From positions 608,001 through 672,000 of the forward strand of contig CAVQSP010000011.1 in NCBI GenBank assembly GCA_963715985.1: a stretch of 64,000 nt of DNA. Direction: 5' to 3'. A model generated the notes under the pieces. The model was given only the letters and a program-made list of their open reading frames with translations. It was not told the origin of the DNA and did no database searches. The stretch's first letter is position 1, and the number at the start of each line of letters is the position of its first letter. Positions 1 to 64,000 of this stretch are shown one piece after another. Both the position numbers and the translations under genes were made by a program. The stretch is from an uncultured Thermoleophilia bacterium. Lineage in GTDB: Bacteria; Actinomycetota; Thermoleophilia; UBA2241.

Positions 1-11
1 CGGACCGATGC

Positions 12-554
12 ATGGCATCTGGCCTCCCCGGCGACGACTGCCTTCGCTCGCCCCACTCCGTCCCCTCCGTGATAGCCCACCTGACAGGCGCGGTCCGTCC
101 GCACGGCTCTGGCCGGCGCAGCGACGCCGTTCACGCCTGCGCGCACGGCCGCATCTGCGCCGAGGCTGACTGCGACACGCGGCTCTCCATCTACAATCGC
201 TCGCCCTTCTGTTCGCTCCACGCGGCCGGTCACGAAGACGCGCGGCCCAAGCCGGCCAGCCATCGACCGCTTGAAGAGCACGCCTGTGAGAGGTGCGGCG
301 ACCTGTTCATGACGAGTAACCCGAAGCGCAGGTACTGCAGCGATCCATGCCGCATGAAGGCGTGGGCGCTCCGCGCGCGAGCCACCGATCGCATCGTCGA
401 CGAGATGACGGCGAGTCACGAAACCTGTGTCGGCAAGCGGGGCCGGCGAGAGGCCGTCGCTCCGCTGCCGGGAGCACACTGCGACGATCTCTCCCAGTCG
501 CCTACAGCAGCTGCAGCACGTAGACCCCGCTCAGCACGAGCGCGTACCCGATGA
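12..554 (+). CDS. Hypothetical protein with two Cys/His clusters (CGNR-like zinc finger)
   Basis: Contains CAEADC..LSIYN..FCSLH and CERCGDLF....KRRYCSDPCRMKAWALR. Start and 3' end uncertain; overlaps the convergent gene. Confidence 0.45.
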   Translation: MASGLPGDDCLRSPHSVPSVIAHLTGAVRPHGSGRRSDAVHACAHGRICAEADCDTRLSIYNRSPFCSLHAAGHEDARPKPASHRPLEEHACERCGDLFMTSNPKRRYCSDPCRMKAWALRARATDRIVDEMTASHETCVGKRGRREAVAPLPGAHCDDLSQSPTAAAARRPRSARARTR

Positions 555-1150
555 CGGCGTAGAACCAGCGCCCGCCGAGCTTGGGCGTCGCGATCGGAGC
601 CACGTTGAGGGCGGCGAGCACCATCAAAGCAATGTAGAGGACGATGGCGAAGAACGTCACGCCAACGACGGCTCGAAGACGAAGAGGAGCGCGAGGAGGA
701 GGACGTCGATGTCGAGCGGCAAGCCCCGATAGGTCCATCGCATCGAGCAGGCCGAAGACGTTGAAGTAGCTCAGCCGGATGGCCCCCGTGGCGAGAATCA
801 CGAAGGCGCCGGGGACGAAACCAGGGGCTGAAGCGCCCGACGCTCAGGAGCAGCAGCGCGGGCGCGACGCTGAAGCTGACGATATCGATGAGGGAGTCGA
901 GCTGCGCGCCGAAGGCCCGCTGATCGGCCGTGCGTCCTTTCATGCGCCGCGCGATGAGCCCGTCGCTCCAGTCGCAGACGACCGCCCAGAGCAGCGCTAT
1001 CATGGCCGCCGGGTAGACGCCGCGGATCGCGAAGTAGAGCCCGAGCAGCGCCGCGAGGAGCCCGGCCAGCGAGCACACGTTGGGCAGGTCCCGGGCGAAG
1101 GAGAGCATGGGCTCGGGACCCGACGCCGGACGCGAGACACTCCGGCTCAC
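502..1150 (-). CDS. CDP-alcohol phosphatidyltransferase family protein (frameshifted)
   Basis: Motif DWSDGLIARR..FGAQLDSLID in ORF 416..1150; hydrophobic C-terminus continues in ORF 502..801. Start overlaps the upstream stop (GTGA). Confidence 0.8.
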
Positions 1151-1974
1151 CCCGCGCCCTCGGGGCTCTGGCCGCGCCGCTCGGACCCTCCCACAAGATG
1201 GGCGTGCCTGGGGAAGACCAGCTCGGCCGCGGCCAGATCGGCTGGCGTATCGACCTCGTACCAGCGGCGGCGGGGAAGATCACCGCCGAAAGGGCCAGGA
1301 CGCCGTCGGCGGCCATCTCCTCGAACACGGACTCGTAGAAGGAGCCGGTGCTGGCCGGCCGCCACACGCCGGTCGAGTCGCTCGCAGACCTCACTCCAGG
1401 TCGCGCGCGCGAGGCTGTAGATGTTGAGCGCCATGAAGTGGTCTGCGTCGGTGCAATGCCTACCGTGGACGCCCGGGGGCGGCGGGTAGAAGGCCTTGAC
1501 GTGGCCGTCCCCGTCGAGCGTGACCGTGGTGCCGTCCATCCACGGCAGCTGCCGGGAGACGGCGATCCGGTCGGGCTCAAGCAGCGGCGCCAGCAGCGGC
1601 TCGTCGAAGACGAGATCGCTCTCGACCAAGAGGAACGGTTCGTCGATCAGGTGGCGCGCCAGCCACAGCGAGTAGATGTTGTTGGTGGTCGCGAACAGCG
1701 GGCTGACGATGTATTCGACGGCGATGCCGCCGAAGCGCTCGCCGAGGTAGTCGCGTATCGTCTCGGCCCTGTAGCCCGTGACGATGACCAGGCGCTCGAA
1801 GCGGTGACTGTCGAGAGCACGGACCAGCCGCTCGAGGATCGGCAGTCCGCTGACGGAGACGAGGCACTTCGGCAGCGCTTCGGTCAGCGGCGCCAACCGA
1901 CAACCCAAGCCGGCGGCGAGCAGCAGTGCGGTCCGTACCGGTGCGCGAGCGGTGCTGCGGTCGTGGCACTCCAT
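1147..1974 (-). CDS. NTP transferase, phosphocholine cytidylyltransferase (LicC-like) family, apparent frameshifts near C-terminus
   Basis: LLLAAGLGCRLAPLTEALPKCL, TTNNIYSLW, ESDLVFD and WYEVDT motifs. Confidence 0.8.
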   Translation of the reverse strand: MECHDRSTARAPVRTALLLAAGLGCRLAPLTEALPKCLVSVSGLPILERLVRALDSHRFERLVIVTGYRAETIRDYLGERFGGIAVEYIVSPLFATTNNIYSLWLARHLIDEPFLLVESDLVFDEPLLAPLLEPDRIAVSRQLPWMDGTTVTLDGDGHVKAFYPPPPGVHGRHCTDADHFMALNIYSLARATWSEVCERLDRRVAAGQHRLLLRVRVRGDGRRRRPGPFGGDLPRRRWYEVDTPADLAAAELVFPRHAHLVGGSERRGQSPEGAG

Positions 1975-2381
1975 ATGCGTGCCTCGCTTCTCAAGAGCCC
2001 GGCAGTCCGACCCCTCGGGTGGGATACCGAGTCGATGGCGACGGCGTGATGGGGCCGCCAGGGGAGCGACTGCCAGTGCCGGCAACGCCCCGACCGTCGC
2101 CGGCAAGAGGAGCACAGCTAGCCGCTGCGATGCGCTTCCCGGCGGCTGATGCCGGTCACCCAGGTCATCGGCCTGGTGCACATGACGCGGCGAGATCCGC
2201 CCGAGACGCGCAGACAGGACGGCAGCGGCTGCTCTGCGGTCGTGCGCAGCTTATCTGTCTTGCGGGCGCGCGTCACGAGTTTGGCCGCGCCCGACTCGGC
2301 TCAGGGAAGCTCAGACTTCTGCTGCTGTTACTTGGGCCTGCCCCGCTTTGACAGACACTTTCCTTAGGCTGCCTGGTCCTC

Positions 2382-2477
2382 CATGCGACCGTCTCGATCA
2401 CACTCGACACCTACTCGCGCGCGATCCCCGCCATGCAGGAGGAGGCCGCGGCGTTGATCGCGTATCTGGTGTTCGCG
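2382..2477 (+). pseudogene. Tyrosine recombinase C-terminal remnant 1
   Basis: Translates HATVSITLDTYSRAIPAMQEEAAALIAYLVFA; 80/96 nt identical to 3882-3977. Confidence 0.75.
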
Positions 2478-2493
2478 CAGGCGTGGAGCGGGC

Positions 2494-3606
<1,113 letters not shown>

Positions 3607-3806
3607 GCGCCCTCCGCCGCCCTTCGCTACGAGGTTCGCCTGATCGTGTCGATGGCGCGCCGGCGCCGGCCGGTGCGAAGGGCAGCATGCCCTCCTCCCA
3701 CCAGGGGGCGGCCACAGGGACGCGCCAGAGAACTGCTCCCGATACTAACACCCGGGGCTGCCAGGGGAGGCGCTCGCGCGAGCACTTCGAGTGGGGCCGG
3801 CGGTCA

Positions 3807-3995
3807 GATCTGCGCCACACTCACGCCACCCTCGCGCTCCAGGCCGGCATCCACCCCAAGGTCGTCTCAGAGCGCCTTGGGCACGCCACCGTCTCGATCA
3901 CCCTCGACACCTACTCGCATGCCATCCCGGCGATGCAGGAGGAGGAGGCGGCGCTGATTGCGGGGCTGGTGTTCTCGACGGAACAGGCGAGCTGA
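3807..3995 (+). pseudogene. Tyrosine recombinase C-terminal remnant 2
   Basis: DLRHTHATLALQAGIHPKVVSERLGHATVSITLDTY (LRH, LGH and catalytic Tyr); no N-terminal part upstream. Confidence 0.85.
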
Positions 3996-3999
3996 AGCA

Positions 4000-5091
4000 C
4001 TACTCCCTGCTTGCGTCAGCAATCCGACCTATGGCTCCAATCCAGGCTCGTTCAGACCTCGCTTTCGTTACCTCACAGACCTCCATCACTGCGCCGACTG
4101 CTGCCCCAACAGCCCCGCCGACTACGGGTGCGCCGAGCGCGAGGCCAATCGTTGCGTATCCAGTTCCTACGCCCACCAGCATGTTGACGAGCGCGTGTCC
4201 CGCGATGGATCTCACGCCGCCCCCAGCCAGTGCAGCCTTACGCAGCCTCTTGCTGTAGGCGTCGCGCACGGCGGTCTCGATGTCGTCCCCCGACGCCAAG
4301 GACGCAACCTCGTCCTCAACGTCCCGCAATTCGGCCCTGAGGCGCGTCAGCGCAGGGAGTCTCCGCAGCCGCCCAACGTCCTCCCAATTGAGGCGCTCCA
4401 CGCGAGGCACCAAGATCGGCAGCGCGAACCCTCGGCTCTTCACGTTGGCGTCCGCAGCAAACCGCGCCGCAATCACGCGACCGTGATAGCGATCGACACT
4501 CGTGTCCCAGCCCGCGCACGCGCCCGCGGCCAAGTCATCCGCGATATGGCCGATGAGCGCTGAGCGCACCAGCTGCTCTGGCACGAGCCGTCGAAGGGCG
4601 TCGTTTTCAGCGTCGCGCTCCTTCCAGACCTCCGCTACCCGCTTCACTTCCGAACTGGACGAATCCAGCGACCCGAAGGAGATCCAGTCACAGGCCTTGG
4701 GGAACTCGAACGCAAACGGCTCCAGGGTCGCGTCCCAGCACATCGTGGTTGCGGAGCGGAAAACCTCCTGCATGGGCTCAGGCGACGGTACACCTGGCGC
4801 CTTTGCAGGCCCCATCGCCAACTTGAAGGGGCCAGCCTGGGCGGTATGGCGGTGGCGAGCAGTCTCCCAAGACGGCGATTGCCCTGTCGTATATGGCATG
4901 CGCAGGACGAGTGATGCCTCAGGGCCAGCCGTAATGAGACGGCGCCCCGTCTCGATCAGCACCTCTTCATACAGCAAACTCGCGACCTTGAGCCGAGCGC
5001 GGACACTCTCGACGGGAGCCCCAGCGACCAAGGCGTGAGCGTTCGAAGCCACCGGGAAGAAGCAGCACTCTGAGGCACGTGTGTCTGTCAT
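4000..5091 (-). CDS. Hypothetical protein with C-terminal Gly-rich hydrophobic segment
   Basis: Long open frame with protein-like composition; start chosen at ATG 5091; no family recognised. Confidence 0.6.
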   Translation of the reverse strand: MTDTRASECCFFPVASNAHALVAGAPVESVRARLKVASLLYEEVLIETGRRLITAGPEASLVLRMPYTTGQSPSWETARHRHTAQAGPFKLAMGPAKAPGVPSPEPMQEVFRSATTMCWDATLEPFAFEFPKACDWISFGSLDSSSSEVKRVAEVWKERDAENDALRRLVPEQLVRSALIGHIADDLAAGACAGWDTSVDRYHGRVIAARFAADANVKSRGFALPILVPRVERLNWEDVGRLRRLPALTRLRAELRDVEDEVASLASGDDIETAVRDAYSKRLRKAALAGGGVRSIAGHALVNMLVGVGTGYATIGLALGAPVVGGAVGAAVGAVMEVCEVTKARSERAWIGAIGRIADASRE

Positions 5092-5302
5092 CGGCTTGAG
5101 AGACTCGGCGCAGATGGCACGCACTGAAGACCGGGTCAGCTCAAGGCTATCAGCATCGAGAACCAGGAGAGGCGGCGCCTCGTGCTGGCCAGTGCCGTTG
5201 CGTACCCGGGAGTCTCGGCAGCAACATGTCGGCAATTTTAGCGACGTGGACAAGTTTGCTGCCGAACGCCCCAGCACGAAAGCGCCCTGTGCAGCACAGA
5301 AG

Positions 5303-5378
5303 TGGTGCCCCCGGGCTGGATCGAACAGCCGACACCAGGTTTAGGAAACCTGTGCTCTATCCACTGAGCTACGAGGGC
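5303..5378 (-). tRNA. tRNA-Arg (anticodon CCT)
   Basis: Reverse complement GCCCTCGTAGCTCAGTGGATAGAGCACAGGTTTCCTAAACCTGGTGTCGGCTGTTCGATCCAGCCCGGGGGCACCA: cloverleaf, TTCGA T-loop, CCA end. Confidence 0.96.
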
Positions 5379-5543
5379 ATTGTGCCGATTTGCAGGTACT
5401 TTGTGTTCCTGCGGCCCGGCAAGAATACCACGAGTTGCTAGGAAGTTGCCAAATCTGCATGAAACCTGCGGCGGCGCGCCTGCAAGCGGCTCATGTGACG
5501 TCGTTCGCCGCGCTCCGACGAGCGACTTCGGCCGGCTGATCGG

Positions 5544-5858
5544 TCATCCGCGACCGTCGATGCGCTCGAGCATCTGCGCTTCGCTCGGGTGGGCGTCGAT
5601 TCCCGCACCGGGGACCAGGTAACGCCGTCAGCCCATCGACCCGAGCGGGATCTCCGTGTCGGGCTCGAGGTCGCGCCCGTCGATCAGGATCGTCGGCGAG
5701 CCGCGGAAGCCGCTGGCGACCGCAGTCGCCTCGTCTTCGATGACCACGTCGCTGACGCCGACGTCGTCCCGGGCGCCGGCGATCCCGGAGGCGATGGCGA
5801 GGGCGGCGGCCCCGCCGCCACAGCCGGGGACGTGGAGTACGGTGATCGTGTGAGGCAT
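5544..5858 (-). CDS. Thioredoxin-like DF family (seleno)protein with in-frame UGA at 5628-5630
   Basis: GGAGG RBS; HVPGC and GFRGSPTILIDGRD motifs; after GSMG-TGA the frame continues RRYLVPGAGIDAHPSEAQMLERIDGRG; TGA sits at the family GxxCRxY Cys. Confidence 0.75.
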
Positions 5859-5976
5859 CTGCTCTCCTCCTGCCGACGCGGGACCCGCGCTTCGTCTGAC
5901 GGGAGGATACCGCCCCGGGCACCCGTTCACGCATCTCGGCCGACGCTCACGCCCCGCCTGGGACGGGGCCGGAGTC

Positions 5977-6270
5977 CTACCGCCTGCGGCTTGCGAGCGC
6001 CACGACGTTGTCGCGGCGCGGCTGAGCGTCCTCGAAGATCTGCTCCTCGGCGCACTCCAATGCGGCCCTCGTGACCTCGTCGAGGCCGGCCTTGGCCTTC
6101 GCCCGCGCGGCGGTGGTGAGGCGCACGTAGCGGCGCAGGGTGGTCGCCGGGCCGGAGTGGCCTAGCCACTCCTGCGCCTGCTTCACGCCGTACTCCTCGC
6201 AAACCGAGGTCCCGAACGAGTCGCGCAGGCCGTGGATCGGCAGGTGCGGGTCGATCCTCTGGCGCGCGAC
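5977..6270 (-). pseudogene. Tyrosine recombinase C-terminal remnant 3 (distinct from remnants 1 and 2)
   Basis: PHLPIHGLRDSFGTSVCEEYGVKQAQEWLGHSGPATTLRRY: HxLR, LGH and Tyr. Confidence 0.7.
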
Positions 6271-6410
6271 CCGATTCCACCACAGACGGGGCCGTCTGCG
6301 TTTGGTGCTTACGCGGACCGTCTGATCCTTGTTAGCGGTACACCGGTCGTGAGGCCAATGTCCACCACTCGGGTGTTGCGCCCGCCGGGCGCACGGGGGA
6401 GACTGTCGAC

Positions 6411-6641
6411 ATGCGCACCACCGATCTCGAGATCGCCAAGCTCTCCCTCGCTGAGCGCATCCAGCTCGCCGAGGACCTCTGGGACAGCGTCGCCGCCGAG
6501 ACCGGTGGGTTGCCGCTCACCGAGGCGCAGACGACGGAGCTCGACCACCGCCTCGCCCAGCTCGCCCGCGATCCTGAGGCCGGCGACCCCTGGGAGGTCG
6601 TGCGCGGGCGCATCCAGGAGCGCCTCGACAAGGCCGGATGA
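6411..6641 (+). CDS. Addiction module antitoxin
   Basis: LSLAERIQLAEDLWDSV..ELDHRL..PWEVV pattern; ATGA overlap with the toxin. Confidence 0.85.
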   Translation: MRTTDLEIAKLSLAERIQLAEDLWDSVAAETGGLPLTEAQTTELDHRLAQLARDPEAGDPWEVVRGRIQERLDKAG

Positions 6642-6940
6642 CCCTGCGCCTCGTCGTCCGCGCGGCCGCCGAGGCGGACGTCCTCGAAGCGGCACTCTGG
6701 TACGAACAGCGCTCCCCAGGTCTCGGCACAGAGTTCCTGCGCGCCGTCGACGTCACCCTCGCCGAGATCGCGCGCATGCCCGAACGCTTCCCGCTCGTCT
6801 ACTGCGAGTCGCGCCGTGCGCTGCTGCGCCGCTTCCCGTATGCCGTCTTCTTCGTCGCCGCTCCCGATCTGGTCAGCGTGGTCGCCTTCATGCACGCGCG
6901 CCGCGACCCACGCCGCTGGGAGGAGCGCGTCGGTGGATGA
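6638..6940 (+). CDS. RelE/ParE family toxin
   Basis: EAALWYEQRSPGLGTEFL, RRALLRRFPYAVFF, HARRDP. Confidence 0.88.
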   Translation: MTLRLVVRAAAEADVLEAALWYEQRSPGLGTEFLRAVDVTLAEIARMPERFPLVYCESRRALLRRFPYAVFFVAAPDLVSVVAFMHARRDPRRWEERVGG

Positions 6941-6941
6941 C

Positions 6942-7028
6942 CGCTAACAAGCGCATCGAGCAGAACGCCACAACGTCTGCCGTGAACCGGCAGGTCAGTC
7001 GCGTCTGCTCATGCACCGGGCGTTAGCG
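6942..7028 (+). repeat. attC site 1 (87 bp)
   Basis: CGCTAAC ... GCAT[C]GAGCAGA[A]CGC ... GCGTCTGCTCATGC ... GTTAGCG; two unpaired bases; starts immediately after the toxin stop. Confidence 0.85.
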
Positions 7029-7047
7029 CCACAGTCCGGAATCGTGC

Positions 7048-7076
7048 TTGTTGCCCAAGCGGAGCTGGGATATACT
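7048..7076 (+). promoter_or_regulatory. Putative sigma70 promoter of mazEF inside the cassette
   Basis: TTGTTG-N17-TATACT upstream of a GGAGG RBS. Confidence 0.5.
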
Positions 7077-7102
7077 TCGGATAGCCTCAGGAGGTGAACC
7101 CG

Positions 7103-7351
7103 ATGATTACCAGAATCCAGAAGTGGGGCAACAGCCAAGGTCTTCGTGTGAGCAAGGAGCTGCTTGCCGATGCCGAGATCGGCGTCGGCGATGCCGTCGA
7201 CGTGGCCGTGCGTGACGGCGCTCTTGTCGTGACGCCGGTCCGTCGCGTACGTGGCGCGCTCGACCTCGCGCAGCTCGTCGCTTCCATTCCCAAGGGCTAC
7301 GAGCCCGGCGAGCTCGACTGGGGACAGCCTGCCGGCCGAGAGGTCTGGTAG
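7103..7351 (+). CDS. mazE: AbrB/MazE family antitoxin
   Basis: IQKWGNSQGLRV, ELDWGQPAGREVW. Confidence 0.9.
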   Translation: MITRIQKWGNSQGLRVSKELLADAEIGVGDAVDVAVRDGALVVTPVRRVRGALDLAQLVASIPKGYEPGELDWGQPAGREVW

Positions 7352-7687
7352 GTGGCGGCCTACGTTCCCCGCAGGGGGGACTTCGTCGCTCTGACCTTCG
7401 ATCCCCAGTCGGGTCACGAGCAGCGTGGGCGCCGACCGGCACTGGTGGTCAGCAACGACCTCTTCAACAAGCACACGGGGTTGTGCATCGCCTGCCCGGT
7501 GACCAATGCCCGGCGCGACTACCCATTCCATGTCTCGGTTCCCGAAGGCTGCGAGGTGACCGGCGTGGTCATGGTCGAGCAGGTCAAGTCGATCGACTTT
7601 CGCGCCCGCAGCGTGAAGCGCATCGCACCGGCTCCGGAGTCGGTTCTGCAGGAGGCGCTGTCGCTGCTCGACGCATGTATCTATTGA
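7352..7687 (+). CDS. mazF: PemK/MazF family toxin
   Basis: YVPRRGD, FDPQSGHEQRGRRPALVVS, QVKSIDFRAR. Confidence 0.92.
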   Translation: MAAYVPRRGDFVALTFDPQSGHEQRGRRPALVVSNDLFNKHTGLCIACPVTNARRDYPFHVSVPEGCEVTGVVMVEQVKSIDFRARSVKRIAPAPESVLQEALSLLDACIY

Positions 7688-7688
7688 G

Positions 7689-7748
7689 CGCCAACAAGCA
7701 CATCGAGCAGATGCGCTTCGCGCACGGCTCATGTGCCAGCCGTTGGGC
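7689..7748 (+). repeat. attC site 2 (60 bp)
   Basis: CGCCAAC AA GCACAT[C]GAGC..TGCGC TTC GCGCA..GCTCATGTGC CAGCC GTTGGGC; similar to attC 1; follows the mazF stop. Confidence 0.82.
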
Positions 7749-7774
7749 CCTGGAAGTGCAGAGAGGAGAGCACG

Positions 7775-8119
7775 ATGAGCAACGAACAGCCGGCACCTGA
7801 GACGAAAGGTGTCACGGCGAAGTTGCTGGCGACGGTCGACCTCGGCCCGGAGATCGAGGGCATGGCGGGACGCCAGCTTCGCATGCGCATGGTGACCTTC
7901 GAGCCTGGAGGCGTCTTCGGCCCGGTCCACGACCACAAGGGCAGGCCAGGCACCGTCTACATCCTGCAAGGAACGATCACCGACCATCGAGACGGAGTCG
8001 CTACGGACTACGGGCCGGGAGTGGGCTGGCCCGAGGACAGGAACACCACACACTGGCTTGAGAACAGAGGAACGACTCCGGCGGTGGAGATCTCGGTCGA
8101 CATAGTCGGGCACGAGTAA
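7775..8119 (+). CDS. Cupin domain protein
   Basis: GGAG RBS; PGG..HDHKGRPG..YILQG..HWLEN cupin motifs. Confidence 0.8.
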   Translation: MSNEQPAPETKGVTAKLLATVDLGPEIEGMAGRQLRMRMVTFEPGGVFGPVHDHKGRPGTVYILQGTITDHRDGVATDYGPGVGWPEDRNTTHWLENRGTTPAVEISVDIVGHE

Positions 8120-8217
8120 GCTCAGGCCCGACGTCAAGGGTGGTCGGGGGACGTCGATCTGCTCCTCCGGCGAAATCGTAGCACAGGGGCCGGCGGCCGG
8201 CGGCGGTGGCCGCCGCC

Positions 8218-9459
8218 TCAAGCCCACAGGGTGCTGATGGGGAGTGCCGACAGCCGGTCACCCAGCGCGTACGGCCGTGGTCCGGTGTGCAGGACGACGC
8301 CGGCGATGAAGCGGTCTCCGAGCTCGTCGCGAAGCCACGCGAGATGGCGCGCGCTGCGCACGGTCGGAGCCGCCTCAGCCTTCACCTCGACGCCGATGAC
8401 CCGACCGTCTGCGGCCTCCAGGACAATGTCCATCTCGTGCCGACCCTGCTGCTGCCGCAGGTGATACGCGCGGAGCCGGGACGCGCTCACCGAGATCTCA
8501 CCTCGGATTTGCGCCATGACGAAGGAATCCAGGATCCGCCCGAGCAGATCCCCGTCGCGCATCACCCCGTCGGTGTCCACCCGAAGCGCAGCGCTCACCA
8601 GGCCCGGGTCGACGACGTAGCGTTTGGGCGAGCGAGCCAGGCGCTTCAACCGATTGGTCATCCACGCAGGAACAGCCTCCACGACGAACAGATTCGTGAA
8701 CAGCCGGTCGTAGGCCGCCGCGGTCCTGGCGTTGATGCCTGCGGCATCGTAGAGCGTCTTGTCCTCCACGACTCCGGCCGTGTTCGAGGCCAGCGCTTCG
8801 AAGTAGCGCCGCAGCCGCACGGGGTCGCGGTCGCCCGCGACCTGGGAGGCATCGCGCGTCAGGATCTGGTCGAGGTAGCCGTCCAGCCAGCGGCGCCTGG
8901 CAGTAGCGCGCAGGTGTAAGACCGGACTCGGGAACGACCCGGCGAGCGCCATCTCCACGTAGCCCCGTAAGTCAGGCGGGTCGGCCGGAGTCCGCGCAGC
9001 CGCTTCGACGCCCTCGGCCGCGATCCGCTCGAAGAGCCCGGGTCCGTCAACGCTGCCGAGGACCTCGCGCCCAACCAGCCCGGACAAGGCGACTCTGGTC
9101 AGGCGGCCCGTGCCCGGCCACGTCTCAGCCTCGAGGTCGGCGCGGACCGAGCCGGTCAGCAAGTAGCGGCCGGGCCGCGGATCGTCGTCCACCGCCCTCT
9201 TGAGCGCGCCGAGGACCGAGGGCACGGCCTGCCACTCGTCCAGGAGGACGGGCTCCGGCAGGCCGCGCAGAGCGACGTCCGGATCGGCGCGGAAGGCGGC
9301 CGCCTCCGCATCGCGGTCGAGGCGAATGACCGTCCGGGCGAATCGCCGGGCCGTGGTGGTCTTGCCCACGGCTCGCGGACCCACGATCAGGATCGCCGGC
9401 AGTTCCTGAAGGAGCTCGGCCAGAAGAGCATCGAGGAGTCTGTCTCGATACGAGACCAT
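8218..9459 (-). CDS. AAA_14 ATPase with C-terminal DUF4143 domain
   Basis: Walker A GPRAVGKTT, Walker B LLDEWQ, LLTGS, PKRYVVDPG, EMD..VEVK. Confidence 0.88.
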   Translation of the reverse strand: MVSYRDRLLDALLAELLQELPAILIVGPRAVGKTTTARRFARTVIRLDRDAEAAAFRADPDVALRGLPEPVLLDEWQAVPSVLGALKRAVDDDPRPGRYLLTGSVRADLEAETWPGTGRLTRVALSGLVGREVLGSVDGPGLFERIAAEGVEAAARTPADPPDLRGYVEMALAGSFPSPVLHLRATARRRWLDGYLDQILTRDASQVAGDRDPVRLRRYFEALASNTAGVVEDKTLYDAAGINARTAAAYDRLFTNLFVVEAVPAWMTNRLKRLARSPKRYVVDPGLVSAALRVDTDGVMRDGDLLGRILDSFVMAQIRGEISVSASRLRAYHLRQQQGRHEMDIVLEAADGRVIGVEVKAEAAPTVRSARHLAWLRDELGDRFIAGVVLHTGPRPYALGDRLSALPISTLWA

Positions 9460-9469
9460 GGAGGCATGA

Positions 9470-9531
9470 TACCAATATGCCGCAGGTCTGACTACCAACA
9501 TTCCGCAGCACATGGTACCAATGCTCCGCAG
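9470..9531. repeat. Three 16-bp direct repeats with 23-bp period
   Basis: TACCAATATGCCGCAG (9470), TACCAACATTCCGCAG (9493), TACCAATGCTCCGCAG (9516). Confidence 0.8.
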
Positions 9532-9750
9532 TCGCGGAGGCGCCGACTTGAGCTCTCCATCGACCCGTTCGTCGACGCGGTCTCCTGGAAGAAGCGCGAC
9601 CCGGAGGCCTACCGGGCGCTCGTGCTCCGGGTGCGTATTCCGCGCCAAGCAGAACAGTCATTCTGGAGTTGACCCGCCTTCGTGGACACATGGGCGATCG
9701 GTGGGCCCCTCCGAGTGGCCGGCGATGGGACGCCCCTTCTCCCCCGCCTG

Positions 9751-10439
9751 CTACGCCGTCAGCAAGGATGCGCTGTCGCGCGCGAAGCGGGCGAAGGTGA
9801 TCGCCGGGCGACCGAGCAGCCGCGGCAGCTCGTCGGTGATGCGTCCTGCCATGTGCAGGCGGCAGACCAGGTAGATGCCGCGCATGACGCGGATGTAGTC
9901 GGGCGGGAACCCCTGCGCCGCCATGTGGCGGGCGAACTCGCGGCCGCTGGGGCGCGTGTACACGATGCGCCGGCCGCCGGCCTCGCTGAGCACGGCGGCG
10001 CACTCGTCATAAGTGAGGGCCTCTCCACCGGTGATGGAGTAGGCCTTGCCGACGTGCCCGTCCTCGGCGAGCGTGAGCGCCGCCACGGCGCCGATGTCGC
10101 GTACGTCGATGAAGCTCGTGCGACCGTTGCCGGCGGGCACGACGATGCGGGCGGCGCGCATCGCGGCGATGAAGGGATCGAAGGCCGCCGCCTCCGCCAT
10201 CTGCGGCGGCCGCATGAGGAACACGCGGTCGACGCCGTCGAGGGCCGCGGCGTAGCGTCTCGGGGCGCGCGAAGTCGAAGGGCACCCAGGGGACGCCGCC
10301 GGGGACGGCTGCGGCGTCCCGCTCGTCGAGCGCCGCGGCCCGCAGCAGCACGCCGCGGCGCAGCAGCTCGGCGCAGACCTCGCGGCCGATCGTTGCCGCC
10401 CGCGCCGGTGACGAGCACGATGCCGGAGCCGGCACTCAC
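9751..10439 (-). pseudogene. NmrA/SDR family oxidoreductase with internal deletion and frameshifts
   Basis: VLVTGAGGN, FLMRPP, SFIDVRDIG, YSITGGEAL; the usual central segment is missing between AMRAA and RIVVPAG. Confidence 0.7.
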
Positions 10440-10760
10440 AAGTGAGCCTCGCCGGCGTCGTCTCCGCGCTCGAGAGCATCCGAAACGCGAGCGAGGAGGT
10501 CGATGAGGAGGAGCTGGTCGGAGGCGTCGAGGGCTCCCAGCGCGGCGGCGGAGACGCGGGACGAAGCGAGCCTTAGCGCAGGCAGTGACTCAGCGGCCTT
10601 CGCCGTGAGTCCCAGCACGCGGGAGCGGCCGTCGCTCGGGTGCGGGCACGACTCGATCCAGCCGTCACGTTCGAGCCTGCGTGAGACGCCACTGAACGTC
10701 GGCCGGTCCATGCCGAGGCGCTCGGTGAGACGATTCCCTTGAAGGAGCGTGACCCGATGC
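10436..10760 (-). pseudogene. MarR family regulator, 5' truncated
   Basis: LGMDRPTFSGVSRRLERDGWI..HPSDGRSRVLGLT; N-terminal helices absent. Confidence 0.65.
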
Positions 10761-10821
10761 CGTCCCGATGCGGTCCCATCGGCATCGGACCGGATTCGAT
10801 CCCGTATGCGTGGGACGGGCC

Positions 10822-11379
10822 TCAGGACGCGCCGAAGTCGACGTCCTTGGTCTCGACCGTCCCGGCCGTCCGGCCCGGCGCCTTCTGGTCGCTCCAGTAC
10901 AGGTTCGTGTGCGCGATCACCTGGTCCGGCGGCGGCGCCCCCCACGCCGTCTGGTCCTCCGTCGTGTGGGCGTCGCCGACGAGGATCGCGTCGTACCCCC
11001 TGACGAAGGCGCCGTGGAGCGTGGAGCGGATGCACGCGTCGGTCTGCGCGCCGACGACCGTGAGTCGCCCGACCCCGAGGCCCGACAGCACGGTCTCGAG
11101 GTCGGTGTCCTCGAAGGCGTCGCCGTAGGTCTTCTCGACCAGCGGCTCGGCGTCGCCCGGAGTCAGCTCGGGGACGATGCGCCAGGCGTCGCTCCCGCGC
11201 ACAAGCTGCTCATCGGAGTGCCGGACCCAGACAACGGGGACCCGTTCCCTACGCGCCTTCTCGACGAGGCTGCCGATGTTGGCGACGACCCTGTCGCGAT
11301 CGTGCGCCCCCTCGACGACGCCGTTCTGCACGTCGACGACGAGGAGTGCGGTGTTCGGCCGGTTCTGGAGTGTGGTCAT
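10822..11379 (-). CDS. Isochorismatase family cysteine hydrolase
   Basis: ALLVVDVQN, KTYGDAFE, GAQTDACIRST. Confidence 0.9.
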   Translation of the reverse strand: MTTLQNRPNTALLVVDVQNGVVEGAHDRDRVVANIGSLVEKARRERVPVVWVRHSDEQLVRGSDAWRIVPELTPGDAEPLVEKTYGDAFEDTDLETVLSGLGVGRLTVVGAQTDACIRSTLHGAFVRGYDAILVGDAHTTEDQTAWGAPPPDQVIAHTNLYWSDQKAPGRTAGTVETKDVDFGAS

Positions 11380-11618
11380 GGTCTCCCCCTGCTCGCGCTG
11401 TGCTCGTGTGTGCGACTGGAGGAGAGCTTACCCACCGACAGCGGGCCGGAACGGACCTGCGATCGCCCCGGGCCGCTCCGCCTCGCGCCCCTCCGGGCCC
11501 GCCGCTCGTGCCGGCGTAGACGAACGTACCCCCCGCCCACTCCGCGGTGACGCGGAGCTACCCCTTGTGCCGCAGGCCGAAAGTGCCGACAACAGGCAGC
11601 GAGTTGGCCTCCGAAATC

Positions 11619-13978
11619 ATGACAACTGCGGAGCCGGCGGGCAAGGAGAGGGCAGACACGGTGCACACCTGGCGCTCGCTGCCGTGGGTGACGATCGCCT
11701 TCCTGGTCACGGGAGGGTCGGTAGCGCTCGCGGCCGCGGCCGGACTGTTCGGCCCCTACGAATCCGCGGCCATCTTCGGCATCGCGAGCGCGACGCTGAC
11801 CGCCCTCGTCGTCTCGACGTGGGTGCGCAAGCCGTCGCGCGTGTGGCCGTGGGCCTGCATCGCCGCGTCGTTCGCGCTCTTCCTGGCCGGAGGCGTGGTC
11901 CGCGCCTACCTGCAGACGGTCGGCGACCTCACCACAAGCCGCTCCATCATTCCCGATCTCATCGTCCTCCCCGGGTACGCCCTGCTCGGGGCGGGCCTGC
12001 TCGGCTTCTGGAGGCGCGGCGCCCGGGGGTCCCTGCGCCGGTCCAGCGTCTTCCTCGACGGCCTCATCGCGGCGCTCGCCCTCGCCGCGGTCTCCTGGGT
12101 GTTCGTGGTCGAGCCCGTGCTCGCTCAGGGCGACGTGCCGCTCTCGCGTGAAGCTGATCATGATCGCCTACCCCTCCATGTCCATCTTCCTGGTCGTGCG
12201 TCGCGCTGCGCATCGCCCTGAACCCGGAGCGGTCGCCGGTGCCGGCCTTCTGGCTGCTGCTGGCCGCCATGATGTCGCTGTTCGTCGGCGACGCGCTGTA
12301 CCTGCTCGCCGACCTCAGCCTGGTCGAGATACCCGCACAGCTGCTCGACCTGCCCTACGCGTTCGCCTACCTGTTCGCCGGAGCCGGCGCCCTGCACCCG
12401 TCTATGCGCTCGCTCACGGAGCCCGGGCATGGCCAGCGCATGACGGAGTCGCGGCTGCGCATCGCCGTCGTCGGGGTGGCCCTCCTCATCCCCGCGGTGC
12501 TCACGCTCGCGTACACCAGCGACGTGCCGCGCGACCGGGCCGTCCTGAGCATGCTCATGATCGTCCTGACCGGGGCGGCCGTCCTGCGCATCGTGCAGGC
12601 GCTCCAGACCGCGGAGCGTTCCGAGGCGCGCCTCGTCTTCCAGGCGCACCACGACAGCCTCACCGGCCTGCCCAACCGCAGGATGATGGAGGAGCACCTC
12701 AGCCCGCCTCCTCGCAGAAGACCCCCGTGGACCGCACCCACGTCGCGCTCCTGTACCTTGACCTCGACCGCTTCAAGCTGGTCAACGACACGCTGGGGCA
12801 CACACGGGGCGACGAGCTCCTCGATCGAGGTGGCCGAGCGCCTGCGCGCAGCGCGTGAGGCCGACAGACCTCGTGACCCGCATCGGCGGCGACGAGTTCA
12901 TGATCGTGCTCAATCAGGGTGGTCAACGTGTCGCAGGCGGTGGACCTCGCCAACCGCCTGCGCGACAGTCTCACGGCGCCGTTCATCGTCAAAGGGCATG
13001 ACGTTCTACCTCTCGGCGAGCATCGGCCTGGCGTTCGCCTCCGGTGACGACCCATCCGCAACGGCGGAGGCGCTGGTCCGCGACGCCGACACGGCCATGT
13101 ACCAGGCCAAGGACGCCGGCCGAGACGCCGTCGCCGTGTTCGACCAGTCCATGCGCGACAAGGTCGAGGAGCGCGTGGAGCTCGAGCGCGACCTGCACTT
13201 CGCCGTCTCGATGGCCCAGTTGCATCTCGTATACCAGCCCATCGTGCGGCTGCCGCACGGCAGCGTCGCCGGCATGGAGGCGCTGGTCCGCTGGGCGCAC
13301 CCGACTCACGGCGTCATCACGCCCGCCAAGTTCATCCGCTCTTGCCGAGGAGGCCGGCCTCATCTCGGAGATCGGCGACTGGGTGCTGGAGGAGTCCGTG
13401 CGGCAGTTCGCGGCCTGGCGCCGCCAGGTCCCGTGGATGGCCGATCTGTACATCTCCGTCAATCTCTCCGGGCGCGCAGCTGCACGACGACCACCTCGTC
13501 CAGCGCGTGGCGGACATCCTCACCCTCCACGGGCTCGACGGCTCGTCTCTCTGCCTCGAGCTCACCGAGTCGGTCGTCATGCAGGATCCCGTCTCTGCCG
13601 CGGCCACGCTCGGCGGAGCTCCGCGGCCTCGGCGTACAACTCGCCATCGACGACTTCGGCTCCGAGTACTCGTCCCTCGCTTACCTCAAGCGGTTCCCGG
13701 TCTCGGTGCTCAAGATCGACAAGTCCTTCGTGGTCAGCCTGGCGCACAAGGACAGCGCCGACGCCACGCTCATCGCGACCATCGTCGCCATGGCGCGGGC
13801 GCTGGGGATCACCACGGTGGCGGAGGGCGTCGAGACGCGCTCCCAGGCCGACCATCTGACGACGCTGGGCTGCGACTCCGCGCAGGGCTTCATGTACTCG
13901 CGTCCGGTCGGCCCGGACCGCCTGGTAGAGGTGGTGTCCTCGCTGGGCACCCACCGTCTCCACCTCGTCCGCGATTGA
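11619..13978 (+). CDS. Membrane-bound GGDEF-EAL protein (several frameshifts)
   Basis: Multi-TM N-terminus; HDSLTGLPNRR, DLDRFKLVND, RPTD..RIGGDEF, GMEALVRW, DDFGSEYSS, AEGVET across ORFs 11547, 12148, 12239, 13044, 13342. Confidence 0.85.
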
Positions 13979-13992
13979 CCACCGAAGGCGAG

Positions 13993-14123
13993 TCAACGAG
14001 GGGGGCGCCGTGAGGCGCACCGCTCAATGAGCGGCGAAGCGGGCTCAACGAGGGGGGCGCCGGGAGGCGCACCCCTCAATGAGCGGCGAAGCGGCTCGAC
14101 GAGGGGGGCGCCGGAGGCGCACC
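13993..14123. repeat. Tandem palindromic repeat, about 52 bp x 2.6, between convergent genes
   Basis: TCAACGAGGGGGGCGCC units at 13993, 14045, 14096; internal hairpins GCGCC..GGCGC and CCGCTCAATGAGCGG. Confidence 0.8.
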
Positions 14124-14138
14124 GCACACTGAGCCGCC

Positions 14139-14959
14139 TCAGCCGGCCGCCTGCTCGCTCCTCCGGACTTCCAGGTCGTCGACGTCGCTGAGGTCGACTG
14201 TGCGCAGCGCCGGCTCGAGACCCTCGCCCAACTCGAGGATGGCGTACAGGTCCGGGTCCTCTTTCGGCCAGCTTCCGCTCGGCCTCAGCGAGCGCACCAG
14301 GCGGGGATGCGGCCGCCGAGCCCAGGTAGGCCGCGCGGGGCAAGGCCATCGAAGCCCGCGAAGATGAGGCGGAGCTTCCAGCGCAGAGCCTGAAGTACCG
14401 GCATGTCGAAGATCGCCACGAACCACTCCACCCCACAGCGAAAGGCGGCCATGATGAGGCTCTGGTACAGCCCCATGGTCACGAGGCCGCGGGCCGCCTT
14501 TGCCGCGATACTCCGGGGCGACGGCCAGGGTGGCGATGTCCCAGGTCTTGGCCCGGTCGATCTCGAGCCCGGCACGCTCGATGACGGCGCGGCGGACTCG
14601 CCCCACACCGTCTCGATGTCGTTGAGGCTCTTGAAGCCATGCGGCGAGGGCACCGATCACCCGCATCATGCCGGCCGGGAGTTGCCGCAGATGGTCGAGG
14701 ATGCAGAAGAAGAAGCTGCTGTGACTCGTAGTCCCCGTACTCCTGGGACAAGGCCTCGGGGGAGTCACCGAACGTCTCGCACAGCACGACGGTCTCGACG
14801 GAGCGCGCGAGCCCGGCTGCCCCGAACTGTCCGGTGCGGAACACGTAGGCGCCGAAGGGCTCCGGCGCGCCGGGCGCCATCACCTGAGCCACGAGCCGGC
14901 GCATCTCGTCGTCGTCGAGCACCTGGGGCAGGGCATAGCTCGGGTCCCGAGGTGGTCAC
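14139..14959 (-). CDS. GNAT-like (FeeM/LuxI-like) hypothetical acyltransferase (frameshifted)
   Basis: Joined from ORFs 14765, 14479, 14285, 14139: ARSVE..VLCETFGD..EYGDYE, PAGMMRVI, TWDIATLAVAPEYRGK; AAGGAG RBS. Confidence 0.55.
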
Positions 14960-15277
14960 AGGACGACTCCTTCATGGGCAGGCGGCGGGCACGAGCTCGA
15001 GGCGCCCGCTTCGCGTCCGGCCGCGGCGGGCGCAGAACCCTTACCGCAGCCGGCCGGCGGCGGCGGCTGGCGAGAATCGCGAGGACGCCGGAACCGCTTA
15101 GCAGTACGCGCGCGGCGCCGGAACCCGCCGCGCTCGTACGACGGGGTCGCGGAGGACGCGAGGGGCCGCAGGCGCCCGAGGCGCCGCCGCGAAGCGGCCG
15201 GGGCCGGGGCGCCCTCGCGCCCCGGCCCCGGCCGCTGACTCACAGAACGGCCCGCAGGTGCGGGCCGCGAAAACGTC

Positions 15278-15428
15278 TTACTTGCTCTTGCCGATCTTGA
15301 ACATCTTGGTGCCGCACTCCGGGCAGATGCCCTGGGTGGCGGGCTTGCCGTTCTTCATCGTGACGGCCTGCTCGTCCTTCATCGGTACGCTTGGTGCGGC
15401 ACTTCACGCAGTATGCCTCAGTCGCCAT
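15278..15428 (-). CDS. DUF5679 small zinc-ribbon protein (one indel)
   Basis: EAYCVKCRTKR..MKNGKPATQGICPECGTKMFKIG after removing one base. Confidence 0.8.
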
Positions 15429-15784
15429 GCCGTCTCCTTTCGGGAACTTCGCGGGCCCCTTGCCCGCCCCCCAAATGTCCCGCGGAGCATACTCTGTGCG
15501 TCAGGGCTACGCAACGCTGTATGTTCGAGGCTGGCGCAGGCTCGACGCAGGCTCGAAACCGACCGGGCGAAATGGACTGCTCCAAGCGGCATCGTTCGGC
15601 CTCCCGGGCGGCCTCCCGGGCGGCCCCCGAAGGGGGCCGCGAACGCCGGTCCGGGGCCCGTGAGGGACAGACATGCGGAAGCCCCGCACTGGTGCCACGG
15701 GGCTCATGCTGGGATACACTTGGCTCTCCGCCAAACAAGCGGCGCCCGCGACCGGGCGCCACGCGCCAGAGGTATGGAGCCGTG

Positions 15785-16510
15785 ATGCTCGCCGACCACC
15801 TCACAGAGTGGATCCATACAGAGGTCTCCGCCGCCGGCGGAGCCGGCGCGGTGTTCGGCCTCTCCGGCGGCATCGACTCGGCGGTCGTCGCAGCGCTCGC
15901 CAAGCGCGCCTTCCCGCACCACACGCTGGGCGTCATCATGCCGTGCTACAGCGACCCTCGCGACGCCGCGGACGGTGCGCTGGTGGCGCACCACTTCGGC
16001 GTCGCCTCGGCCACGGTGGATCTCGGTCCCGTCTACGACGCTCTCCTCGCCCAGCTGGGCGCCTGCAGCGCCGACATGCCGGAGAGCCGCCTCGCCACCG
16101 CCAACCTCAAGCCGCGCCTGCGCATGACCACGCTGTACGCCTTCGCCAACCAGCTCAACTACCGCGTGCTGGGTAGCAGCAATCGCGCCGAGCTCACCGT
16201 CGGCTACTTCACCAAGCACGGCGATGGTGGCGCGGACCTGCTGCCCCTGGGCAGCCTCGTCAAGGGCGAGGTCCGTGACCTCGCCCGCGAGCTGGGCATG
16301 CCCGAGAGCATCATCGCCAAGCCCCCGTCGGCCGGCCTGTGGGCCGACCAGACCGACGAGGGCGAGATGGGCCTCACGTACGAGGAGCTCGATGCCTACT
16401 TGCTCACGCGCCAGGCGTCGCCCGCCGTCAAGGCCAGGGTCGACGCCATGAACGCCGCCAGCGAGCACAAGCGCGCGCTCCCCCGCATCGCCCCCAAGCC
16501 CGGCGCCTGA
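15785..16510 (+). CDS. nadE: NH3-dependent NAD+ synthetase
   Basis: [38 protein letters not shown]. Confidence 0.93.
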
Positions 16511-16614
16511 GGAGGCAGCCGCCTTCGGCGGCCGATCCGCGGCGGGTTCGCGCACGGCCTTCCCCCGGCCCCGTCTGTTACACTCTTACGCCGTCTTTTC
16601 GCGGAGGTATTGCT

Positions 16615-17867
<1,253 letters not shown>

Positions 17868-17868
<1 letters not shown>

Positions 17869-18887
17869 TGGCCGCCCGGGAGTACACCGTCGCCGTCGCC
17901 GGCGCCACCGGCGTGGTGGGCGGCACCGTGCGCCGCATCCTCGAGGAGCGCGGCTACCCCGTCGGCGAGCTGCGTCTGCTCGCCAGCGCCCGCTCCGCCG
18001 GCCGCCGGCTGCCGTTCAAGGGGGCCGAGGTCGAAGTACAGGAGCTCGGCCCCGGCTCGTTCGACGGCGTCGACCTCGTCTTCTTCGCCGCCGGCGGCTC
18101 GGTGAGCACCGAGTTCGTGCCGCAGGCGGTGGCCGCAGGGGCCACCGTCATCGACAAGTCGAGCGTGTTCCGCCAGGACCCCGGCGTCCCGCTCGTGGTG
18201 CCCGAGGTCAACGCCGACCACCTGGCTTCACACACCGGCATCATCGCCACGCCCAACTGCTCCACCATCCAGATGGTCGTGGCGCTCAAGCCCCTCTACG
18301 ACGCCGCCGGCATCAAGCGCGTCGTCGTCAGCACCTACCAGGCAGTGTCGGGCAGCGGGCAGGGCGGCATCGCCGCGCTGGACGCGCAGGCCCGCCAGTG
18401 GGCGGCAGGCGAGCCGGTGGAGCAGCAGTTCTACCCGTACCAGATCGCCTTCAACGCGCTGCCGCACATCGACGGCTTCCTGCCCTCCGGCGCCACCAAG
18501 GAGGAGCAGAAGATGGTCGACGAGACCACCAAGATCTTCGCCGACCCGGAGCTCAAGGTGACGGCCACCTGCGTGCGCGTGCCCGTGTTCGGCGCGCACA
18601 GCGAGGCCGTCAACGTGCAGACGTGGAAGAAGCTCACGGCGGCCGAGGCCCGTGAGCTGCTCGCCGCGGCCCCCGGCATCGAGGTCGTCGACGACCCGGC
18701 GGAGCTCCGCTACCCCATGCCGCTCGACGCCGAGGGCAAGGACCCGGTGTACGTGGGCCGCATCCGCGAGGACGTCACGCTGAAGAACGGCCTCGACATG
18801 TGGGTGGTGGCGGACAACCTGCGCAAGGGCGCGGCGCTCAACGCGGTGCAGATCGCGGAGGAGCTCGTGCGCCGGGGTCTGCTGTGA
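17868..18887 (+). CDS. asd: Aspartate-semialdehyde dehydrogenase
   Basis: GATGVVG, PNCSTIQM, STYQAVSG, DNLRKGAALNAVQIAE. Confidence 0.96.
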
Positions 18888-18938
18888 CGGGCCGCGGGTA
18901 TACTCACGCCGTCATGACCCCCCGACAAGGATCGTCCA

Positions 18939-19937
18939 GTGCCTGAACCAGACACCTCCGTCCACGACGTCGTCATCGTCGGCGCGGGCCCCGCGGGCCT
19001 CACCGCCGGCATCTACGCGAGTCGTGGGCGCCTCGACACCGTGATCCTCGAGCGCAACATGGCCGGCGGCCAGATCGCGCTCACCGAGCTCGTGGAGAAC
19101 TACCCGGGCTTTCCGGAGGGCATCTCCGGCTTCGACCTCTCCGAGAAGATGAAGGAGCAGGCGATCAAGTTCGGCGCCGACCTGCGCGAGATCCAGGCCG
19201 TCACCGGCCTCGAGCGCGACGAGGCAGCCGGCTGCTGGGCGGTGCTCACCGACGGCGGCCCCGTGCGCGGCCGGTCGGTCATCCTCGCCCCCGGCAGGGA
19301 GCCGCGCCGTTCGGGCATCCCCGGCGAGGCCGAGTTCATCGGCCGCGGCGTGAGCTGGTGTGCCACCTGCGACGGCGCCCTGTACAGGGGCCGCACCGTG
19401 GCCGTCGTCGGCGGCGGCGATTCCGCCGTCGAGGAGGGCATGTTCCTCACCAAGTTCGCCGACAAGGTCTACCTTGTGCACAGGCGGGACGAGCTGCGCG
19501 CCGCCGCCATCGCCCAGGAGCGCTGCTTCGCCAACGAGAAGTTCGAGATCGTGTGGGACTCCGTGCCGCGCAGGATCGACGGCAGCGAGATGGTGGACGC
19601 GCTGGAGGTGGAGAACGTCAAGACCGGCGAGATGCGCACCCTGCCGGTGAACGGCGTCTTCATGTACATCGGGCAGATCCCCAACACCCAGTGGCTCAAG
19701 AGCGTCGTGGACCTCGACGAGTCGGGCTACATCGTCATCGACGAGCTCATGCGCACGAGCCGGGCGGGCGTGTACGCCTGCGGCGACGCCAGCGTGAGCC
19801 CGCTGAAGCAGATCACCATGGCCACCGGCCAGGGTGCACTGGCGGCCGTCCAGGCGGAGAGGTACCTGGACCTGCTCGCGTGCGCCATCCCGGGCACCGG
19901 GAGCGCGGCCGGCGGCAGCGCCGCCGCGCAAGTCTGA
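18939..19937 (+). CDS. trxB: Thioredoxin-disulfide reductase
   Basis: GAGPAG, CATCDG, GGGDSA, HRRD. Confidence 0.95.
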   Translation: MPEPDTSVHDVVIVGAGPAGLTAGIYASRGRLDTVILERNMAGGQIALTELVENYPGFPEGISGFDLSEKMKEQAIKFGADLREIQAVTGLERDEAAGCWAVLTDGGPVRGRSVILAPGREPRRSGIPGEAEFIGRGVSWCATCDGALYRGRTVAVVGGGDSAVEEGMFLTKFADKVYLVHRRDELRAAAIAQERCFANEKFEIVWDSVPRRIDGSEMVDALEVENVKTGEMRTLPVNGVFMYIGQIPNTQWLKSVVDLDESGYIVIDELMRTSRAGVYACGDASVSPLKQITMATGQGALAAVQAERYLDLLACAIPGTGSAAGGSAAAQV

Positions 19938-19961
19938 CCGATCCAACGAGGAGGCACCCCC

Positions 19962-20276
19962 ATGGACGCTGTCTCACAAGACGATTTCGAGGCTCAGGTC
20001 ATCAAGGCGCCCGGCAAGGTGCTGGTGGACTTCTGGGCCGAGTGGTGCGGCCCGTGCCGCATGATCGGGCCGGTGCTCGAGGAGATGTCGGGCGACCACC
20101 CGGACGTCACGTTCCTCAAGCTCAACGTGGACGAGGCCCCGGCCGTCGCGCAGCAGTTCAACGTGATGAACATCCCCTCCATCCTCGCCTTCGAGGCCGG
20201 GGAGCTGAAGCAGCGCGTCGTGGGCGCCATGCCCAAGGCCAAGCTCGCCGAGGAGCTGGAGGCGTTCCTGGGCTGA
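19962..20276 (+). CDS. trxA: Thioredoxin
   Basis: DFWAEWCGPC. Confidence 0.96.
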   Translation: MDAVSQDDFEAQVIKAPGKVLVDFWAEWCGPCRMIGPVLEEMSGDHPDVTFLKLNVDEAPAVAQQFNVMNIPSILAFEAGELKQRVVGAMPKAKLAEELEAFLG

Positions 20277-20328
20277 GAGAGCGGGCGCGGGCGTCCGCCC
20301 GCTTGGGCAGGGCGAGCGGCGGCGGCGG

Positions 20329-21706
20329 TCAGAGCAGGCCGCCCGCCTCCAGCAGCCTGCCGACGCTCACGGGTTCCAGGCCCCTGGCGCGCAGGCCCTT
20401 GACGATGGCCGGGATGGCCTTCTGCGTGTTCCACTCCGTGTGCATGCAGATGATGCTGCCCGGCCCTGCGCCGCCCACCGCGCGGCGCGCCACCACCGCC
20501 GGCGAGGCGCCGGTCCAGTCGCCGGTGTCCACGTCCCAGTTGACGACGAACGGGTAGCCGGCGCTGCCGGCCGCCTTGAGGGTCGTCGCGTCGTACGCCC
20601 CGTAGGGCGGCCGGAAGAGCGGCGCCGGTATCGCCCGGCAGGCCTCCCACCACATGTCGGCGTTGTCGAGCAGCTGCCGGCGTGCCTCCTCGTAGGTGAT
20701 GGTGGTGAAGTCGGGGTGATCGTAGGAGTGATTGCCGATCTCCATGCCGAGGCTGCAGCGCCTCGCGCGCGACCTGGGGGTACTTGTTCACGCTCACGCC
20801 GGTACAGAAGAAGGTGCCCGTGGCGTCCAGCTTGTCCAGAGTGCGCATGATGTGTCGCCACGCGTAGCCGGAACCTCCGTCGAAGCTGAGGGCGACCAGC
20901 TTGCCGGCCTTGGGGACGCTCCGGATGAGCTTGGCCGCGCGGGGAGCGTCACAGGCGATGTGGACCGTGGCGCTCGTCTTGTTGCCGGCCGCGTCGGCGG
21001 CGGTGACCACGAAGCGATAGGTGCCCGGGAAGAGGGCGCCGCCCGACTGCGTCCTCGCCGCCCATGTCACGGTCTCGGGGCCGACCGCAGCGTGCGGCGA
21101 GCCCTGCTCGCCGGTCTCGCGGCCGAGCGAGTCGACGACGGCCCACGTCACCGTGACGCCCTTCTCCGCCGCCACGTCGTACGCCAGTATCAGGTCTTTG
21201 GGGCCGCTGATACGGGCCGGCCGCGCTGTGATCCAGGTGATGTCCGGCGCGGCGGTGTCCACCTGCACCGTGTACTTGACCACCGGCCCGCCGCCGGCGG
21301 CCCGGACCTCCATCACGTGGGCGCCGTCGTTGCCGTGGTCGGCCGGCGCCTTGACGAAGGCGATCCTGCCTTTGTGCCAGGGCCCGCCGTCCACGCGCCA
21401 CTGGGCCACGGCGGGCTGCCCCTGCCCGGTGGTGAAGCGCACGAGGACCTTGCCGTCGTGGCGGGACGTGTCCGAGCCGTCGATGCGGATACCCGAGACG
21501 GTGACCCCGTGCGTGCTCGTGCCGGAGGCCGTGCCGGCGCCGGGCCACGGCAGGCCGAGGTGGCCGAACCACGGGACCGCGGCCAGGACGGCCAGGAGGA
21601 CGACGGCGAAGACGGCGACGAGCGCGACCACGGGCCAGATTCCGCGACGCCCGCGGCGCCTCCGCGGCGGGCCCGCCGGCGGCGGTTCCGCGCGGTAGTA
21701 GTTCAT
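20329..21706 (-). CDS. Membrane-anchored polysaccharide deacetylase (NodB domain) with Ig-like domains (one frameshift)
   Basis: N-terminal TM; VALSFDGG, IGNHSYDH, FRPPYG, WDVDTGDW, IICMH. Confidence 0.82.
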
Positions 21707-21762
21707 GTCGCGGAGCGGTGTCCCTGCGGCGCCCCGCTCGATGGTCCGCCTGCGGCGGCCAT

Positions 21763-22461
21763 TCAAGCACGCTCCAGGCGCAGACCGAGGACGTCGTAGC
21801 TGAACGACACCGAGCGGTCGGAGAACGCGATGTCCATCTGCGCCTGCACCGCCACCGGCAGCTCCTGGAGGCGGCCGCGGATGAGGGCGGCCTTGGCGGC
21901 CGGCACCGCCGCGGCCTGCAGCCAGTAGTCGAGGTCGATGGTGCGGCGGACGCTGCCGCGGCGCGCGACCTTCAGCCCTGCGCCGGCGGCGATCTCCTCG
22001 ATCTGCTCCGGCCGGTAGTGCCGGCGATGTGCCGGCTCGCGCAGCCGCGCGAGGTCGTTGAACGACTTGTCCGTGACCTCGTCCACCACGGGATCGACGA
22101 TCACGATGCGGCCGCCGGCGCTCGTCACCCGCAGGAGGTCGGCGAGCGCCGCTCCCGGCTCCGGGAGGAGATGGAAGGCGTTGCGGCACAACACCAGGGT
22201 GAAAGCGCCGTCCGCGTAGGGCAGCGCGTACAGGTCGACCAGTGTGAAGGCGACGTTCCAGAGGGCCAGCTCCTCGGCAAGACGGCGGCCCTCGTCGAGC
22301 ATGTCGGGCAGCTCATCGGCGACCTCCACCGTGCGCACGTCGGGCGCGACGGCGAAGCCGGCGATGCCGGCGCCGGAGGAGTAGTCGAGCACTGCGTCGT
22401 GCGACGTGGGCTGCGCAAGGTCGACGAGCAGCTCGAGTGAAGCGTCGCGCATCTCTTCCAC
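21763..22461 (-). CDS. Class I SAM-dependent methyltransferase domain protein
   Basis: VLDYSSGAG, LPYADGAFTLV, GGRIVIVD. Confidence 0.75.
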   Translation of the reverse strand: MEEMRDASLELLVDLAQPTSHDAVLDYSSGAGIAGFAVAPDVRTVEVADELPDMLDEGRRLAEELALWNVAFTLVDLYALPYADGAFTLVLCRNAFHLLPEPGAALADLLRVTSAGGRIVIVDPVVDEVTDKSFNDLARLREPAHRRHYRPEQIEEIAAGAGLKVARRGSVRRTIDLDYWLQAAAVPAAKAALIRGRLQELPVAVQAQMDIAFSDRSVSFSYDVLGLRLERA

Positions 22462-22506
22462 GTCGTCTCCCTTCGTCGCCGGACCCGCGAGGGGCCGGTC
22501 TGGCAT

Positions 22507-25500
22507 TCAGCCGGAGGTGCCGGAGAAGATGGTACCCGTCACGGCGATGCCGATGCCGATGTCCTGCCCTTCGAGGCGGGCCGTCTCGCGATGCTCGCCC
22601 GCCGCCTCCGCCATGACCAGCTCGCCGGCGAGCGTCTCGGCGCGGATCGTCTCCGCGTGGCGCTCGACCACCGGGACGAGCTCGGCAGGGACGGCCAGCC
22701 ACAGCTTGATGGTATCTTCGATGCGCAGGCCCGCGTTCTTGCGCGCGAGCTGCACGGCGTGCACGAGCTCGCGCGCCACGCCCTCTTCGCGCAGGGCGTC
22801 GTCCACGTCCGTCCTGAGGGCCACCGTGCGGCCGCCTTCGGACTCCACCTGATAGCCGTCCGGCGAGCCGGTCTCGATGAGGAGGTCCTCCTCGGTGAGC
22901 CAGAGCTCGCCGTCGCCGGCCTTCAGGGCCACGGCGCCGGAGGCGCGGAGCTCGGCGACCAGGGCGGCGGCGTCCGTCTCCTTGAGCGCCGCCTGCAGCG
23001 CGCCCAGCCGCTTGCCGAGCCGGGGGCCCAGGACCTTGAGGTTGGGCTTCACGGTGTAGGCGACCAGCTCGCTCTCGTCGCCGGCCACCCGCAGGTCCTT
23101 GACGTTGAGCTCGTCCAGGAGCACGTCGCGCAGGTCTTCCACGGAGCTGCCGTTCGGCCTCGGGCAGCGCCACGACCACCTCGGCCAGCGGCTGGCGCGT
23201 CTTGACCGCCGCGGCGTTGCGCGCGGCGCGGCCCATCTCGACCACGCGCCGCGCCGCCGCCATGTCGAACGACACGCCGGCGTCGATGGCCTGCTCGTCG
23301 ACCACGGGCCAGGCGCACAGGTGCACGCTCTCCGGGGCCGCCGGGTCCACGCCGCGCACGAGGTTCTGGTACAGCTCCTCGGCCACGAACGGCGTGAACG
23401 GCGCCAGCAGCTTGCACGCCGTCACCAGCGCCTCGTAGAGCGTCTGGTAGGCGGCCAGCTTGTCGGTGTCGCTCTCGCTCTTCCAGAAGCGGCGCCGGCT
23501 GCGGCGCACGTACCAGTTGCTGAGGTCGTCCACGAACTCCTGGACGGCGCGGCAGGTGCCGGTGGCGTCGTAGGCCTCGAGGCCGTCGGTGACGGCCTGC
23601 ACCAGCGTGTTGAGCTCGCCGATGAGCCAGCGGTCGAGCAGCGGCCGCTCCTCGAGCGGCACCGGCTCGGCGAGCGGATCGAAGCGGTCGATGTTGGCGT
23701 ACACCGTGAAGAAGCTGTAGGTGTTCCACAGCGTGAGCAGGAACTTGCGCACCACCTCGTCGACCATGTCGGCGCTGAAGCGCCGCGGGCTCCACGGCTG
23801 CTGGCTCGAGAACATGAACCAGCGGAAGGCGTCCGCGCCCTGGTGGTCGAGGATGTCGTCGGGCTGCACCACGTTGCCCTTGCTCTTGCTCATCTTCTGG
23901 CCGTCGCCGTCGAGGATGTGCCCCAGGCAGAGGACGCGCTTGTACGAGCTGCGGCCCTCCACCAGCGTGGCCACGGCGAGAAGGCTGTAGAACCAGCCCC
24001 GCGTCTGGTCGATGGCCTCGGCGATGAAGTCGGCCGGGAAGCGCTCGCGGAACGTGTCCTCGTGCTCGAACGGGTAGTGCCACTGGGCGAACGGCATGGA
24101 GCCGGAGTCGAACCAGGCGTCGATGACCTCCGGGACGCGGCGCATCTCGCCGCCACACTCGGGGCAGGTCGAGGACGACGTCGTCGACGTAGGGACGGTG
24201 GAGTTCCAGATCCTCCGGGACGGGACCGGCCGCCAGCTCGCGCAGCTCCGCGATGGAGCCCAGGCAGTGCAGGTGACCGTGCCCGCAACGCCACACCGGC
24301 AGGGGCGTGCCCCAGTAGCGGTCGCGGCTCAGGGCCCAGTCCACGTTGTTGGCGAGCCACTCGCCGAAGCGCCCTGTCTTGATGTGCTCCGGGTGCCAGA
24401 CGACGGCCTCGTTGGCCTTGAGGAGCTCGTCCTTGACGGCCGTGGTGCGGATGTACCACGTCTCCTTGGCGTAGTAGAGCAGGGCCGTGTCGCAGCGCCA
24501 GCAGAACGGGTAGCTGTGCTCGTAGGGCTCCACGCCGAGCAGCAGGCCGCGCTCCTTGAGGTCCTCGGTGATGGCCGGGTCCGCGTCTTTGACGAAGACG
24601 CCGGCCCACGGCGTGACCTCGGCGATGAAGCGGCCGTCCAGGTCCACGGCATTGACCACCGGCAGGTCGTTCTCGAGGCCCACACGCATGTCATCCTCGC
24701 CGAAGGCGGGGGCCATGTGCACGATGCCGGTGCCGTCCGTGGTGGTGACGAAGTCGGCGCCGACCACGAAGTGGGCGCGCTTCTCCGGAGTCATGAAGGC
24801 GAACGGTGCCTCGTACGCCAGGCCGAGCAACTCGGCGCCGGGAAGCTCGCGCTCGACCACGGCGTGCTTGCCGAGCACCTTGTCCACGAGGTCGCGGGCG
24901 AGAATGAAGCGCTCGCCGCGGCTCTCCACCAGGGCGTACACCACGTCGGGGCGGACCGCGGTGGCCACGTTGCTGATCAGCGTCCACGGAGTGGTGGTCC
25001 ACACGGCCAGCGAGACGGGCACGCCGGGAGGCGCGCCGAGCCTGTAGGCGGCTTCGTCAGTCGAGCCGGAAGCGCACGTAGATGGAATCCTCGGTGACGT
25101 CCTTGTACCCCTGCGCCACCTCGTGGCTGCTGATCGCCGTACCGCAGCGCGGGCAGTACGGGACCACCTTGTGGCCCTCGTAGAGCAGGTCCTTGTCCCA
25201 GATCTGCCGCAGCAGCCACCACACCGATTCGATGTACTCGTTGGTGTACGTGTAGTAGGCGTCCTCCATGTCCACCCAGAAGCCGATGCGCTCGGTGAAG
25301 CGCTCCCACTCCTCCAGGTAGGTGGTGACGCTCTCCCTGCAGAGCTTGTTGAACTCGGCCACGCCGTAGTCCTCGATCTGCTGCTTGCCGTCGATGCCGA
25401 GGCGGCGCTCCACCTCGAGCTCCACGGGCAGGCCGTGGGTGTCCCAGCCGGCCTTGCGCGGCACGCGGTAGCCGCGCATCGTCTTGTAGCGCGGGAAGAG

Positions 25501-25716
25501 GTCCTTGAAGATGCGCGAGACGATGTGGTGGGAGCCCGGGCGCCCGTTAGCCGTGGGCGGACCCTCGTAGAAGACGAAGACGGGGGCGTCCTCCCGCCCC
25601 ACGAGGCTCTTCTCGAAGATGCTGCGGTCCTTCCAGAAGGCGAGGATGCGCGCGTCCAGCGCCGGGAAGTCGACGCGCGCGGACACCTCCTGGAAGCGTG
25701 GCTGCTTGTCGCTCAC
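22507..25716 (-). CDS. ileS: Isoleucine--tRNA ligase, type 2 (several indels)
   Basis: [54 protein letters not shown] across ORFs 25057, 23049, 22313, 22507. Confidence 0.93.
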
Positions 25717-26041
25717 GTGACTCGCTTTCGTCGGGCGGCGGGCCGAAGGGCCGGGTGGCCGGAAGGCCGATTCTACCAGACGGCCACGAGGCGGGCCGGA
25801 CCGCATGGGGTCCCGGCCGATGGGCGAGGTCGAGGACAAGCGGTGCCTCTCGCAGCCACAAGCATCTGGCGCGACGAGCTGGAAGGCGAGCCGATCACGT
25901 CGCGCCCGATCATGACGCTGAGCGCGGCGAGCGCCCTCCCGCCGTTGTTCCAACGCCCCATGGGTCGTCACGAGCCCGACCAGGGCCCGGCCCCGACGGG
26001 GTATAGTCAGGTGTGGAATCGATCGAGAGGTCGCAGCGCTC

Positions 26042-26365
26042 ATGAAGACGGACGCGGCATCAGCGCTTCAGGGACTGAAGATCAGGCTGGTCGCACTGTT
26101 TGGCCCTGAAGTGGAGCTCAGGGTCTTTGGCTCGGTCGCGCGCGGTGATGACCGCGAGTCCTCCGATATCGACGTCCTCGTACTGCTTCCCGGGCCGATA
26201 GATCACGCCACCGAAGAGCGGGTGTTCGACGCCGCGTACGACCTGGAGCTGGAACACGGCGTCGTCTTCGGCGTCGTCGTGTACGAGAAGGCATTCTGGG
26301 ATTCCGATCTGGCAGCCGGCATGTTCCTCCATCGCAACATCGAGCGCGAAGGGCTGACCGTGTGA
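26042..26365 (+). CDS. Minimal nucleotidyltransferase (MNT) domain protein
   Basis: [15 protein letters not shown]. Confidence 0.88.
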
Positions 26366-26781
26366 ACGAGCGTCTCATTCGCTTTCGCAGAGACAGAGCG
26401 AGAGAGACCTTGGCCGACGCCCGCGTGCTGATGCGCGATGGCAGTCCCGCGTCAGCGCTCAACCGCATCTACTACGCCATGTTCTATGAAGTACTGGCCC
26501 TGCTCCACACGCAGGACCTGGCGTCAGCGAAGCACTCGGGAGTCCGCGCGCTCTTCAACGAGCACTTCGTCAAAGCCGGCATCGTGCCGGTGGAACAGGG
26601 GCGCCTGTTCGCGCGCATGTATGACTTCAGGCAGAAGAGCGACTACGGCGACTTCGTGCAGATCCAGCCTGACAAGGTCGCCGATTGGCTGGAGCAGGCG
26701 GTGACGTTCATCGATGGACTCGACCAGACCGTTGAGGCCATCATGGCAGGCCACGGCCGAGAACCTCGCCCTCGGCCCTGA
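26362..26781 (+). CDS. HEPN domain protein
   Basis: NRIYYAMFY, KHSGV, RQKSDY; GTGA overlap with MNT. Confidence 0.85.
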   Translation: MNERLIRFRRDRARETLADARVLMRDGSPASALNRIYYAMFYEVLALLHTQDLASAKHSGVRALFNEHFVKAGIVPVEQGRLFARMYDFRQKSDYGDFVQIQPDKVADWLEQAVTFIDGLDQTVEAIMAGHGREPRPRP

Positions 26782-26791
26782 CGCCGAGCGA

Positions 26792-27940
26792 CTACAGCTC
26801 GTAGTCCCAGGGAGCGTCGATCTCGCGCAAGGGGAGCACTCGGACATTCTCCGCCAGCCGATAGGACGTGCGGCCGGGATAGACGACCCAGAGAGCGGCC
26901 AGCTCAAGGTCCTCCAGGGCCACCCTCATAGACCGGGTCAGGCGCGGAGCATCCTGGTACTTGAACTCCACGCCCCACGTGCGCCCGCCCCACTGCCAGA
27001 ACAGATCCAGCTCGGCTCCGGCGTGGGTGCGCCAGAAGGAGAGCTCCTCTGCCTCCCGATCAAGGGCCTGACAGGTGCACTCCAGGGCGAATCCCTCCCA
27101 TGACGCGCCCAGTCTGGGCGAGGACTGCAGCTGCTCCATCGATTCCACCGACAGGAGGGCATGCAGCACGCCGCTGTCTCGGAGAAAGAGCTTCGGCCTG
27201 CGAACCACCCGCTTGCCGATGTTCGTCGCCCAGGGCGCCAGGAGACGGACCATGAAGGCGCCCTCGAGGATCTCGCAGTACCTCCGCACCGTCATGTCGG
27301 AGACCCCGAACGATCGCCCCAGCTCGGAGTAGTTCAGGATCTGTCCGTGGTAGTGACTGAGCATGGTCCAGAAGCGCCGCAGGGTGCGCGCCGGGATGGT
27401 GATGCCGAGCTGGGGAATGTCCCGCTCGAGAAACGTGGAGATGTACTGCCGACGCCAGACGAGGCTTGCTTCCTCAGTCTCCGCAAGGAAGGAGCGTGGC
27501 AACCCACCACGCAGCCACAGCGCCGCCGCGTTCTCCGCGCCGATGTCACTCAAGCGAAAACCACCCAGCTGATGGAAGGCGATGCGACCGGCGAGCGTCT
27601 CCGACCCCTGGCGGATCAGATCGCGCGAGGCACTTCCGAGGATGAGGTACTTCTGATCCGCCCCGCGATCCACAAGGTAGCGCAGCAGGGGGAAGAGGTC
27701 CGGCTGGCGCTGGATCTCGTCGATGACTATGAGCCCCTTGAGATCCTCGAGAGCCAGTTGCGGCTGCTCCAGCCGCGCAGCAGCCCGAGGGTCCTCCAAG
27801 TCGAACGAATGGTCCGCGGCGAACGCCTGGGCCAGGGTGGTCTTGCCGCACTGGCGCGGCCCCAGGATGGCCGTGACGGGAAACGCCGCCAGTAGTCTGC
27901 CAACGGCCTCGATGTCCCGCTTTCGTGCGACGAGATCCAT
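26792..27940 (-). CDS. AAA_14 ATPase with C-terminal DUF4143 domain
   Basis: GPRQCGKTT, IDEIQ, LILGS, PKLFLRDSG, ELD..VEFK. Confidence 0.9.
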   Translation of the reverse strand: MDLVARKRDIEAVGRLLAAFPVTAILGPRQCGKTTLAQAFAADHSFDLEDPRAAARLEQPQLALEDLKGLIVIDEIQRQPDLFPLLRYLVDRGADQKYLILGSASRDLIRQGSETLAGRIAFHQLGGFRLSDIGAENAAALWLRGGLPRSFLAETEEASLVWRRQYISTFLERDIPQLGITIPARTLRRFWTMLSHYHGQILNYSELGRSFGVSDMTVRRYCEILEGAFMVRLLAPWATNIGKRVVRRPKLFLRDSGVLHALLSVESMEQLQSSPRLGASWEGFALECTCQALDREAEELSFWRTHAGAELDLFWQWGGRTWGVEFKYQDAPRLTRSMRVALEDLELAALWVVYPGRTSYRLAENVRVLPLREIDAPWDYEL

Positions 27941-27957
27941 GTCGAGACGCTACGCTC

Positions 27958-28002
27958 TCATCATTGAAATATCAAGGCCAATACATGAGTTTTCAATGAT
28001 GA
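27958..28002. promoter_or_regulatory. AT-rich 12-bp perfect inverted repeat upstream of the DUF4143 gene
   Basis: TCATCATTGAAA-N21-TTTCAATGATGA. Confidence 0.65.
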
Positions 28003-28051
28003 CCGGGAGCGCCTTTCCGGTGTCGTTCGCCGCGGGCTGCTCGACCGCCAC

Positions 28052-28150
28052 GTCGCCCTCGACTACGACGGCACGCTCACCACCCACGAGTGCAGCGAGG
28101 TCGTCCTGCGGCTGAGAGGGCGGCGAGTGGCGACCGCTCGAGGACGACGC
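28052..28150 (+). pseudogene. Diverged copy of the 5' end of the HAD phosphatase gene
   Basis: VALDYDGTLTTHECSEVVL..EWRPLEDD; 38/42 nt identical to 28775-28816. Confidence 0.75.
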
Positions 28151-28197
28151 CTGCCGCGTCCGGCGGAGGCGCACCGGGCCCGTCGCCTCTGACTGTC

Positions 28198-28389
28198 TCA
28201 ACCGGCGAACAGCCGCTCGAAGAGCGCTTCCCGCGACAGGCCGAAGTGATCGGCGACCTCTGCGAGGATGCCGGCGACTGTGCCCACACGGAGAGGGGCG
28301 TGGCGCGGGATCGTGATGTGGTGCTCGCCGCCGAGAGCCGACAGAGAGCGCGCGAGCTCCTCCCCCGAGAGGTCCCGCGGAAGCCTCAT
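28198..28389 (-). pseudogene. HicA-like toxin with internal in-frame deletion
   Basis: MRLPRDLSGEEL..EHHITIPRH..LRVGT; GSH motif segment absent. Confidence 0.65.
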
Positions 28390-28595
28390 ACCGCGATCAG
28401 TCGATCCCGCACGAAGTGGAGTCGGATCACGCGGGGACGGAGTGCTTCGCCCTCGAAATGGCAGTGCACTGCGTCGCGCACCTGCGTCTGCAGCGCCTCC
28501 AGATCGTCGGCCTCAGCGAAGATGGACGCGCCCAGTGCGTGCGCGGAATACCCACCTTCGGGCGCTTCCTCGACTACGAAGATGATCTCGTCCAC
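28386..28595 (-). CDS. HicB-like antitoxin
   Basis: EIIFVVEEAPEGGYSAHALGASIFAEAD..VRDAVHCHF. Confidence 0.75.
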   Translation of the reverse strand: MDEIIFVVEEAPEGGYSAHALGASIFAEADDLEALQTQVRDAVHCHFEGEALRPRVIRLHFVRDRLIAV

Positions 28596-28762
28596 GTGAA
28601 GACCTCGGGGTTGGCAGGGGTGGGCAGCAACATTGTACTCGCGGCAACTGGGCTCCGGTACGCCCCGGTGGCCGAGAGGCCGATGACGCCTGAGGCGCGG
28701 CCGGGCGACGAGCGGCGCGACCGGCCCCGGGGCCGCCCACCGCCCTCATGTAGACTCACGGC

Positions 28763-29425
28763 ATGCTCGCCTTTCTCGACTACGACGGCACCATCACCAC
28801 GCACGAGTGCAACGAGATCGCGCTGCAGCGCTTCGTCGGCGACGCCTGGCGGCCCATCGAAGACGAGATCAAGGCCGACCGGCTCGGGCACGCGGAGGGG
28901 TTCGAGCGCCAGATCGGCCTCGTGCAGGCGCCGCGGGCGGAGCTCCTCGGCGCCCTCGTGGACGCCGCCGTCCCCTCGCCGGGCCTGCACGGCTTCCTGG
29001 GTGAACTGGAGGACCGCGGCGGCCGGGCGGTCCTGGTCAGCGCCGGCCTCCGCGAGGCCATCGAGGCCGTCTGGCGCCGCGAGGGCCTGCCACCCGTGGA
29101 GCTGTACGCCAGCGAGCTCATCGGCGGCGGCCCGGACGGCGGACCGCCGTTCCATCTGGAGTTCAACGCGGCGCTGGGCGACTGCCCCCGCTGCGGACCC
29201 GGAGTGTGCAAGGGCGCACTCCTGCGCGCGCTGCGACACGCGGACGAGACGGTGCTCGTCTTCGGCGACGGCGCCAGCGACGTGTGCCCGGCGCGAGAGG
29301 CCGACCTGACCTTCGCCCGCGACCATCTCGCCGAGCGCTGCGCCGAAGAAGGTATGGAGTGGCGCCCGCTCCCCGATTACACCGCCGTGTGGGACGAGGT
29401 CGACGCGTGGGCGAGACGCCGCTGA
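28763..29425 (+). CDS. HAD-IB family phosphatase (MtnX-like)
   Basis: DYDGT, VSAG, CK, GDGASD. Confidence 0.85.
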   Translation: MLAFLDYDGTITTHECNEIALQRFVGDAWRPIEDEIKADRLGHAEGFERQIGLVQAPRAELLGALVDAAVPSPGLHGFLGELEDRGGRAVLVSAGLREAIEAVWRREGLPPVELYASELIGGGPDGGPPFHLEFNAALGDCPRCGPGVCKGALLRALRHADETVLVFGDGASDVCPAREADLTFARDHLAERCAEEGMEWRPLPDYTAVWDEVDAWARRR

Positions 29426-30759
29426 GCGACGCCGGCCCGGGGCTCGTTGCCGGCGCTCCGGCGGCGGGTCCGGCGCGGGCACCGCTCCCGGCTCGCCCGG
29501 CGAGCGAGACGGCGCTCCTCATCGCCGCCGCCGTCGCCCTGCAGGCCCTCGTCTGGGCCGTGCTCGTCGTCCTGCTCTACCAGCTGCGGATCGGCTACAG
29601 CTTCCACGACCTCTCGGACTCGCTGTGGTACATCCACTACGCGGACCTGGTCGCCCGCGGACAGCGCGTGTACCGCGACTTCTCCTTCGAGTACCCGCCG
29701 CTCGCCCTGCCCCTCCTCCTGCTGCCGCCGCACTCCAGCGTTGCCGCCTACGAACGCTGGTTCAGCATCGAGATGATCGTGCTCTGCTCGGCCGCCGCCG
29801 CACTCACGGCGGCGGCCGCGGCTTCGCTGTGGCGCGGGCTCGGCCGCCCGCTGGCGGCGGCGGTCGCCTTCGCCGCCGCCGTAGCGGCCGCCGGCGCCGT
29901 GACCGCCCATCGCTACGACGCGGCGGTGGCCCTCACGCTGGCCGCCTGCGCCCTGTTCCTCGCGCGCCGGCACACCACGGCCGCCGCCGGGGCGCTCGGC
30001 GCCGGCTTCGCGCTCAAGCTCACGCCGGCCATGCTCCTGCCCCTGGTGCTCATCCTCGCTGAGGGCCGGCGCCGCGTGCTGTGGGCTGTCCTGGCGTTCG
30101 CGGTCGTGGCCGCCCTGCCGTTCGTCCCGTTTCTCGGCGACGTGGCCGGGCTCGCGACGATGGTCTCCTACCACGCCGACCGCCCGCTGCAGCTCGAGAG
30201 CGTGCCCGGCACGCCCTACCTGGTGGCCGGCGCTCTGGGCTCTACGCGCGTGAGCACAGGCAGCGCCTACGGCTCGCAGTTCCTGGCGGGGCCCGGGGCG
30301 ACCGCCGTGGCGGCCGTCGCCCCCTGGCTGGGCGTCGTGCTCGTCGCCGGCGTGTACGTGCTCGTGTGGCGCCGCCGGGCGCTGCTGCGCGCGGCGCCCC
30401 AGTACGTCCCGCTCGCCGCCCTCACCTGCGTGCTCGTCTTCACCGCCTGCAACAAGGTGCTCTCTCCCCAGTTCCTCGTGTGGACCTTCCCCCTGCTGGC
30501 GCTGGTGCTCGCCGGCGAGGGCCGGGGGCAGCGCGCGTGCGGCCTCCTCACGCTGGCGGCGATCGCGCTCACGCAGGTGGAGTTCCCGGCCCTGTACTGG
30601 AACGTGGTGGCGCTGCACCCCGCGCCCGTGGCCGTGGTGGTGGCCCGCAACGCCGTGCTCGTGGGCGCCGCAGCCGTCGCAGCCCTGACCCTGTGGCGCC
30701 TGCCGCGCCGCCTGTCGCCCGCAGGCGCGCCGCCGCAGGCCCGCGCGCCGGGTTTCTGA
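29422..30759 (+). CDS. GT87 family membrane glycosyltransferase
   Basis: FEYPPLA, RYD, LKLTP, RPLQLES, KVLSPQF; start uncertain. Confidence 0.8.
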   Translation: MSDAGPGLVAGAPAAGPARAPLPARPASETALLIAAAVALQALVWAVLVVLLYQLRIGYSFHDLSDSLWYIHYADLVARGQRVYRDFSFEYPPLALPLLLLPPHSSVAAYERWFSIEMIVLCSAAAALTAAAAASLWRGLGRPLAAAVAFAAAVAAAGAVTAHRYDAAVALTLAACALFLARRHTTAAAGALGAGFALKLTPAMLLPLVLILAEGRRRVLWAVLAFAVVAALPFVPFLGDVAGLATMVSYHADRPLQLESVPGTPYLVAGALGSTRVSTGSAYGSQFLAGPGATAVAAVAPWLGVVLVAGVYVLVWRRRALLRAAPQYVPLAALTCVLVFTACNKVLSPQFLVWTFPLLALVLAGEGRGQRACGLLTLAAIALTQVEFPALYWNVVALHPAPVAVVVARNAVLVGAAAVAALTLWRLPRRLSPAGAPPQARAPGF

Positions 30760-30853
30760 GCCGCCGCCGGTCACATATCATGGCGGCGGCCCAGCGGCCG
30801 CGCGGCCGGCGTCGCGCCGCGCACCTCCCGCTCCCGCGCCACACCGAGGACGA

Positions 30854-31273
30854 GTGGACGACAGCCTGAAGCGCAGCCTCATCCAATTCGTGAAGTTCTG
30901 CTTCGTGGGCGGCAGCGGCGTCATCGTGAACCTCGCGGTGTTCAACCTCACCCTGTTCGCCTGGGACGCGGCCTTCGGCGACACGCCCACCGCCGCCAAG
31001 TACCTCGGCAACGCCCTCGGCTTCGTCGTCTCCGTGCTCACCAACTACTACCTCAACCGGCGCTGGACCTTTCGCTCCTCGGGCGCCGTCTCGAGCGAGC
31101 TGCCCAAGTTCTTCATCGTCAGCGTCGTGGCCTATCTGGCCAACGTCGGCGTGTTCACCGTGTGCCTCTCGGTGCTGGGCTTGGGCCCCAACCTCAGCCA
31201 GCTCATCGCCATCGCCTGCGTGATGCCCATCAACTTCGTGCTCAACAAGCTCTGGAGCTTCCGCCACGCATGA
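30854..31273 (+). CDS. GtrA family protein
   Basis: QFVKFCFVG, NYYLNRRWTF, NFVLNKLWSF. Confidence 0.9.
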   Translation: MDDSLKRSLIQFVKFCFVGGSGVIVNLAVFNLTLFAWDAAFGDTPTAAKYLGNALGFVVSVLTNYYLNRRWTFRSSGAVSSELPKFFIVSVVAYLANVGVFTVCLSVLGLGPNLSQLIAIACVMPINFVLNKLWSFRHA

Positions 31274-32571
31274 GCGCCGCGGCCGACACCCGCCGCACGC
31301 ACCACGTCAACGTCCCGGCGGCGCTGCTCGTCACGCTCGCCCTCACGACGCTGGTCCTGGTCGTGCTGCTGCCGAACCTCTGGTACCGGCTGCACGACGT
31401 CAGCGACATCCCGGTGTACCAGGGCTACTCCCTGCGCCTGTCACAGGGCGAGCGGCCCTTCACGCCCTCGTTCGAGATCGAGTACCCGCCGCTGGCCGTG
31501 CCGCTGTTCCGGCTGCCCGGCCACGCCGCCGACCCGCTCGCGTACCAGCGCTGGTTCACCATCGACATGGGCGTGCTGACCCTGCTCACGGCGGCGGTCA
31601 CGGCGCTCGCGGCCTGCCGCTTCTGGCCGCGCGGCGGGCGCGCCTACGTGACGGCGGTCCTCTTCCCCGTCTCCGTCGCGCTCATCGGGGCGATCATCGT
31701 CAACCGCTATGACGTGGCCGTCGCCCTGCTCATCGCCGCCTTCATCCTCTGCCTGTCCGCCGGCTGGCACACCGCTGCCGCGTTCCTGCTCGGCATGGGC
31801 TTCGCCCTCAAGTTCACGCCCGCCGCGATGTTGCCGCTCGTGCTCATCATGGCCGGCAGGCCCAGGCGCTGGCTGTGGCCCATCGTCGCCTTCGCGGCGG
31901 CGGCCGCGGCACCGTTCGTGCCGTACCTGTTCTCCTCGCCGCGCGGCCTCTGGTACGTCTTCCAATACCACCTGGAACGGCCGCTGCAGATCGAGAGCGT
32001 GCTGGGCACGCCGATGATGTTCGGCAAGCTCATCGGCGTCATGCACGCCGAGTGGGGCCACAGCCACGGCTCGCACATCCTCGTGGCCAAGGGCGCCGGC
32101 ATCGCCGCCAGCGCCTCCGGCGCCCTCACCCTGCTGGCCGTGTTCGCCGTCTACCTGCTCATCTGGCGGCGGCGCCGGCGCCTGCGCGAGGCGCCGCCCG
32201 ACCAGGCCGTGGCCGTCCTGGCTCTGATCCTCGCCCTGATGACGTTCGGCAAGGTGCTCTCGCCGCAGTACTTCATCTGGACGCTGCCGGCGTGGGCGCT
32301 GGTGGCCGCCCGGGACAAGTGGATCGCCGTCGTCGGCGGCCTCACCCTGCTGCTCACCGGCATCGAGTTCCCCGCCCTCTACTGGCGCATGCTGGACATG
32401 CACCCCGAGTCGGTGGCCGTGCTGGTGGCGCGGAACGTGGCGCTGGTGGTGACGCTGGCGCTGGCGTGCTGGAGGCTGTGGGGGTTGCCGGCACACGACC
32501 GCGACGCGCTCGCGCCGTCGGCCGACCCGAGCCTTCGCTACACCGCTCCCCAGACGGTGCGCCGCACGTAG
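31270..32571 (+). CDS. GT87 family membrane glycosyltransferase
   Basis: IEYPPLA, RYD, LKFTP, RPLQIES, KVLSPQY; paralogue of 29422..30759. Confidence 0.85.
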
Positions 32572-33668
32572 TCGGTGTAGCTGAGGATGATGCCGCACGA
32601 CCTTCTCGGAGACGTTGGGCACCTCGTAGTCGGCGACCAGCCGCAGCGACGCTCGCCCCCGCGCGGCTGCGCTGTCCAGGATGCGCAGGCCCTCTGCGAC
32701 GCGCGGCCACTCGAGCCCGGTCAGCATGACCGCGGCCTCCTCCATGGCCTCGGGGCGCTCGTGCGCCTGGCGGATGTTGAGCGCCGGCAGGTTGAGGATG
32801 GACGCCTCCTCGCTGATGGTGCCCGAGTCCGAGAGCACGGCCCGCGCGTTCAGCTCGAGGTGCACGTAGTCGGAGAAGCCGAAGGGCTTCAGGATGCGCA
32901 CCTCGGGCGGCAGCGAGACGCCCGCTGTCTTCGAGCCGCTTCCGCGTGCGCGGATGGGTGGAGACGCACCACCGGGAGACCGTACGATCCGGCCAGCTGC
33001 CGGAGCAGCTGCGACGAAGAGCTGCGAACTGCCGCTCGTCGTCGATGTTCTCCTCGCGGTGGGCGCTGACCACGAAGTACTCGTCCGGCGTCAGGCCGAG
33101 CTCGCGCGAGGATCTGCGAGCCTCGATCCGCGGCCGGTAGTGGTGGAGCACCTCGTACATCGGGCTGCCGGTCTTGATCACGCGGTCCGGCGGGAGTCCC
33201 TCGCGCCAGCAGGTACTCGCCGGGAGATGTCGCTGTACGGCAGGTTGATGTCCGCGATGTGGTCGACGATGCGGCGGTTGATCTCCTCCGGCACGCGCTC
33301 GTCGAAGCAGCGGTTGCCGGCCTCCATGTGGAACACCGGGATGCGCAGCCGCTTGGCGGCGATGGCGGCGAGGCAGCTGTTGGTGTCGCCGAGGATGAGC
33401 ACCGCGTCGGGCCGCACCTCTGCGCAGCGCCGCGTCGGCGCGCGCGATGACGTTGCCGATGGTCTCCGCCGCCGTCGCGCCGGCCGCCTCCAGGTAGTCG
33501 TCGGGCGGCGCGCAGCTCCAGATCCTCGAAGAAGACCTGGTTGAGCTCGTAGTCGTAGTTCTGGCCGGTGTGGACGAGCACGTGATCGAGGTGCCGGTCG
33601 AGCGCGGCGATGACCCGGGAGAGCCGGATGATCTCCGGCCGCGTGCCGAGGATCGTGGCGACCTTCAC
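32538..33668 (-). CDS. fnlC: UDP-2-acetamido-2,6-dideoxy-L-talose 2-epimerase (FnlC/WbjD/Cap5G-like), frameshifted
   Basis: [54 protein letters not shown]. Confidence 0.8.
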
Positions 33669-34812
33669 GGTCTCCTCCCCGTCTGCAGGACCGGTTCGTA
33701 GTAGGTGTCGGGGCGGGCCGGGTCGAACACCTCGCTCGCCCAGAACAGCGTGACCATCTCGGTCTGCCCGACGTTCTCGATGCTGTGCGACCGTGCCCGG
33801 CGGGATGATGACGGCCTGCGGCGCGCCACCGGAGACGCGGTACTCGCTGCACCTCGTCGCCGCCCAGTGGCCGCAAGCCGCACGACGGCCCTCGCCGCTC
33901 GACGACCATGAACCTCTCCACCTTGGTGTCGTGGTAGTGGTTGCCGCGCGTGATCGCCGGGGTGCGTGCGCGAGACGAAGATCTGGCCGGCGTGCTCGGC
34001 TCGCGCACCAGCTCGGCCAGGTCGCCGCGCTCGTCGGCGCGCTGCGCAAGGCCGAAGGCCAGGTCCTCGGGCTCCAGGTAGGAGAGATAGGTGGAGTACA
34101 GCGCCCGCTCGAAGCGCCCGCGACAAGTCGGGCAGGTCGGGCGAGTGCTGGGCCGCGCGAAAGGCCTGGATGCGCGCCGCCAGCTCGCCCAACGGTGATG
34201 TCCGTGACCGGCGCGACTGAGCGCCGCTCCACGCCGTGCGGCGGCGCCGTCCAGCACGTGCAAGAACGCCGCGACCACGTCGTCCACGTGCACGAGCTTC
34301 ACGGCGCGTCCGGGTCGTCCACGCGTATGGGCAGCCCGCGGGCGATGTTGTGGCAGAAGGTGGTGACCACGGAGTTGTAGCTCGGCCGGCCCCACTTGCC
34401 GAACACGTTGGGCAGCCGGAAGATGGCCACCGGTCCGCCGCCGGTCGCGCGACCACGCGTCCAGCACGCCCTCGGCCGCCAGCTTGCTGGCGCCGTAGGG
34501 GTTGTCCAGCTCGGCCTGGATGGACGAAGCGAAGCACGACCACCGGACGCGCGCCGGCCTCGCTGCAGACGCCAGCAGAGCTCCTCGGTGAAGCCGACAT
34601 TGCCGGTCCGGAACTCCTCCGGGTCCTGGGCCGGTTGACGCCGGCGAGGTGGTAGACCACGTCGGCGCCCGCGCAGAGCCGCCTGCAAGCGCTTCCGGCG
34701 GGTCGGCGACGTCGAAGCCCGGCAGCGTGCCACGTCGTCGCAGCCGCCCGAGCGCCACCATCAGGTTCCGGCCGATGAAGCCCTGCGCGCCGGTGACGAC
34801 TACGCGCCGCAC
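33665..34812 (-). CDS. fnlB: FnlB/WbjC/CapF-like reductase with C-terminal cupin, frameshifted
   Basis: TGAQGFIG, YGASK, RLPNVFGKW..YNSVV, RGNHYHDTKVERF, FWASEVFDP..PDTY. Confidence 0.8.
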
Positions 34813-35855
34813 ACGGGGTCCTGGAGCGCCGGCAGCCCGAGGTCGCGCGCGCACGTCCGCGACCTTCAGCAGGATCTCGCAGGTGCCGTCCACGTCGAGC
34901 CGCGTGGTGTTGTGCGAGTGGTAGTCGTCCAGCTGCGTGGCCTCGCGGCACGCCCTCGGTGAAGTAGAGGTCGTAGTTGAGGTCGCGGTCGTCCGGCGAC
35001 ACGCGGTAGTAGCTGCCCATGTCCTCGGCGCGCAGCATCTCCTCGCGCGTCAGCAGCGTCTCGTAGAGCTTCTCGCCATGCCGCGCGCCGACGATGCGCA
35101 CCGGGTTGTCAGCCTCGTAAAGCGCTTCATGGCGGCGACAAGCGTCTCGATGGTGGACGCCGGCGCCTTCTGCACGAAGAGGTCGCCCGGCTCGCCGTGC
35201 TCGAAGGCGAAGAGCACGAGCTCCACGGCGTCCTCGGCCGTCATCATGAACCGCGTCATCTGGGGGTCGGTCACGGTGAGCGGCCCGCCCGCGCGGATCT
35301 GCTCGGCGAACAGCGGGATCACCGAGCCGCGGCTGCCCATCACGTTGCCGTAGCGCGTGATGCAGATGGTCAGACCGCTGAGTTGCGGCCGACGCGGCTC
35401 TTGGCGCCCGCAAGACGCTCCATCATCGCCTTGGAGATGCCCATCGCGTTGATGGGGTAGGCGGCCTTGTCCGTGGACAGCACGATCATGCGTTTCACGC
35501 TGCGCCGCCAGCCGCGGCGTTCATGACGTTCTCCGCGCCCAGAGAGTTCGTCATCAGCGCCTGCAGCGGATAGAACTCGCACGAAGGGATCTGCTTGAGC
35601 GCAGCAGCGTGGAACACGTAGTCGACGCCTTCGAGCGCGTCGCGCAGGCTGTCGGGGTCGCGGACGTCACCGATGTAGAACTTGAGCCGCGGCTCATGGT
35701 AATCGATGCGCATGTCGTGCTGCTTCTTCTCGTCGCGGCTGAAGATGCGGATCTCGGCCACGTCGTGGCCGAGCATGCGGCGCAGCGACTGCGTTGCCGA
35801 ACGTGCCGGTGCCGCCGGTGATCAGCAGAGTACGTCCGTCGAACACCGTGCTCAT
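34805..35855 (-). CDS. fnlA: UDP-GlcNAc 4,6-dehydratase (FnlA/WbjB/CapE-like), frameshifted
   Basis: ITGGTGTFG, FSRDEKKQ, HAAALKQIPSCEF, STDKAAYPINAMG, RHGEKLYETL; 3' end approximate. Confidence 0.82.
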
Positions 35856-36093
35856 CTTCGTCCTTTCGGCCTTCATCGGCATGCGGCCAGCGAGCGCCCG
35901 CGCCGCTGCCTGCGTCGTTGACTGTTCTGGCGACTAGTCTACTGCGTTCATCGGCAGCCGAGGCGACCGACCTGAGTCCCGCTCACGGGCAACGAACGAC
36001 TGCGGGAGCGTCCCCGAGCGCTGCGCGCCGAATCGGGTCAGGCAGCACCGGTCGCGAGGCTCGAGGGCCGGCATGGGAACACGGGACGAGCGC

Positions 36094-37231
36094 CTACTCG
36101 ACGCGGGCCGCCGCCCACGCCGCAAGCGCCTCAACGGCCCGATCGCCGGCGTGCCCGTCCCAGAGCGGCACGACCGGCGGAGGCACGACGGGACCCGACG
36201 CAACGGCGTCGCGCACGGCGGCCAGGATCGCCGTCGGGTCGCCCGGGTCGACCAGCCTATTCGTGCCCACTGTGACGGTCACGGGCCGCTCCGTTGTGGT
36301 GCGCACGGTGATGCAGGGCACGCCCAGGAAGGTCGTCTCCTCCTGCACGCCACCGGAGTCGGTGACGACCGCGGCAGCCGCCATCATCAGCCCCAGGAAC
36401 TCGAGGTAGCCGAGCGGCTCGACCAGGTGGAGCCGCGGATGCGTGAGGGCCGCGCCGGCGCCGAGGTCGGCCAGTCGCGCGCGCGTTCGCGGGTGCATCG
36501 GGAAGACGACGGGCACCGCCGCCGACACTTCTCCGAGCAGGCCGAGCAGCTGCAGAAGCTGTTCCGGCTCGTCCACATTGCTCGGCCTGTGCAGTGTCGC
36601 GAGCACCAGCGGACCCTCGCCCACGCCGAGCCGCTGCCGCGTCGCCGCGACCGTGGCCTCGGCCCGCGGGCGAAGTCGCACGAGGGAGTCGATCATCGTG
36701 TTGCCGATGTCCACGATCTTCTCCGGAGCAACGCCCTCGCGCAGGAGGTTGTCGTCGCCGTCGGCGCAGGTGGTAAGCAGCAGGTCGGACACGTGGTCGG
36801 CGACGATCCGGTTGATCTCCTCGGGCATGCTGCGGTCGCCGCTGCGGAGGCCGGCCTCAAGGTGGACCACGGGCACGTTCAGCTTGGCCGCGACGAGTGC
36901 GCCGGCGCAGGTGGAATTCACGTCACCGGGAACGAGCACTGCGTCGGGCTCGTGCCGGCATACTGACCGGCTCGAGCGCCTCGAGCATGCGCGCCGTCTG
37001 CTGCGCGTGCGAGCCCGAGCCGACCCCGAGGTACTCGTCCGGCTCGGGCAGCCCGAGTTGCCGGAAGAAGACGTCGCTCAGCAGCTCGTCGTAGTGCTGG
37101 CCAGTATGAACAAGCACACGCTCGAAGTGCACGCCGAGCCGCGGCTGCGCGTTCCAGCGCTCGGCCGCCGCGATCACCGGTGCGACCTTCATGAAATTGG
37201 GTCGCGCCCCTACGACGTAGAGCAGTCTCAG
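36094..37231 (-). CDS. wecB: UDP-GlcNAc 2-epimerase (non-hydrolysing), one frameshift
   Basis: GARPNFMK, HTGQHYD, HLEAGLRSGD..MPEEINR, TDSGGVQEE. Confidence 0.88.
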
Positions 37232-38010
37232 AGAGCTCCCCTTTCAGTGGTCCGCCTGCGAGCCGCCCGCCACGCGCCGAAGACAAGGCCGACAAACTCC
37301 AGATTGCCGACCAGGTACCTCTTCCACATGCGACGCGGCTCCTGGATGAACCGATACGCCCACTCGAGCCCCATGCGCTGCATCCAGACGGGCGCCCGCC
37401 TGATTGCGCCCGCATACACGTCGAAGCTACCACCTACTCCCATGGAGAATGGCACGCCCAGCGCATCGAGGTTCTCCGCCAGCCAGTACTCCTTTCGGGG
37501 GCTCGGCATGCCGACGAACATGATGGCAGGCTCGGCCGCCCTGATTCGTGCCACCACGTCGCGAGAACGTCCGGCCGGCCAATAGCCGTCGTGAGCGCCG
37601 CTGACCTGGAGTGCTGGATGCTCGCGCCGGGCGCGCGCCACCGCGGCTGCCAGGACCTCATGCGTGGCACCAAGGAAGAAGACGGGATAGCCTCGCTGCT
37701 CCGCGAGACCCAGAAGGGCCTCGAACAGGTCAATGCCGGCCACACGTTCAGGCACCGGATGGCCCAACAGGCGAGAGGCCCACACCACCGATTGGCCGTC
37801 CGCATTGATGAGAGCACAGGAGGAAACGATGCGCAGGAGTTCCCTGTCCTTGTGCATCATGACGGCCTTCGACGCGTTGACCACACAGTGCTGCACCGGC
37901 CGACGTGCGCTGATGAGACGCTCCACTTCGGCAAGCGTCTCCGTGAAAGTCAGCGGGTCGATGGGGCAACCCGCGACGATCACCCTTCGGGAGGGGCGGC
38001 GGGGCGTCAT
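37228..38010 (-). CDS. WecB/TagA/CpsF family glycosyltransferase
   Basis: NADGQSVVW, ERVAGIDL, GMPSPRKE, GVGGSFDV, GLEWAYR..EPRR. Confidence 0.9.
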   Translation of the reverse strand: MTPRRPSRRVIVAGCPIDPLTFTETLAEVERLISARRPVQHCVVNASKAVMMHKDRELLRIVSSCALINADGQSVVWASRLLGHPVPERVAGIDLFEALLGLAEQRGYPVFFLGATHEVLAAAVARARREHPALQVSGAHDGYWPAGRSRDVVARIRAAEPAIMFVGMPSPRKEYWLAENLDALGVPFSMGVGGSFDVYAGAIRRAPVWMQRMGLEWAYRFIQEPRRMWKRYLVGNLEFVGLVFGAWRAARRRTTERGAL

Positions 38011-38605
38011 GCGCGCTGTCCGCCCGCTGACTGTGGCGCGAGCGTGCGTCCTCCGGCGAAGCTGCGCCGCCGGAAGCTGGATGAACTGCTCGTGCCCCAG
38101 CCCCGTGATAGCCGGCGAGCGAAGCAGCCGCTGGCGGTCGCGACGGACGGCAGCGCGCCCGCCGGCCGGCCGGCCCATGCACGTGCGCGTCCAGCCACAT
38201 ACCTTCGGCTCGGGCGGCAGTGCCGCTGCGCAACTCCAGGTCGAGATCCAGCAGCGTCGCTCTCCCGTCGAGGACTCCGCCACCGACATCCTGTCATCAT
38301 CCATAGGTGCTTATCGGCAAGGGGAGGCCTAGCCACCTCGAATGTCCGCGGAGATCTTCGAGCACCGCAGGCCGGCCGTGACGAGGGCTCGGGACACCGA
38401 TCTGCTTCGAGTCTACGTCCGAGAGACGGTGTCGCGGCGCTGGGCCAGCATTGCCAGTCGACGAGACGGCCTCTGTCGCCGAGCAATCGGGGGAGCGAGG
38501 CTGCTTCGACCAGACTGGGGCACCCGCGGCAGCAGCCGGTGCGTGACTCGCCAAGGCGCCGAGGATAGCCGGCGAAGCAAGCGCTCACGTGGCCTTCCGG
38601 CGCAC

Positions 38606-39700
38606 TCATGCCCGGCCGCTGGTCCGGCAGGCGGCCACGCTCCTCAGGATCTCTGCGTAGCGAGGCATCACCTCCTCGGGAGCGAATTCCACGACCTTCG
38701 CCGCGTTGGCGCGCCCCATTCGCAACCGCAGATCGTCGTCGTCGATCAGCCGTTCGACGGCCGCTGCGACCGACGCCGCATCGCGTGGCGGGACGAAGAG
38801 AGCATTCACATCAGGCGCCAAGTGATCGGCGCAGCCCCGGATGCGTGTGGTCACGATCGGCAGACCGCTCGCCATGGCTTCCATGACCGACAACGGGAAC
38901 CCCTCGTCATGATACGAGGGCAGGACGAAGATATCGGCGCTCGCGTAGGCAGATGCCAGCGCAGGCCCTGAAACGTACCCGAGCATGTCGACGGCATGGT
39001 CGATTCCCAGCGACTCGGCACGCGTCGCCAACTCATCGGCGGCCGGCCCGGTGCCGGCCATGACAAGGCGACACGGCCGAGTGCGTCGCACCATCTCCAA
39101 CGCCTCCAGGAGTTCGAAGAGGCCCTTCGGTCGCATCAGCCGGGCGACGACCAGGAGAACCCAATCGCGCGTCGTTGCTCCATGCGCGCGCCGGGCGTGA
39201 TCCGCGACAGCCTCCGGCACGAAGGGATTGACGACCACTTCGAAGCGAACCTCAGGGCAGGACTCCTGCCACTGCCGCTGTTCCTCAGTGGACAGGAGCA
39301 TCACCGCCGCGGCCCGCCGCATCAGCCACTTCGAACAGAGAGTGAAGTGCTCCTCGCCGGGCCGCCCGAGCGCATCGATACGGCTGCCATGGAGGTGCAG
39401 CACGAGTGGCGGTCCGCGGCGTGTCACAGCGAGCGCCAGGGAGCTGTCGCGTAGCAGCGACTGCCACGTGTGCGCGGTGGCCACATAGAGCACCGCGGGC
39501 CGCCAGCGATGGACGCAGTAGAGCACGCGCACGAGGTCCGCGACGCGGCCGCCGACCTTGACCAGGAACGGCTCGTGACCGGCGGTGTGAGCGCTCCATC
39601 CAAGGACGCGGACCTCGAGGCCCGCGTCCCGCATGCCCCGCACCAGTAGAGGCGCCAGCTTGGGAAACGGGCCACCGAAGTTGGGATGGGCAGTGAGCAT
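38606..39700 (-). CDS. GT4 family glycosyltransferase
   Basis: LHLHGS, KG, EGFPLSVMEAMASG; start uncertain. Confidence 0.85.
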   Translation of the reverse strand: MLTAHPNFGGPFPKLAPLLVRGMRDAGLEVRVLGWSAHTAGHEPFLVKVGGRVADLVRVLYCVHRWRPAVLYVATAHTWQSLLRDSSLALAVTRRGPPLVLHLHGSRIDALGRPGEEHFTLCSKWLMRRAAAVMLLSTEEQRQWQESCPEVRFEVVVNPFVPEAVADHARRAHGATTRDWVLLVVARLMRPKGLFELLEALEMVRRTRPCRLVMAGTGPAADELATRAESLGIDHAVDMLGYVSGPALASAYASADIFVLPSYHDEGFPLSVMEAMASGLPIVTTRIRGCADHLAPDVNALFVPPRDAASVAAAVERLIDDDDLRLRMGRANAAKVVEFAPEEVMPRYAEILRSVAACRTSGRA

Positions 39701-39944
39701 CGCCACCTGGAGCTTCGCCTGGCCCGCGAACCCCACGACGGAGTCAGATGACGGGCTTTGCAGTCCGACAGTCAAGTCTCGCCCACATGGAACTCGATCG
39801 GCCTTCTCCCCAAGACGGGCCCAATGCGTTCGCTCCTGTCCCGGAAGCTCGTTCTCACCGCGCCGGTTCCGGTCACGCCTCTGTGTGCATGTGCCCACCA
39901 TCCTACGCTCGCTCGGAGTGTCGGCAAGGCCCGGCACAACGCTG

Positions 39945-41127
39945 TCACTCCCACGCCCGATCGCGGGCGATGATCATGGACCCCTCATCGGGCACGAGCG
40001 CACGCTGAGAGAAGACCACGTAGTTGTGAGGCAGGATCCCCTTCGGGAAGTAGAGAATCCCGTGCTGAGGGAAGATATCGCCGCGGCGCTTGAGGACTTC
40101 CTCCCACAAGCCGTCTGGCCGCATACCAAACAGATGTGCACAGCGGTCTTTCGACGCGGGACCGGGCTCCACCGTTGTCCCCAGGTATGCGCCTCCGGCC
40201 TCATTCGCGCCCATGTAGTACGTCGGTCCCGGCAGCTCGACAAGCGCGTGCGTCTCCAGGGGCTGCTCCTTGCGGGCCACCATGAGACTGGCGGGAGTGG
40301 TCGGCGAGTCCATGCCCCAGTACACGTTGCCGTCGCGGACCACGAGGTCGGTCGCTCGGGACATCTGGCCCGCGTCCAGAAAGCACTGAACGCTCCGAAA
40401 CTCGTCGTCTGTGAAGAGGATGCGGCTTTCGCCATCGCGGTCGCCGGTGAGCACCCAGATGCGGCGGTCATCCTCCGGGTCGCGAATCAAAGCGTGCACA
40501 TGCCGAATCTGGCCTGGGCCGAACTCCCAAGCGGTCTCGAAGGTGACGAGGTCACGCGACCGATGGATTCGAACCCTCTCGAGGCGTGCGTGGTTGGCCG
40601 AGTAGTCGGCAATGTACGTCCATCCGCTTGGCGACTCGCAGATCCCCCGGTTCATGGGTCTCGTGGACGAGAAGTGGGGCACTGGGCGAACCTGCGCGCC
40701 TCGAGCATCACAGCACCACCAGGACGCTCCGTTGGATATCAGAAGGCGCCCGCGATCAGTACGATGGACCTGCAGGATCGAGTGCTTCATCACTCGGTCA
40801 ACCAGCCGAACATGAGCCACGCGCTGAGTCAGCCGCCAGGGGATCTCGGCGATCACCACGAGTTCGGGCCGCTCCAAGATCGGGCGCCAAGAACACCTTG
40901 TTGAGTCGAGAGAACACGAGCCCGTCCTCACACCACGCGTGTGGCGTGGCCTTCGAGATCTTCGCCACGATCTCGAATCGACCCCCGGGTCTGCTCCGCG
41001 CGACCCCATTGCTGGCAGGACTACGCATCCAACGAAGCAGAGGCGGGGCGCGGGTCAGCCGAGAAGGCGCGTGGTGCTCGCTGTCCGGCGGGTACCGCCG
41101 ACGCCTCTCGGCCCCCAGAGTACGCAT
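39945..41127 (-). CDS. Hypothetical beta-propeller-like protein (frameshifted)
   Basis: IRHVHAL..DP, WVLTGD, YWGMD repeat-like segments; N-terminus in ORF 40798..41127. Confidence 0.5.
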
Positions 41128-41195
41128 GACCGACCTGCGTCCGGCCGAATCCGGGCTGAACGGAAGGACGGAGGCGAACGTGAAGAGAGTGACGG

Positions 41196-42798
41196 CTACT
41201 GACCGGAGCCGTACTTCGCATAGGCCGCGTACTGCGTGTCGTCCAGCCGCTCGCCTACGATGACCAACCCGACCTTGCGGCCAGGCATGGCGTCCAGGGC
41301 GTATCGGCCTTCCTCCAAGATAGGACGTCGTGCCGTATCGACCCTGGCGGTCACAAGCACCCCATCAACGGACGGTGCAAGAGAACCGGCGTCGCCGAAC
41401 GCCAACAGAGGTGGTGTGTCGATCAGCACGTAGTCGGCGTCCGAGGCCGCCAGATCAGCCAGCGCACTGGCCACGCTGCGTGACGCCACGACCTCCCCGG
41501 GATTCGGGGGCAAAGGCCCTGACGTGATGATCCTCAGCACACCCGCCCAGTCGCCGTCCAGCGAATTCGGGACCCTGCCGGCGAGTGTGCGCACACCGGA
41601 CACCGAACACTCCGCTGCTGTGTATTCCTTCATCGCCCTGTGTAGGGGCGTCTTGGCCAGAACTGCAGACGTGAGCCCGACGGAGTTCGAGAGACCGAAC
41701 ACGCGGTGCACCTGTGGATTGCGGAGATCGGCGTCCACGAGGATCACCCTGCTGCCGGCACGAGCGAGCGTCACGGCGAGGTTGCACAGGGTGATCGTCT
41801 TGCCCTCTCCCTTCACCAGACTGGTGACGACAAGCGACTTCAGCGAGCCATCGATGTGGCTCCACTCGAGATTGCGGCGCAGTACCCGAAGCGCCTCGCT
41901 CACACTCCCTTCCGGGTCCGTGCACGCCACGAGTCCCCCATCATTGGCCGCTCGTCGCGTCATTCGCGGAACGCGTCCGATCACCGGCAGCCCGAGGATG
42001 TCCGAGACCGTTCGGTACGAGCGGACCCGCGTGTCAAACTGCTCGACCACAAACGCCAGTATGACCCCCAGGAAGAGGCCGACGATCAGGCCGAACGCGG
42101 TCGACTTGACCGGCTTGGGGGACGCTGGAGATGCCGGCGGTGTCGCGGGCACGATGATATCGAAGTTCCCGTTGGCGCTGGCCTCCGCGATCTTCAGATT
42201 GCGGAGTTGCTGCTGCAACACCGCGTAGTCGGCTGTGAGCTTGGCTTCGGCTGTCGTGTAGAGGTCGAGTTGCTGCTGGACGATCTCCTGGGCAGTCCTC
42301 CAGCTCTGCTGCTCACGCTCCTTGCGCAGCTCGATGATGGCCTTTGCGTAGGCGTTCGCGATTCGCGCGGCGGCGTTCGGGTCGCTCGTCTCCGCAGTGA
42401 CGTCGACCACGTCGGCCAGCGTCGTCCCCGACGATCTGCCGTCGACCGATGCCACGGTCGCCGAGATCGAGTAGGCGAATGAACCGGCCGGTTTCGTCCA
42501 GCAGCTCCGAAGCACGTTGCCTCACTGCTGGGCTGTCGATGGTGTTGACAACGCTCTGGACCTCGAAGGTGAGGCGATTAAGGTCCGTCGAGTAGCCGGC
42601 GGAAGCGCTGGCGACGGATGCCGGCGGGGCGTACATCAGTCGCGCCGTGGCCACATATACCTTCGGCTGCGTGAATGCCCTCCCGAACGCGGCGAGAGTG
42701 CACAGCACGACGACAAGGATGACCCACCGGCGACGCAGCCAGACGACGCGCCAGTAGTCGCGCAGAGTCATTGCGCTGTTCTGATCAGACTGGGCCAA
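41196..42798 (-). CDS. Wzc-like chain-length regulator / tyrosine autokinase (one frameshift)
   Basis: Wzz N-terminus TLRDYWRVV, PASPKP, Walker A GEGKT, DADLRNP, DTPP, Tyr-containing C-terminus. Confidence 0.88.
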
Positions 42799-43267
42799 AG
42801 CCTACCCTCACTGCGGTCATCGAATGGCTGAGCGCCATGATATCAGGCGACCCCAGAAGCCTGGTTTCCTTCCTGGGACGCATGCGCTCGTCACCCGTTG
42901 GTTCCCTCGCCGAGCTGCCGCCGCACATGACTCAACTATCGGCCGACGACAGCATATTCGTGAGGGCAAGCCATGCCCGCGCCCCTGCCCAACCGTGAGA
43001 GAGCTTGCGTACCGCCACGTCGATGCCCCAGGCGCAATCGTGCGGGTCACGGCGAGGCGTCAGATGCGGCACGTGGGCAGCGGGGCACCGACAGGCCGGC
43101 GGCGCCAGCAGGCACATCCTGCAGAAGCAACGCCCCTGTCGCCGGCCTCGCGGAGACGATGGTGGTGCAGCTTGGGGAGTGGAAGCCGCCCCTCTCCAGT
43201 GGACGCGTCTTCGCGAGCGCCTGCCCGCCTCTCGTGGGGTCACCGTGGCGGCTCGTCAACAAGACGA

Positions 43268-45152
43268 CTACCTGAAATCCGAGTCCTGGCGGCGCGCCCA
43301 GACGCTCAGGGCGAGAAGCTTCCAGACGTGTCCACTGAAGTTCCGCTGCGCACTGTCCATCCCGGCCAGGAGTCGATTCACGCCGGCTTCATCGAGCAGC
43401 GCGGGGCAGCTGTCGAGAAGCACCTCGCGGGACCACTTGCGCAGCGGCCCCGAGAGCCAGGATCGCAGCGGAATGGCGAAGCCTCGCTTTCCGCGCGTCA
43501 GAATCGCTTGGGGCAGGACATCCCGCACGGCATGGCGCAGAACCCGTTTCGACGTCCAGTAGTTCAACTTGTACGACGATCGGCAGACCGTTCACGTAGT
43601 CGGCGAGCACGTGGTCCAGCAGGGGCACTCGTCGCCTCGAGCGAAACGGCCATGCTCATTCTGTCGACTTTCGTCAGGATGTCATCGACCAAGTACGTGC
43701 GTTGGTCCTTGAGGAGCGCGGCGCCGGGAGTGCCGTCGTTGCTGAACAACTGCTCCAGCGCGTACGGCGCCGCGTGATGGCTCAGGAACTCCCGGAAGTC
43801 CCTACCAAGGGCGTTCTGACACAGTTCGGGCAGCGGGTTGGCCACATATGCGAGGTGCCGGAGGGACGCATCCGTTCCCAGCCGTCGCAGCAGCCCACTC
43901 CCGCGCCGAGTCTCGGGAATGACTCGTCCGCCCAAGGAGCTGATCCACCCGAGGACCGCCGGTGGCACGGGTCTCAGAAGGCCGTACGCCAGCAAGCTGC
44001 GGTACTGCCCGTAGCCCGCGAACAGCTCATCGCCGCCATCGCCAGTCAGCGCCACCGTCACGTGCTCTCGTGCCAGCTGGCTGACGAAGAACGTGGGAAT
44101 CGCGGACGCGTCCGCGAACGGCTCGTCGAAGTGCGAGAGAAGGTCCGGGATCGCCAGGGCATCAGCAGCGCGAACGAGGCGAGAGTGATGGTGAGTGCGG
44201 AAGTGCTTCGCCACCGTGGCCGCGTAAGGAAGCTCGTTGAAGGCCTGATCCTCAAAGCCTATGGAGAAGGTCAGGAGATCCTCAACGCCCTCCTGCTCGC
44301 ATCGTCGCCCACGATTGCGGAAGAGTCGATGCCGCCGCTCAGGAACGCGCCCAGGGGAACGTCACTTCTGAGCCTGAGGCGCACGCTCTCCCTGAGGAGC
44401 TTCTGCACCTTGACGACGGCCTCTCGGAACGAGGGCACCCGCCTGTCCTCTTCGGCGCGTGGAGCCCAGTACTCCCGGGAGGCGACACGCTGGGCCCCAG
44501 CCGCCGGGTCCCAGGACCAGATCTCAGTCGTGCCGGGGGGAGCTTGCGGATGCCCCGATAGACAGTCGACGCGGCCGGGGCGTATCCGAGTCGCAGGTAC
44601 GCGGAGAGAGCGGTCGCATCCCACGAGCGATCGACCCACGGCACCTCGAGCAGCGCCTTGATCTCGGATGCGAAGGCCAGAGAGCCGCCTTGAGCTGCGA
44701 CGTAGAGCGGCTTGATCCCGAAGCGGTCGCGAGCGAGCAGAAGCTGCCGCTCGCGGGCGTCCCAGACGGCCAGAGCTGAACATGCCGCGGAACTGCTCGA
44801 CGCAAGCCGAGCCGTGCTCCTCGTACTCATGAACGATGACCTCGGTGTCGGTCTGGGTCCGGAACTCGTGGCCAGCCGCTACGAGGCGCGCGCGCCGCTC
44901 CGCGTAGTTGTAGATCTCACCGTTGAAGACGACCCATACGGAACCGTCTTCATTGGCGATCGGCGGGTCTCCGGTCTCGAGGTCGATGATGCTCAGCCGC
45001 GTCATGCCGATCGACACACCGGGATAGTCGACGAAGCCTTCCGAGTCCGGTCCGCGATGGTGCAGCGTCCCGGCCATCCTGCGCACCACGCTGGACGGCG
45101 ACTCCGGGCTCTCGGGTTCTACCGGCGCAAGCAGCCCGACTATGCCGCACAT
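43268..45152 (-). CDS. asnB: Asparagine synthase-like glutamine amidotransferase (frameshifted)
   Basis: MCGIVG, HRGPD, FNGEIYN, RDRFGIKPLY, LSGGIDSS, TGDGGDELFAGY, KVDRMSM. Confidence 0.88.
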
Positions 45153-45222
45153 CGACCAGCGACTCCGACCAGCCGAAGAGGCTCACGCGGTGTCGCCGCA
45201 AGCGCAGACGCGCGCACCCCGT

Positions 45223-45993
45223 TCATGGTCTGCAGACGATCGGGCGAAGGAGGCGCGCGGCCCACACCCGCGGCATCGTCCTGAGATAGCCCCGAGGCGA
45301 GACGGCCTTCAGCGCCCGCAAGTACGCGCGGTCTTCGCCAACCTGACAGAAGACCCTCACCTTCTCCGGGATGCTCGCCTGATTCGCAAGCACGCTCACC
45401 CTGTCCGCGCCCTCGGTGTGATAGATACGAAGCGGGCGGTGAATGAAGTACCGGCGAGCGACGCGGTTGACCTTCAGCCACAGGATGCCCTCCCATCCCG
45501 GCAGACGTTCGTCGAAGCGAAGGGCGCCCAGCAAACTGGTACTGACCATGCCCCAGTGCTCGCCGCGCAGCTTCGTCCCCTCCCTCACGGACAGCCTGCC
45601 GTCGCGGCTGGGACCTGTCCCTGCCAGCCCCCTGGTCACGGAGTCCACGCAATTGCAGGTGAGCACGGTGGCCCCTGTGCGGGTCGCGTACTCCATCATC
45701 ACGGAGAGAGCGTCGGGCATCGCCTCGTCGTCGGAGTCGAGGATCGTGAACCATTCACCTCGTACGTGATCGAGGCCTGTGTTCTTTGCCGCCGCAACCC
45801 CGCGGTTGCTCGGATGCCGATAGACGGTGATTCGGGGATCCTGAAGCCCGGCCAGGTAGCTGGCCGTCTCATCGGTCGAGCCGTCGTCAACGATGATCAG
45901 CTCCCAATCGGAGAAGCTCTGGCTCACGACACTGTTGACAGCTCTCGGCAAGACAGCCGCACGGTTGTACGTCGGCAGGACGACGGAGATCAT
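45223..45993 (-). CDS. GT2 family glycosyltransferase
   Basis: SVVLPTYNR, DDGSTD, LDSDD. Confidence 0.88.
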   Translation of the reverse strand: MISVVLPTYNRAAVLPRAVNSVVSQSFSDWELIIVDDGSTDETASYLAGLQDPRITVYRHPSNRGVAAAKNTGLDHVRGEWFTILDSDDEAMPDALSVMMEYATRTGATVLTCNCVDSVTRGLAGTGPSRDGRLSVREGTKLRGEHWGMVSTSLLGALRFDERLPGWEGILWLKVNRVARRYFIHRPLRIYHTEGADRVSVLANQASIPEKVRVFCQVGEDRAYLRALKAVSPRGYLRTMPRVWAARLLRPIVCRP

Positions 45994-46506
45994 CTATGCC
46001 TCGTCGCACAGCGTCATGAGCCCGCTAGCGTTGACGACCGCATGTGCCGGGCCTGTTCCATGGCCGACGGGCTGATGGCGGTCAGGCAAATGGTCCCGGC
46101 GCCACTTGTGGCCAACGTCCTCACGCCTGACCTCCATCGTCGGTTCACAGGCGTCGCGGCCGCCGCTTCGGCTTGGGGTCAGCCGAACATCGGGACCCGC
46201 TCCGCTACTTGAGGGCGTCCGGGACGCGCTGGCCAGAGGTTCGCCCTCTTCTTGAGTATGCCGCAGAACACGGGCTCCGCGCCACTGGGGTCGTGCCGTC
46301 CCGCACACCCGCTCGGGCGGGAACGATCGCGCGGTGTGCTCCTCTGCATACCGAGACTGCAGGTTCCCAACTGGAACATCTGCACCAGTCGGCCGCTGCC
46401 TTGGCCTAACTTGGCTCTTCGCCGGGCTGAGGGGCGCCCTGGCATCCGAATTCGCAGCAACAGACCGGGCGCAAGAACCCTCAGTGAATCGCGGTCCGGT
46501 CCTGGG

Positions 46507-47778
46507 TCATTGCTTGCCCGCTCGGTGGCGCATCAGGATATCGCCGTACATGTCGATCGTCGCTGGGGCGATGGCTCGTGGGTCATGGCGTCTCAGAGCG
46601 CGCCTGCGCGCGTTCCCGCCGAGGCGCGTCGCAAGTGCGGGCTCGGCTGCAAGCACGCCAATCATCTCCGCCAGACCGCGCACGTCGCCCGGGCGGAATA
46701 GGAGTCCTTCCCGACCGTCCTTCAGGAGTGAGGGGACCCCGCCTACGCACGCGGCGACGCACGGCACGCCAAGGATCATAGCCTCCGCGACAGAATTGGG
46801 GCTGTTCTCCACGAAGGAGGGGTGAACGTAGACGCTCGCCGCTTCGAGCTCGGAGACGACTGCCGCTGACGACAGCGGGCCCAGCCAACGGACCACGCCC
46901 CGCAGACCCAATCGATCCACGGCGCGCAGGGCGATCGGCCACATGGCCGTGCCCTCGACTTCCCCGGCGATTCTGAGCTGGATGTCCGGCCTCACCGATT
47001 CCCGCAGCAGGGCGACAGCTTCGAGCAGAAGGACCAGACCCTTGTAAGGAGCAGGGCCTCCCGTGGTGTACACGACAAACCGGCTCCCAGCGAGCGGTCG
47101 CCAGAGGTGGTGGTAGAACTCGGGCCGCAAGACCTCCTCAGCGTGGTAGTAGCGTGCCCCAGGGTTCACTGCGGAAAGAATGGCCCTGTCCCAGTCTGTC
47201 CTCCCCGCGAAGAAACGGCAGCCTTTCAGAATCACCAGCTCCCTGCCTGCCGCCATGCGCATCGCCCCGTGGGTGTGCACTAGTCCGCGTCCTTTCGCGA
47301 ACTCCAAGGATAGGACATCACGCACGAGGTCCGTTGCAGGGATGCCAGCGAAGTAGGCGCGAGAGCAGGCGGCGAGTATGCCCTGCAGGGATATGAGGAC
47401 TGGGGTGGGGACGGCGCCCCACAAGAGACCGAACGGCCCCTCACTGCCGTGGACGTGGATCAGGTCTGGCCGAAAGCGATCGATAACGGACAACGCTTGG
47501 GCGAGCAGCGATTCGTCGTGTGTGAGATGTCTCCACCGCCTCGCGACTCCGGCGACACCACTCGGCATGAGTGGAGTGTGGAGGTGGTAGTAGCGGACAC
47601 CGTCCTCGACGAAGGGCTCGAACGGCACGGTCCCACGTGCCGCCATGCCAAGCTGCACACCGCCTTCGGCGCGCAGGGCGGTTCGAAGACCTTCCATCCA
47701 TGCGCCGCCCGTGACATCCGCGGCAAGTCGCCGCTGGACCGCGGGCAGCTCAATGTTCGTGAACCACAGGACCTTCAA
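46507..47778 (-). CDS. GT4 family glycosyltransferase
   Basis: PDLIHVHGSE, YKG, ENSPNSVAEAM. Confidence 0.87.
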   Translation of the reverse strand: MKVLWFTNIELPAVQRRLAADVTGGAWMEGLRTALRAEGGVQLGMAARGTVPFEPFVEDGVRYYHLHTPLMPSGVAGVARRWRHLTHDESLLAQALSVIDRFRPDLIHVHGSEGPFGLLWGAVPTPVLISLQGILAACSRAYFAGIPATDLVRDVLSLEFAKGRGLVHTHGAMRMAAGRELVILKGCRFFAGRTDWDRAILSAVNPGARYYHAEEVLRPEFYHHLWRPLAGSRFVVYTTGGPAPYKGLVLLLEAVALLRESVRPDIQLRIAGEVEGTAMWPIALRAVDRLGLRGVVRWLGPLSSAAVVSELEAASVYVHPSFVENSPNSVAEAMILGVPCVAACVGGVPSLLKDGREGLLFRPGDVRGLAEMIGVLAAEPALATRLGGNARRRALRRHDPRAIAPATIDMYGDILMRHRAGKQ

Positions 47779-48159
47779 ATCCCCCGCGCTTCCATCTGTC
47801 CCGAGCCGCGTGGGCCAGACCGGCGCGGCTCTGCCCGGCACGGAGTCTAGCGTACCGCACCGTGCGGGGCTGACCGCACAGACGGTGACGTGCATCGGCA
47901 CGCCTGGCGATGCCTTGGCTTCCCAGGAGTACACGCCTCGGCGCAACACGCAGGGACGGTCGACCCACGCGCGGCCCCAGGCGCCAGGATCTTGTCGTCG
48001 AGTCCCACGCAGCTGCGCTCGAGCCTCGTTGAGAGTGCAGCCGACCGACCGACCGTGATACTTTGACGCCAGGCGCCAAGCCGTGGGGAGGCTCGAAGCG
48101 AGCGATTAACCGCGATCGATGATCGAGTTCCCCCGGCCACTCACTCTGGTGGGCTTTCG

Positions 48160-49275
48160 GTGAGGGTCCTCTTCCTGACAAACGATCTTCCCAGCGGTGG
48201 TCTCGAGCGGCAACTCACCCTCCTCGCCACCGGCCTGCCCGCTGACTGGGAGGCACGCGTGTGGGCAATGGACGGAGGGCCGTTCGAGAGCTGTCTCCGC
48301 GAACAGAGCATCCCCGTCGTGGTACGCCCGCGCCGCGCCCGCTTCGACCCGTTTCCCGCGGTCCTGCTGTGGAGAGAGCTGCGGTCCTGGCGGCCCGATA
48401 TCGTGCATGCGTGGGGTTGGATGCCGGCTCTGGCAGCGGGACCCCTCTGCCGCTTGCTTGGGATCCCATGCGTGAACGGCATGATCAGGAGCGGCGCGCT
48501 CGAGCCTGACTTCACTCGGCTGAAGCGTCTGGGCATGGCCTCTGCAACGCTCGTCGTTGCGAACTCCAGAGCAGGCCTGCGGGCATGGGATATCGGGCCG
48601 ACCAAAGGGCGGCTGGTCTACAACGGCTTCGATCAGTCGCGCCTCCAGTCACTCGATGCGAGTGACGTCGACCCGCCGGCCGATCCAGAGGAGTTCACGG
48701 TGATCATGACCGGACGCATGACGCCCGTGAAGGAGTTCGACGTTGTCATCGAGGCCGCCAGACTCCTCGGCCGTACCGAACACGGTTGGCGGTTCCTGCT
48801 CGTCGGCGACGGACCCGATCGTGAGCGTCTCATGAAGCAGTCGGCTGACCTGGTCGAGAACGGTGTCATCGCCTTCCCCGAGCCGGCAATGGAGGTCCTC
48901 GGACTTGTAGGTCGGGCGGATGTGGGCGTCCTGATGACCAACCCGCAGTTGGCGAACGAGGGGCTCAGCAACTCGATCATGGAATACATGGCGCTGGGCC
49001 TCCCCGTCGTGTGCGGAGACGGGGGCGGCAATCCGGAATTGGTGCAGGACGGCACGACCGGTTTCATCGTGCCGCCCAGTGATGCCGGGGAGCTGGCCCG
49101 TCGCCTGAGGACCCTGCGCAACGATGCGGGACTCCGCGCCGCCCTGGGCGCGGCCGGCAAGGCCAGGATCATGCACGAGTTCTCGCTCGAGAGAATGGTG
49201 CGGAACATGATCCGCGTCTATGCGGAAGCACTCGACAGGGTGCACGGACCACATCGCGGACCGCATCTGGCGTGA
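48160..49275 (+). CDS. GT4 family glycosyltransferase
   Basis: GGLERQ, GRMTPVK, EGLSNSIMEYM. Confidence 0.88.
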   Translation: MRVLFLTNDLPSGGLERQLTLLATGLPADWEARVWAMDGGPFESCLREQSIPVVVRPRRARFDPFPAVLLWRELRSWRPDIVHAWGWMPALAAGPLCRLLGIPCVNGMIRSGALEPDFTRLKRLGMASATLVVANSRAGLRAWDIGPTKGRLVYNGFDQSRLQSLDASDVDPPADPEEFTVIMTGRMTPVKEFDVVIEAARLLGRTEHGWRFLLVGDGPDRERLMKQSADLVENGVIAFPEPAMEVLGLVGRADVGVLMTNPQLANEGLSNSIMEYMALGLPVVCGDGGGNPELVQDGTTGFIVPPSDAGELARRLRTLRNDAGLRAALGAAGKARIMHEFSLERMVRNMIRVYAEALDRVHGPHRGPHLA

Positions 49276-49356
49276 CTCCGCAGGCGGACCTCTGACGACC
49301 GCTCGGTATGGCCTCGACCTGCGGTACACTTCCGGCAACCGACGATTGGGGTGGCA

Positions 49357-50316
49357 ATGGCCCGCGACCGCGTTCTCGTCACCGGGGGGGCAGGATTCAT
49401 CGGCTCCAACCTGGTGGATGCCCTGCTCGCCGACGGCTCCTACACAGTCAGAGTCCTCGACAGCTTCGCCACAGGGCGGCGTGAGAACCTCGACCACTGC
49501 CTCCCCCAGATCGAGCTCGTCGAAGGCGATATCCGCGACGTGGAGACCGTCGAGGAAGCCGTGGACGATGTCCAGCTCATCCTTCACGAGGCTGCGCTGC
49601 CGTCGGTGAGCCGTTCCGTCAAAGCGCCTGTGACGACGAACGCCGTCAACGTCGAAGGCACCGTCAAACTCCTCAGCGCTGCGCGGCGTGCCGGCGTCAG
49701 GCGGCTCGTGCTTGCCTCTTCCTCCTCCGTGTACGGCGATGGCCACGAGCTTCCGAAGACGGAGGGCATGCAGCCCCGCCCCATGTCGCCTTACGCAGTC
49801 ACGAAGCTGGCGGCCGAGAACTTCTGTCGGGTCTTCTCCGAGATCTACGGGTTCGAGACCGTCGCTCTCCGCTACTTCAACGTCTTTGGCCCCCGGCAGG
49901 ACCCTACGTCCCAGTACTCCGGGGTGATCGCCAAGTTCATGACATGTGCGCTGCGCGGCGCACCGTACACGGTCTTCGGAGACGGCACCCAGTCTCGCGA
50001 CTTCACCTTCATCGACAACGTGGTGCGGGCGAACCTGCTCGCGCTGCGGGCGCCGCGCCTTGCAGGTGAAGCCATCAACGTAGCGTGTGGGGACCGCGTG
50101 ACGCTGCTCGACATGGTCGCCCTGCTGAACACGCTCGTCGGCGCCGACATCCAAGTGACGTTCGTGCCTCCCCGACCGGGGGAGGTCCAGCATTCGCAGG
50201 CGGGCATCGAGCGGGCCACAAGCGTGCTCGGCTACGAGCCCATCGTGGGTTTCGCCGAAGGCTTGGAGCGGACCCTGGCCTGGTACCGCACTCGGGCGAC
50301 GGAGACGGCCGACTAG
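49357..50316 (+). CDS. NAD-dependent nucleotide-sugar epimerase (WbpP-like SDR)
   Basis: TGGAGFIG, SSSVYG, YAVTK, RYFNVFGPRQ. Confidence 0.9.
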   Translation: MARDRVLVTGGAGFIGSNLVDALLADGSYTVRVLDSFATGRRENLDHCLPQIELVEGDIRDVETVEEAVDDVQLILHEAALPSVSRSVKAPVTTNAVNVEGTVKLLSAARRAGVRRLVLASSSSVYGDGHELPKTEGMQPRPMSPYAVTKLAAENFCRVFSEIYGFETVALRYFNVFGPRQDPTSQYSGVIAKFMTCALRGAPYTVFGDGTQSRDFTFIDNVVRANLLALRAPRLAGEAINVACGDRVTLLDMVALLNTLVGADIQVTFVPPRPGEVQHSQAGIERATSVLGYEPIVGFAEGLERTLAWYRTRATETAD

Positions 50317-50326
50317 GGCGACGCCC

Positions 50327-51976
50327 CTAGAAGCGCGTCCTCCAGCGGCACAGGTCCACGACCGTGAGACCTTGCGCCTGAGCCACCGTGTGGAGCCCGA
50401 TGAACCCTCCGGCCTTGTTGGGCTCGAGACTGCCTGCCGGTCGTTCGCGGAACTCGTCGCGCGTCAACGCTACGATCTCGCTGAGCTGGACGCGACCTCC
50501 GTAGGACACGCGTGAGTCCTGGGACGGCCGGATCAGACGATGGTCCCGCCTGATGATGCTTCCGGCAGCCCGAGCGCCAGCCGAGCCCGACGCGATCGGA
50601 TTCTTGGGATGAGGCTCCCATGCGCCGCTCAAGGGGCTGTCCGCCGAGAACAGGTAGAGGTGAGTAAGCGGCGAACTGCCGCCGAGTCTGCGAATGGTCG
50701 TGAACAGCCACCATCGGCCCTCATGCTCGACCACAGTCGTATCCACTGCGCTTACGTCGTGCATCAGCGTCGTGGCAAGCGTCCAGCGGAGCGGGAGCTC
50801 CTTGGCATGGTAGACGTCGATGCGGCGCGCCTCCGATGACTCCGGGATCATGTACCATTCGCCCTCGAACGCGAACACGAATGGATACGAGAGGTGGCAG
50901 TCGCTCGCGAGCGCGACCCGGCTCTTGTCGAGGGGTCCGCTCGCCCCGAGTCGCATCGTGGCGATGTGGCCCCTGCCGCTTCGATAGGAGAACTCCTCGA
51001 AGAAGACGTGGTACTCGCCGCCTGCGAACACCACATGTGGATCCGCCCAGTAGCGGTCCACAGGGGGGACGATGAGGCGCGTGTCGTCGGTGGATGCCAG
51101 TGAGTGGGCATCTCCGAAGTGGTAGGCGAGAAGCCATTGCCGCTTGAACGCGACCCGTCTCACTGCGGCCGCGGCAACACGACGCGCGTAGGAGGCCGCC
51201 CTGGGCCGGCACTCAGATGGCGCTCTGATGCCACTTCGCGCGTCCTCGTCGGGGGGTGATTCCCTCGCCGACGAGTCCGCCGGTGGTGCTGCGGGCGCTG
51301 CTCGGCTGTCGCCGCGCGCGTGCTCGAGTGCGGCGAGCACAAGTGAAGCGGCGCCCCAGGCAGCCTCGGCACGATTCTGCTCGGCGTAGACCGATTCGAG
51401 CGGAACGTCCGCCACCATCACCAGCCGCTCGCCCACGGAAGCCCCCATCACCGACCTGACCGTGACGGCCACGTGTTCGAGCTCGTGCCATCTCTCCGCT
51501 TCGCCATCGCTCGCAGAGCCGACTCGCCCATTCGGGCTGTCCAGCTGGGGCGAGTACCAGATGCCAAGAGGGAAGTGCAACCTCCGCGCGGCGTAGGCCC
51601 CTCTCGCCAGCCAAGTGCCGGCAGCCACCGCGACGTCTGCAGGAGCCTCTGAGGAAATCGGGTTGCCCGCACGCAGCGTGTGCACTCGAAGAGCCGGAGC
51701 GACCTGTCTGAGGTCGATGAGTGAGAAGGGCTCCTGCGCAGGCGCTCCCCCTCCGAGCCTCAGAGAATGTCGCACGCGGGCGAGCCGCTCCGCCGACCGC
51801 GCGCACGGACCAGCGTTCGCGGGCCGAGTGCCCATGTCCTCGGGAACGACGAGCGCCCAAACGTCGAAGTCGTCGGCGGCCAGCAAAACGCCCGCGAGCT
51901 CAGCCACCCATGCGGGAGCCAGGGGCGAGCGCACCAGCAAGACGACGCGCAGGTTCTGTTGCACCCCATTCGCCAT
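50327..51976 (-). CDS. Protein with C-terminal beta-propeller of glucosamine inositolphosphorylceramide transferase type
   Basis: WADPHVV, FFEEF, HLSYPFVF, MIPES, WEPHPKNPI, RPSQD. Confidence 0.65.
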   Translation of the reverse strand: MANGVQQNLRVVLLVRSPLAPAWVAELAGVLLAADDFDVWALVVPEDMGTRPANAGPCARSAERLARVRHSLRLGGGAPAQEPFSLIDLRQVAPALRVHTLRAGNPISSEAPADVAVAAGTWLARGAYAARRLHFPLGIWYSPQLDSPNGRVGSASDGEAERWHELEHVAVTVRSVMGASVGERLVMVADVPLESVYAEQNRAEAAWGAASLVLAALEHARGDSRAAPAAPPADSSARESPPDEDARSGIRAPSECRPRAASYARRVAAAAVRRVAFKRQWLLAYHFGDAHSLASTDDTRLIVPPVDRYWADPHVVFAGGEYHVFFEEFSYRSGRGHIATMRLGASGPLDKSRVALASDCHLSYPFVFAFEGEWYMIPESSEARRIDVYHAKELPLRWTLATTLMHDVSAVDTTVVEHEGRWWLFTTIRRLGGSSPLTHLYLFSADSPLSGAWEPHPKNPIASGSAGARAAGSIIRRDHRLIRPSQDSRVSYGGRVQLSEIVALTRDEFRERPAGSLEPNKAGGFIGLHTVAQAQGLTVVDLCRWRTRF

Positions 51977-52200
51977 CAAGTCACCTCCGGGTCCGAGCCA
52001 AAAGGCTTGCCTGCTGCTGGAGTCTAGTCGATTCGCATTCCGCCGCAGGCCCGTACTAAGTGCTGTGCATGGTCCGGTTGCGGCTCCGGGCACCGCCAGG
52101 GCTGCACGACGCGTCCGCTGGACTCCTCCCGGGTGGATGCAGGTGTCGGGAGGTATACTCGCCAAACGCCGGCTGGGCTGGATCAGTGGTCGGTGAGCAC

Positions 52201-53511
52201 GTGACGGATTCGAAGGAGATCCGCTGTGATCATCCTCTTGCTCAGGGCGGCGTCGGCCGGGCCTCACCGGCCGACGTGACGACCGTGAATGCAGACGAAA
52301 CGGCCCGCCGTCAGCTCCCTCCCGTCATTCTGATAGGTGGGGCGGCCGGCAACGCGTTGTCCATCGCGAGGAGCCTGGGGCGCCGTGGCGTTCCCGTCTA
52401 CCTTCTCAGCGCTCCCGACTCGCCCGTCACCTACTCCCGATACGCTCGTCGCATCGCTCACGCACACGACGAGAACCGGCAGGACGCTTGGGCGGCGTAC
52501 CTACTTGGTCCTGAGTCAGAACCCCTGCGCGGCGCCGTCGTGCTTGCCTGCTCTGACGCGGGCATCGAGATTCTCACGGAACACCGGGAACAGCTAGCCA
52601 AGAAGTTCGCCGTCGACATCTCGGACCCGGAAGCGCAGCTCTGCTTCCTCAACAAACTATGCACCTACGAGAAGGCGAGGGAGGCGGGCATTCCCGCGCC
52701 GCTCTTTTGGAGGGCTGAGAGCGAAGAGCAGGTCCGTGCGCAGAGGGCCGAGTACGTCTACCCTCTACTGCTCAAGCCCCTCTACTCCCACAAGTTCGCC
52801 GCGGTCACCCCCGACAAGTTCATCAGGGTCGCGGCCTACGATGAGCTGATTGCGACGTACCGAAAGGTGAACAGCCTGGGTGTCGAGATCGTGCTGCTCG
52901 AGGACATCCCGGGGCCGGATGACAGGCTCTGCAGCTACTACACGTATATCGATGAGGGTGGACTGCCCTTGTTCGACCTGACCAAACGGGTCATCCGTCG
53001 TTATCCTGCCAACCAGGGACTTGCCTGCTACCACGTCACCGACCGCAACCCAGAGGTGCGTGAACTCGGACTCAAGCTGCTGCTGCACGTGGGCCTTCGC
53101 GGCCTCGCCAACGTCGAGTTCAAACGCGACGTGAGGGACGGCGAGCTGAAGGTCATCGAGTGCAATGCCCGCTTCACCGCCGCCAACGCCCTGGTCGCGG
53201 CGAGCGGCTACGACCTGGGGTGCTTCGTGTACAACCGACTGGCGGGAGTGCCTCAACCTCCATTTCAAGGGCGGCCGTACGTGGAGGGGCTGCACATGTG
53301 GTATCCGATCGAGGACTTCCGCGCATTCCTGCAGCTCCATTCGCGAGGCGAGCTGACCCTCGGCAACTGGGCCCTAGGCGTGACCCACCGACAGGTGTTC
53401 CCCTACTTTCGCTGGGACGACCCGGTTCCGTCGCTGAGGCAACTCGCGCACTACGGCCAACGGGCGTATCAGCTGGGGGCCGGTCGTCTCCTTCGAGACC
53501 GCTGTCACTGA
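52201..53511 (+). CDS. ATP-grasp carboxylate-amine ligase (D-aspartate ligase-like)
   Basis: IARSLGRRG, YPLLLKP, EDIPGPD, NVEFKRD, IECNAR; start uncertain. Confidence 0.8.
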   Translation: MTDSKEIRCDHPLAQGGVGRASPADVTTVNADETARRQLPPVILIGGAAGNALSIARSLGRRGVPVYLLSAPDSPVTYSRYARRIAHAHDENRQDAWAAYLLGPESEPLRGAVVLACSDAGIEILTEHREQLAKKFAVDISDPEAQLCFLNKLCTYEKAREAGIPAPLFWRAESEEQVRAQRAEYVYPLLLKPLYSHKFAAVTPDKFIRVAAYDELIATYRKVNSLGVEIVLLEDIPGPDDRLCSYYTYIDEGGLPLFDLTKRVIRRYPANQGLACYHVTDRNPEVRELGLKLLLHVGLRGLANVEFKRDVRDGELKVIECNARFTAANALVAASGYDLGCFVYNRLAGVPQPPFQGRPYVEGLHMWYPIEDFRAFLQLHSRGELTLGNWALGVTHRQVFPYFRWDDPVPSLRQLAHYGQRAYQLGAGRLLRDRCH

Positions 53512-53521
53512 AGAGCCGGCG

Positions 53522-54599
53522 TCACAACGCCGGCGCGACTTCGCCGTCCAGCTGCGCCTGCGGGTCAATGACCCGGCCGAGTTCCGTGAGCTCCTCGTAC
53601 AGCGGTACCGGCAGAGGAATGCCCGCGGTGCGGCGGTGCACTTCAGTCCGATACGCGATCTCCCCAGGGATCATCATCTCGGCCGAGTCGTCGAGCATCG
53701 GCGAGGCTTTTACGGCCGCGACGAACTCGCCCATACGCTCACGCACCTCATCCGGCGAGGCGATGGACGACATGTCCATCGCGATCATCATGTGCCCCGT
53801 CTGTCCCGTCGTTGCCTCGTCGAACATGCTCGTCAGCGCCGTTCCGAACGGCCCTCCTACGAGCACACCGCAGAGAATATCGACGACGTAGGCAAGGCCA
53901 AGACCCTTGATGCCGCCGGCCGCAGCGTAGAAGCCGGCAAAGGCTTCATCAGGATCGTCGGTCGGATGACCATTTCGATCTGTCGCCCAACCGAGGGGAA
54001 TCCGCTCGCCCCTCTTGCTGGCCAGCAGGAGCTTGCCGCCGGCTACTGCCGAAAGAGACATGTCGAGCACGAAGGGAAAGGCTCCGGTACGTGGGGACGG
54101 CAATGCTGACGGGGTTGCTGCCGGTGATCGGCCTGCTGCCTCCCGGCGCAACAACCTTGGCGACGGAGTTGCTCATGGCGATGCCGACGAGGCCACGTTC
54201 TGCGGCAAGCCTCGTGTAGAGGCCCGCGGCACCGAAGTGGTTGCTGTTCACGGCTGCGACACAGCCAAGCCCACACTCAGCGGCAAGCGAGACCGCGCGA
54301 AGCATCGCATCCCTCGCGACGAGGAACCCCATGCCGGCATCACCGTCGAGAAGCTCGATGGCGCCGGCGCCGCGGGCTCTTCCTATCGACGGCCTGGGGT
54401 TCACACCGCCGCTTCTGAGGCGGCTCAGGTATGCTGGGAGCCGCAGGACGCCGTGGGAGTCGATGCCCCACAGGTTCGCCTGCACCAGGCATCGTGCACA
54501 GAATCGAGCGTCGTCCGGGGGCATGGCCGCGCTCTCGAAGACCCGGGCGACGAATGACTTCAGCGCCTGCGCCTGGACCAGGACGTTACGCTCGGTCAT
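53522..54599 (-). CDS. Ldh_2 family 2-hydroxyacid oxidoreductase (one frameshift)
   Basis: GIDSHG, SNHFG, GSNP, LDMS, KGLGL, MIPGE. Confidence 0.85.
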
Positions 54600-55675
54600 C
54601 AGTCCCGCTGGCTTGTCGAGAGCCGCGTCAGGATCATCAACGCGACGTCCGTGGGGCCGGGCCTCTTCATGTAGTGATAGTACAGCGCGGGCGTCGTGTT
54701 GACTTCGAGGACGACGCCGCCGGACTCCTTGAGAGGCACACGGGGGTCGGTGCAGATGATGTCGACCCCAGCGAGGCGGACTCCCACGGCACCCGCGGCA
54801 CGTGCACCGGTGTCGACTATCGCGTCACACAGCCGATCTGCGGCCGATTCGTTGTCCTCCGCTCGATTGTCGCTGACGACGCGTTTGAGTCTCACTCTCT
54901 CACCGATTCTCGGGACGCTACGAGCGGACATGCCGCTCTCAGCCAGAGTACGGCGAAGCTCCCCATCTGACCGCATGAGCCTCTGGCTGCCCGCAATGCC
55001 GCGCTCGGTGCGCAGTCGGTTCTCCCGGGCGATGAGTTCCTTGAGCGTCGCCTTCCCGTCGCCACACACCGCCGGAGACGATCTCTGCACGGCGTCAAGC
55101 AGTTCGCCATCGAGGTAGAGCAGTCGGTACTCCTCACCGTCGACCTGCTCTTCGACCACGACGTCCGAGCAGTGAGCGCCGGCCGAAGCCATTGCCGACG
55201 CCAGATGCAGCCGACTCACGGCTCCGGTAGTGACGCCCGACCCCCCGGCCGTGCCGCGCGCCGGCTTCACCACGCAGGGCTTGCCAAGTACCTTGGCGAA
55301 CCGCCAGGCCGTCGTCAGGTCGGTGGCCCTGCAGAGCATGTGTCTTGGAGTCGGGATGCCCTCACATCCAAGCAGGCGATACACCAGGTGTTTGTCCCCC
55401 GCCACGTTGAGAGTGACCGGGTCATCCAGGGAGGTCACGTGGCGTCGAACGCGCATGCCTGCTCCGGCAATGTGAATCTCCAGCGAACATCCGCCGAGAT
55501 CGAGGATCTCGGCGCCGCACGCCTGCGCCGCGTTCTTCCAGACGGTGCAGTAGAAAGCGGCTCGCTGCCTGTCGAGTGCTTGCGCTGAGGGCGCGCGGCG
55601 ACGGACAACGTCGCCGACCCTGTGCATGGCAGACAGCGCGGCGAGAGCGGCGGCGGTGGCTTGCAGGGCCATCAT
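54599..55675 (-). CDS. ATP-grasp ligase resembling the cyanophycin synthetase N-terminal domain
   Basis: VVKPARGTAGGSGVT, VEEQVDGEEYR, GDGKATL, AGVDII, LEVNTTP. Confidence 0.8.
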   Translation of the reverse strand: MMALQATAAALAALSAMHRVGDVVRRRAPSAQALDRQRAAFYCTVWKNAAQACGAEILDLGGCSLEIHIAGAGMRVRRHVTSLDDPVTLNVAGDKHLVYRLLGCEGIPTPRHMLCRATDLTTAWRFAKVLGKPCVVKPARGTAGGSGVTTGAVSRLHLASAMASAGAHCSDVVVEEQVDGEEYRLLYLDGELLDAVQRSSPAVCGDGKATLKELIARENRLRTERGIAGSQRLMRSDGELRRTLAESGMSARSVPRIGERVRLKRVVSDNRAEDNESAADRLCDAIVDTGARAAGAVGVRLAGVDIICTDPRVPLKESGGVVLEVNTTPALYYHYMKRPGPTDVALMILTRLSTSQRD

Positions 55676-55682
55676 CGCATCC

Positions 55683-56414
55683 CTATGGGTCGATGATGCA
55701 GCCGGTCTCGTCGAGCAAGTCCTTGACCCACTGGTTGGAGAAGATGCCCTGCTTCACCCCGGCAATGTAGTCGGCATTCGCCTTCATGTGGTGGAGCAGC
55801 CGCCCGAGGATCTCCTCGGCGCCGTCTTTCGGCACCACGACGACACCGAAGCAGTCGCCCACCATGATGTCGCCGGGGTGCACGACGACACCGCCGCAGC
55901 ACACGGGATAGTTGATCTCACCCGGGCCGCGGTGGAGAGGCCCGATCGGTGTTGTTCCACGGGCGAACACGGGGAGATCGACCGGCAAGATCTCCGGCAG
56001 ATCGCGGATGTAGCCATCCACGATGAACCCCACTATGCCGCGATGCCGCGCCTTGGTGGAGATGAGCTCGCCGAGGGCAGCGTTGAGCCCGGACCCGCCG
56101 GCGTCGACCACGACGACGTCGCCAGGGCGTGCGATGTCGAGCGACGCATGGACCATCAGATTGTCCCCAGGGAAGACCTTGACAGTGCAGGCCGGCGCGA
56201 CGATCTGATGGTGCGAACCCGTCAGACACCGTATCTCTGCGGCCACCGCGTACAGACGGTTGGTCTGGTCCGAGATCTCGGGAGACTGGAACTGCGCGAA
56301 CTGCTGCGTCAGCTCCGGCGCTGGTCGTTCGAAGGACGTCTTGATTCTGAAGCCGGGGCCGGGGTTGATTTCAGCCGACTTGGGCTTGTTGGGGGGTGCA
56401 GTAGACGATTCCAT
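55683..56414 (-). CDS. RraA / HMG aldolase family protein
   Basis: TVKVFPGDNLMVH, GDVVVVDAGG, DGYIRD, PGDIMVGD..GVV. Confidence 0.87.
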   Translation of the reverse strand: MESSTAPPNKPKSAEINPGPGFRIKTSFERPAPELTQQFAQFQSPEISDQTNRLYAVAAEIRCLTGSHHQIVAPACTVKVFPGDNLMVHASLDIARPGDVVVVDAGGSGLNAALGELISTKARHRGIVGFIVDGYIRDLPEILPVDLPVFARGTTPIGPLHRGPGEINYPVCCGGVVVHPGDIMVGDCFGVVVVPKDGAEEILGRLLHHMKANADYIAGVKQGIFSNQWVKDLLDETGCIIDP

Positions 56415-57015
56415 CGGACGCTCCTCCGGATGCTGGCAGGACTCGCGCAGGATGATCGGGCACCCGGCGTTGTGAGCCTGCGTTGTACGGCCACTCCACG
56501 TCCCACCGCGTCAGTATACTTCGCGGTGTGCCGCGAGGGTGCAAGGCACGCGCCTGCAGGTCCAGTGCGATGCGTGAGGTGAGTCCATATGCGTCGGTGC
56601 GATCTGCGACCCGCCCGGGCCGGGGGGCGGCACCTGGACCATGGCCGCGCGGTACAGGCCAGCACTGATACGGCAGCTGCCGCCGGGGTACGCACTGGTA
56701 CACCCGGTGGTGGCTTCCCAGCGGCAAGGAATCGCCCGTACGTCGAGCTCGCCGAGGCGTGCGAGCCGTGTGTTTCGCCGAGGCGGGCCCTGCATCCACT
56801 AGAATAGGAAGGCGCCTGACCATCCGAACACCGGGTCGAGACTTGAGAGGAATCCCAATCGCGTCACGTGACCATCACTCACTCGTCGGGGCACGAGGAT
56901 GCGGCCCGAGGAAGCGCCCGCCGATGTGTTTGCCCGCGTGGGCTGAGTCTCGGGCCGTTGGGCACGGCACGGGGCGCGGTGACCCCCGGCATCTCAAGCT
57001 CCCTACAGCGAGTCA

Positions 57016-58425
57016 GTGAACGAACGCGCCCCTTGTGGCTGCCCGCGAACCCTGATCGTCGGGAAGGGATTCGACCGATCATCCGGGGTCGGGATCACCC
57101 TCACCAGTCTGTTCCGCGATTGGCCCAGGAACCGACTCGCAGCTGCATGTGCGGCGAGCGAGACCATGGACACCAGCGTCTGCGAGATCTACTACGCGCT
57201 GGGGTCGGAGGAAGCTGGGTGGGTCTGGCCCATCTCCCGCTACGAACGGCCGGTACCCTCGGGCCCAGTCCTTCGGCCAACCGCTGACGGCGGCGAGCGG
57301 CGGCCCGATGCGAGTGTGGACGATCGTGGACGCCGCCACGGCCAAACCTACATGGGTCTCGCACGCCGAGCCTCATGGGCAGCTCTGGTTGCCAGCGGCG
57401 CCGAGCACTTCCTCAGACGCCTCAGCGTGTCCGCGAGGCTCGCGGCGTGGATCCGTGCCTTTCGACCCGACATCCTCTATACGCACCTCGAGTCGCTGCC
57501 CATGATCCGTTTTGTCGACAGCCTCGTCACGCAGTTCGATCTGCCTCTGGTCATTCATATGATGGACGACTGGCCGTCGGTGCCTGAACATGGGGGGCTT
57601 CTCAGCCCCTTGACACGGCGGGTCATCGACAGAGACCTGCGTCGGCTGATGGCCAAGGCAGCCTGCAACATGGCCATCAGTCAGTACATGTGTGACGCGT
57701 TCGAGGCGAGGTACGGCCACGTCTTCCTGCCGTTCCACAACGTGCTGGACGCGCGGTCGTGGAGCGTCGCTCCTCGAGCTGACTGGAAGGCAGGCAAGTC
57801 GTTCCGGCTCGTGTACGCCGGACGGGTAGGGAAGGCGAACGAGGCGGCCTTGCGGGACGTAGCGGTCGTGGTCGCAGCGCTCGCTGACCAGGGTCTGGCC
57901 ATCAATCTGGAGATATACGCGCTGGCGCGAGCACCCTTCCCCCCCGGCACGTGGCCCGATTCCCCGGCGGTCCGGCTTCTTCCCGCAGTCGCCTACGCGG
58001 ATATCCCCGGCTTGCTGGTGGAGGCGGATCTGCTCGTGCTGCCCCTCGACTTCTCGCAGAAGGATCTGGCGTACGCCCGGTACTCGATGCCCACCAAGGT
58101 GGCCGAGTATCTCGGCTCGGGCACGCCCATACTCGTCTACTGCCCGGAGGACACCGCCGTGGGCCACTACGCGCGGAGCGCAGGCTGGGGGGCACTTGTG
58201 GGGAGCAGGGATCGCGACGCCCTCTCGCGGACGATCGTCCGTCTGGCGCGCGATGAGCAAGAGCGCGCGCGTCTTGGACGGATCGCTCTGTGCGTGGCTC
58301 AGGCTGACCACGACCCGTCCCGCGTCCGCGCGGAGTTCGCGCGAGCACTCTCCGACGCCTCCGGGACACGCTCGGCAAGGCGAGGCCGGGAGCGGCCACC
58401 CTCGACTACTGAAGGCGTCCGATGA
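57016..58425 (+). CDS. GT4-like glycosyltransferase
   Basis: HMMDDW, YAGR, SMPTKVAEYLGSG. Confidence 0.8.
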   Translation: MNERAPCGCPRTLIVGKGFDRSSGVGITLTSLFRDWPRNRLAAACAASETMDTSVCEIYYALGSEEAGWVWPISRYERPVPSGPVLRPTADGGERRPDASVDDRGRRHGQTYMGLARRASWAALVASGAEHFLRRLSVSARLAAWIRAFRPDILYTHLESLPMIRFVDSLVTQFDLPLVIHMMDDWPSVPEHGGLLSPLTRRVIDRDLRRLMAKAACNMAISQYMCDAFEARYGHVFLPFHNVLDARSWSVAPRADWKAGKSFRLVYAGRVGKANEAALRDVAVVVAALADQGLAINLEIYALARAPFPPGTWPDSPAVRLLPAVAYADIPGLLVEADLLVLPLDFSQKDLAYARYSMPTKVAEYLGSGTPILVYCPEDTAVGHYARSAGWGALVGSRDRDALSRTIVRLARDEQERARLGRIALCVAQADHDPSRVRAEFARALSDASGTRSARRGRERPPSTTEGVR

Positions 58426-59546
58426 GGGTAGCCATGCTCCTCGACTGGTTCTTCCCGTACGCTGCCGGCGTGGCCAATGCGCTGGCCGACGAGGCACAGG
58501 TGGCGATGGTCACTCGTGACCACGGGCTCGAGATCGGTGCCACCCACGACGCGATCCGCGCCAAGCAGGCCTTGCTCGACGATCGCGTCCGCTTGCTGAT
58601 CATCCGTGGGAGGCAGCGAGATCTCAGCAGCATGAGCGATGTGGCACGCGTGCGCAGCCGCTTTGGGCGCGTTCCACCCGACGTGCTCCACGTACAGGAC
58701 CACGCCGATTGGCGGCTGTACGCGCTCGATCGCACCTTCCCGAGAGTCCCTACACTCGTGACGATCCACGATGTGGTCTTTCACGCCGGCGAGAAGCACC
58801 GCGAGGACGCGTCACTGCCCATTCGGCGCTACGTTGGACGGAGTGTGCGGTCGCACGCAGGAGCCTACGTGGTGCATGGTCGCGGACTCGCCGGCCTTGT
58901 CGAAACGCAGGACTGGTACCGCGGACAAGACATCCACATCATTCCTCACGGCCGTCTGCCCTATGCGACGTCGTGCGCGCCACTGCCCGCCAGACCGACG
59001 ATCCTGTTCTTTGGACGGCTGGAGTTCTACAAGGGGCTGGACGTGCTCGTCGAGGCGGCGGAGATCGCGGCGCAGCAGGTCCCCCACCTCAGAGTGATCG
59101 TCGCCGGACACGGGCCGGATGCGTCGCGGTGCCAAGCACTGGTGAGGTCGCCGGCGCTTTTCGACTGGCGACTAGGCTTCGTCCCCCACGAAGAGACGGC
59201 CTCGCTCTTCGCTGAAGCCAGCGTCGTCGTGCTTCCGTACAGAGATGCCAGCCAAAGCGGCGTTGTGCCGATGGCCTTCGCCAACGGTCGACCGGTCATC
59301 GCCACCGATGTGGGGTCGCTCTCCGAGGCGGTTCACGATGGGCTGGACGGGCTCATGGTCGGCGATGTCTCGCCAGGGGCGGTCGCAGCCGCGATCGTTC
59401 GCATCTTCACCGAGACCGCTCTGTTTACCCGTCTTGCGGCCGGGGCGACGGCGACCATATCGACGGGTCTCCTCGCACCGGCACACATCGCGGAGCTGCA
59501 CATGAAGGCATACGCCCAACTGGCTCAGCGGGCCGCGAGCAGATAG
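58422..59546 (+). CDS. GT4 family glycosyltransferase
   Basis: FFGRLEFYKG, LPY..SQSGV, ATDVG. Confidence 0.88.
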   Translation: MRVAMLLDWFFPYAAGVANALADEAQVAMVTRDHGLEIGATHDAIRAKQALLDDRVRLLIIRGRQRDLSSMSDVARVRSRFGRVPPDVLHVQDHADWRLYALDRTFPRVPTLVTIHDVVFHAGEKHREDASLPIRRYVGRSVRSHAGAYVVHGRGLAGLVETQDWYRGQDIHIIPHGRLPYATSCAPLPARPTILFFGRLEFYKGLDVLVEAAEIAAQQVPHLRVIVAGHGPDASRCQALVRSPALFDWRLGFVPHEETASLFAEASVVVLPYRDASQSGVVPMAFANGRPVIATDVGSLSEAVHDGLDGLMVGDVSPGAVAAAIVRIFTETALFTRLAAGATATISTGLLAPAHIAELHMKAYAQLAQRAASR

Positions 59547-59628
59547 ACCGGACTGCAGTCAAGGTCCACCACTGGTACGGCGCAGAGACCTGACACAAGA
59601 CGCCGTAGTCCAGGCCGCGGATCGCCTC

Positions 59629-60890
59629 TCAGGCTGACCGAAAGGACGGTGTCGACCGTCGACGGCCAGGAGTTGCGCCGGCGCCAGCGCTCGCCTCCTG
59701 AAGGCTTCGATTCTGGTGCAGGATCATGGCCACCGCCACACTGAGGAGCGCCTGGTTCTCGAACTGATCGATGTTGGTGTTGAACAGGCAGAACACGAGA
59801 TAGAACGTCAGATAGGCGAGCATCGCCGTACTGGTTTGATCGCGGCGGTTGCGCCAGGCAATAGAGACCGAGACGCCGAAGACAGAGAAGAGCAACAGGC
59901 TCGCCACGATCCCCTGCGTGTCCAAAAGCTGTACGACGAAATTGTGAGGCGGGAAGTCGTAGTCGACGTTGACCAGATAGTAGCGCTGGTTCCAGATGTA
60001 GTCGCCCAAAGGGTTCTTCAGGAAGTACTCGAATCCGAGGCGACTGCGCTCGACACTGTCCGAGGCGTTGGCGTCCGCGTTGGGATTGAACATCGTGCGA
60101 GTGAATACGCGGCGCTTTCGCGCACTGACGGCGCCGCGTAGTAGACGCCCGCACCAACGACCGCGATCACCGCAATGGTCAGGACGACGCGACGGGTGAT
60201 GCGACCGGTGGCCATCATCTGCACGAGAAACGCGGCCGCGAGCGCGACGAAGCCTGAGCGGTGATTCGCCAGGACGATGCCCCCCACAGCGAGGATGGCG
60301 AGGACGACACGCCAAGGGCGAAGAGGCCAATAGAACAGGGACGTGAAGAACAACCAGCCGAAGGACAGCGTAGTCCCTCCCCAGGCCGCTCTCACGCTGA
60401 ACCTCCCCTCCTCCAGTACTCCCTGCCCGCCCTTCAGGTACTCGTACACGACCCAGACTGCAAGCGCCGCCGCCGCGATATCGAAGAGCGTCACGAGGAG
60501 CGCCGGCCGACAGTACTTGAGGACGACGCCGTAGACGGCCAGCACCAGGATCAGCCCCAGGCGAACCTCCTGGTCGCGCAGCACGTCTATAGGCCCCAAG
60601 CCATGCAACAGCACAGCAGCCGGCATGACGACGAAGAGCTGGTACCCCAGATAGCCGATGCACAGCCACACCACAAGCCTGTTCATCGGCACAGGGTCAG
60701 GCGTGAAGAAGAAGGCATTGCCCAGGAGAACGGCGAGCACCGCAACGCCCAGGACGAGGTCGAAGGGGTAGACACTGATGGGGCCTACGCTCGCCAGCTC
60801 GGTTTGCACGAACGACGGCACCCGGATGGCCATCGACAGTGCCGTGAACACGGCGAGGCTGGCGGCGATGGCGATCGCAAGGTATCTCAC
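59629..60890 (-). CDS. O-antigen ligase / Wzy family membrane protein (one frameshift)
   Basis: Many TM segments, NHRSG and PHN..QLL..QG motifs. Confidence 0.75.
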
Positions 60891-61041
60891 TGGCCCCCCG
60901 AGGCACGCTGCATGGACAGCAGCCGGTGTCCATCACTGTCATTCAAGGATACCGCAACACCGGGGAGGCCGCCCAAGGGCGGCCTCCCCGGTGTCTCCAC
61001 CCGGTTCTCTCCCGGGCGTCCGAAGCTCGCCGGTCAGAGCG

Positions 61042-63552
<2,511 letters not shown>

Positions 63553-64000
63553 CGTGACCCCTCCGAGACGAGGAACGCCGCGGTCTCGTCGATGCCTGCG
63601 GGGACGCCACCTGAGCGATGGTGCGGCACCGACGCGACTCACTGGAGTTCTGTTGGACGTTACGGTGAGCAGTCGTCACTGCTCCCTGACTGGAGTCGGA
63701 GCGGCCGCAGGATTCTTGAGGAGGTAGACGAATCTCCGTAATCCGGCGAGGCAACGCAGCCTCGGCCTTGACTCCCGGGATAGTCCGCCCTGGTTGCTTG
63801 GGCGCTTCGCAGGGTGGTCGACTCAGCGCCAGGTCGTGATCCCTCGTGCACGCCCGGGCGATCAGTGAGTCGCCCAACGGTCGGCAACTCGCTTACTCCG
63901 CTATCATAGGTACGTCAGTCGCCTACACTGTCAACGGGCGTGAGCCGGAACGCGAGCCATCCGACGTGCGCCCCTGTGCCTTTGCTCATCCGATCACCAG

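Follow-up and report, generated by a model that had tools for sequence, protein, structure and literature searches.

The window, meaning the whole stretch of 64,000 nucleotides analysed here, comes from an uncultured Thermoleophilia bacterium and carries a small gene of the DF-like thioredoxin-fold type (Table 1). The initial annotation gave no strand for it; the gene is encoded on the minus strand. The table-11 open reading frame (ORF) ends at GSMG, ahead of an in-frame TGA, and yields a 76-aa product. Translation confirmed that the frame goes on past this TGA, as had been noticed earlier: 27 further codons precede the terminal TGA, giving 104 residues. The terminal TGA was also considered as a further selenocysteine (Sec) codon and rejected, since orthologue ends differ in place and the downstream sequence is unconserved. 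ORFs on the plus strand or in other frames that overlap the gene were treated as shadow frames; of these the plus-strand frame of 5544-5858 alone was translated. A sigma-70 consensus promoter scan upstream of the gene returned no site. None of the public sequencing runs contains half of the stretch's words, and the RNA run X15 covers the stretch at its tRNA end only.

Table 1. The DF-like gene and its associated features, in window coordinates.
Feature	Position	Strand	Basis or remark
DF-like thioredoxin-fold gene, 104 aa	5544..5858	minus	ATG at 5858, terminal TGA 5546-5544; read-through translation
In-frame TGA, codon 77, predicted selenocysteine	5628..5630	minus	column invariant C/U in alignment A1; aligns with Cys of CRxY
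Cys13 (TGT), place of the first thioredoxin CxxC Cys; CGGG, second Cys absent	5820..5822	minus	profile alignment to CPHC of PDB 1fo5
Upper stem and GUG apical loop (5608-5606) of predicted SECIS	5598..5616	minus	conserved in orthologues; one mismatch 5613/5601
Full hairpin with the lower stem of the initial annotation	5592..5626	minus	minimum free energy (MFE) structure; lower stem unconserved
Shine-Dalgarno-like AGGAGG, 7 nt 5′ of ATG	5866..5871	minus	sequence; similar purine run in most orthologues
-10-like hexamer TATC(C/T)T, conserved; putative promoter role	5904..5909	minus	in 6/7 aligned upstream regions

The DF-like gene is solitary, with an integrase-like remnant on one side and tRNA-Arg on the other. 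No mer or ars genes lie beside it, the neighbours being toxin-antitoxin modules, integrase-like remnants and the tRNA. tRNA-Arg(CCT) (window 5303-5378, minus) is flanked by two short ORFs, 5977-6186 (minus) and 3791-3995 (plus), which by eye resemble tyrosine-integrase C-termini and have no NCBIfam match. A variable insertion site is suggested by contigs of run X2 in which the tRNA end is joined to sequence from about 5990, leaving out the DF gene. The tRNA-side position is unconserved, as no tRNA was found near the orthologues, and these share no common neighbourhood; ArsR, ArsP-like or CDF genes occur in about three of eight distinct orthologous neighbourhoods. Farther along come two consecutive toxin-antitoxin pairs: at window 6411-6940 (plus) a TIGR02574 antitoxin whose partner is, by eye, likely of ParE/RelE type, and at window 7094-7687 (plus) a MazE/MazF-like pair. 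The peptide MQEE(E)AALIA is present in both ORFs 2433-2660 and 3791-3995, and its recurrence suggests that the gene for an RpoD-like sigma factor (2494-3606) is bracketed by repeats of an integrase 3′ end. In genome G015, a cluster 1-7 kb from the orthologue (L176:537-6140) contains an ArsP/SaoE-like permease, an MFS transporter, ArsR, a ferredoxin and a radical SAM gene, together with a weak NF049942 match resembling DUF2703.

The protein had been presented as a hidden selenoprotein, a description that no longer applies to its family: DF proteins are already catalogued as NCBIfam NF049942. This model, 'DF family (seleno)protein', is the sole NCBIfam match of the window protein (E 4.7e-13, 49.0 bits), with residues 5-94 on profile positions 1-91 of 96, and the full-length match includes both Cys/Sec sites and the GSPT..G.D motif. 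The initial annotation gave FxGSPTILIDGRD and then GxxCRxY as the family motif; GSPT..G.D and the site-2 (C/U)RxY are common to the DF family. The curated cut-off of 70 bits is not reached, and all seven subfamily members tested score 49-62 bits on NF049942. By its sequence the window protein is thus a divergent relative of the DF family and not a formal NF049942 member. Its subfamily forms a clade (support 100/97) on a long branch (1.88) of a poorly resolved 65-row tree from which L053, L058, L133 and L163 were left out. The invariant alignment columns are C13, G53, P55, D63, C/U77, R78 and P91.

A Sec protein implies a host able to insert this residue, and the host genome (88.8% complete, 7.3% contaminated) has the whole set of genes that was anticipated. 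selD, selA and selB are adjacent on contig C13 and tRNA-Sec lies on the same contig; the profile scores are 526.9 bits for selA, 298.8 for selB, 326.1 for selD and 67.4 for tRNA-Sec, all above the curated cut-offs. Host selD itself has an in-frame TGA. TGA is the usual stop of this genome (1030 of 1325 long coding-like ORFs), and tRNA-Sec is the sole one with a UCA anticodon among 53 host tRNAs. Contig C13 also carries tRNA-Pyl (555126-555198), pylS (559328-560053; 316.5 bits, above cut-off) and pylB in two pieces (551949-552972), so that the host genome appears to use both selenocysteine and pyrrolysine.

Conservation around codon 77 gives the second line of evidence. Alignment with Cys homologues places the UGA on the invariant Cys of CRxY, and homology extends beyond it: the NF049942 match spans residues 5-94 with read-through versus 5-68 for the 76-aa product, and the score is 49.0 bits versus 39.2 bits. 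A search of 41 genomes returned four orthologues with 63-86% identity, all with TGA at codon 77, and four metagenome loci have it as well, one of them (L051) near-identical to L025. Altogether, the Sec site is TGA in nine of nine orthologous loci seen as DNA, and never TAA or TAG. In eight orthologue sequences pN/pS is 0.33 over the 23 codons after the UGA versus 0.34 over the 70 codons before it. Of 58 protein database matches, 56 stop one residue short of the UGA (61-100% identity; the window's own protein is among them), the protein end being what was observed for 55 of these homologues and the codon itself not seen; the remaining two are distant Cys proteins. In the wider family, the frame remains open for at least 22 codons past the UGA at 117 of 118 site-2 UGA loci (at least 118 loci), the other one being cut by the locus end. 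Because the host possesses selA, selB, selD and tRNA-Sec, the TGA is kept in orthologues and the UGA aligns with the invariant CRxY Cys, recoding is supported, and with it the predicted 104-aa Sec protein of the initial annotation. The host SelB/tRNA-Sec system very likely inserts selenocysteine at codon 77.

Two other readings of the codon can be considered. The UGA might be a true stop, in which case the 76-aa product would be a fragment, or the gene a pseudogene, within a mobile region; the setting between an integrase remnant and a tRNA is compatible with this, databases contain the 76-aa form only, and the predicted hairpin described below is weak in this copy. Such a reading is nevertheless very improbable: purifying selection is equal on either side of codon 77, a stop would take off the last helix of the predicted fold, and the codon is without exception TGA, in an invariant Cys column. 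Scarcely credible is an error for TGC/TGT, or a UGA read as Cys or Trp in this host. Assembly errors do occur, as the frame breaks elsewhere, such as that in pylB, indicate, but separate assemblies show the same TGA at eight further loci, of which two are near-identical, and it is present in an independent contig identical to 5624-5885 (0 differences, the TGA near that contig's end), with TGA the genome's main stop and no other UCA-anticodon tRNA found.

The hairpin that would direct Sec insertion gives a more divided picture. A SECIS-like stem-loop had been placed directly 3′ of the UGA; it is present and agrees with the bSECIS model, whereas its lower stem is unconserved and its stability does not rise above that of shuffled sequences. 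According to the constraints quoted in the available text of PMC13188914, a bSECIS element has a loop of 3-9 nt, a stem of at least 4 bp, a G within the first two loop positions, a distance of 16-37 nt from the UGA and an MFE of -7.5 or lower. The predicted element, compared with these quoted constraints, has a GUG loop, four contiguous pairs plus three past a mismatch, a spacing of 19 nt and -14.9 kcal/mol, and is the MFE structure over 50 nt. In this 70% G+C DNA, 157 of 200 shuffles fold as well (z = +0.79), and this copy is no better than its synonymous recodings (z +1.29).

Comparison among relatives distinguishes the two parts of the stem. The 8-pair upper stem is 98.4% paired across eight orthologues (window included), and the sole unpaired cell is the window's own 5613/5601, either a genuine change or an error; the other seven are free of mismatch. 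In the same eight sequences the lower stem GGCGT/ACGCC has 50% of its cells paired, and no compensatory changes were found in the hairpin. At family level, codons +3 to +13 of Sec genes are more stable than their synonymous recodings (mean z -1.37, n=131), against +0.06 for the same region of Cys genes (n=30) and -0.22 for upstream control windows. Of the Sec genes, 74 of 131 have a G-led loop at nt 18-26, compared with 5 of 30 Cys genes, kin not being independent in these counts. Host selD and a host DF paralogue have a GUG-containing loop at a similar distance from the UGA.

This paralogue deserves a separate description. It lies at G000:C11:277358-278320 (L217:2859-3821, plus), comprises a DF domain with Cys13 and a UGA at codon 80, and scores 92.8 bits, above the NF049942 cut-off. 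Joined to this domain in the same frame is a SAM methyltransferase that resembles MduS in its N-terminal part (243.9 bits against a cut-off of 380), and the whole protein has 320 aa. The same long open frame past the UGA is seen in genomes G001, G006, G017 and G020.

TGA-bearing DF genes and the Sec machinery were compared across genomes. Such a gene is carried by 16 of 40 relative genomes, one of which (G034) was not parsed for its Sec site, as also were not loci L173, L204 and L205, and selA was found in 14 of the 16. The exceptions are G011, which is 66% complete and in which selB, selD and tRNA-Sec likewise were not found, and G004. The latter is 93% complete and has neither selA nor selB nor selD; its UGA-bearing DF gene (L172:2430-2860, G004:C8) is frameshifted and lies near arsM-like, ArsR and flavin disulfide reductase genes. 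Either decay after Sec loss or an assembly error could account for this gene. A phylum draw of 201 genomes added eight further TGA carriers, seven of them with selB, and six other DF carriers without selB have Cys-only genes. In G170, which is 97% complete, no selB, selD or tRNA-Sec was found, yet an intact DF gene with Sec at the first and Cys at the second site is present (locus L197, G170:C31:70317-70604). This genome counts against a perfect rule linking TGA-bearing DF genes with Sec machinery. The carriers are related and not independent; the counts are therefore given without a statistical test.

The DF family has two positions at which Cys and Sec alternate, and its published description covers one of them. 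NF049942 takes its name from 'hypothetical protein DF', described in the deep-Sep paper (PMC12013277) from Desulfosediminicola flagellatus IMCC35005. As far as the available text of that paper goes, no TGA-containing homologues of this protein are reported; in the sequence as printed, U occupies the N-terminal site and the last residue is the one before the C-terminal site. A 2026 review (PMC13188914, Table 1, in its available part) lists DF = NF049942 with one Sec and no motif. In the genome (NZ_CP050698.1:626011-626690, locus L139), the founder gene has TGA at both sites and goes on for 26 conserved residues past the second. The published founder sequence thus stops at a second UGA, which is the site of the window gene. 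The DF genes of close relatives with UGA at both sites (L034, L035 and L036) have a predicted hairpin also after each first UGA.

UGA at the second site is widespread. A motif scan requiring TGA at the C-terminal site detected it in at least 118 genomic stretches, and the phyla among those listed include Desulfobacterota, Chloroflexota, Acidobacteriota, Verrucomicrobiota, Nitrospirota, Actinomycetota and others. At site 1, 89 of these at least 118 stretches have Cys and 25 have TGA; in the other 4 the site could not be read. All four site-1/site-2 states (C/C, U/C, C/U and U/U) were found, the U/C and C/C forms being added by an unbiased phylum draw. Seven U/C genes in this draw led to rejection of a scheme in which Sec belongs primarily to site 2 and appears at site 1 solely alongside it.

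The published description of the DF family is incomplete in these respects: its founder carries two in-frame UGAs, and forms with Sec are spread over many phyla and not confined to one organism. PMC12013277 and PMC13188914 were the only publications found to treat NF049942/DF, in a search whose scope excluded most subscription journals and bioRxiv supplements. The two-site picture, the uncounted second UGA of the founder and a first functional lead go beyond these two papers. The NCBI curators may know of the second Sec, because the NF049942 profile spans both sites, and may already annotate it (WP_419720682.1). At 90% identity the subfamily of the window protein makes up 56 database clusters, whose stored sequences are truncated at the Sec codon; as they also fall below the NF049942 cut-off, pipelines miss the subfamily. 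The natural C/C, U/C, C/U and U/U variants on one small scaffold offer a set for asking what selenium contributes at either site of a redox or metal-binding pair.

A thioredoxin fold is predicted for the protein. The AlphaFold model has a pLDDT of 94.9 and matches thioredoxin folds (VIA Z up to 9.4, rmsd 2.8, 80 aligned); in Foldseek no match was found at E ≤0.001, the rows being at E 0.003 or worse. In the model, as in the thioredoxin fold, helix 1 begins with a Cys and strand 3 is preceded by a conserved Pro. The CxxC/S/T active-site motif is absent from the window protein, which has CGGG at 13-16, and CxxC is not among the common site-1 motifs of the best 150 of 6,128 family clusters. The family profile matches PDB 1fo5 (E 4.3e-8) and 1nho (E 6.6e-6); the matched part comprises its first ~62 positions together with the last helix. 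These are archaeal thioredoxin/glutaredoxin-like proteins of the Thioredoxin_3 type with which the first Cys and the Pro-Thr motif align; they have CxxC, whereas in the window protein the second Cys is missing and ~20 inserted residues would include Sec77. From this match Cys13 would correspond to the first Cys of CxxC, the second Cys being gone and Sec77 placed in the insertion.

Coupling analysis of 301 sequences recovers the contacts of the fold. Weak links connect 70 and 73 to residues 50-52 and residue 80 to 18, and are consistent with an insertion lying beside the Cys13/Pro55 site. Couplings among the invariant residues 13, 55, 63, 77 and 78 were discarded as artefacts of conservation and of the motif filter. 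The ~20-residue insertion probably puts residue 77 beside Cys13, where it would replace the missing second Cys of CxxC. A pairing of the N-terminal Cys (HVPGC) with Sec, as put forward in the initial annotation, is thus plausible.

The best overall explanation, to which a probability of roughly 0.55 can be assigned, combines Sec at UGA 77 with a split Cys13/Sec77 pair engaged in metal(loid) or disulfide exchange with partners. Cys13 and Sec77 of the predicted 104-aa thioredoxin-fold protein would form a thiol/selenol pair, and this pair would exchange soft metal(loid)s (mercury, arsenic), or disulfides arising from their handling, with partner proteins. The metal(loid) role, taken by analogy from other DF family members and not from the window locus, stands at even chances. 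It draws on domain fusions. The family profile finds 6,128 clusters at E ≤0.001; the best 150 include 40 proteins of at least 150 aa, among which MerB is the fusion partner in 10 and MerT in 5 (HMA being also present in 3 of the latter), 19 having no partner. One MerC fusion was also found, and a search for longer fusions was weak, with 3 matches of 8000 scored. The MerB/MerT fusions may be read as pointing to mercury/arsenic thiol exchange and provide a testable first function for a family of ~6,000 clusters; the mer fusion proteins are all Cys/Cys and belong to branches other than the window's subfamily. MerB passes Hg(II) on by dithiol exchange. Selenium, according to the available part of bioRxiv 10.1101/2022.07.06.499078, binds mercury very tightly. 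A split Cys/Sec pair could thus act in metal(loid) thiol exchange.

Genomic context adds a further element. In a count that took in 150 of the 154 neighbours picked at 80 Sec-type loci, made without a background control, 9 of the 80 are flanked by genes of Acr3-type (3), ArsC-type (2), MerR (2), ArsP, CDF, DUF3641 radical SAM or P-type ATPase. Small thioredoxins adjoin 4 of the 80, and most neighbours are unrelated.

That last observation also fits a protein in which Sec is inserted and which serves as a general glutaredoxin-like thiol-disulfide oxidoreductase with no special metal link. The thioredoxin fold, as predicted, is in keeping with such a role, as are the archaeal thioredoxins 1fo5 and 1nho as the closest solved relatives by sequence, the stand-alone gene with its own conserved upstream region, and the fusions to Thioredoxin_3 (3) and AhpC/TSA (1) among the 40 long proteins, where ABC-2 (1) and NUDIX (1) also occur as partners. 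Against it, MerB/MerT fusions make up 15 of the 21 long representatives with a Pfam match in the best 150, and the canonical CxxC is lost. The general oxidoreductase thus keeps a sizeable minority share of the probability, and between metal(loid) exchange and general oxidoreductase function as such the odds are about even. A more far-reaching version of the metal(loid) reading can be offered only speculatively and is rather doubtful: DF would be a widespread, mostly misannotated two-site selenoprotein family with a split Cys/Sec clamp (C/C, U/C, C/U, U/U) in place of the CxxC of its thioredoxin fold, serving as a dedicated cytoplasmic mercury/arsenic shuttle that receives the metal from MerB/MerT-type partners, of which the window subfamily would be an obligately Sec-containing, stand-alone and mobile form.

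Several known systems can be set beside this protein. DUF2703 (PF10865) and ArsD are likewise thioredoxin-fold proteins of arsenic clusters. A DUF2703 gene lies within an ars cluster in Rhodococcus, according to the available text of PMC6514093, and 8 of 23 aligned family members match DUF2703 weakly; the window protein itself has no Pfam match, DUF2703 included, and differs from it in lacking CxxC. ArsD is among the Foldseek rows of the window model (TM ~0.45-0.47, E ~0.01), no closer than ordinary thioredoxins. SaoT of the SAO system, as presented in the available part of bioRxiv 10.1101/2022.07.06.499078, is also a small MJ0307-related thioredoxin-like selenoprotein with alternative Sec sites and has been proposed to handle heavy-metal compounds. 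In SaoT, however, the Sec lies inside the CxxC motif (UxxC, CxUC) and the gene belongs to a conserved operon; the window protein has no match to NF040730, the SaoT model. With the DF family (NF049942) the window protein shares the same Cys/Sec site 1, the GSPT..G.D motif and the site-2 (C/U)RxY, and with the founder genome of D. flagellatus the TGA at site 2. The printed founder has its Sec at site 1, whereas the window protein has Cys at site 1 and its predicted Sec at site 2.

Follow-up and report, generated by a model that had tools for sequence, protein, structure and literature searches.

How does an integron cassette array come to lie in an actinobacterial genome, and which integrase, if any, accompanies it? 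Complete-genome surveys record no complete integron in Actinobacteria and call the gap intriguing in the available text of the two papers (PMC4889954, PMC9024848), and a 2026 permafrost study speaks, in the part available, of a 'virtual absence' of integrons in Actinomycetota (PMC13323075). The stretch of DNA analyzed here (the window, 64,000 nucleotides) covers 608-672 kb of contig C11 from an uncultured member of this phylum. A first-pass annotation, made from the letters of the window, had described an integron cassette array in an apparently actinobacterial genome, with canonical attC sites and without an intI gene. We read the locus as an attI-led array of a lineage-specific integron system, carried as cargo by a decayed island at tRNA-Arg(CCT), and give this reading as a whole a probability of about 0.85.

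Array architecture, attC sites and cassettes

The segment 6283-8150 of the window is a small integron array, in which an attI-type site is followed by three cassettes. The cargo comprises two toxin-antitoxin pairs and one cupin gene, and the cassette borders are set by three attC sites, two of them full and the third vestigial. The features are listed below in window coordinates, with an arrow at the crossover point.

5303-5378, minus strand: tRNA-Arg(CCT), found by ARAGORN; target of the island that probably carries the array
5977-6282, minus strand: remnant of rec433, a phage-type tyrosine integrase; last 101 of 433 residues plus stop codon
6283-6333, plus strand: attI-type site with the end CTTG↓TT; nhmmer profile, 36.0 bits, E 2e-8
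6332-7022, plus strand: cassette 1, with an antitoxin gene (6411-6641), a ParE-family toxin gene (6638-6940) and attC 1; Pfam
6942-7028, plus strand: attC 1, 87 nt; covariance model R1, 61.1 bits, E 1.8e-12
7023-7742, plus strand: cassette 2, with a mazE-like gene (7094-7351), a mazF/pemK-like gene (7352-7687) and attC 2; Pfam
7689-7748, plus strand: attC 2, 60 nt; covariance model R1, 41.2 bits, E 1.2e-7
7743-8143, plus strand: cassette 3, with a cupin gene (7775-8119) and the vestigial attC; Pfam
8125-8150, plus strand: vestigial attC 3, made up of GGCCCGAC, 10 nt and GTCGGGGG; read from the sequence

Covariance model R1 was built solely from 14 attC sites beside the integron integrase on contig C14 of the same genome. 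With its filters off, it accepts both full sites of the window and recovers them at the coordinates first proposed; the third-best of the 64 matches listed scores only 19.9 bits (E 0.017). The earlier description of the sites also holds in detail. attC 1 (CGCTAAC...GTTAGCG) begins 1 nt past the TGA at 6938-6940, attC 2 (CGCCAAC...GTTGGGC) begins 1 nt past the TGA at 7685-7687, and the inverse core ends pair in both. Among the 14 C14 sites, the attC structure is paired in 86.1% of cells, compared with 26-39% when it is slid; pairing reaches 76.8% of cells in the R helix and 92.3% in the L helix, where 6 of 12 pairs have changed on both sides. The covariation score is 0.262 versus 0.163 for shuffled alignments, and none of 500 shuffles scored as high. 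The bottom strand of attC 1 folds at −27.7 kcal/mol and the top strand at −23.8 kcal/mol (bottom-strand z −5.13), and the corresponding values for attC 2 are −17.9 and −17.1 kcal/mol (z −2.85). Of the extrahelical G and T that had been proposed for the bottom strand, the G was found as a single bulged base in each bottom-strand fold, and it is invariant across the 14 aligned C14 sites, whereas the minimum-energy fold pairs the Ts with G. By the R1 model and these structural features, both sites are probably canonical attC sites.

The shared 19-mer occurs in two copies in the window, where 0.03 are expected and none of 100 shuffles gave two. The motif had been taken to suggest a lineage-specific attC family, and further copies were indeed found in the same genome and in relatives. 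In 80 loci with IntI relatives, R1 gave 46 matches, every one of them on the integrase strand and downstream of the integrase; nine of the 46 fall in eight loci labelled as other phyla. The eroded end seen earlier in cassette 3 is present as GGCCCGAC at 8125-8132, but it is only vestigial: its inverted repeat partner (8143-8150) is 8 nt long, R1 gives no detection there, and the fold is no better than that of shuffles (z −0.16). The perfect form, GGCCCGAC-N10-GTCGGGCC, is kept in two relatives.

The cassette starts correspond to their own ends. That of cassette 1, GTTAGCG (6331-6337), is the exact complement of its CGCTAAC (7 of 7 positions), and that of cassette 2 has one mismatch (6 of 7), both as first described; cassette 3 matches its own attC end at 7 of 8 positions, and by eye three C14 cassettes have a perfect start-end complement over 8 nt. 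Pfam matches are Unstab_antitox (58.4 bits) and ParE_toxin (25.2 bits, cut-off 23) in cassette 1, MazE_antitoxin (26.4 bits) and PemK_toxin (95.8 bits) in cassette 2, and Cupin_2 (41.8 bits) in cassette 3. The ParE-family and MazEF pairs are predicted to be type II toxin-antitoxin systems, all four genes scoring above the Pfam cut-offs. A search of 6200-8300 for sigma-70-like promoters found none (0.1 expected); by eye, an AT-richer patch lies ahead of mazE.

The cassettes behave as units, and cassettes 1 and 2 recur in the arrays of relatives with matching ends. The cassette 1 unit was found in one relative (G017) in the middle of an array, between attC sites and with ends identical to those in the window, and the cassette 2 unit (window 7026-7704, 80% identity) in another (G019), with its own attC. 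The cupin block (about 7746-8148) is 85-93% identical in seven fetched relatives, the likeness beginning at the cassette border, and in genome G013 an attC lies directly upstream of it. Wetland metagenome contigs from four runs, which were picked by their match to the window stretch and whose depths are sums, cease to match at 6331, 7022-7024, 7741-7747 and 8107-8135. Cassette 1 also has a near-identical counterpart in the first cassette of the C14 integron (98.8% identity over 644 bp). The attC sites of these two copies are unlike each other, a difference that simple cassette transfer does not explain.

The attI-type site and the integron integrase

The first-pass annotation was right about the array itself and had overlooked its leader, the attI-type site at 6283-6333, which is the array's own insertion site. 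The nhmmer profile for such sites was made from 16 of them, the window's own excluded. Searched against the whole genome, it matches below E 0.4 only at this site and at C14:331882-331937, beside intI. The crossover in the window lies between G6331 and T6332, and the deletion that fused the site to the remnant of the integrase removed about 5 nt from its start. At four loci of relatives (L019, L020, L023 and L101) an attI motif of 54-56 nt lies 66-155 nt past the end of the IntI match; on C14 this distance is 640 nt, with a BrnT/BrnA pair between intI and the site. A strict attI regular expression was found in 6 of 21 IntI or array loci. The sequence past the conserved G of the window's attI variant differs in all 11 copies and opens with TT plus purines in nine; same-strand attC sites follow in eight copies and, weakly, in a ninth. 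A secondary-site insertion into the coding sequence of the recombinase was considered for the left junction and rejected, since the 51 nt there are an attI-type site. The left flank is thus a conserved member of the attI family and not the ordinary sequence with a loose GWT that characterizes attG-type sites.

The statement that the window lacks intI was confirmed, as TIGR02249 matches on C11 occur only at 128-129 kb and the profile search found no integron integrase within 4 kb of the array; the genome does, however, carry one on C14. The region C14:330697-331242 scores 272.7 bits (274.9 in a repeat search) over model positions 130-311, above the cut-off of 265, which was reached in none of 14 control genomes, and the N-terminal part in another frame scores 135.2 bits. 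This intI is read in three frames, with frame changes near C14:330697 and C14:331230, which could be real decay or assembly error. The C14 locus thus holds intI, attI and attC sites, with intI broken over the three frames. At E<0.001 its array comprises 18 attC sites, which share one strand and are co-oriented with intI, and its cassettes are typical of integrons (toxin-antitoxin pairs and small enzymes). A sedentary chromosomal integron is defined by more than 19 attC sites or by presence in every genome of a species (Cury 2016). For comparison, C14 has 18 sites, relatives have up to 59 matches, and IntI was found in 15 of 24 genus genomes. The assembly is 88.8% complete and 7.29% contaminated, so that C11 and C14 could stem from two close strains.

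In the mechanism that we propose, the integron integrase would excise a cassette as a circle via two attC sites recognized as folded bottom strands, and the circle would be re-inserted at the G↓TT of an attI site. Toxin-antitoxin cassettes would stabilize the array. IntI presumably acts on the attI and attC sites described here. Because the sole integron integrase of the genome is on C14, recombination at the window array would need IntI in trans, and by now the array may have become static.

The tRNA-Arg(CCT) island and alternative explanations

The recombinase remnant at 5977-6282 is that of the integrase of a tRNA-Arg(CCT) island and not of IntI. It corresponds to residues 333-433 of full-length rec433 (85% identity, tblastn), and Pfam PF00589 scores 26.5 bits on the remnant and 78.3 bits on a full copy. 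Neither the remnant nor rec433 attains the TIGR02249 cut-off; that model scores only 28.6 bits on full rec433, over 57 C-terminal residues, and because the match covers only these residues rec433 lacks the IntI-specific insert, which reportedly reads the extrahelical bases in the VchIntIA-attC structure. In a sister species (locus L124) the order is tRNA-Arg(CCT), intact rec433, attI and three attC sites, and this island lies between two copies, 6743 bp apart, of a 93-nt direct repeat (99% identity). The repeat begins in the anticodon loop, and the 5' half of the tRNA is duplicated. The tRNA is the same one, at the locus orthologous to that in the window, and the island holds different cassettes. 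A second copy of the tRNA 5' half is absent from the window; the far end of the island is therefore missing here, and it is the sister species that supports the island reading. By this comparison, the window array would be carried by an integrative island at tRNA-Arg(CCT) that has since decayed, and would not be a stray insertion. In two other genomes (G014 and G058) the recombinase remnant adjoins the cupin cassette without cassettes 1 and 2, at breakpoints that differ from those of the window. The region proved too variable within the genus for an empty site to be searched by synteny.

Could the array instead be a CALIN without attI, formed by IntI insertion at an attG-type site in the recombinase gene or as a rearranged piece of the C14 array? 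The distance from any intI, the near-identity of cassette 1 to the first C14 cassette and a left junction that coincides exactly with G↓TT, next to a disrupted recombinase gene, would all suit such an origin, and both routes are on record for CALINs in the available parts of PMC4889954 and of a preprint (10.1101/2022.09.11.507474). However, the 51 nt that precede the junction are the attI-profile match and do not code for recombinase, and in relatives they sit upstream of intact rec433 start codons. On C14, the flank preceding the shared cassette is also unlike that of the window beyond CTTG, and we consider this origin very unlikely. Another question is whether the 433-residue rec433 itself inserts cassettes at this attI variant, as a second, IntI-free class of integron in the genus of which the window holds a dead copy. 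The layout is the classical divergent one, with integrase, attI on the opposite strand and cassettes. Among nine attI copies with at least 1 kb upstream, rec433 lies beside attI as three full-length, one near-full and two remnant copies, the likeness among copies spans exactly the stretch from the rec433 stop codon to G↓TT, and one genome that is 93% complete (G015) has rec433, attI and attC arrays with no IntI match at E<=1e-30. Yet the TIGR02249 match of rec433 is confined to its C-terminal end, the attI variant has conserved blocks in common with IntI-linked attI sites, and rec433 is not nearby in three of the nine copies. The sister-species island, bounded by tRNA-half repeats, gives rec433 an ordinary job, and a role in cassette insertion seems very unlikely.

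A more mundane possibility is that these are not integron sites but hairpins of an ordinary kind that follow genes, or members of a local repeat family behind toxin-antitoxin operons. They are GC-rich palindromes that immediately follow stop codons, and attC 2 has a modest fold z-score. This reading is refuted by the R1 matches and the IntI-linked arrays: the attC family recurs in arrays next to integron integrases, both here and in many further genomes, always on the expected strand, the cassette starts complement their own ends, and the stems covary around an invariant bulged G. We regard hairpins of this sort as an exceedingly improbable explanation, and retain that of an attI-led integron array borne by a decayed tRNA island.

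Relation to known integrons and host lineage

The classic inverted-integrase integron is that of Treponema denticola. As in integrons of this type, IntI here is on the cassette strand and includes the part of TIGR02249 that is specific to integrons, the 3' end of intI is followed downstream by attI and the array, attC sites are alike within the lineage, and many cassettes encode toxin-antitoxin pairs or small enzymes. The differences are the host phylum, attC and attI families of its own, extra attI-led arrays away from intI, and the reading of intI of the present genome in three frames. Class 1 integrons on Tn402-type transposons and in SGI1 are carried by other mobile elements together with their own intI. 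The tRNA-Arg(CCT) island resembles them in that a cassette platform is the cargo of an element moved by its own recombinase, and differs in holding attI and cassettes without intI and in targeting the anticodon loop.

By the definition of IntegronFinder (at least two attC sites, integron integrase absent nearby) the window array qualifies as a CALIN, and of the components of a complete integron (intI, attI and attC at one locus) it has attI and attC without intI. It shares with CALINs, as the available part of PMC4889954 describes them, at least two attC sites, no intI within 4 kb, an IntI elsewhere in the genome and a small array, but not the attI-type head or the location in an island with an unrelated integrase. 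Insertions at attG sites and SALINs, to judge from the available part of Loot et al. (10.1101/2022.09.11.507474), likewise place cassettes outside the main integron with a junction of G and then the cassette TT, whereas the target here is a conserved 54-nt attI-family site, reused by different cassettes in 11 copies. The system therefore belongs to a known kind, the inverted-integrase integron (a type of chromosomal integron mentioned in the available part of PMC13323075), and its array is a CALIN under IntegronFinder's rules; what is new is the lineage, the attI family and the island carrier. The attI family defined here opens these integrons to bench tests. The existence of an island that bears attI and cassettes and lacks intI points to a way in which arrays could move in the absence of their integrase; if this is true, many of the 'orphan' arrays may represent cargo and not debris.

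The host is an actinobacterium (Actinomycetota) of an uncultured genus with high GC, and its class label is uncertain. The actinobacterial assignment made from the letters alone is upheld by rpoB on the same contig, which is 87-90% identical to MAGs labelled Thermoleophilia or Actinomycetes by their submitters. WhiB was found in 44 of 80 sampled genomes of the phylum and, among the 14 controls, only in Corynebacterium; it is absent from all 31 genomes of the genus and class and from the present genome, and is no marker for the lineage itself. The further copies and the intI gene for which the first-pass annotation had proposed a search are present both in this genome and in relatives. It had also allowed that the contig might belong to a phylum where integrons are common, and complete-genome surveys record no complete integron in this one in the available text of PMC9024848. 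IntI was found in 15 of 24 sampled relatives within the genus and in none of 16 genomes from other families of the class, and the attC family in 46 of 53 genus genomes, with a maximum of 59 matches in one genome. A whole uncultured genus of Actinomycetota thus has inverted-integrase integrons with attC and attI families of its own. Across the phylum, 24 of 400 sampled species-level genomes, MAGs included, have IntI. The earlier remark that integrons are very rare in Actinobacteria stands for cultured, complete genomes and is to be qualified for a sample with MAGs. Given integrons across the genus and this count for the phylum, the actinobacterial gap seems to reflect a bias towards cultured lineages and not a barrier.

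The cassette array and its attC sites

Five short genes, all on the plus strand and each above its Pfam cut-off, lie between 6331 and 8150, with two imperfect palindromes in between:

6411–6641, plus strand, Unstab_antitox antitoxin gene (cassette 1; Pfam)
6638–6940, plus strand, ParE-family toxin gene (cassette 1; Pfam)
6942–7028, plus strand, attC 1, imperfect palindrome, 1 nt past the ParE-family toxin stop codon
7094–7351, plus strand, MazE-like gene (cassette 2; Pfam)
7352–7687, plus strand, PemK/MazF-like gene (cassette 2; Pfam)
7689–7748, plus strand, attC 2, imperfect palindrome, 1 nt past the PemK/MazF-like stop codon
7775–8119, plus strand, cupin gene (cassette 3; Pfam)

The first-pass annotation had read this region as an integron cassette array; the analysis confirms that observation and supports the interpretation. 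The core ends it described for both attC sites are present in the sequence, and a 19-mer common to the two sites occurs twice in the window (0.03 expected). The bottom strands of both sites have a more stable fold than the top strands. Of the two extrahelical bases it had proposed, the G is found as one bulged G per bottom strand, and the T is not singled out by the fold.

A covariance model of 20 pairs was trained on 14 hand-cut sites downstream of the integrase gene on contig C14 of the same genome, with bottom strands aligned and the window sites excluded. A scan of the whole window, run with filters off, returned 6942–7028 (61.1 bits, E 1.8e-12) and 7689–7748 (41.2 bits, E 1.2e-7), and the third best among the 64 matches listed scored 19.9 bits. 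This weak match (12577–12659, E 0.017) is remote from any array and is probably due to chance. Across the training sites pairing holds in 86.1% of cells, versus 26–39% with the partners slid; the covariation score lies above all 500 shuffles, and 6 of the 12 inner pairs have a change on both sides. The model detects more than a local repeat. Applied to 80 loci surrounding IntI relatives in named genomes, it gave 46 matches, all on the integrase strand and downstream of the integrase; 37 of them fall in 10 loci labelled Actinomycetota, and the other 9 in 8 loci labelled Acidobacterium, Gemmatimonadaceae, Chromatiales, Cyanobium, Neomarinimicrobiota, Lentisphaeria or Planctomycetia.

The cassettes recur as separate units. 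In the relative G017, cassette 1 stands mid-array between attC sites, with ends equivalent to window 6331 and 7026, and in the relative G019 cassette 2 corresponds to 7026–7704. The cupin block (about 7746–8148) has 85–93% identity across the seven relatives fetched, and in one of the genomes (G013) an attC lies directly 5' of it. Two relatives keep GGCCCGAC-N10-GTCGGGCC 3' of the cupin gene; a worn form of it stands at 8125–8150 and can be read as a putative attC that lost its inner part. Matches to contigs from four wetland metagenome runs break off at 6331, 7022–7024, 7741–7747 and 8107–8135, break points that come from contigs and show different contexts, nothing more.

The first C14 cassette is 98.8% identical to cassette 1 over 644 bp, with one mismatch as far as the stop codon; similarity begins at CTTG|TT and fades within attC. 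The two copies (window 6328–6971, C14:331932–332575) are one base apart in the coding part and have quite different attC sites, which suggests that the coding part underwent gene conversion or that the attC was exchanged.

In the four wetland runs, which were picked by match to this stretch, the summed contig depth of the cupin cassette (7699–8182) is in the thousands versus tens for its flanks, and many different sequences are joined at 7741–7747; a wide spread of this cassette is only a lead. At loci of two relatives (L107 in G014:C273; L106 in G058:C31) the recombinase remnant adjoins the cupin cassette, cassettes 1 and 2 are absent, a worn attC 3' end precedes the cupin gene, and the recombinase breakpoints are unlike that of the window.

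The integron on contig C14 and its lineage

The suggested search for intI and for further copies of the motif found both on C14:

about 330254–331290 (L017:1254–2290 of the fetched locus), plus strand, intI read in three frames, which change near 330697 and 331230
between intI and attI, BrnT/BrnA toxin-antitoxin pair
331882–331937, attI-type site (profile, 36.1 bits)
last reaching 350421, all plus strand, 18 attC sites at E<0.001 (attC model)

The integrase scores 272.7 bits with TIGR02249 (cut-off 265), which is reached by none of 14 control genomes. Its catalytic motifs are present despite the three frames in this assembly, and the frame changes may reflect decay or an assembly error. The cassettes contain further toxin-antitoxin pairs and small enzymes. 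Integrase and cassettes run in the same direction, a layout of the "inverted integrase" type in the available part of PMC13323075.

A lone attC of the same family is found at C20:254003–254089 of a third contig (61.1 bits), and weak matches lie on the opposite strand at C14:179300–179386 and 179892–179972 (28.9 and 24.2 bits); these may be further orphan cassettes.

The window's contig (C11) and C14 come from an assembly with 7.29% contamination, which bears on their being one cell line; G+C is 69–71% in all 22 contigs. Two Xer-like recombinase matches (C20:60055–60876 and C14:807710–808531) score identically and one is at a contig end, which suggests redundant stretches in the assembly, in line with the contamination value. 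The rpoB gene on C11 shares 90% and 87% identity with MAGs labelled Actinomycetes and Thermoleophilia; for a genome labelled Coriobacteriaceae the value is 69%. WhiB (PF02467) was not found in the genome itself or in any of the 31 genus and class genomes examined; elsewhere in the phylum 44 of 80 sampled genomes have it (41/77 without the unpublished G075, G119 and G091), and among the controls only Corynebacterium does.

Of 24 relatives sampled in the genus, 15 have IntI at E<=1e-30 (12 over the cut-off); no IntI was found in the 16 genomes taken from the class's other families. At E<=1e-40 it is present in 24 of another 400 genomes sampled across the phylum (22/398 without the unpublished G151 and G212). 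The attC family occurs in at least 46 of 53 genus genomes, the richest of which has at least 59 matches; scoring covered at most 80 candidates per genome. A tree of 87 integrase segments (182 columns, quick method) places the protein with those of five genus relatives (support 98), and the 17 Actinomycetota-labelled rows show 2 label changes versus 15.7 when shuffled.

In the parts of the texts available, a 2026 permafrost study (PMC13323075) reports a virtual absence of integrons in Actinomycetota, and Ghaly (2021) counts Actinobacteriota among the phyla from which integrons are on record. Among the titles and abstract openings that the literature searches gave, none dealt with an integron native to Actinomycetota that has an attC or attI family of its own, or with an attI-led array borne by a tRNA island. 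The kind of integron is already known; new are the lineage, the attC and attI families, and an island carrying an array without an integron integrase.

The attI-type site and a probable tRNA-Arg(CCT) island

Recombinase coding sequence was one reading of the 51 nt that precede G|TTAGCG; it is ruled out by the copies in relatives and by an attI profile. In relatives with an intact rec433, a 433-residue phage-type tyrosine integrase, this stretch lies 110–190 nt upstream of the rec433 start codon and ends in the same G, followed by other cassettes. A related motif of 54–56 nt lies 66–155 nt past the end of the IntI match in four relatives' loci and 640 nt past it on C14, and also heads an array in G017; in all, a strict expression picked up the motif at 6 of 21 loci. 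The profile, built from 16 sites with none from the window, was searched over the 4.35-Mb genome and matches only two places, the C14 site (36.1 bits) and window 6283–6333 (36.0 bits, E 2e-8), with the next match at E 0.46. Past the conserved G, the sequence differs in 11 of 11 copies of the window variant; in nine it begins with TT and purines, as cassette starts do, and same-strand attC sites follow in eight copies and weakly in a ninth. By its sequence, 6283–6333 looks like an attI site, and we infer its use by IntI. Cassette insertion at loose GWT sites is described in the part available of a preprint on attG (10.1101/2022.09.11.507474).

Directly to the left lies a rec433 remnant:

5303–5378, tRNA-Arg(CCT)
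5977–6282, minus strand, last 101 of the 433 residues of rec433

Full-length rec433 has 78.3 bits with Pfam PF00589 and just 28.6 bits, over 57 residues, with TIGR02249. It occurs in 22 of 53 genus genomes, often multicopy and often decayed, and copies are alike from its stop codon through to the G|TT of attI. Among the nine attI copies with at least 1 kb upstream, rec433 stands beside six (three full-length, one near-full, two remnants) and is absent from three.

A locus of the sister species (L124) holds tRNA-Arg(CCT), rec433 in intact form, attI and three attC sites, enclosed by a 93-nt direct repeat (99% identical, copies 6743 bp apart) that begins in the anticodon loop and spans the 5' half of the tRNA. 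This tRNA and the order tRNA, rec433, attI, array recur in the window; rec433 is cut short there, attI lacks its first ~5 nt, and no second copy of the tRNA half is found in the window. Because it shares the tRNA and the order with L124 but is truncated, we conclude from this comparison of sequences that the array is probably cargo of a decayed tRNA-Arg(CCT) island.

A sigma-70-family gene lies at 2494–3606 (minus strand). Each genome across the genus has several matches to the 550 bp at its 5' end (73–81% identity), and these are paralogues and not a mobile element. The C-terminal remnant of another integrase can be read at about 3800–3995 (plus strand). A 97-bp repeat (96.9% identical) at window 5257–5353 and C11:606415–606511, 6.8 kb to the left, contains the 3' half of tRNA-Arg and its downstream flank, and is probably the mark of a second island, one with the usual orientation.
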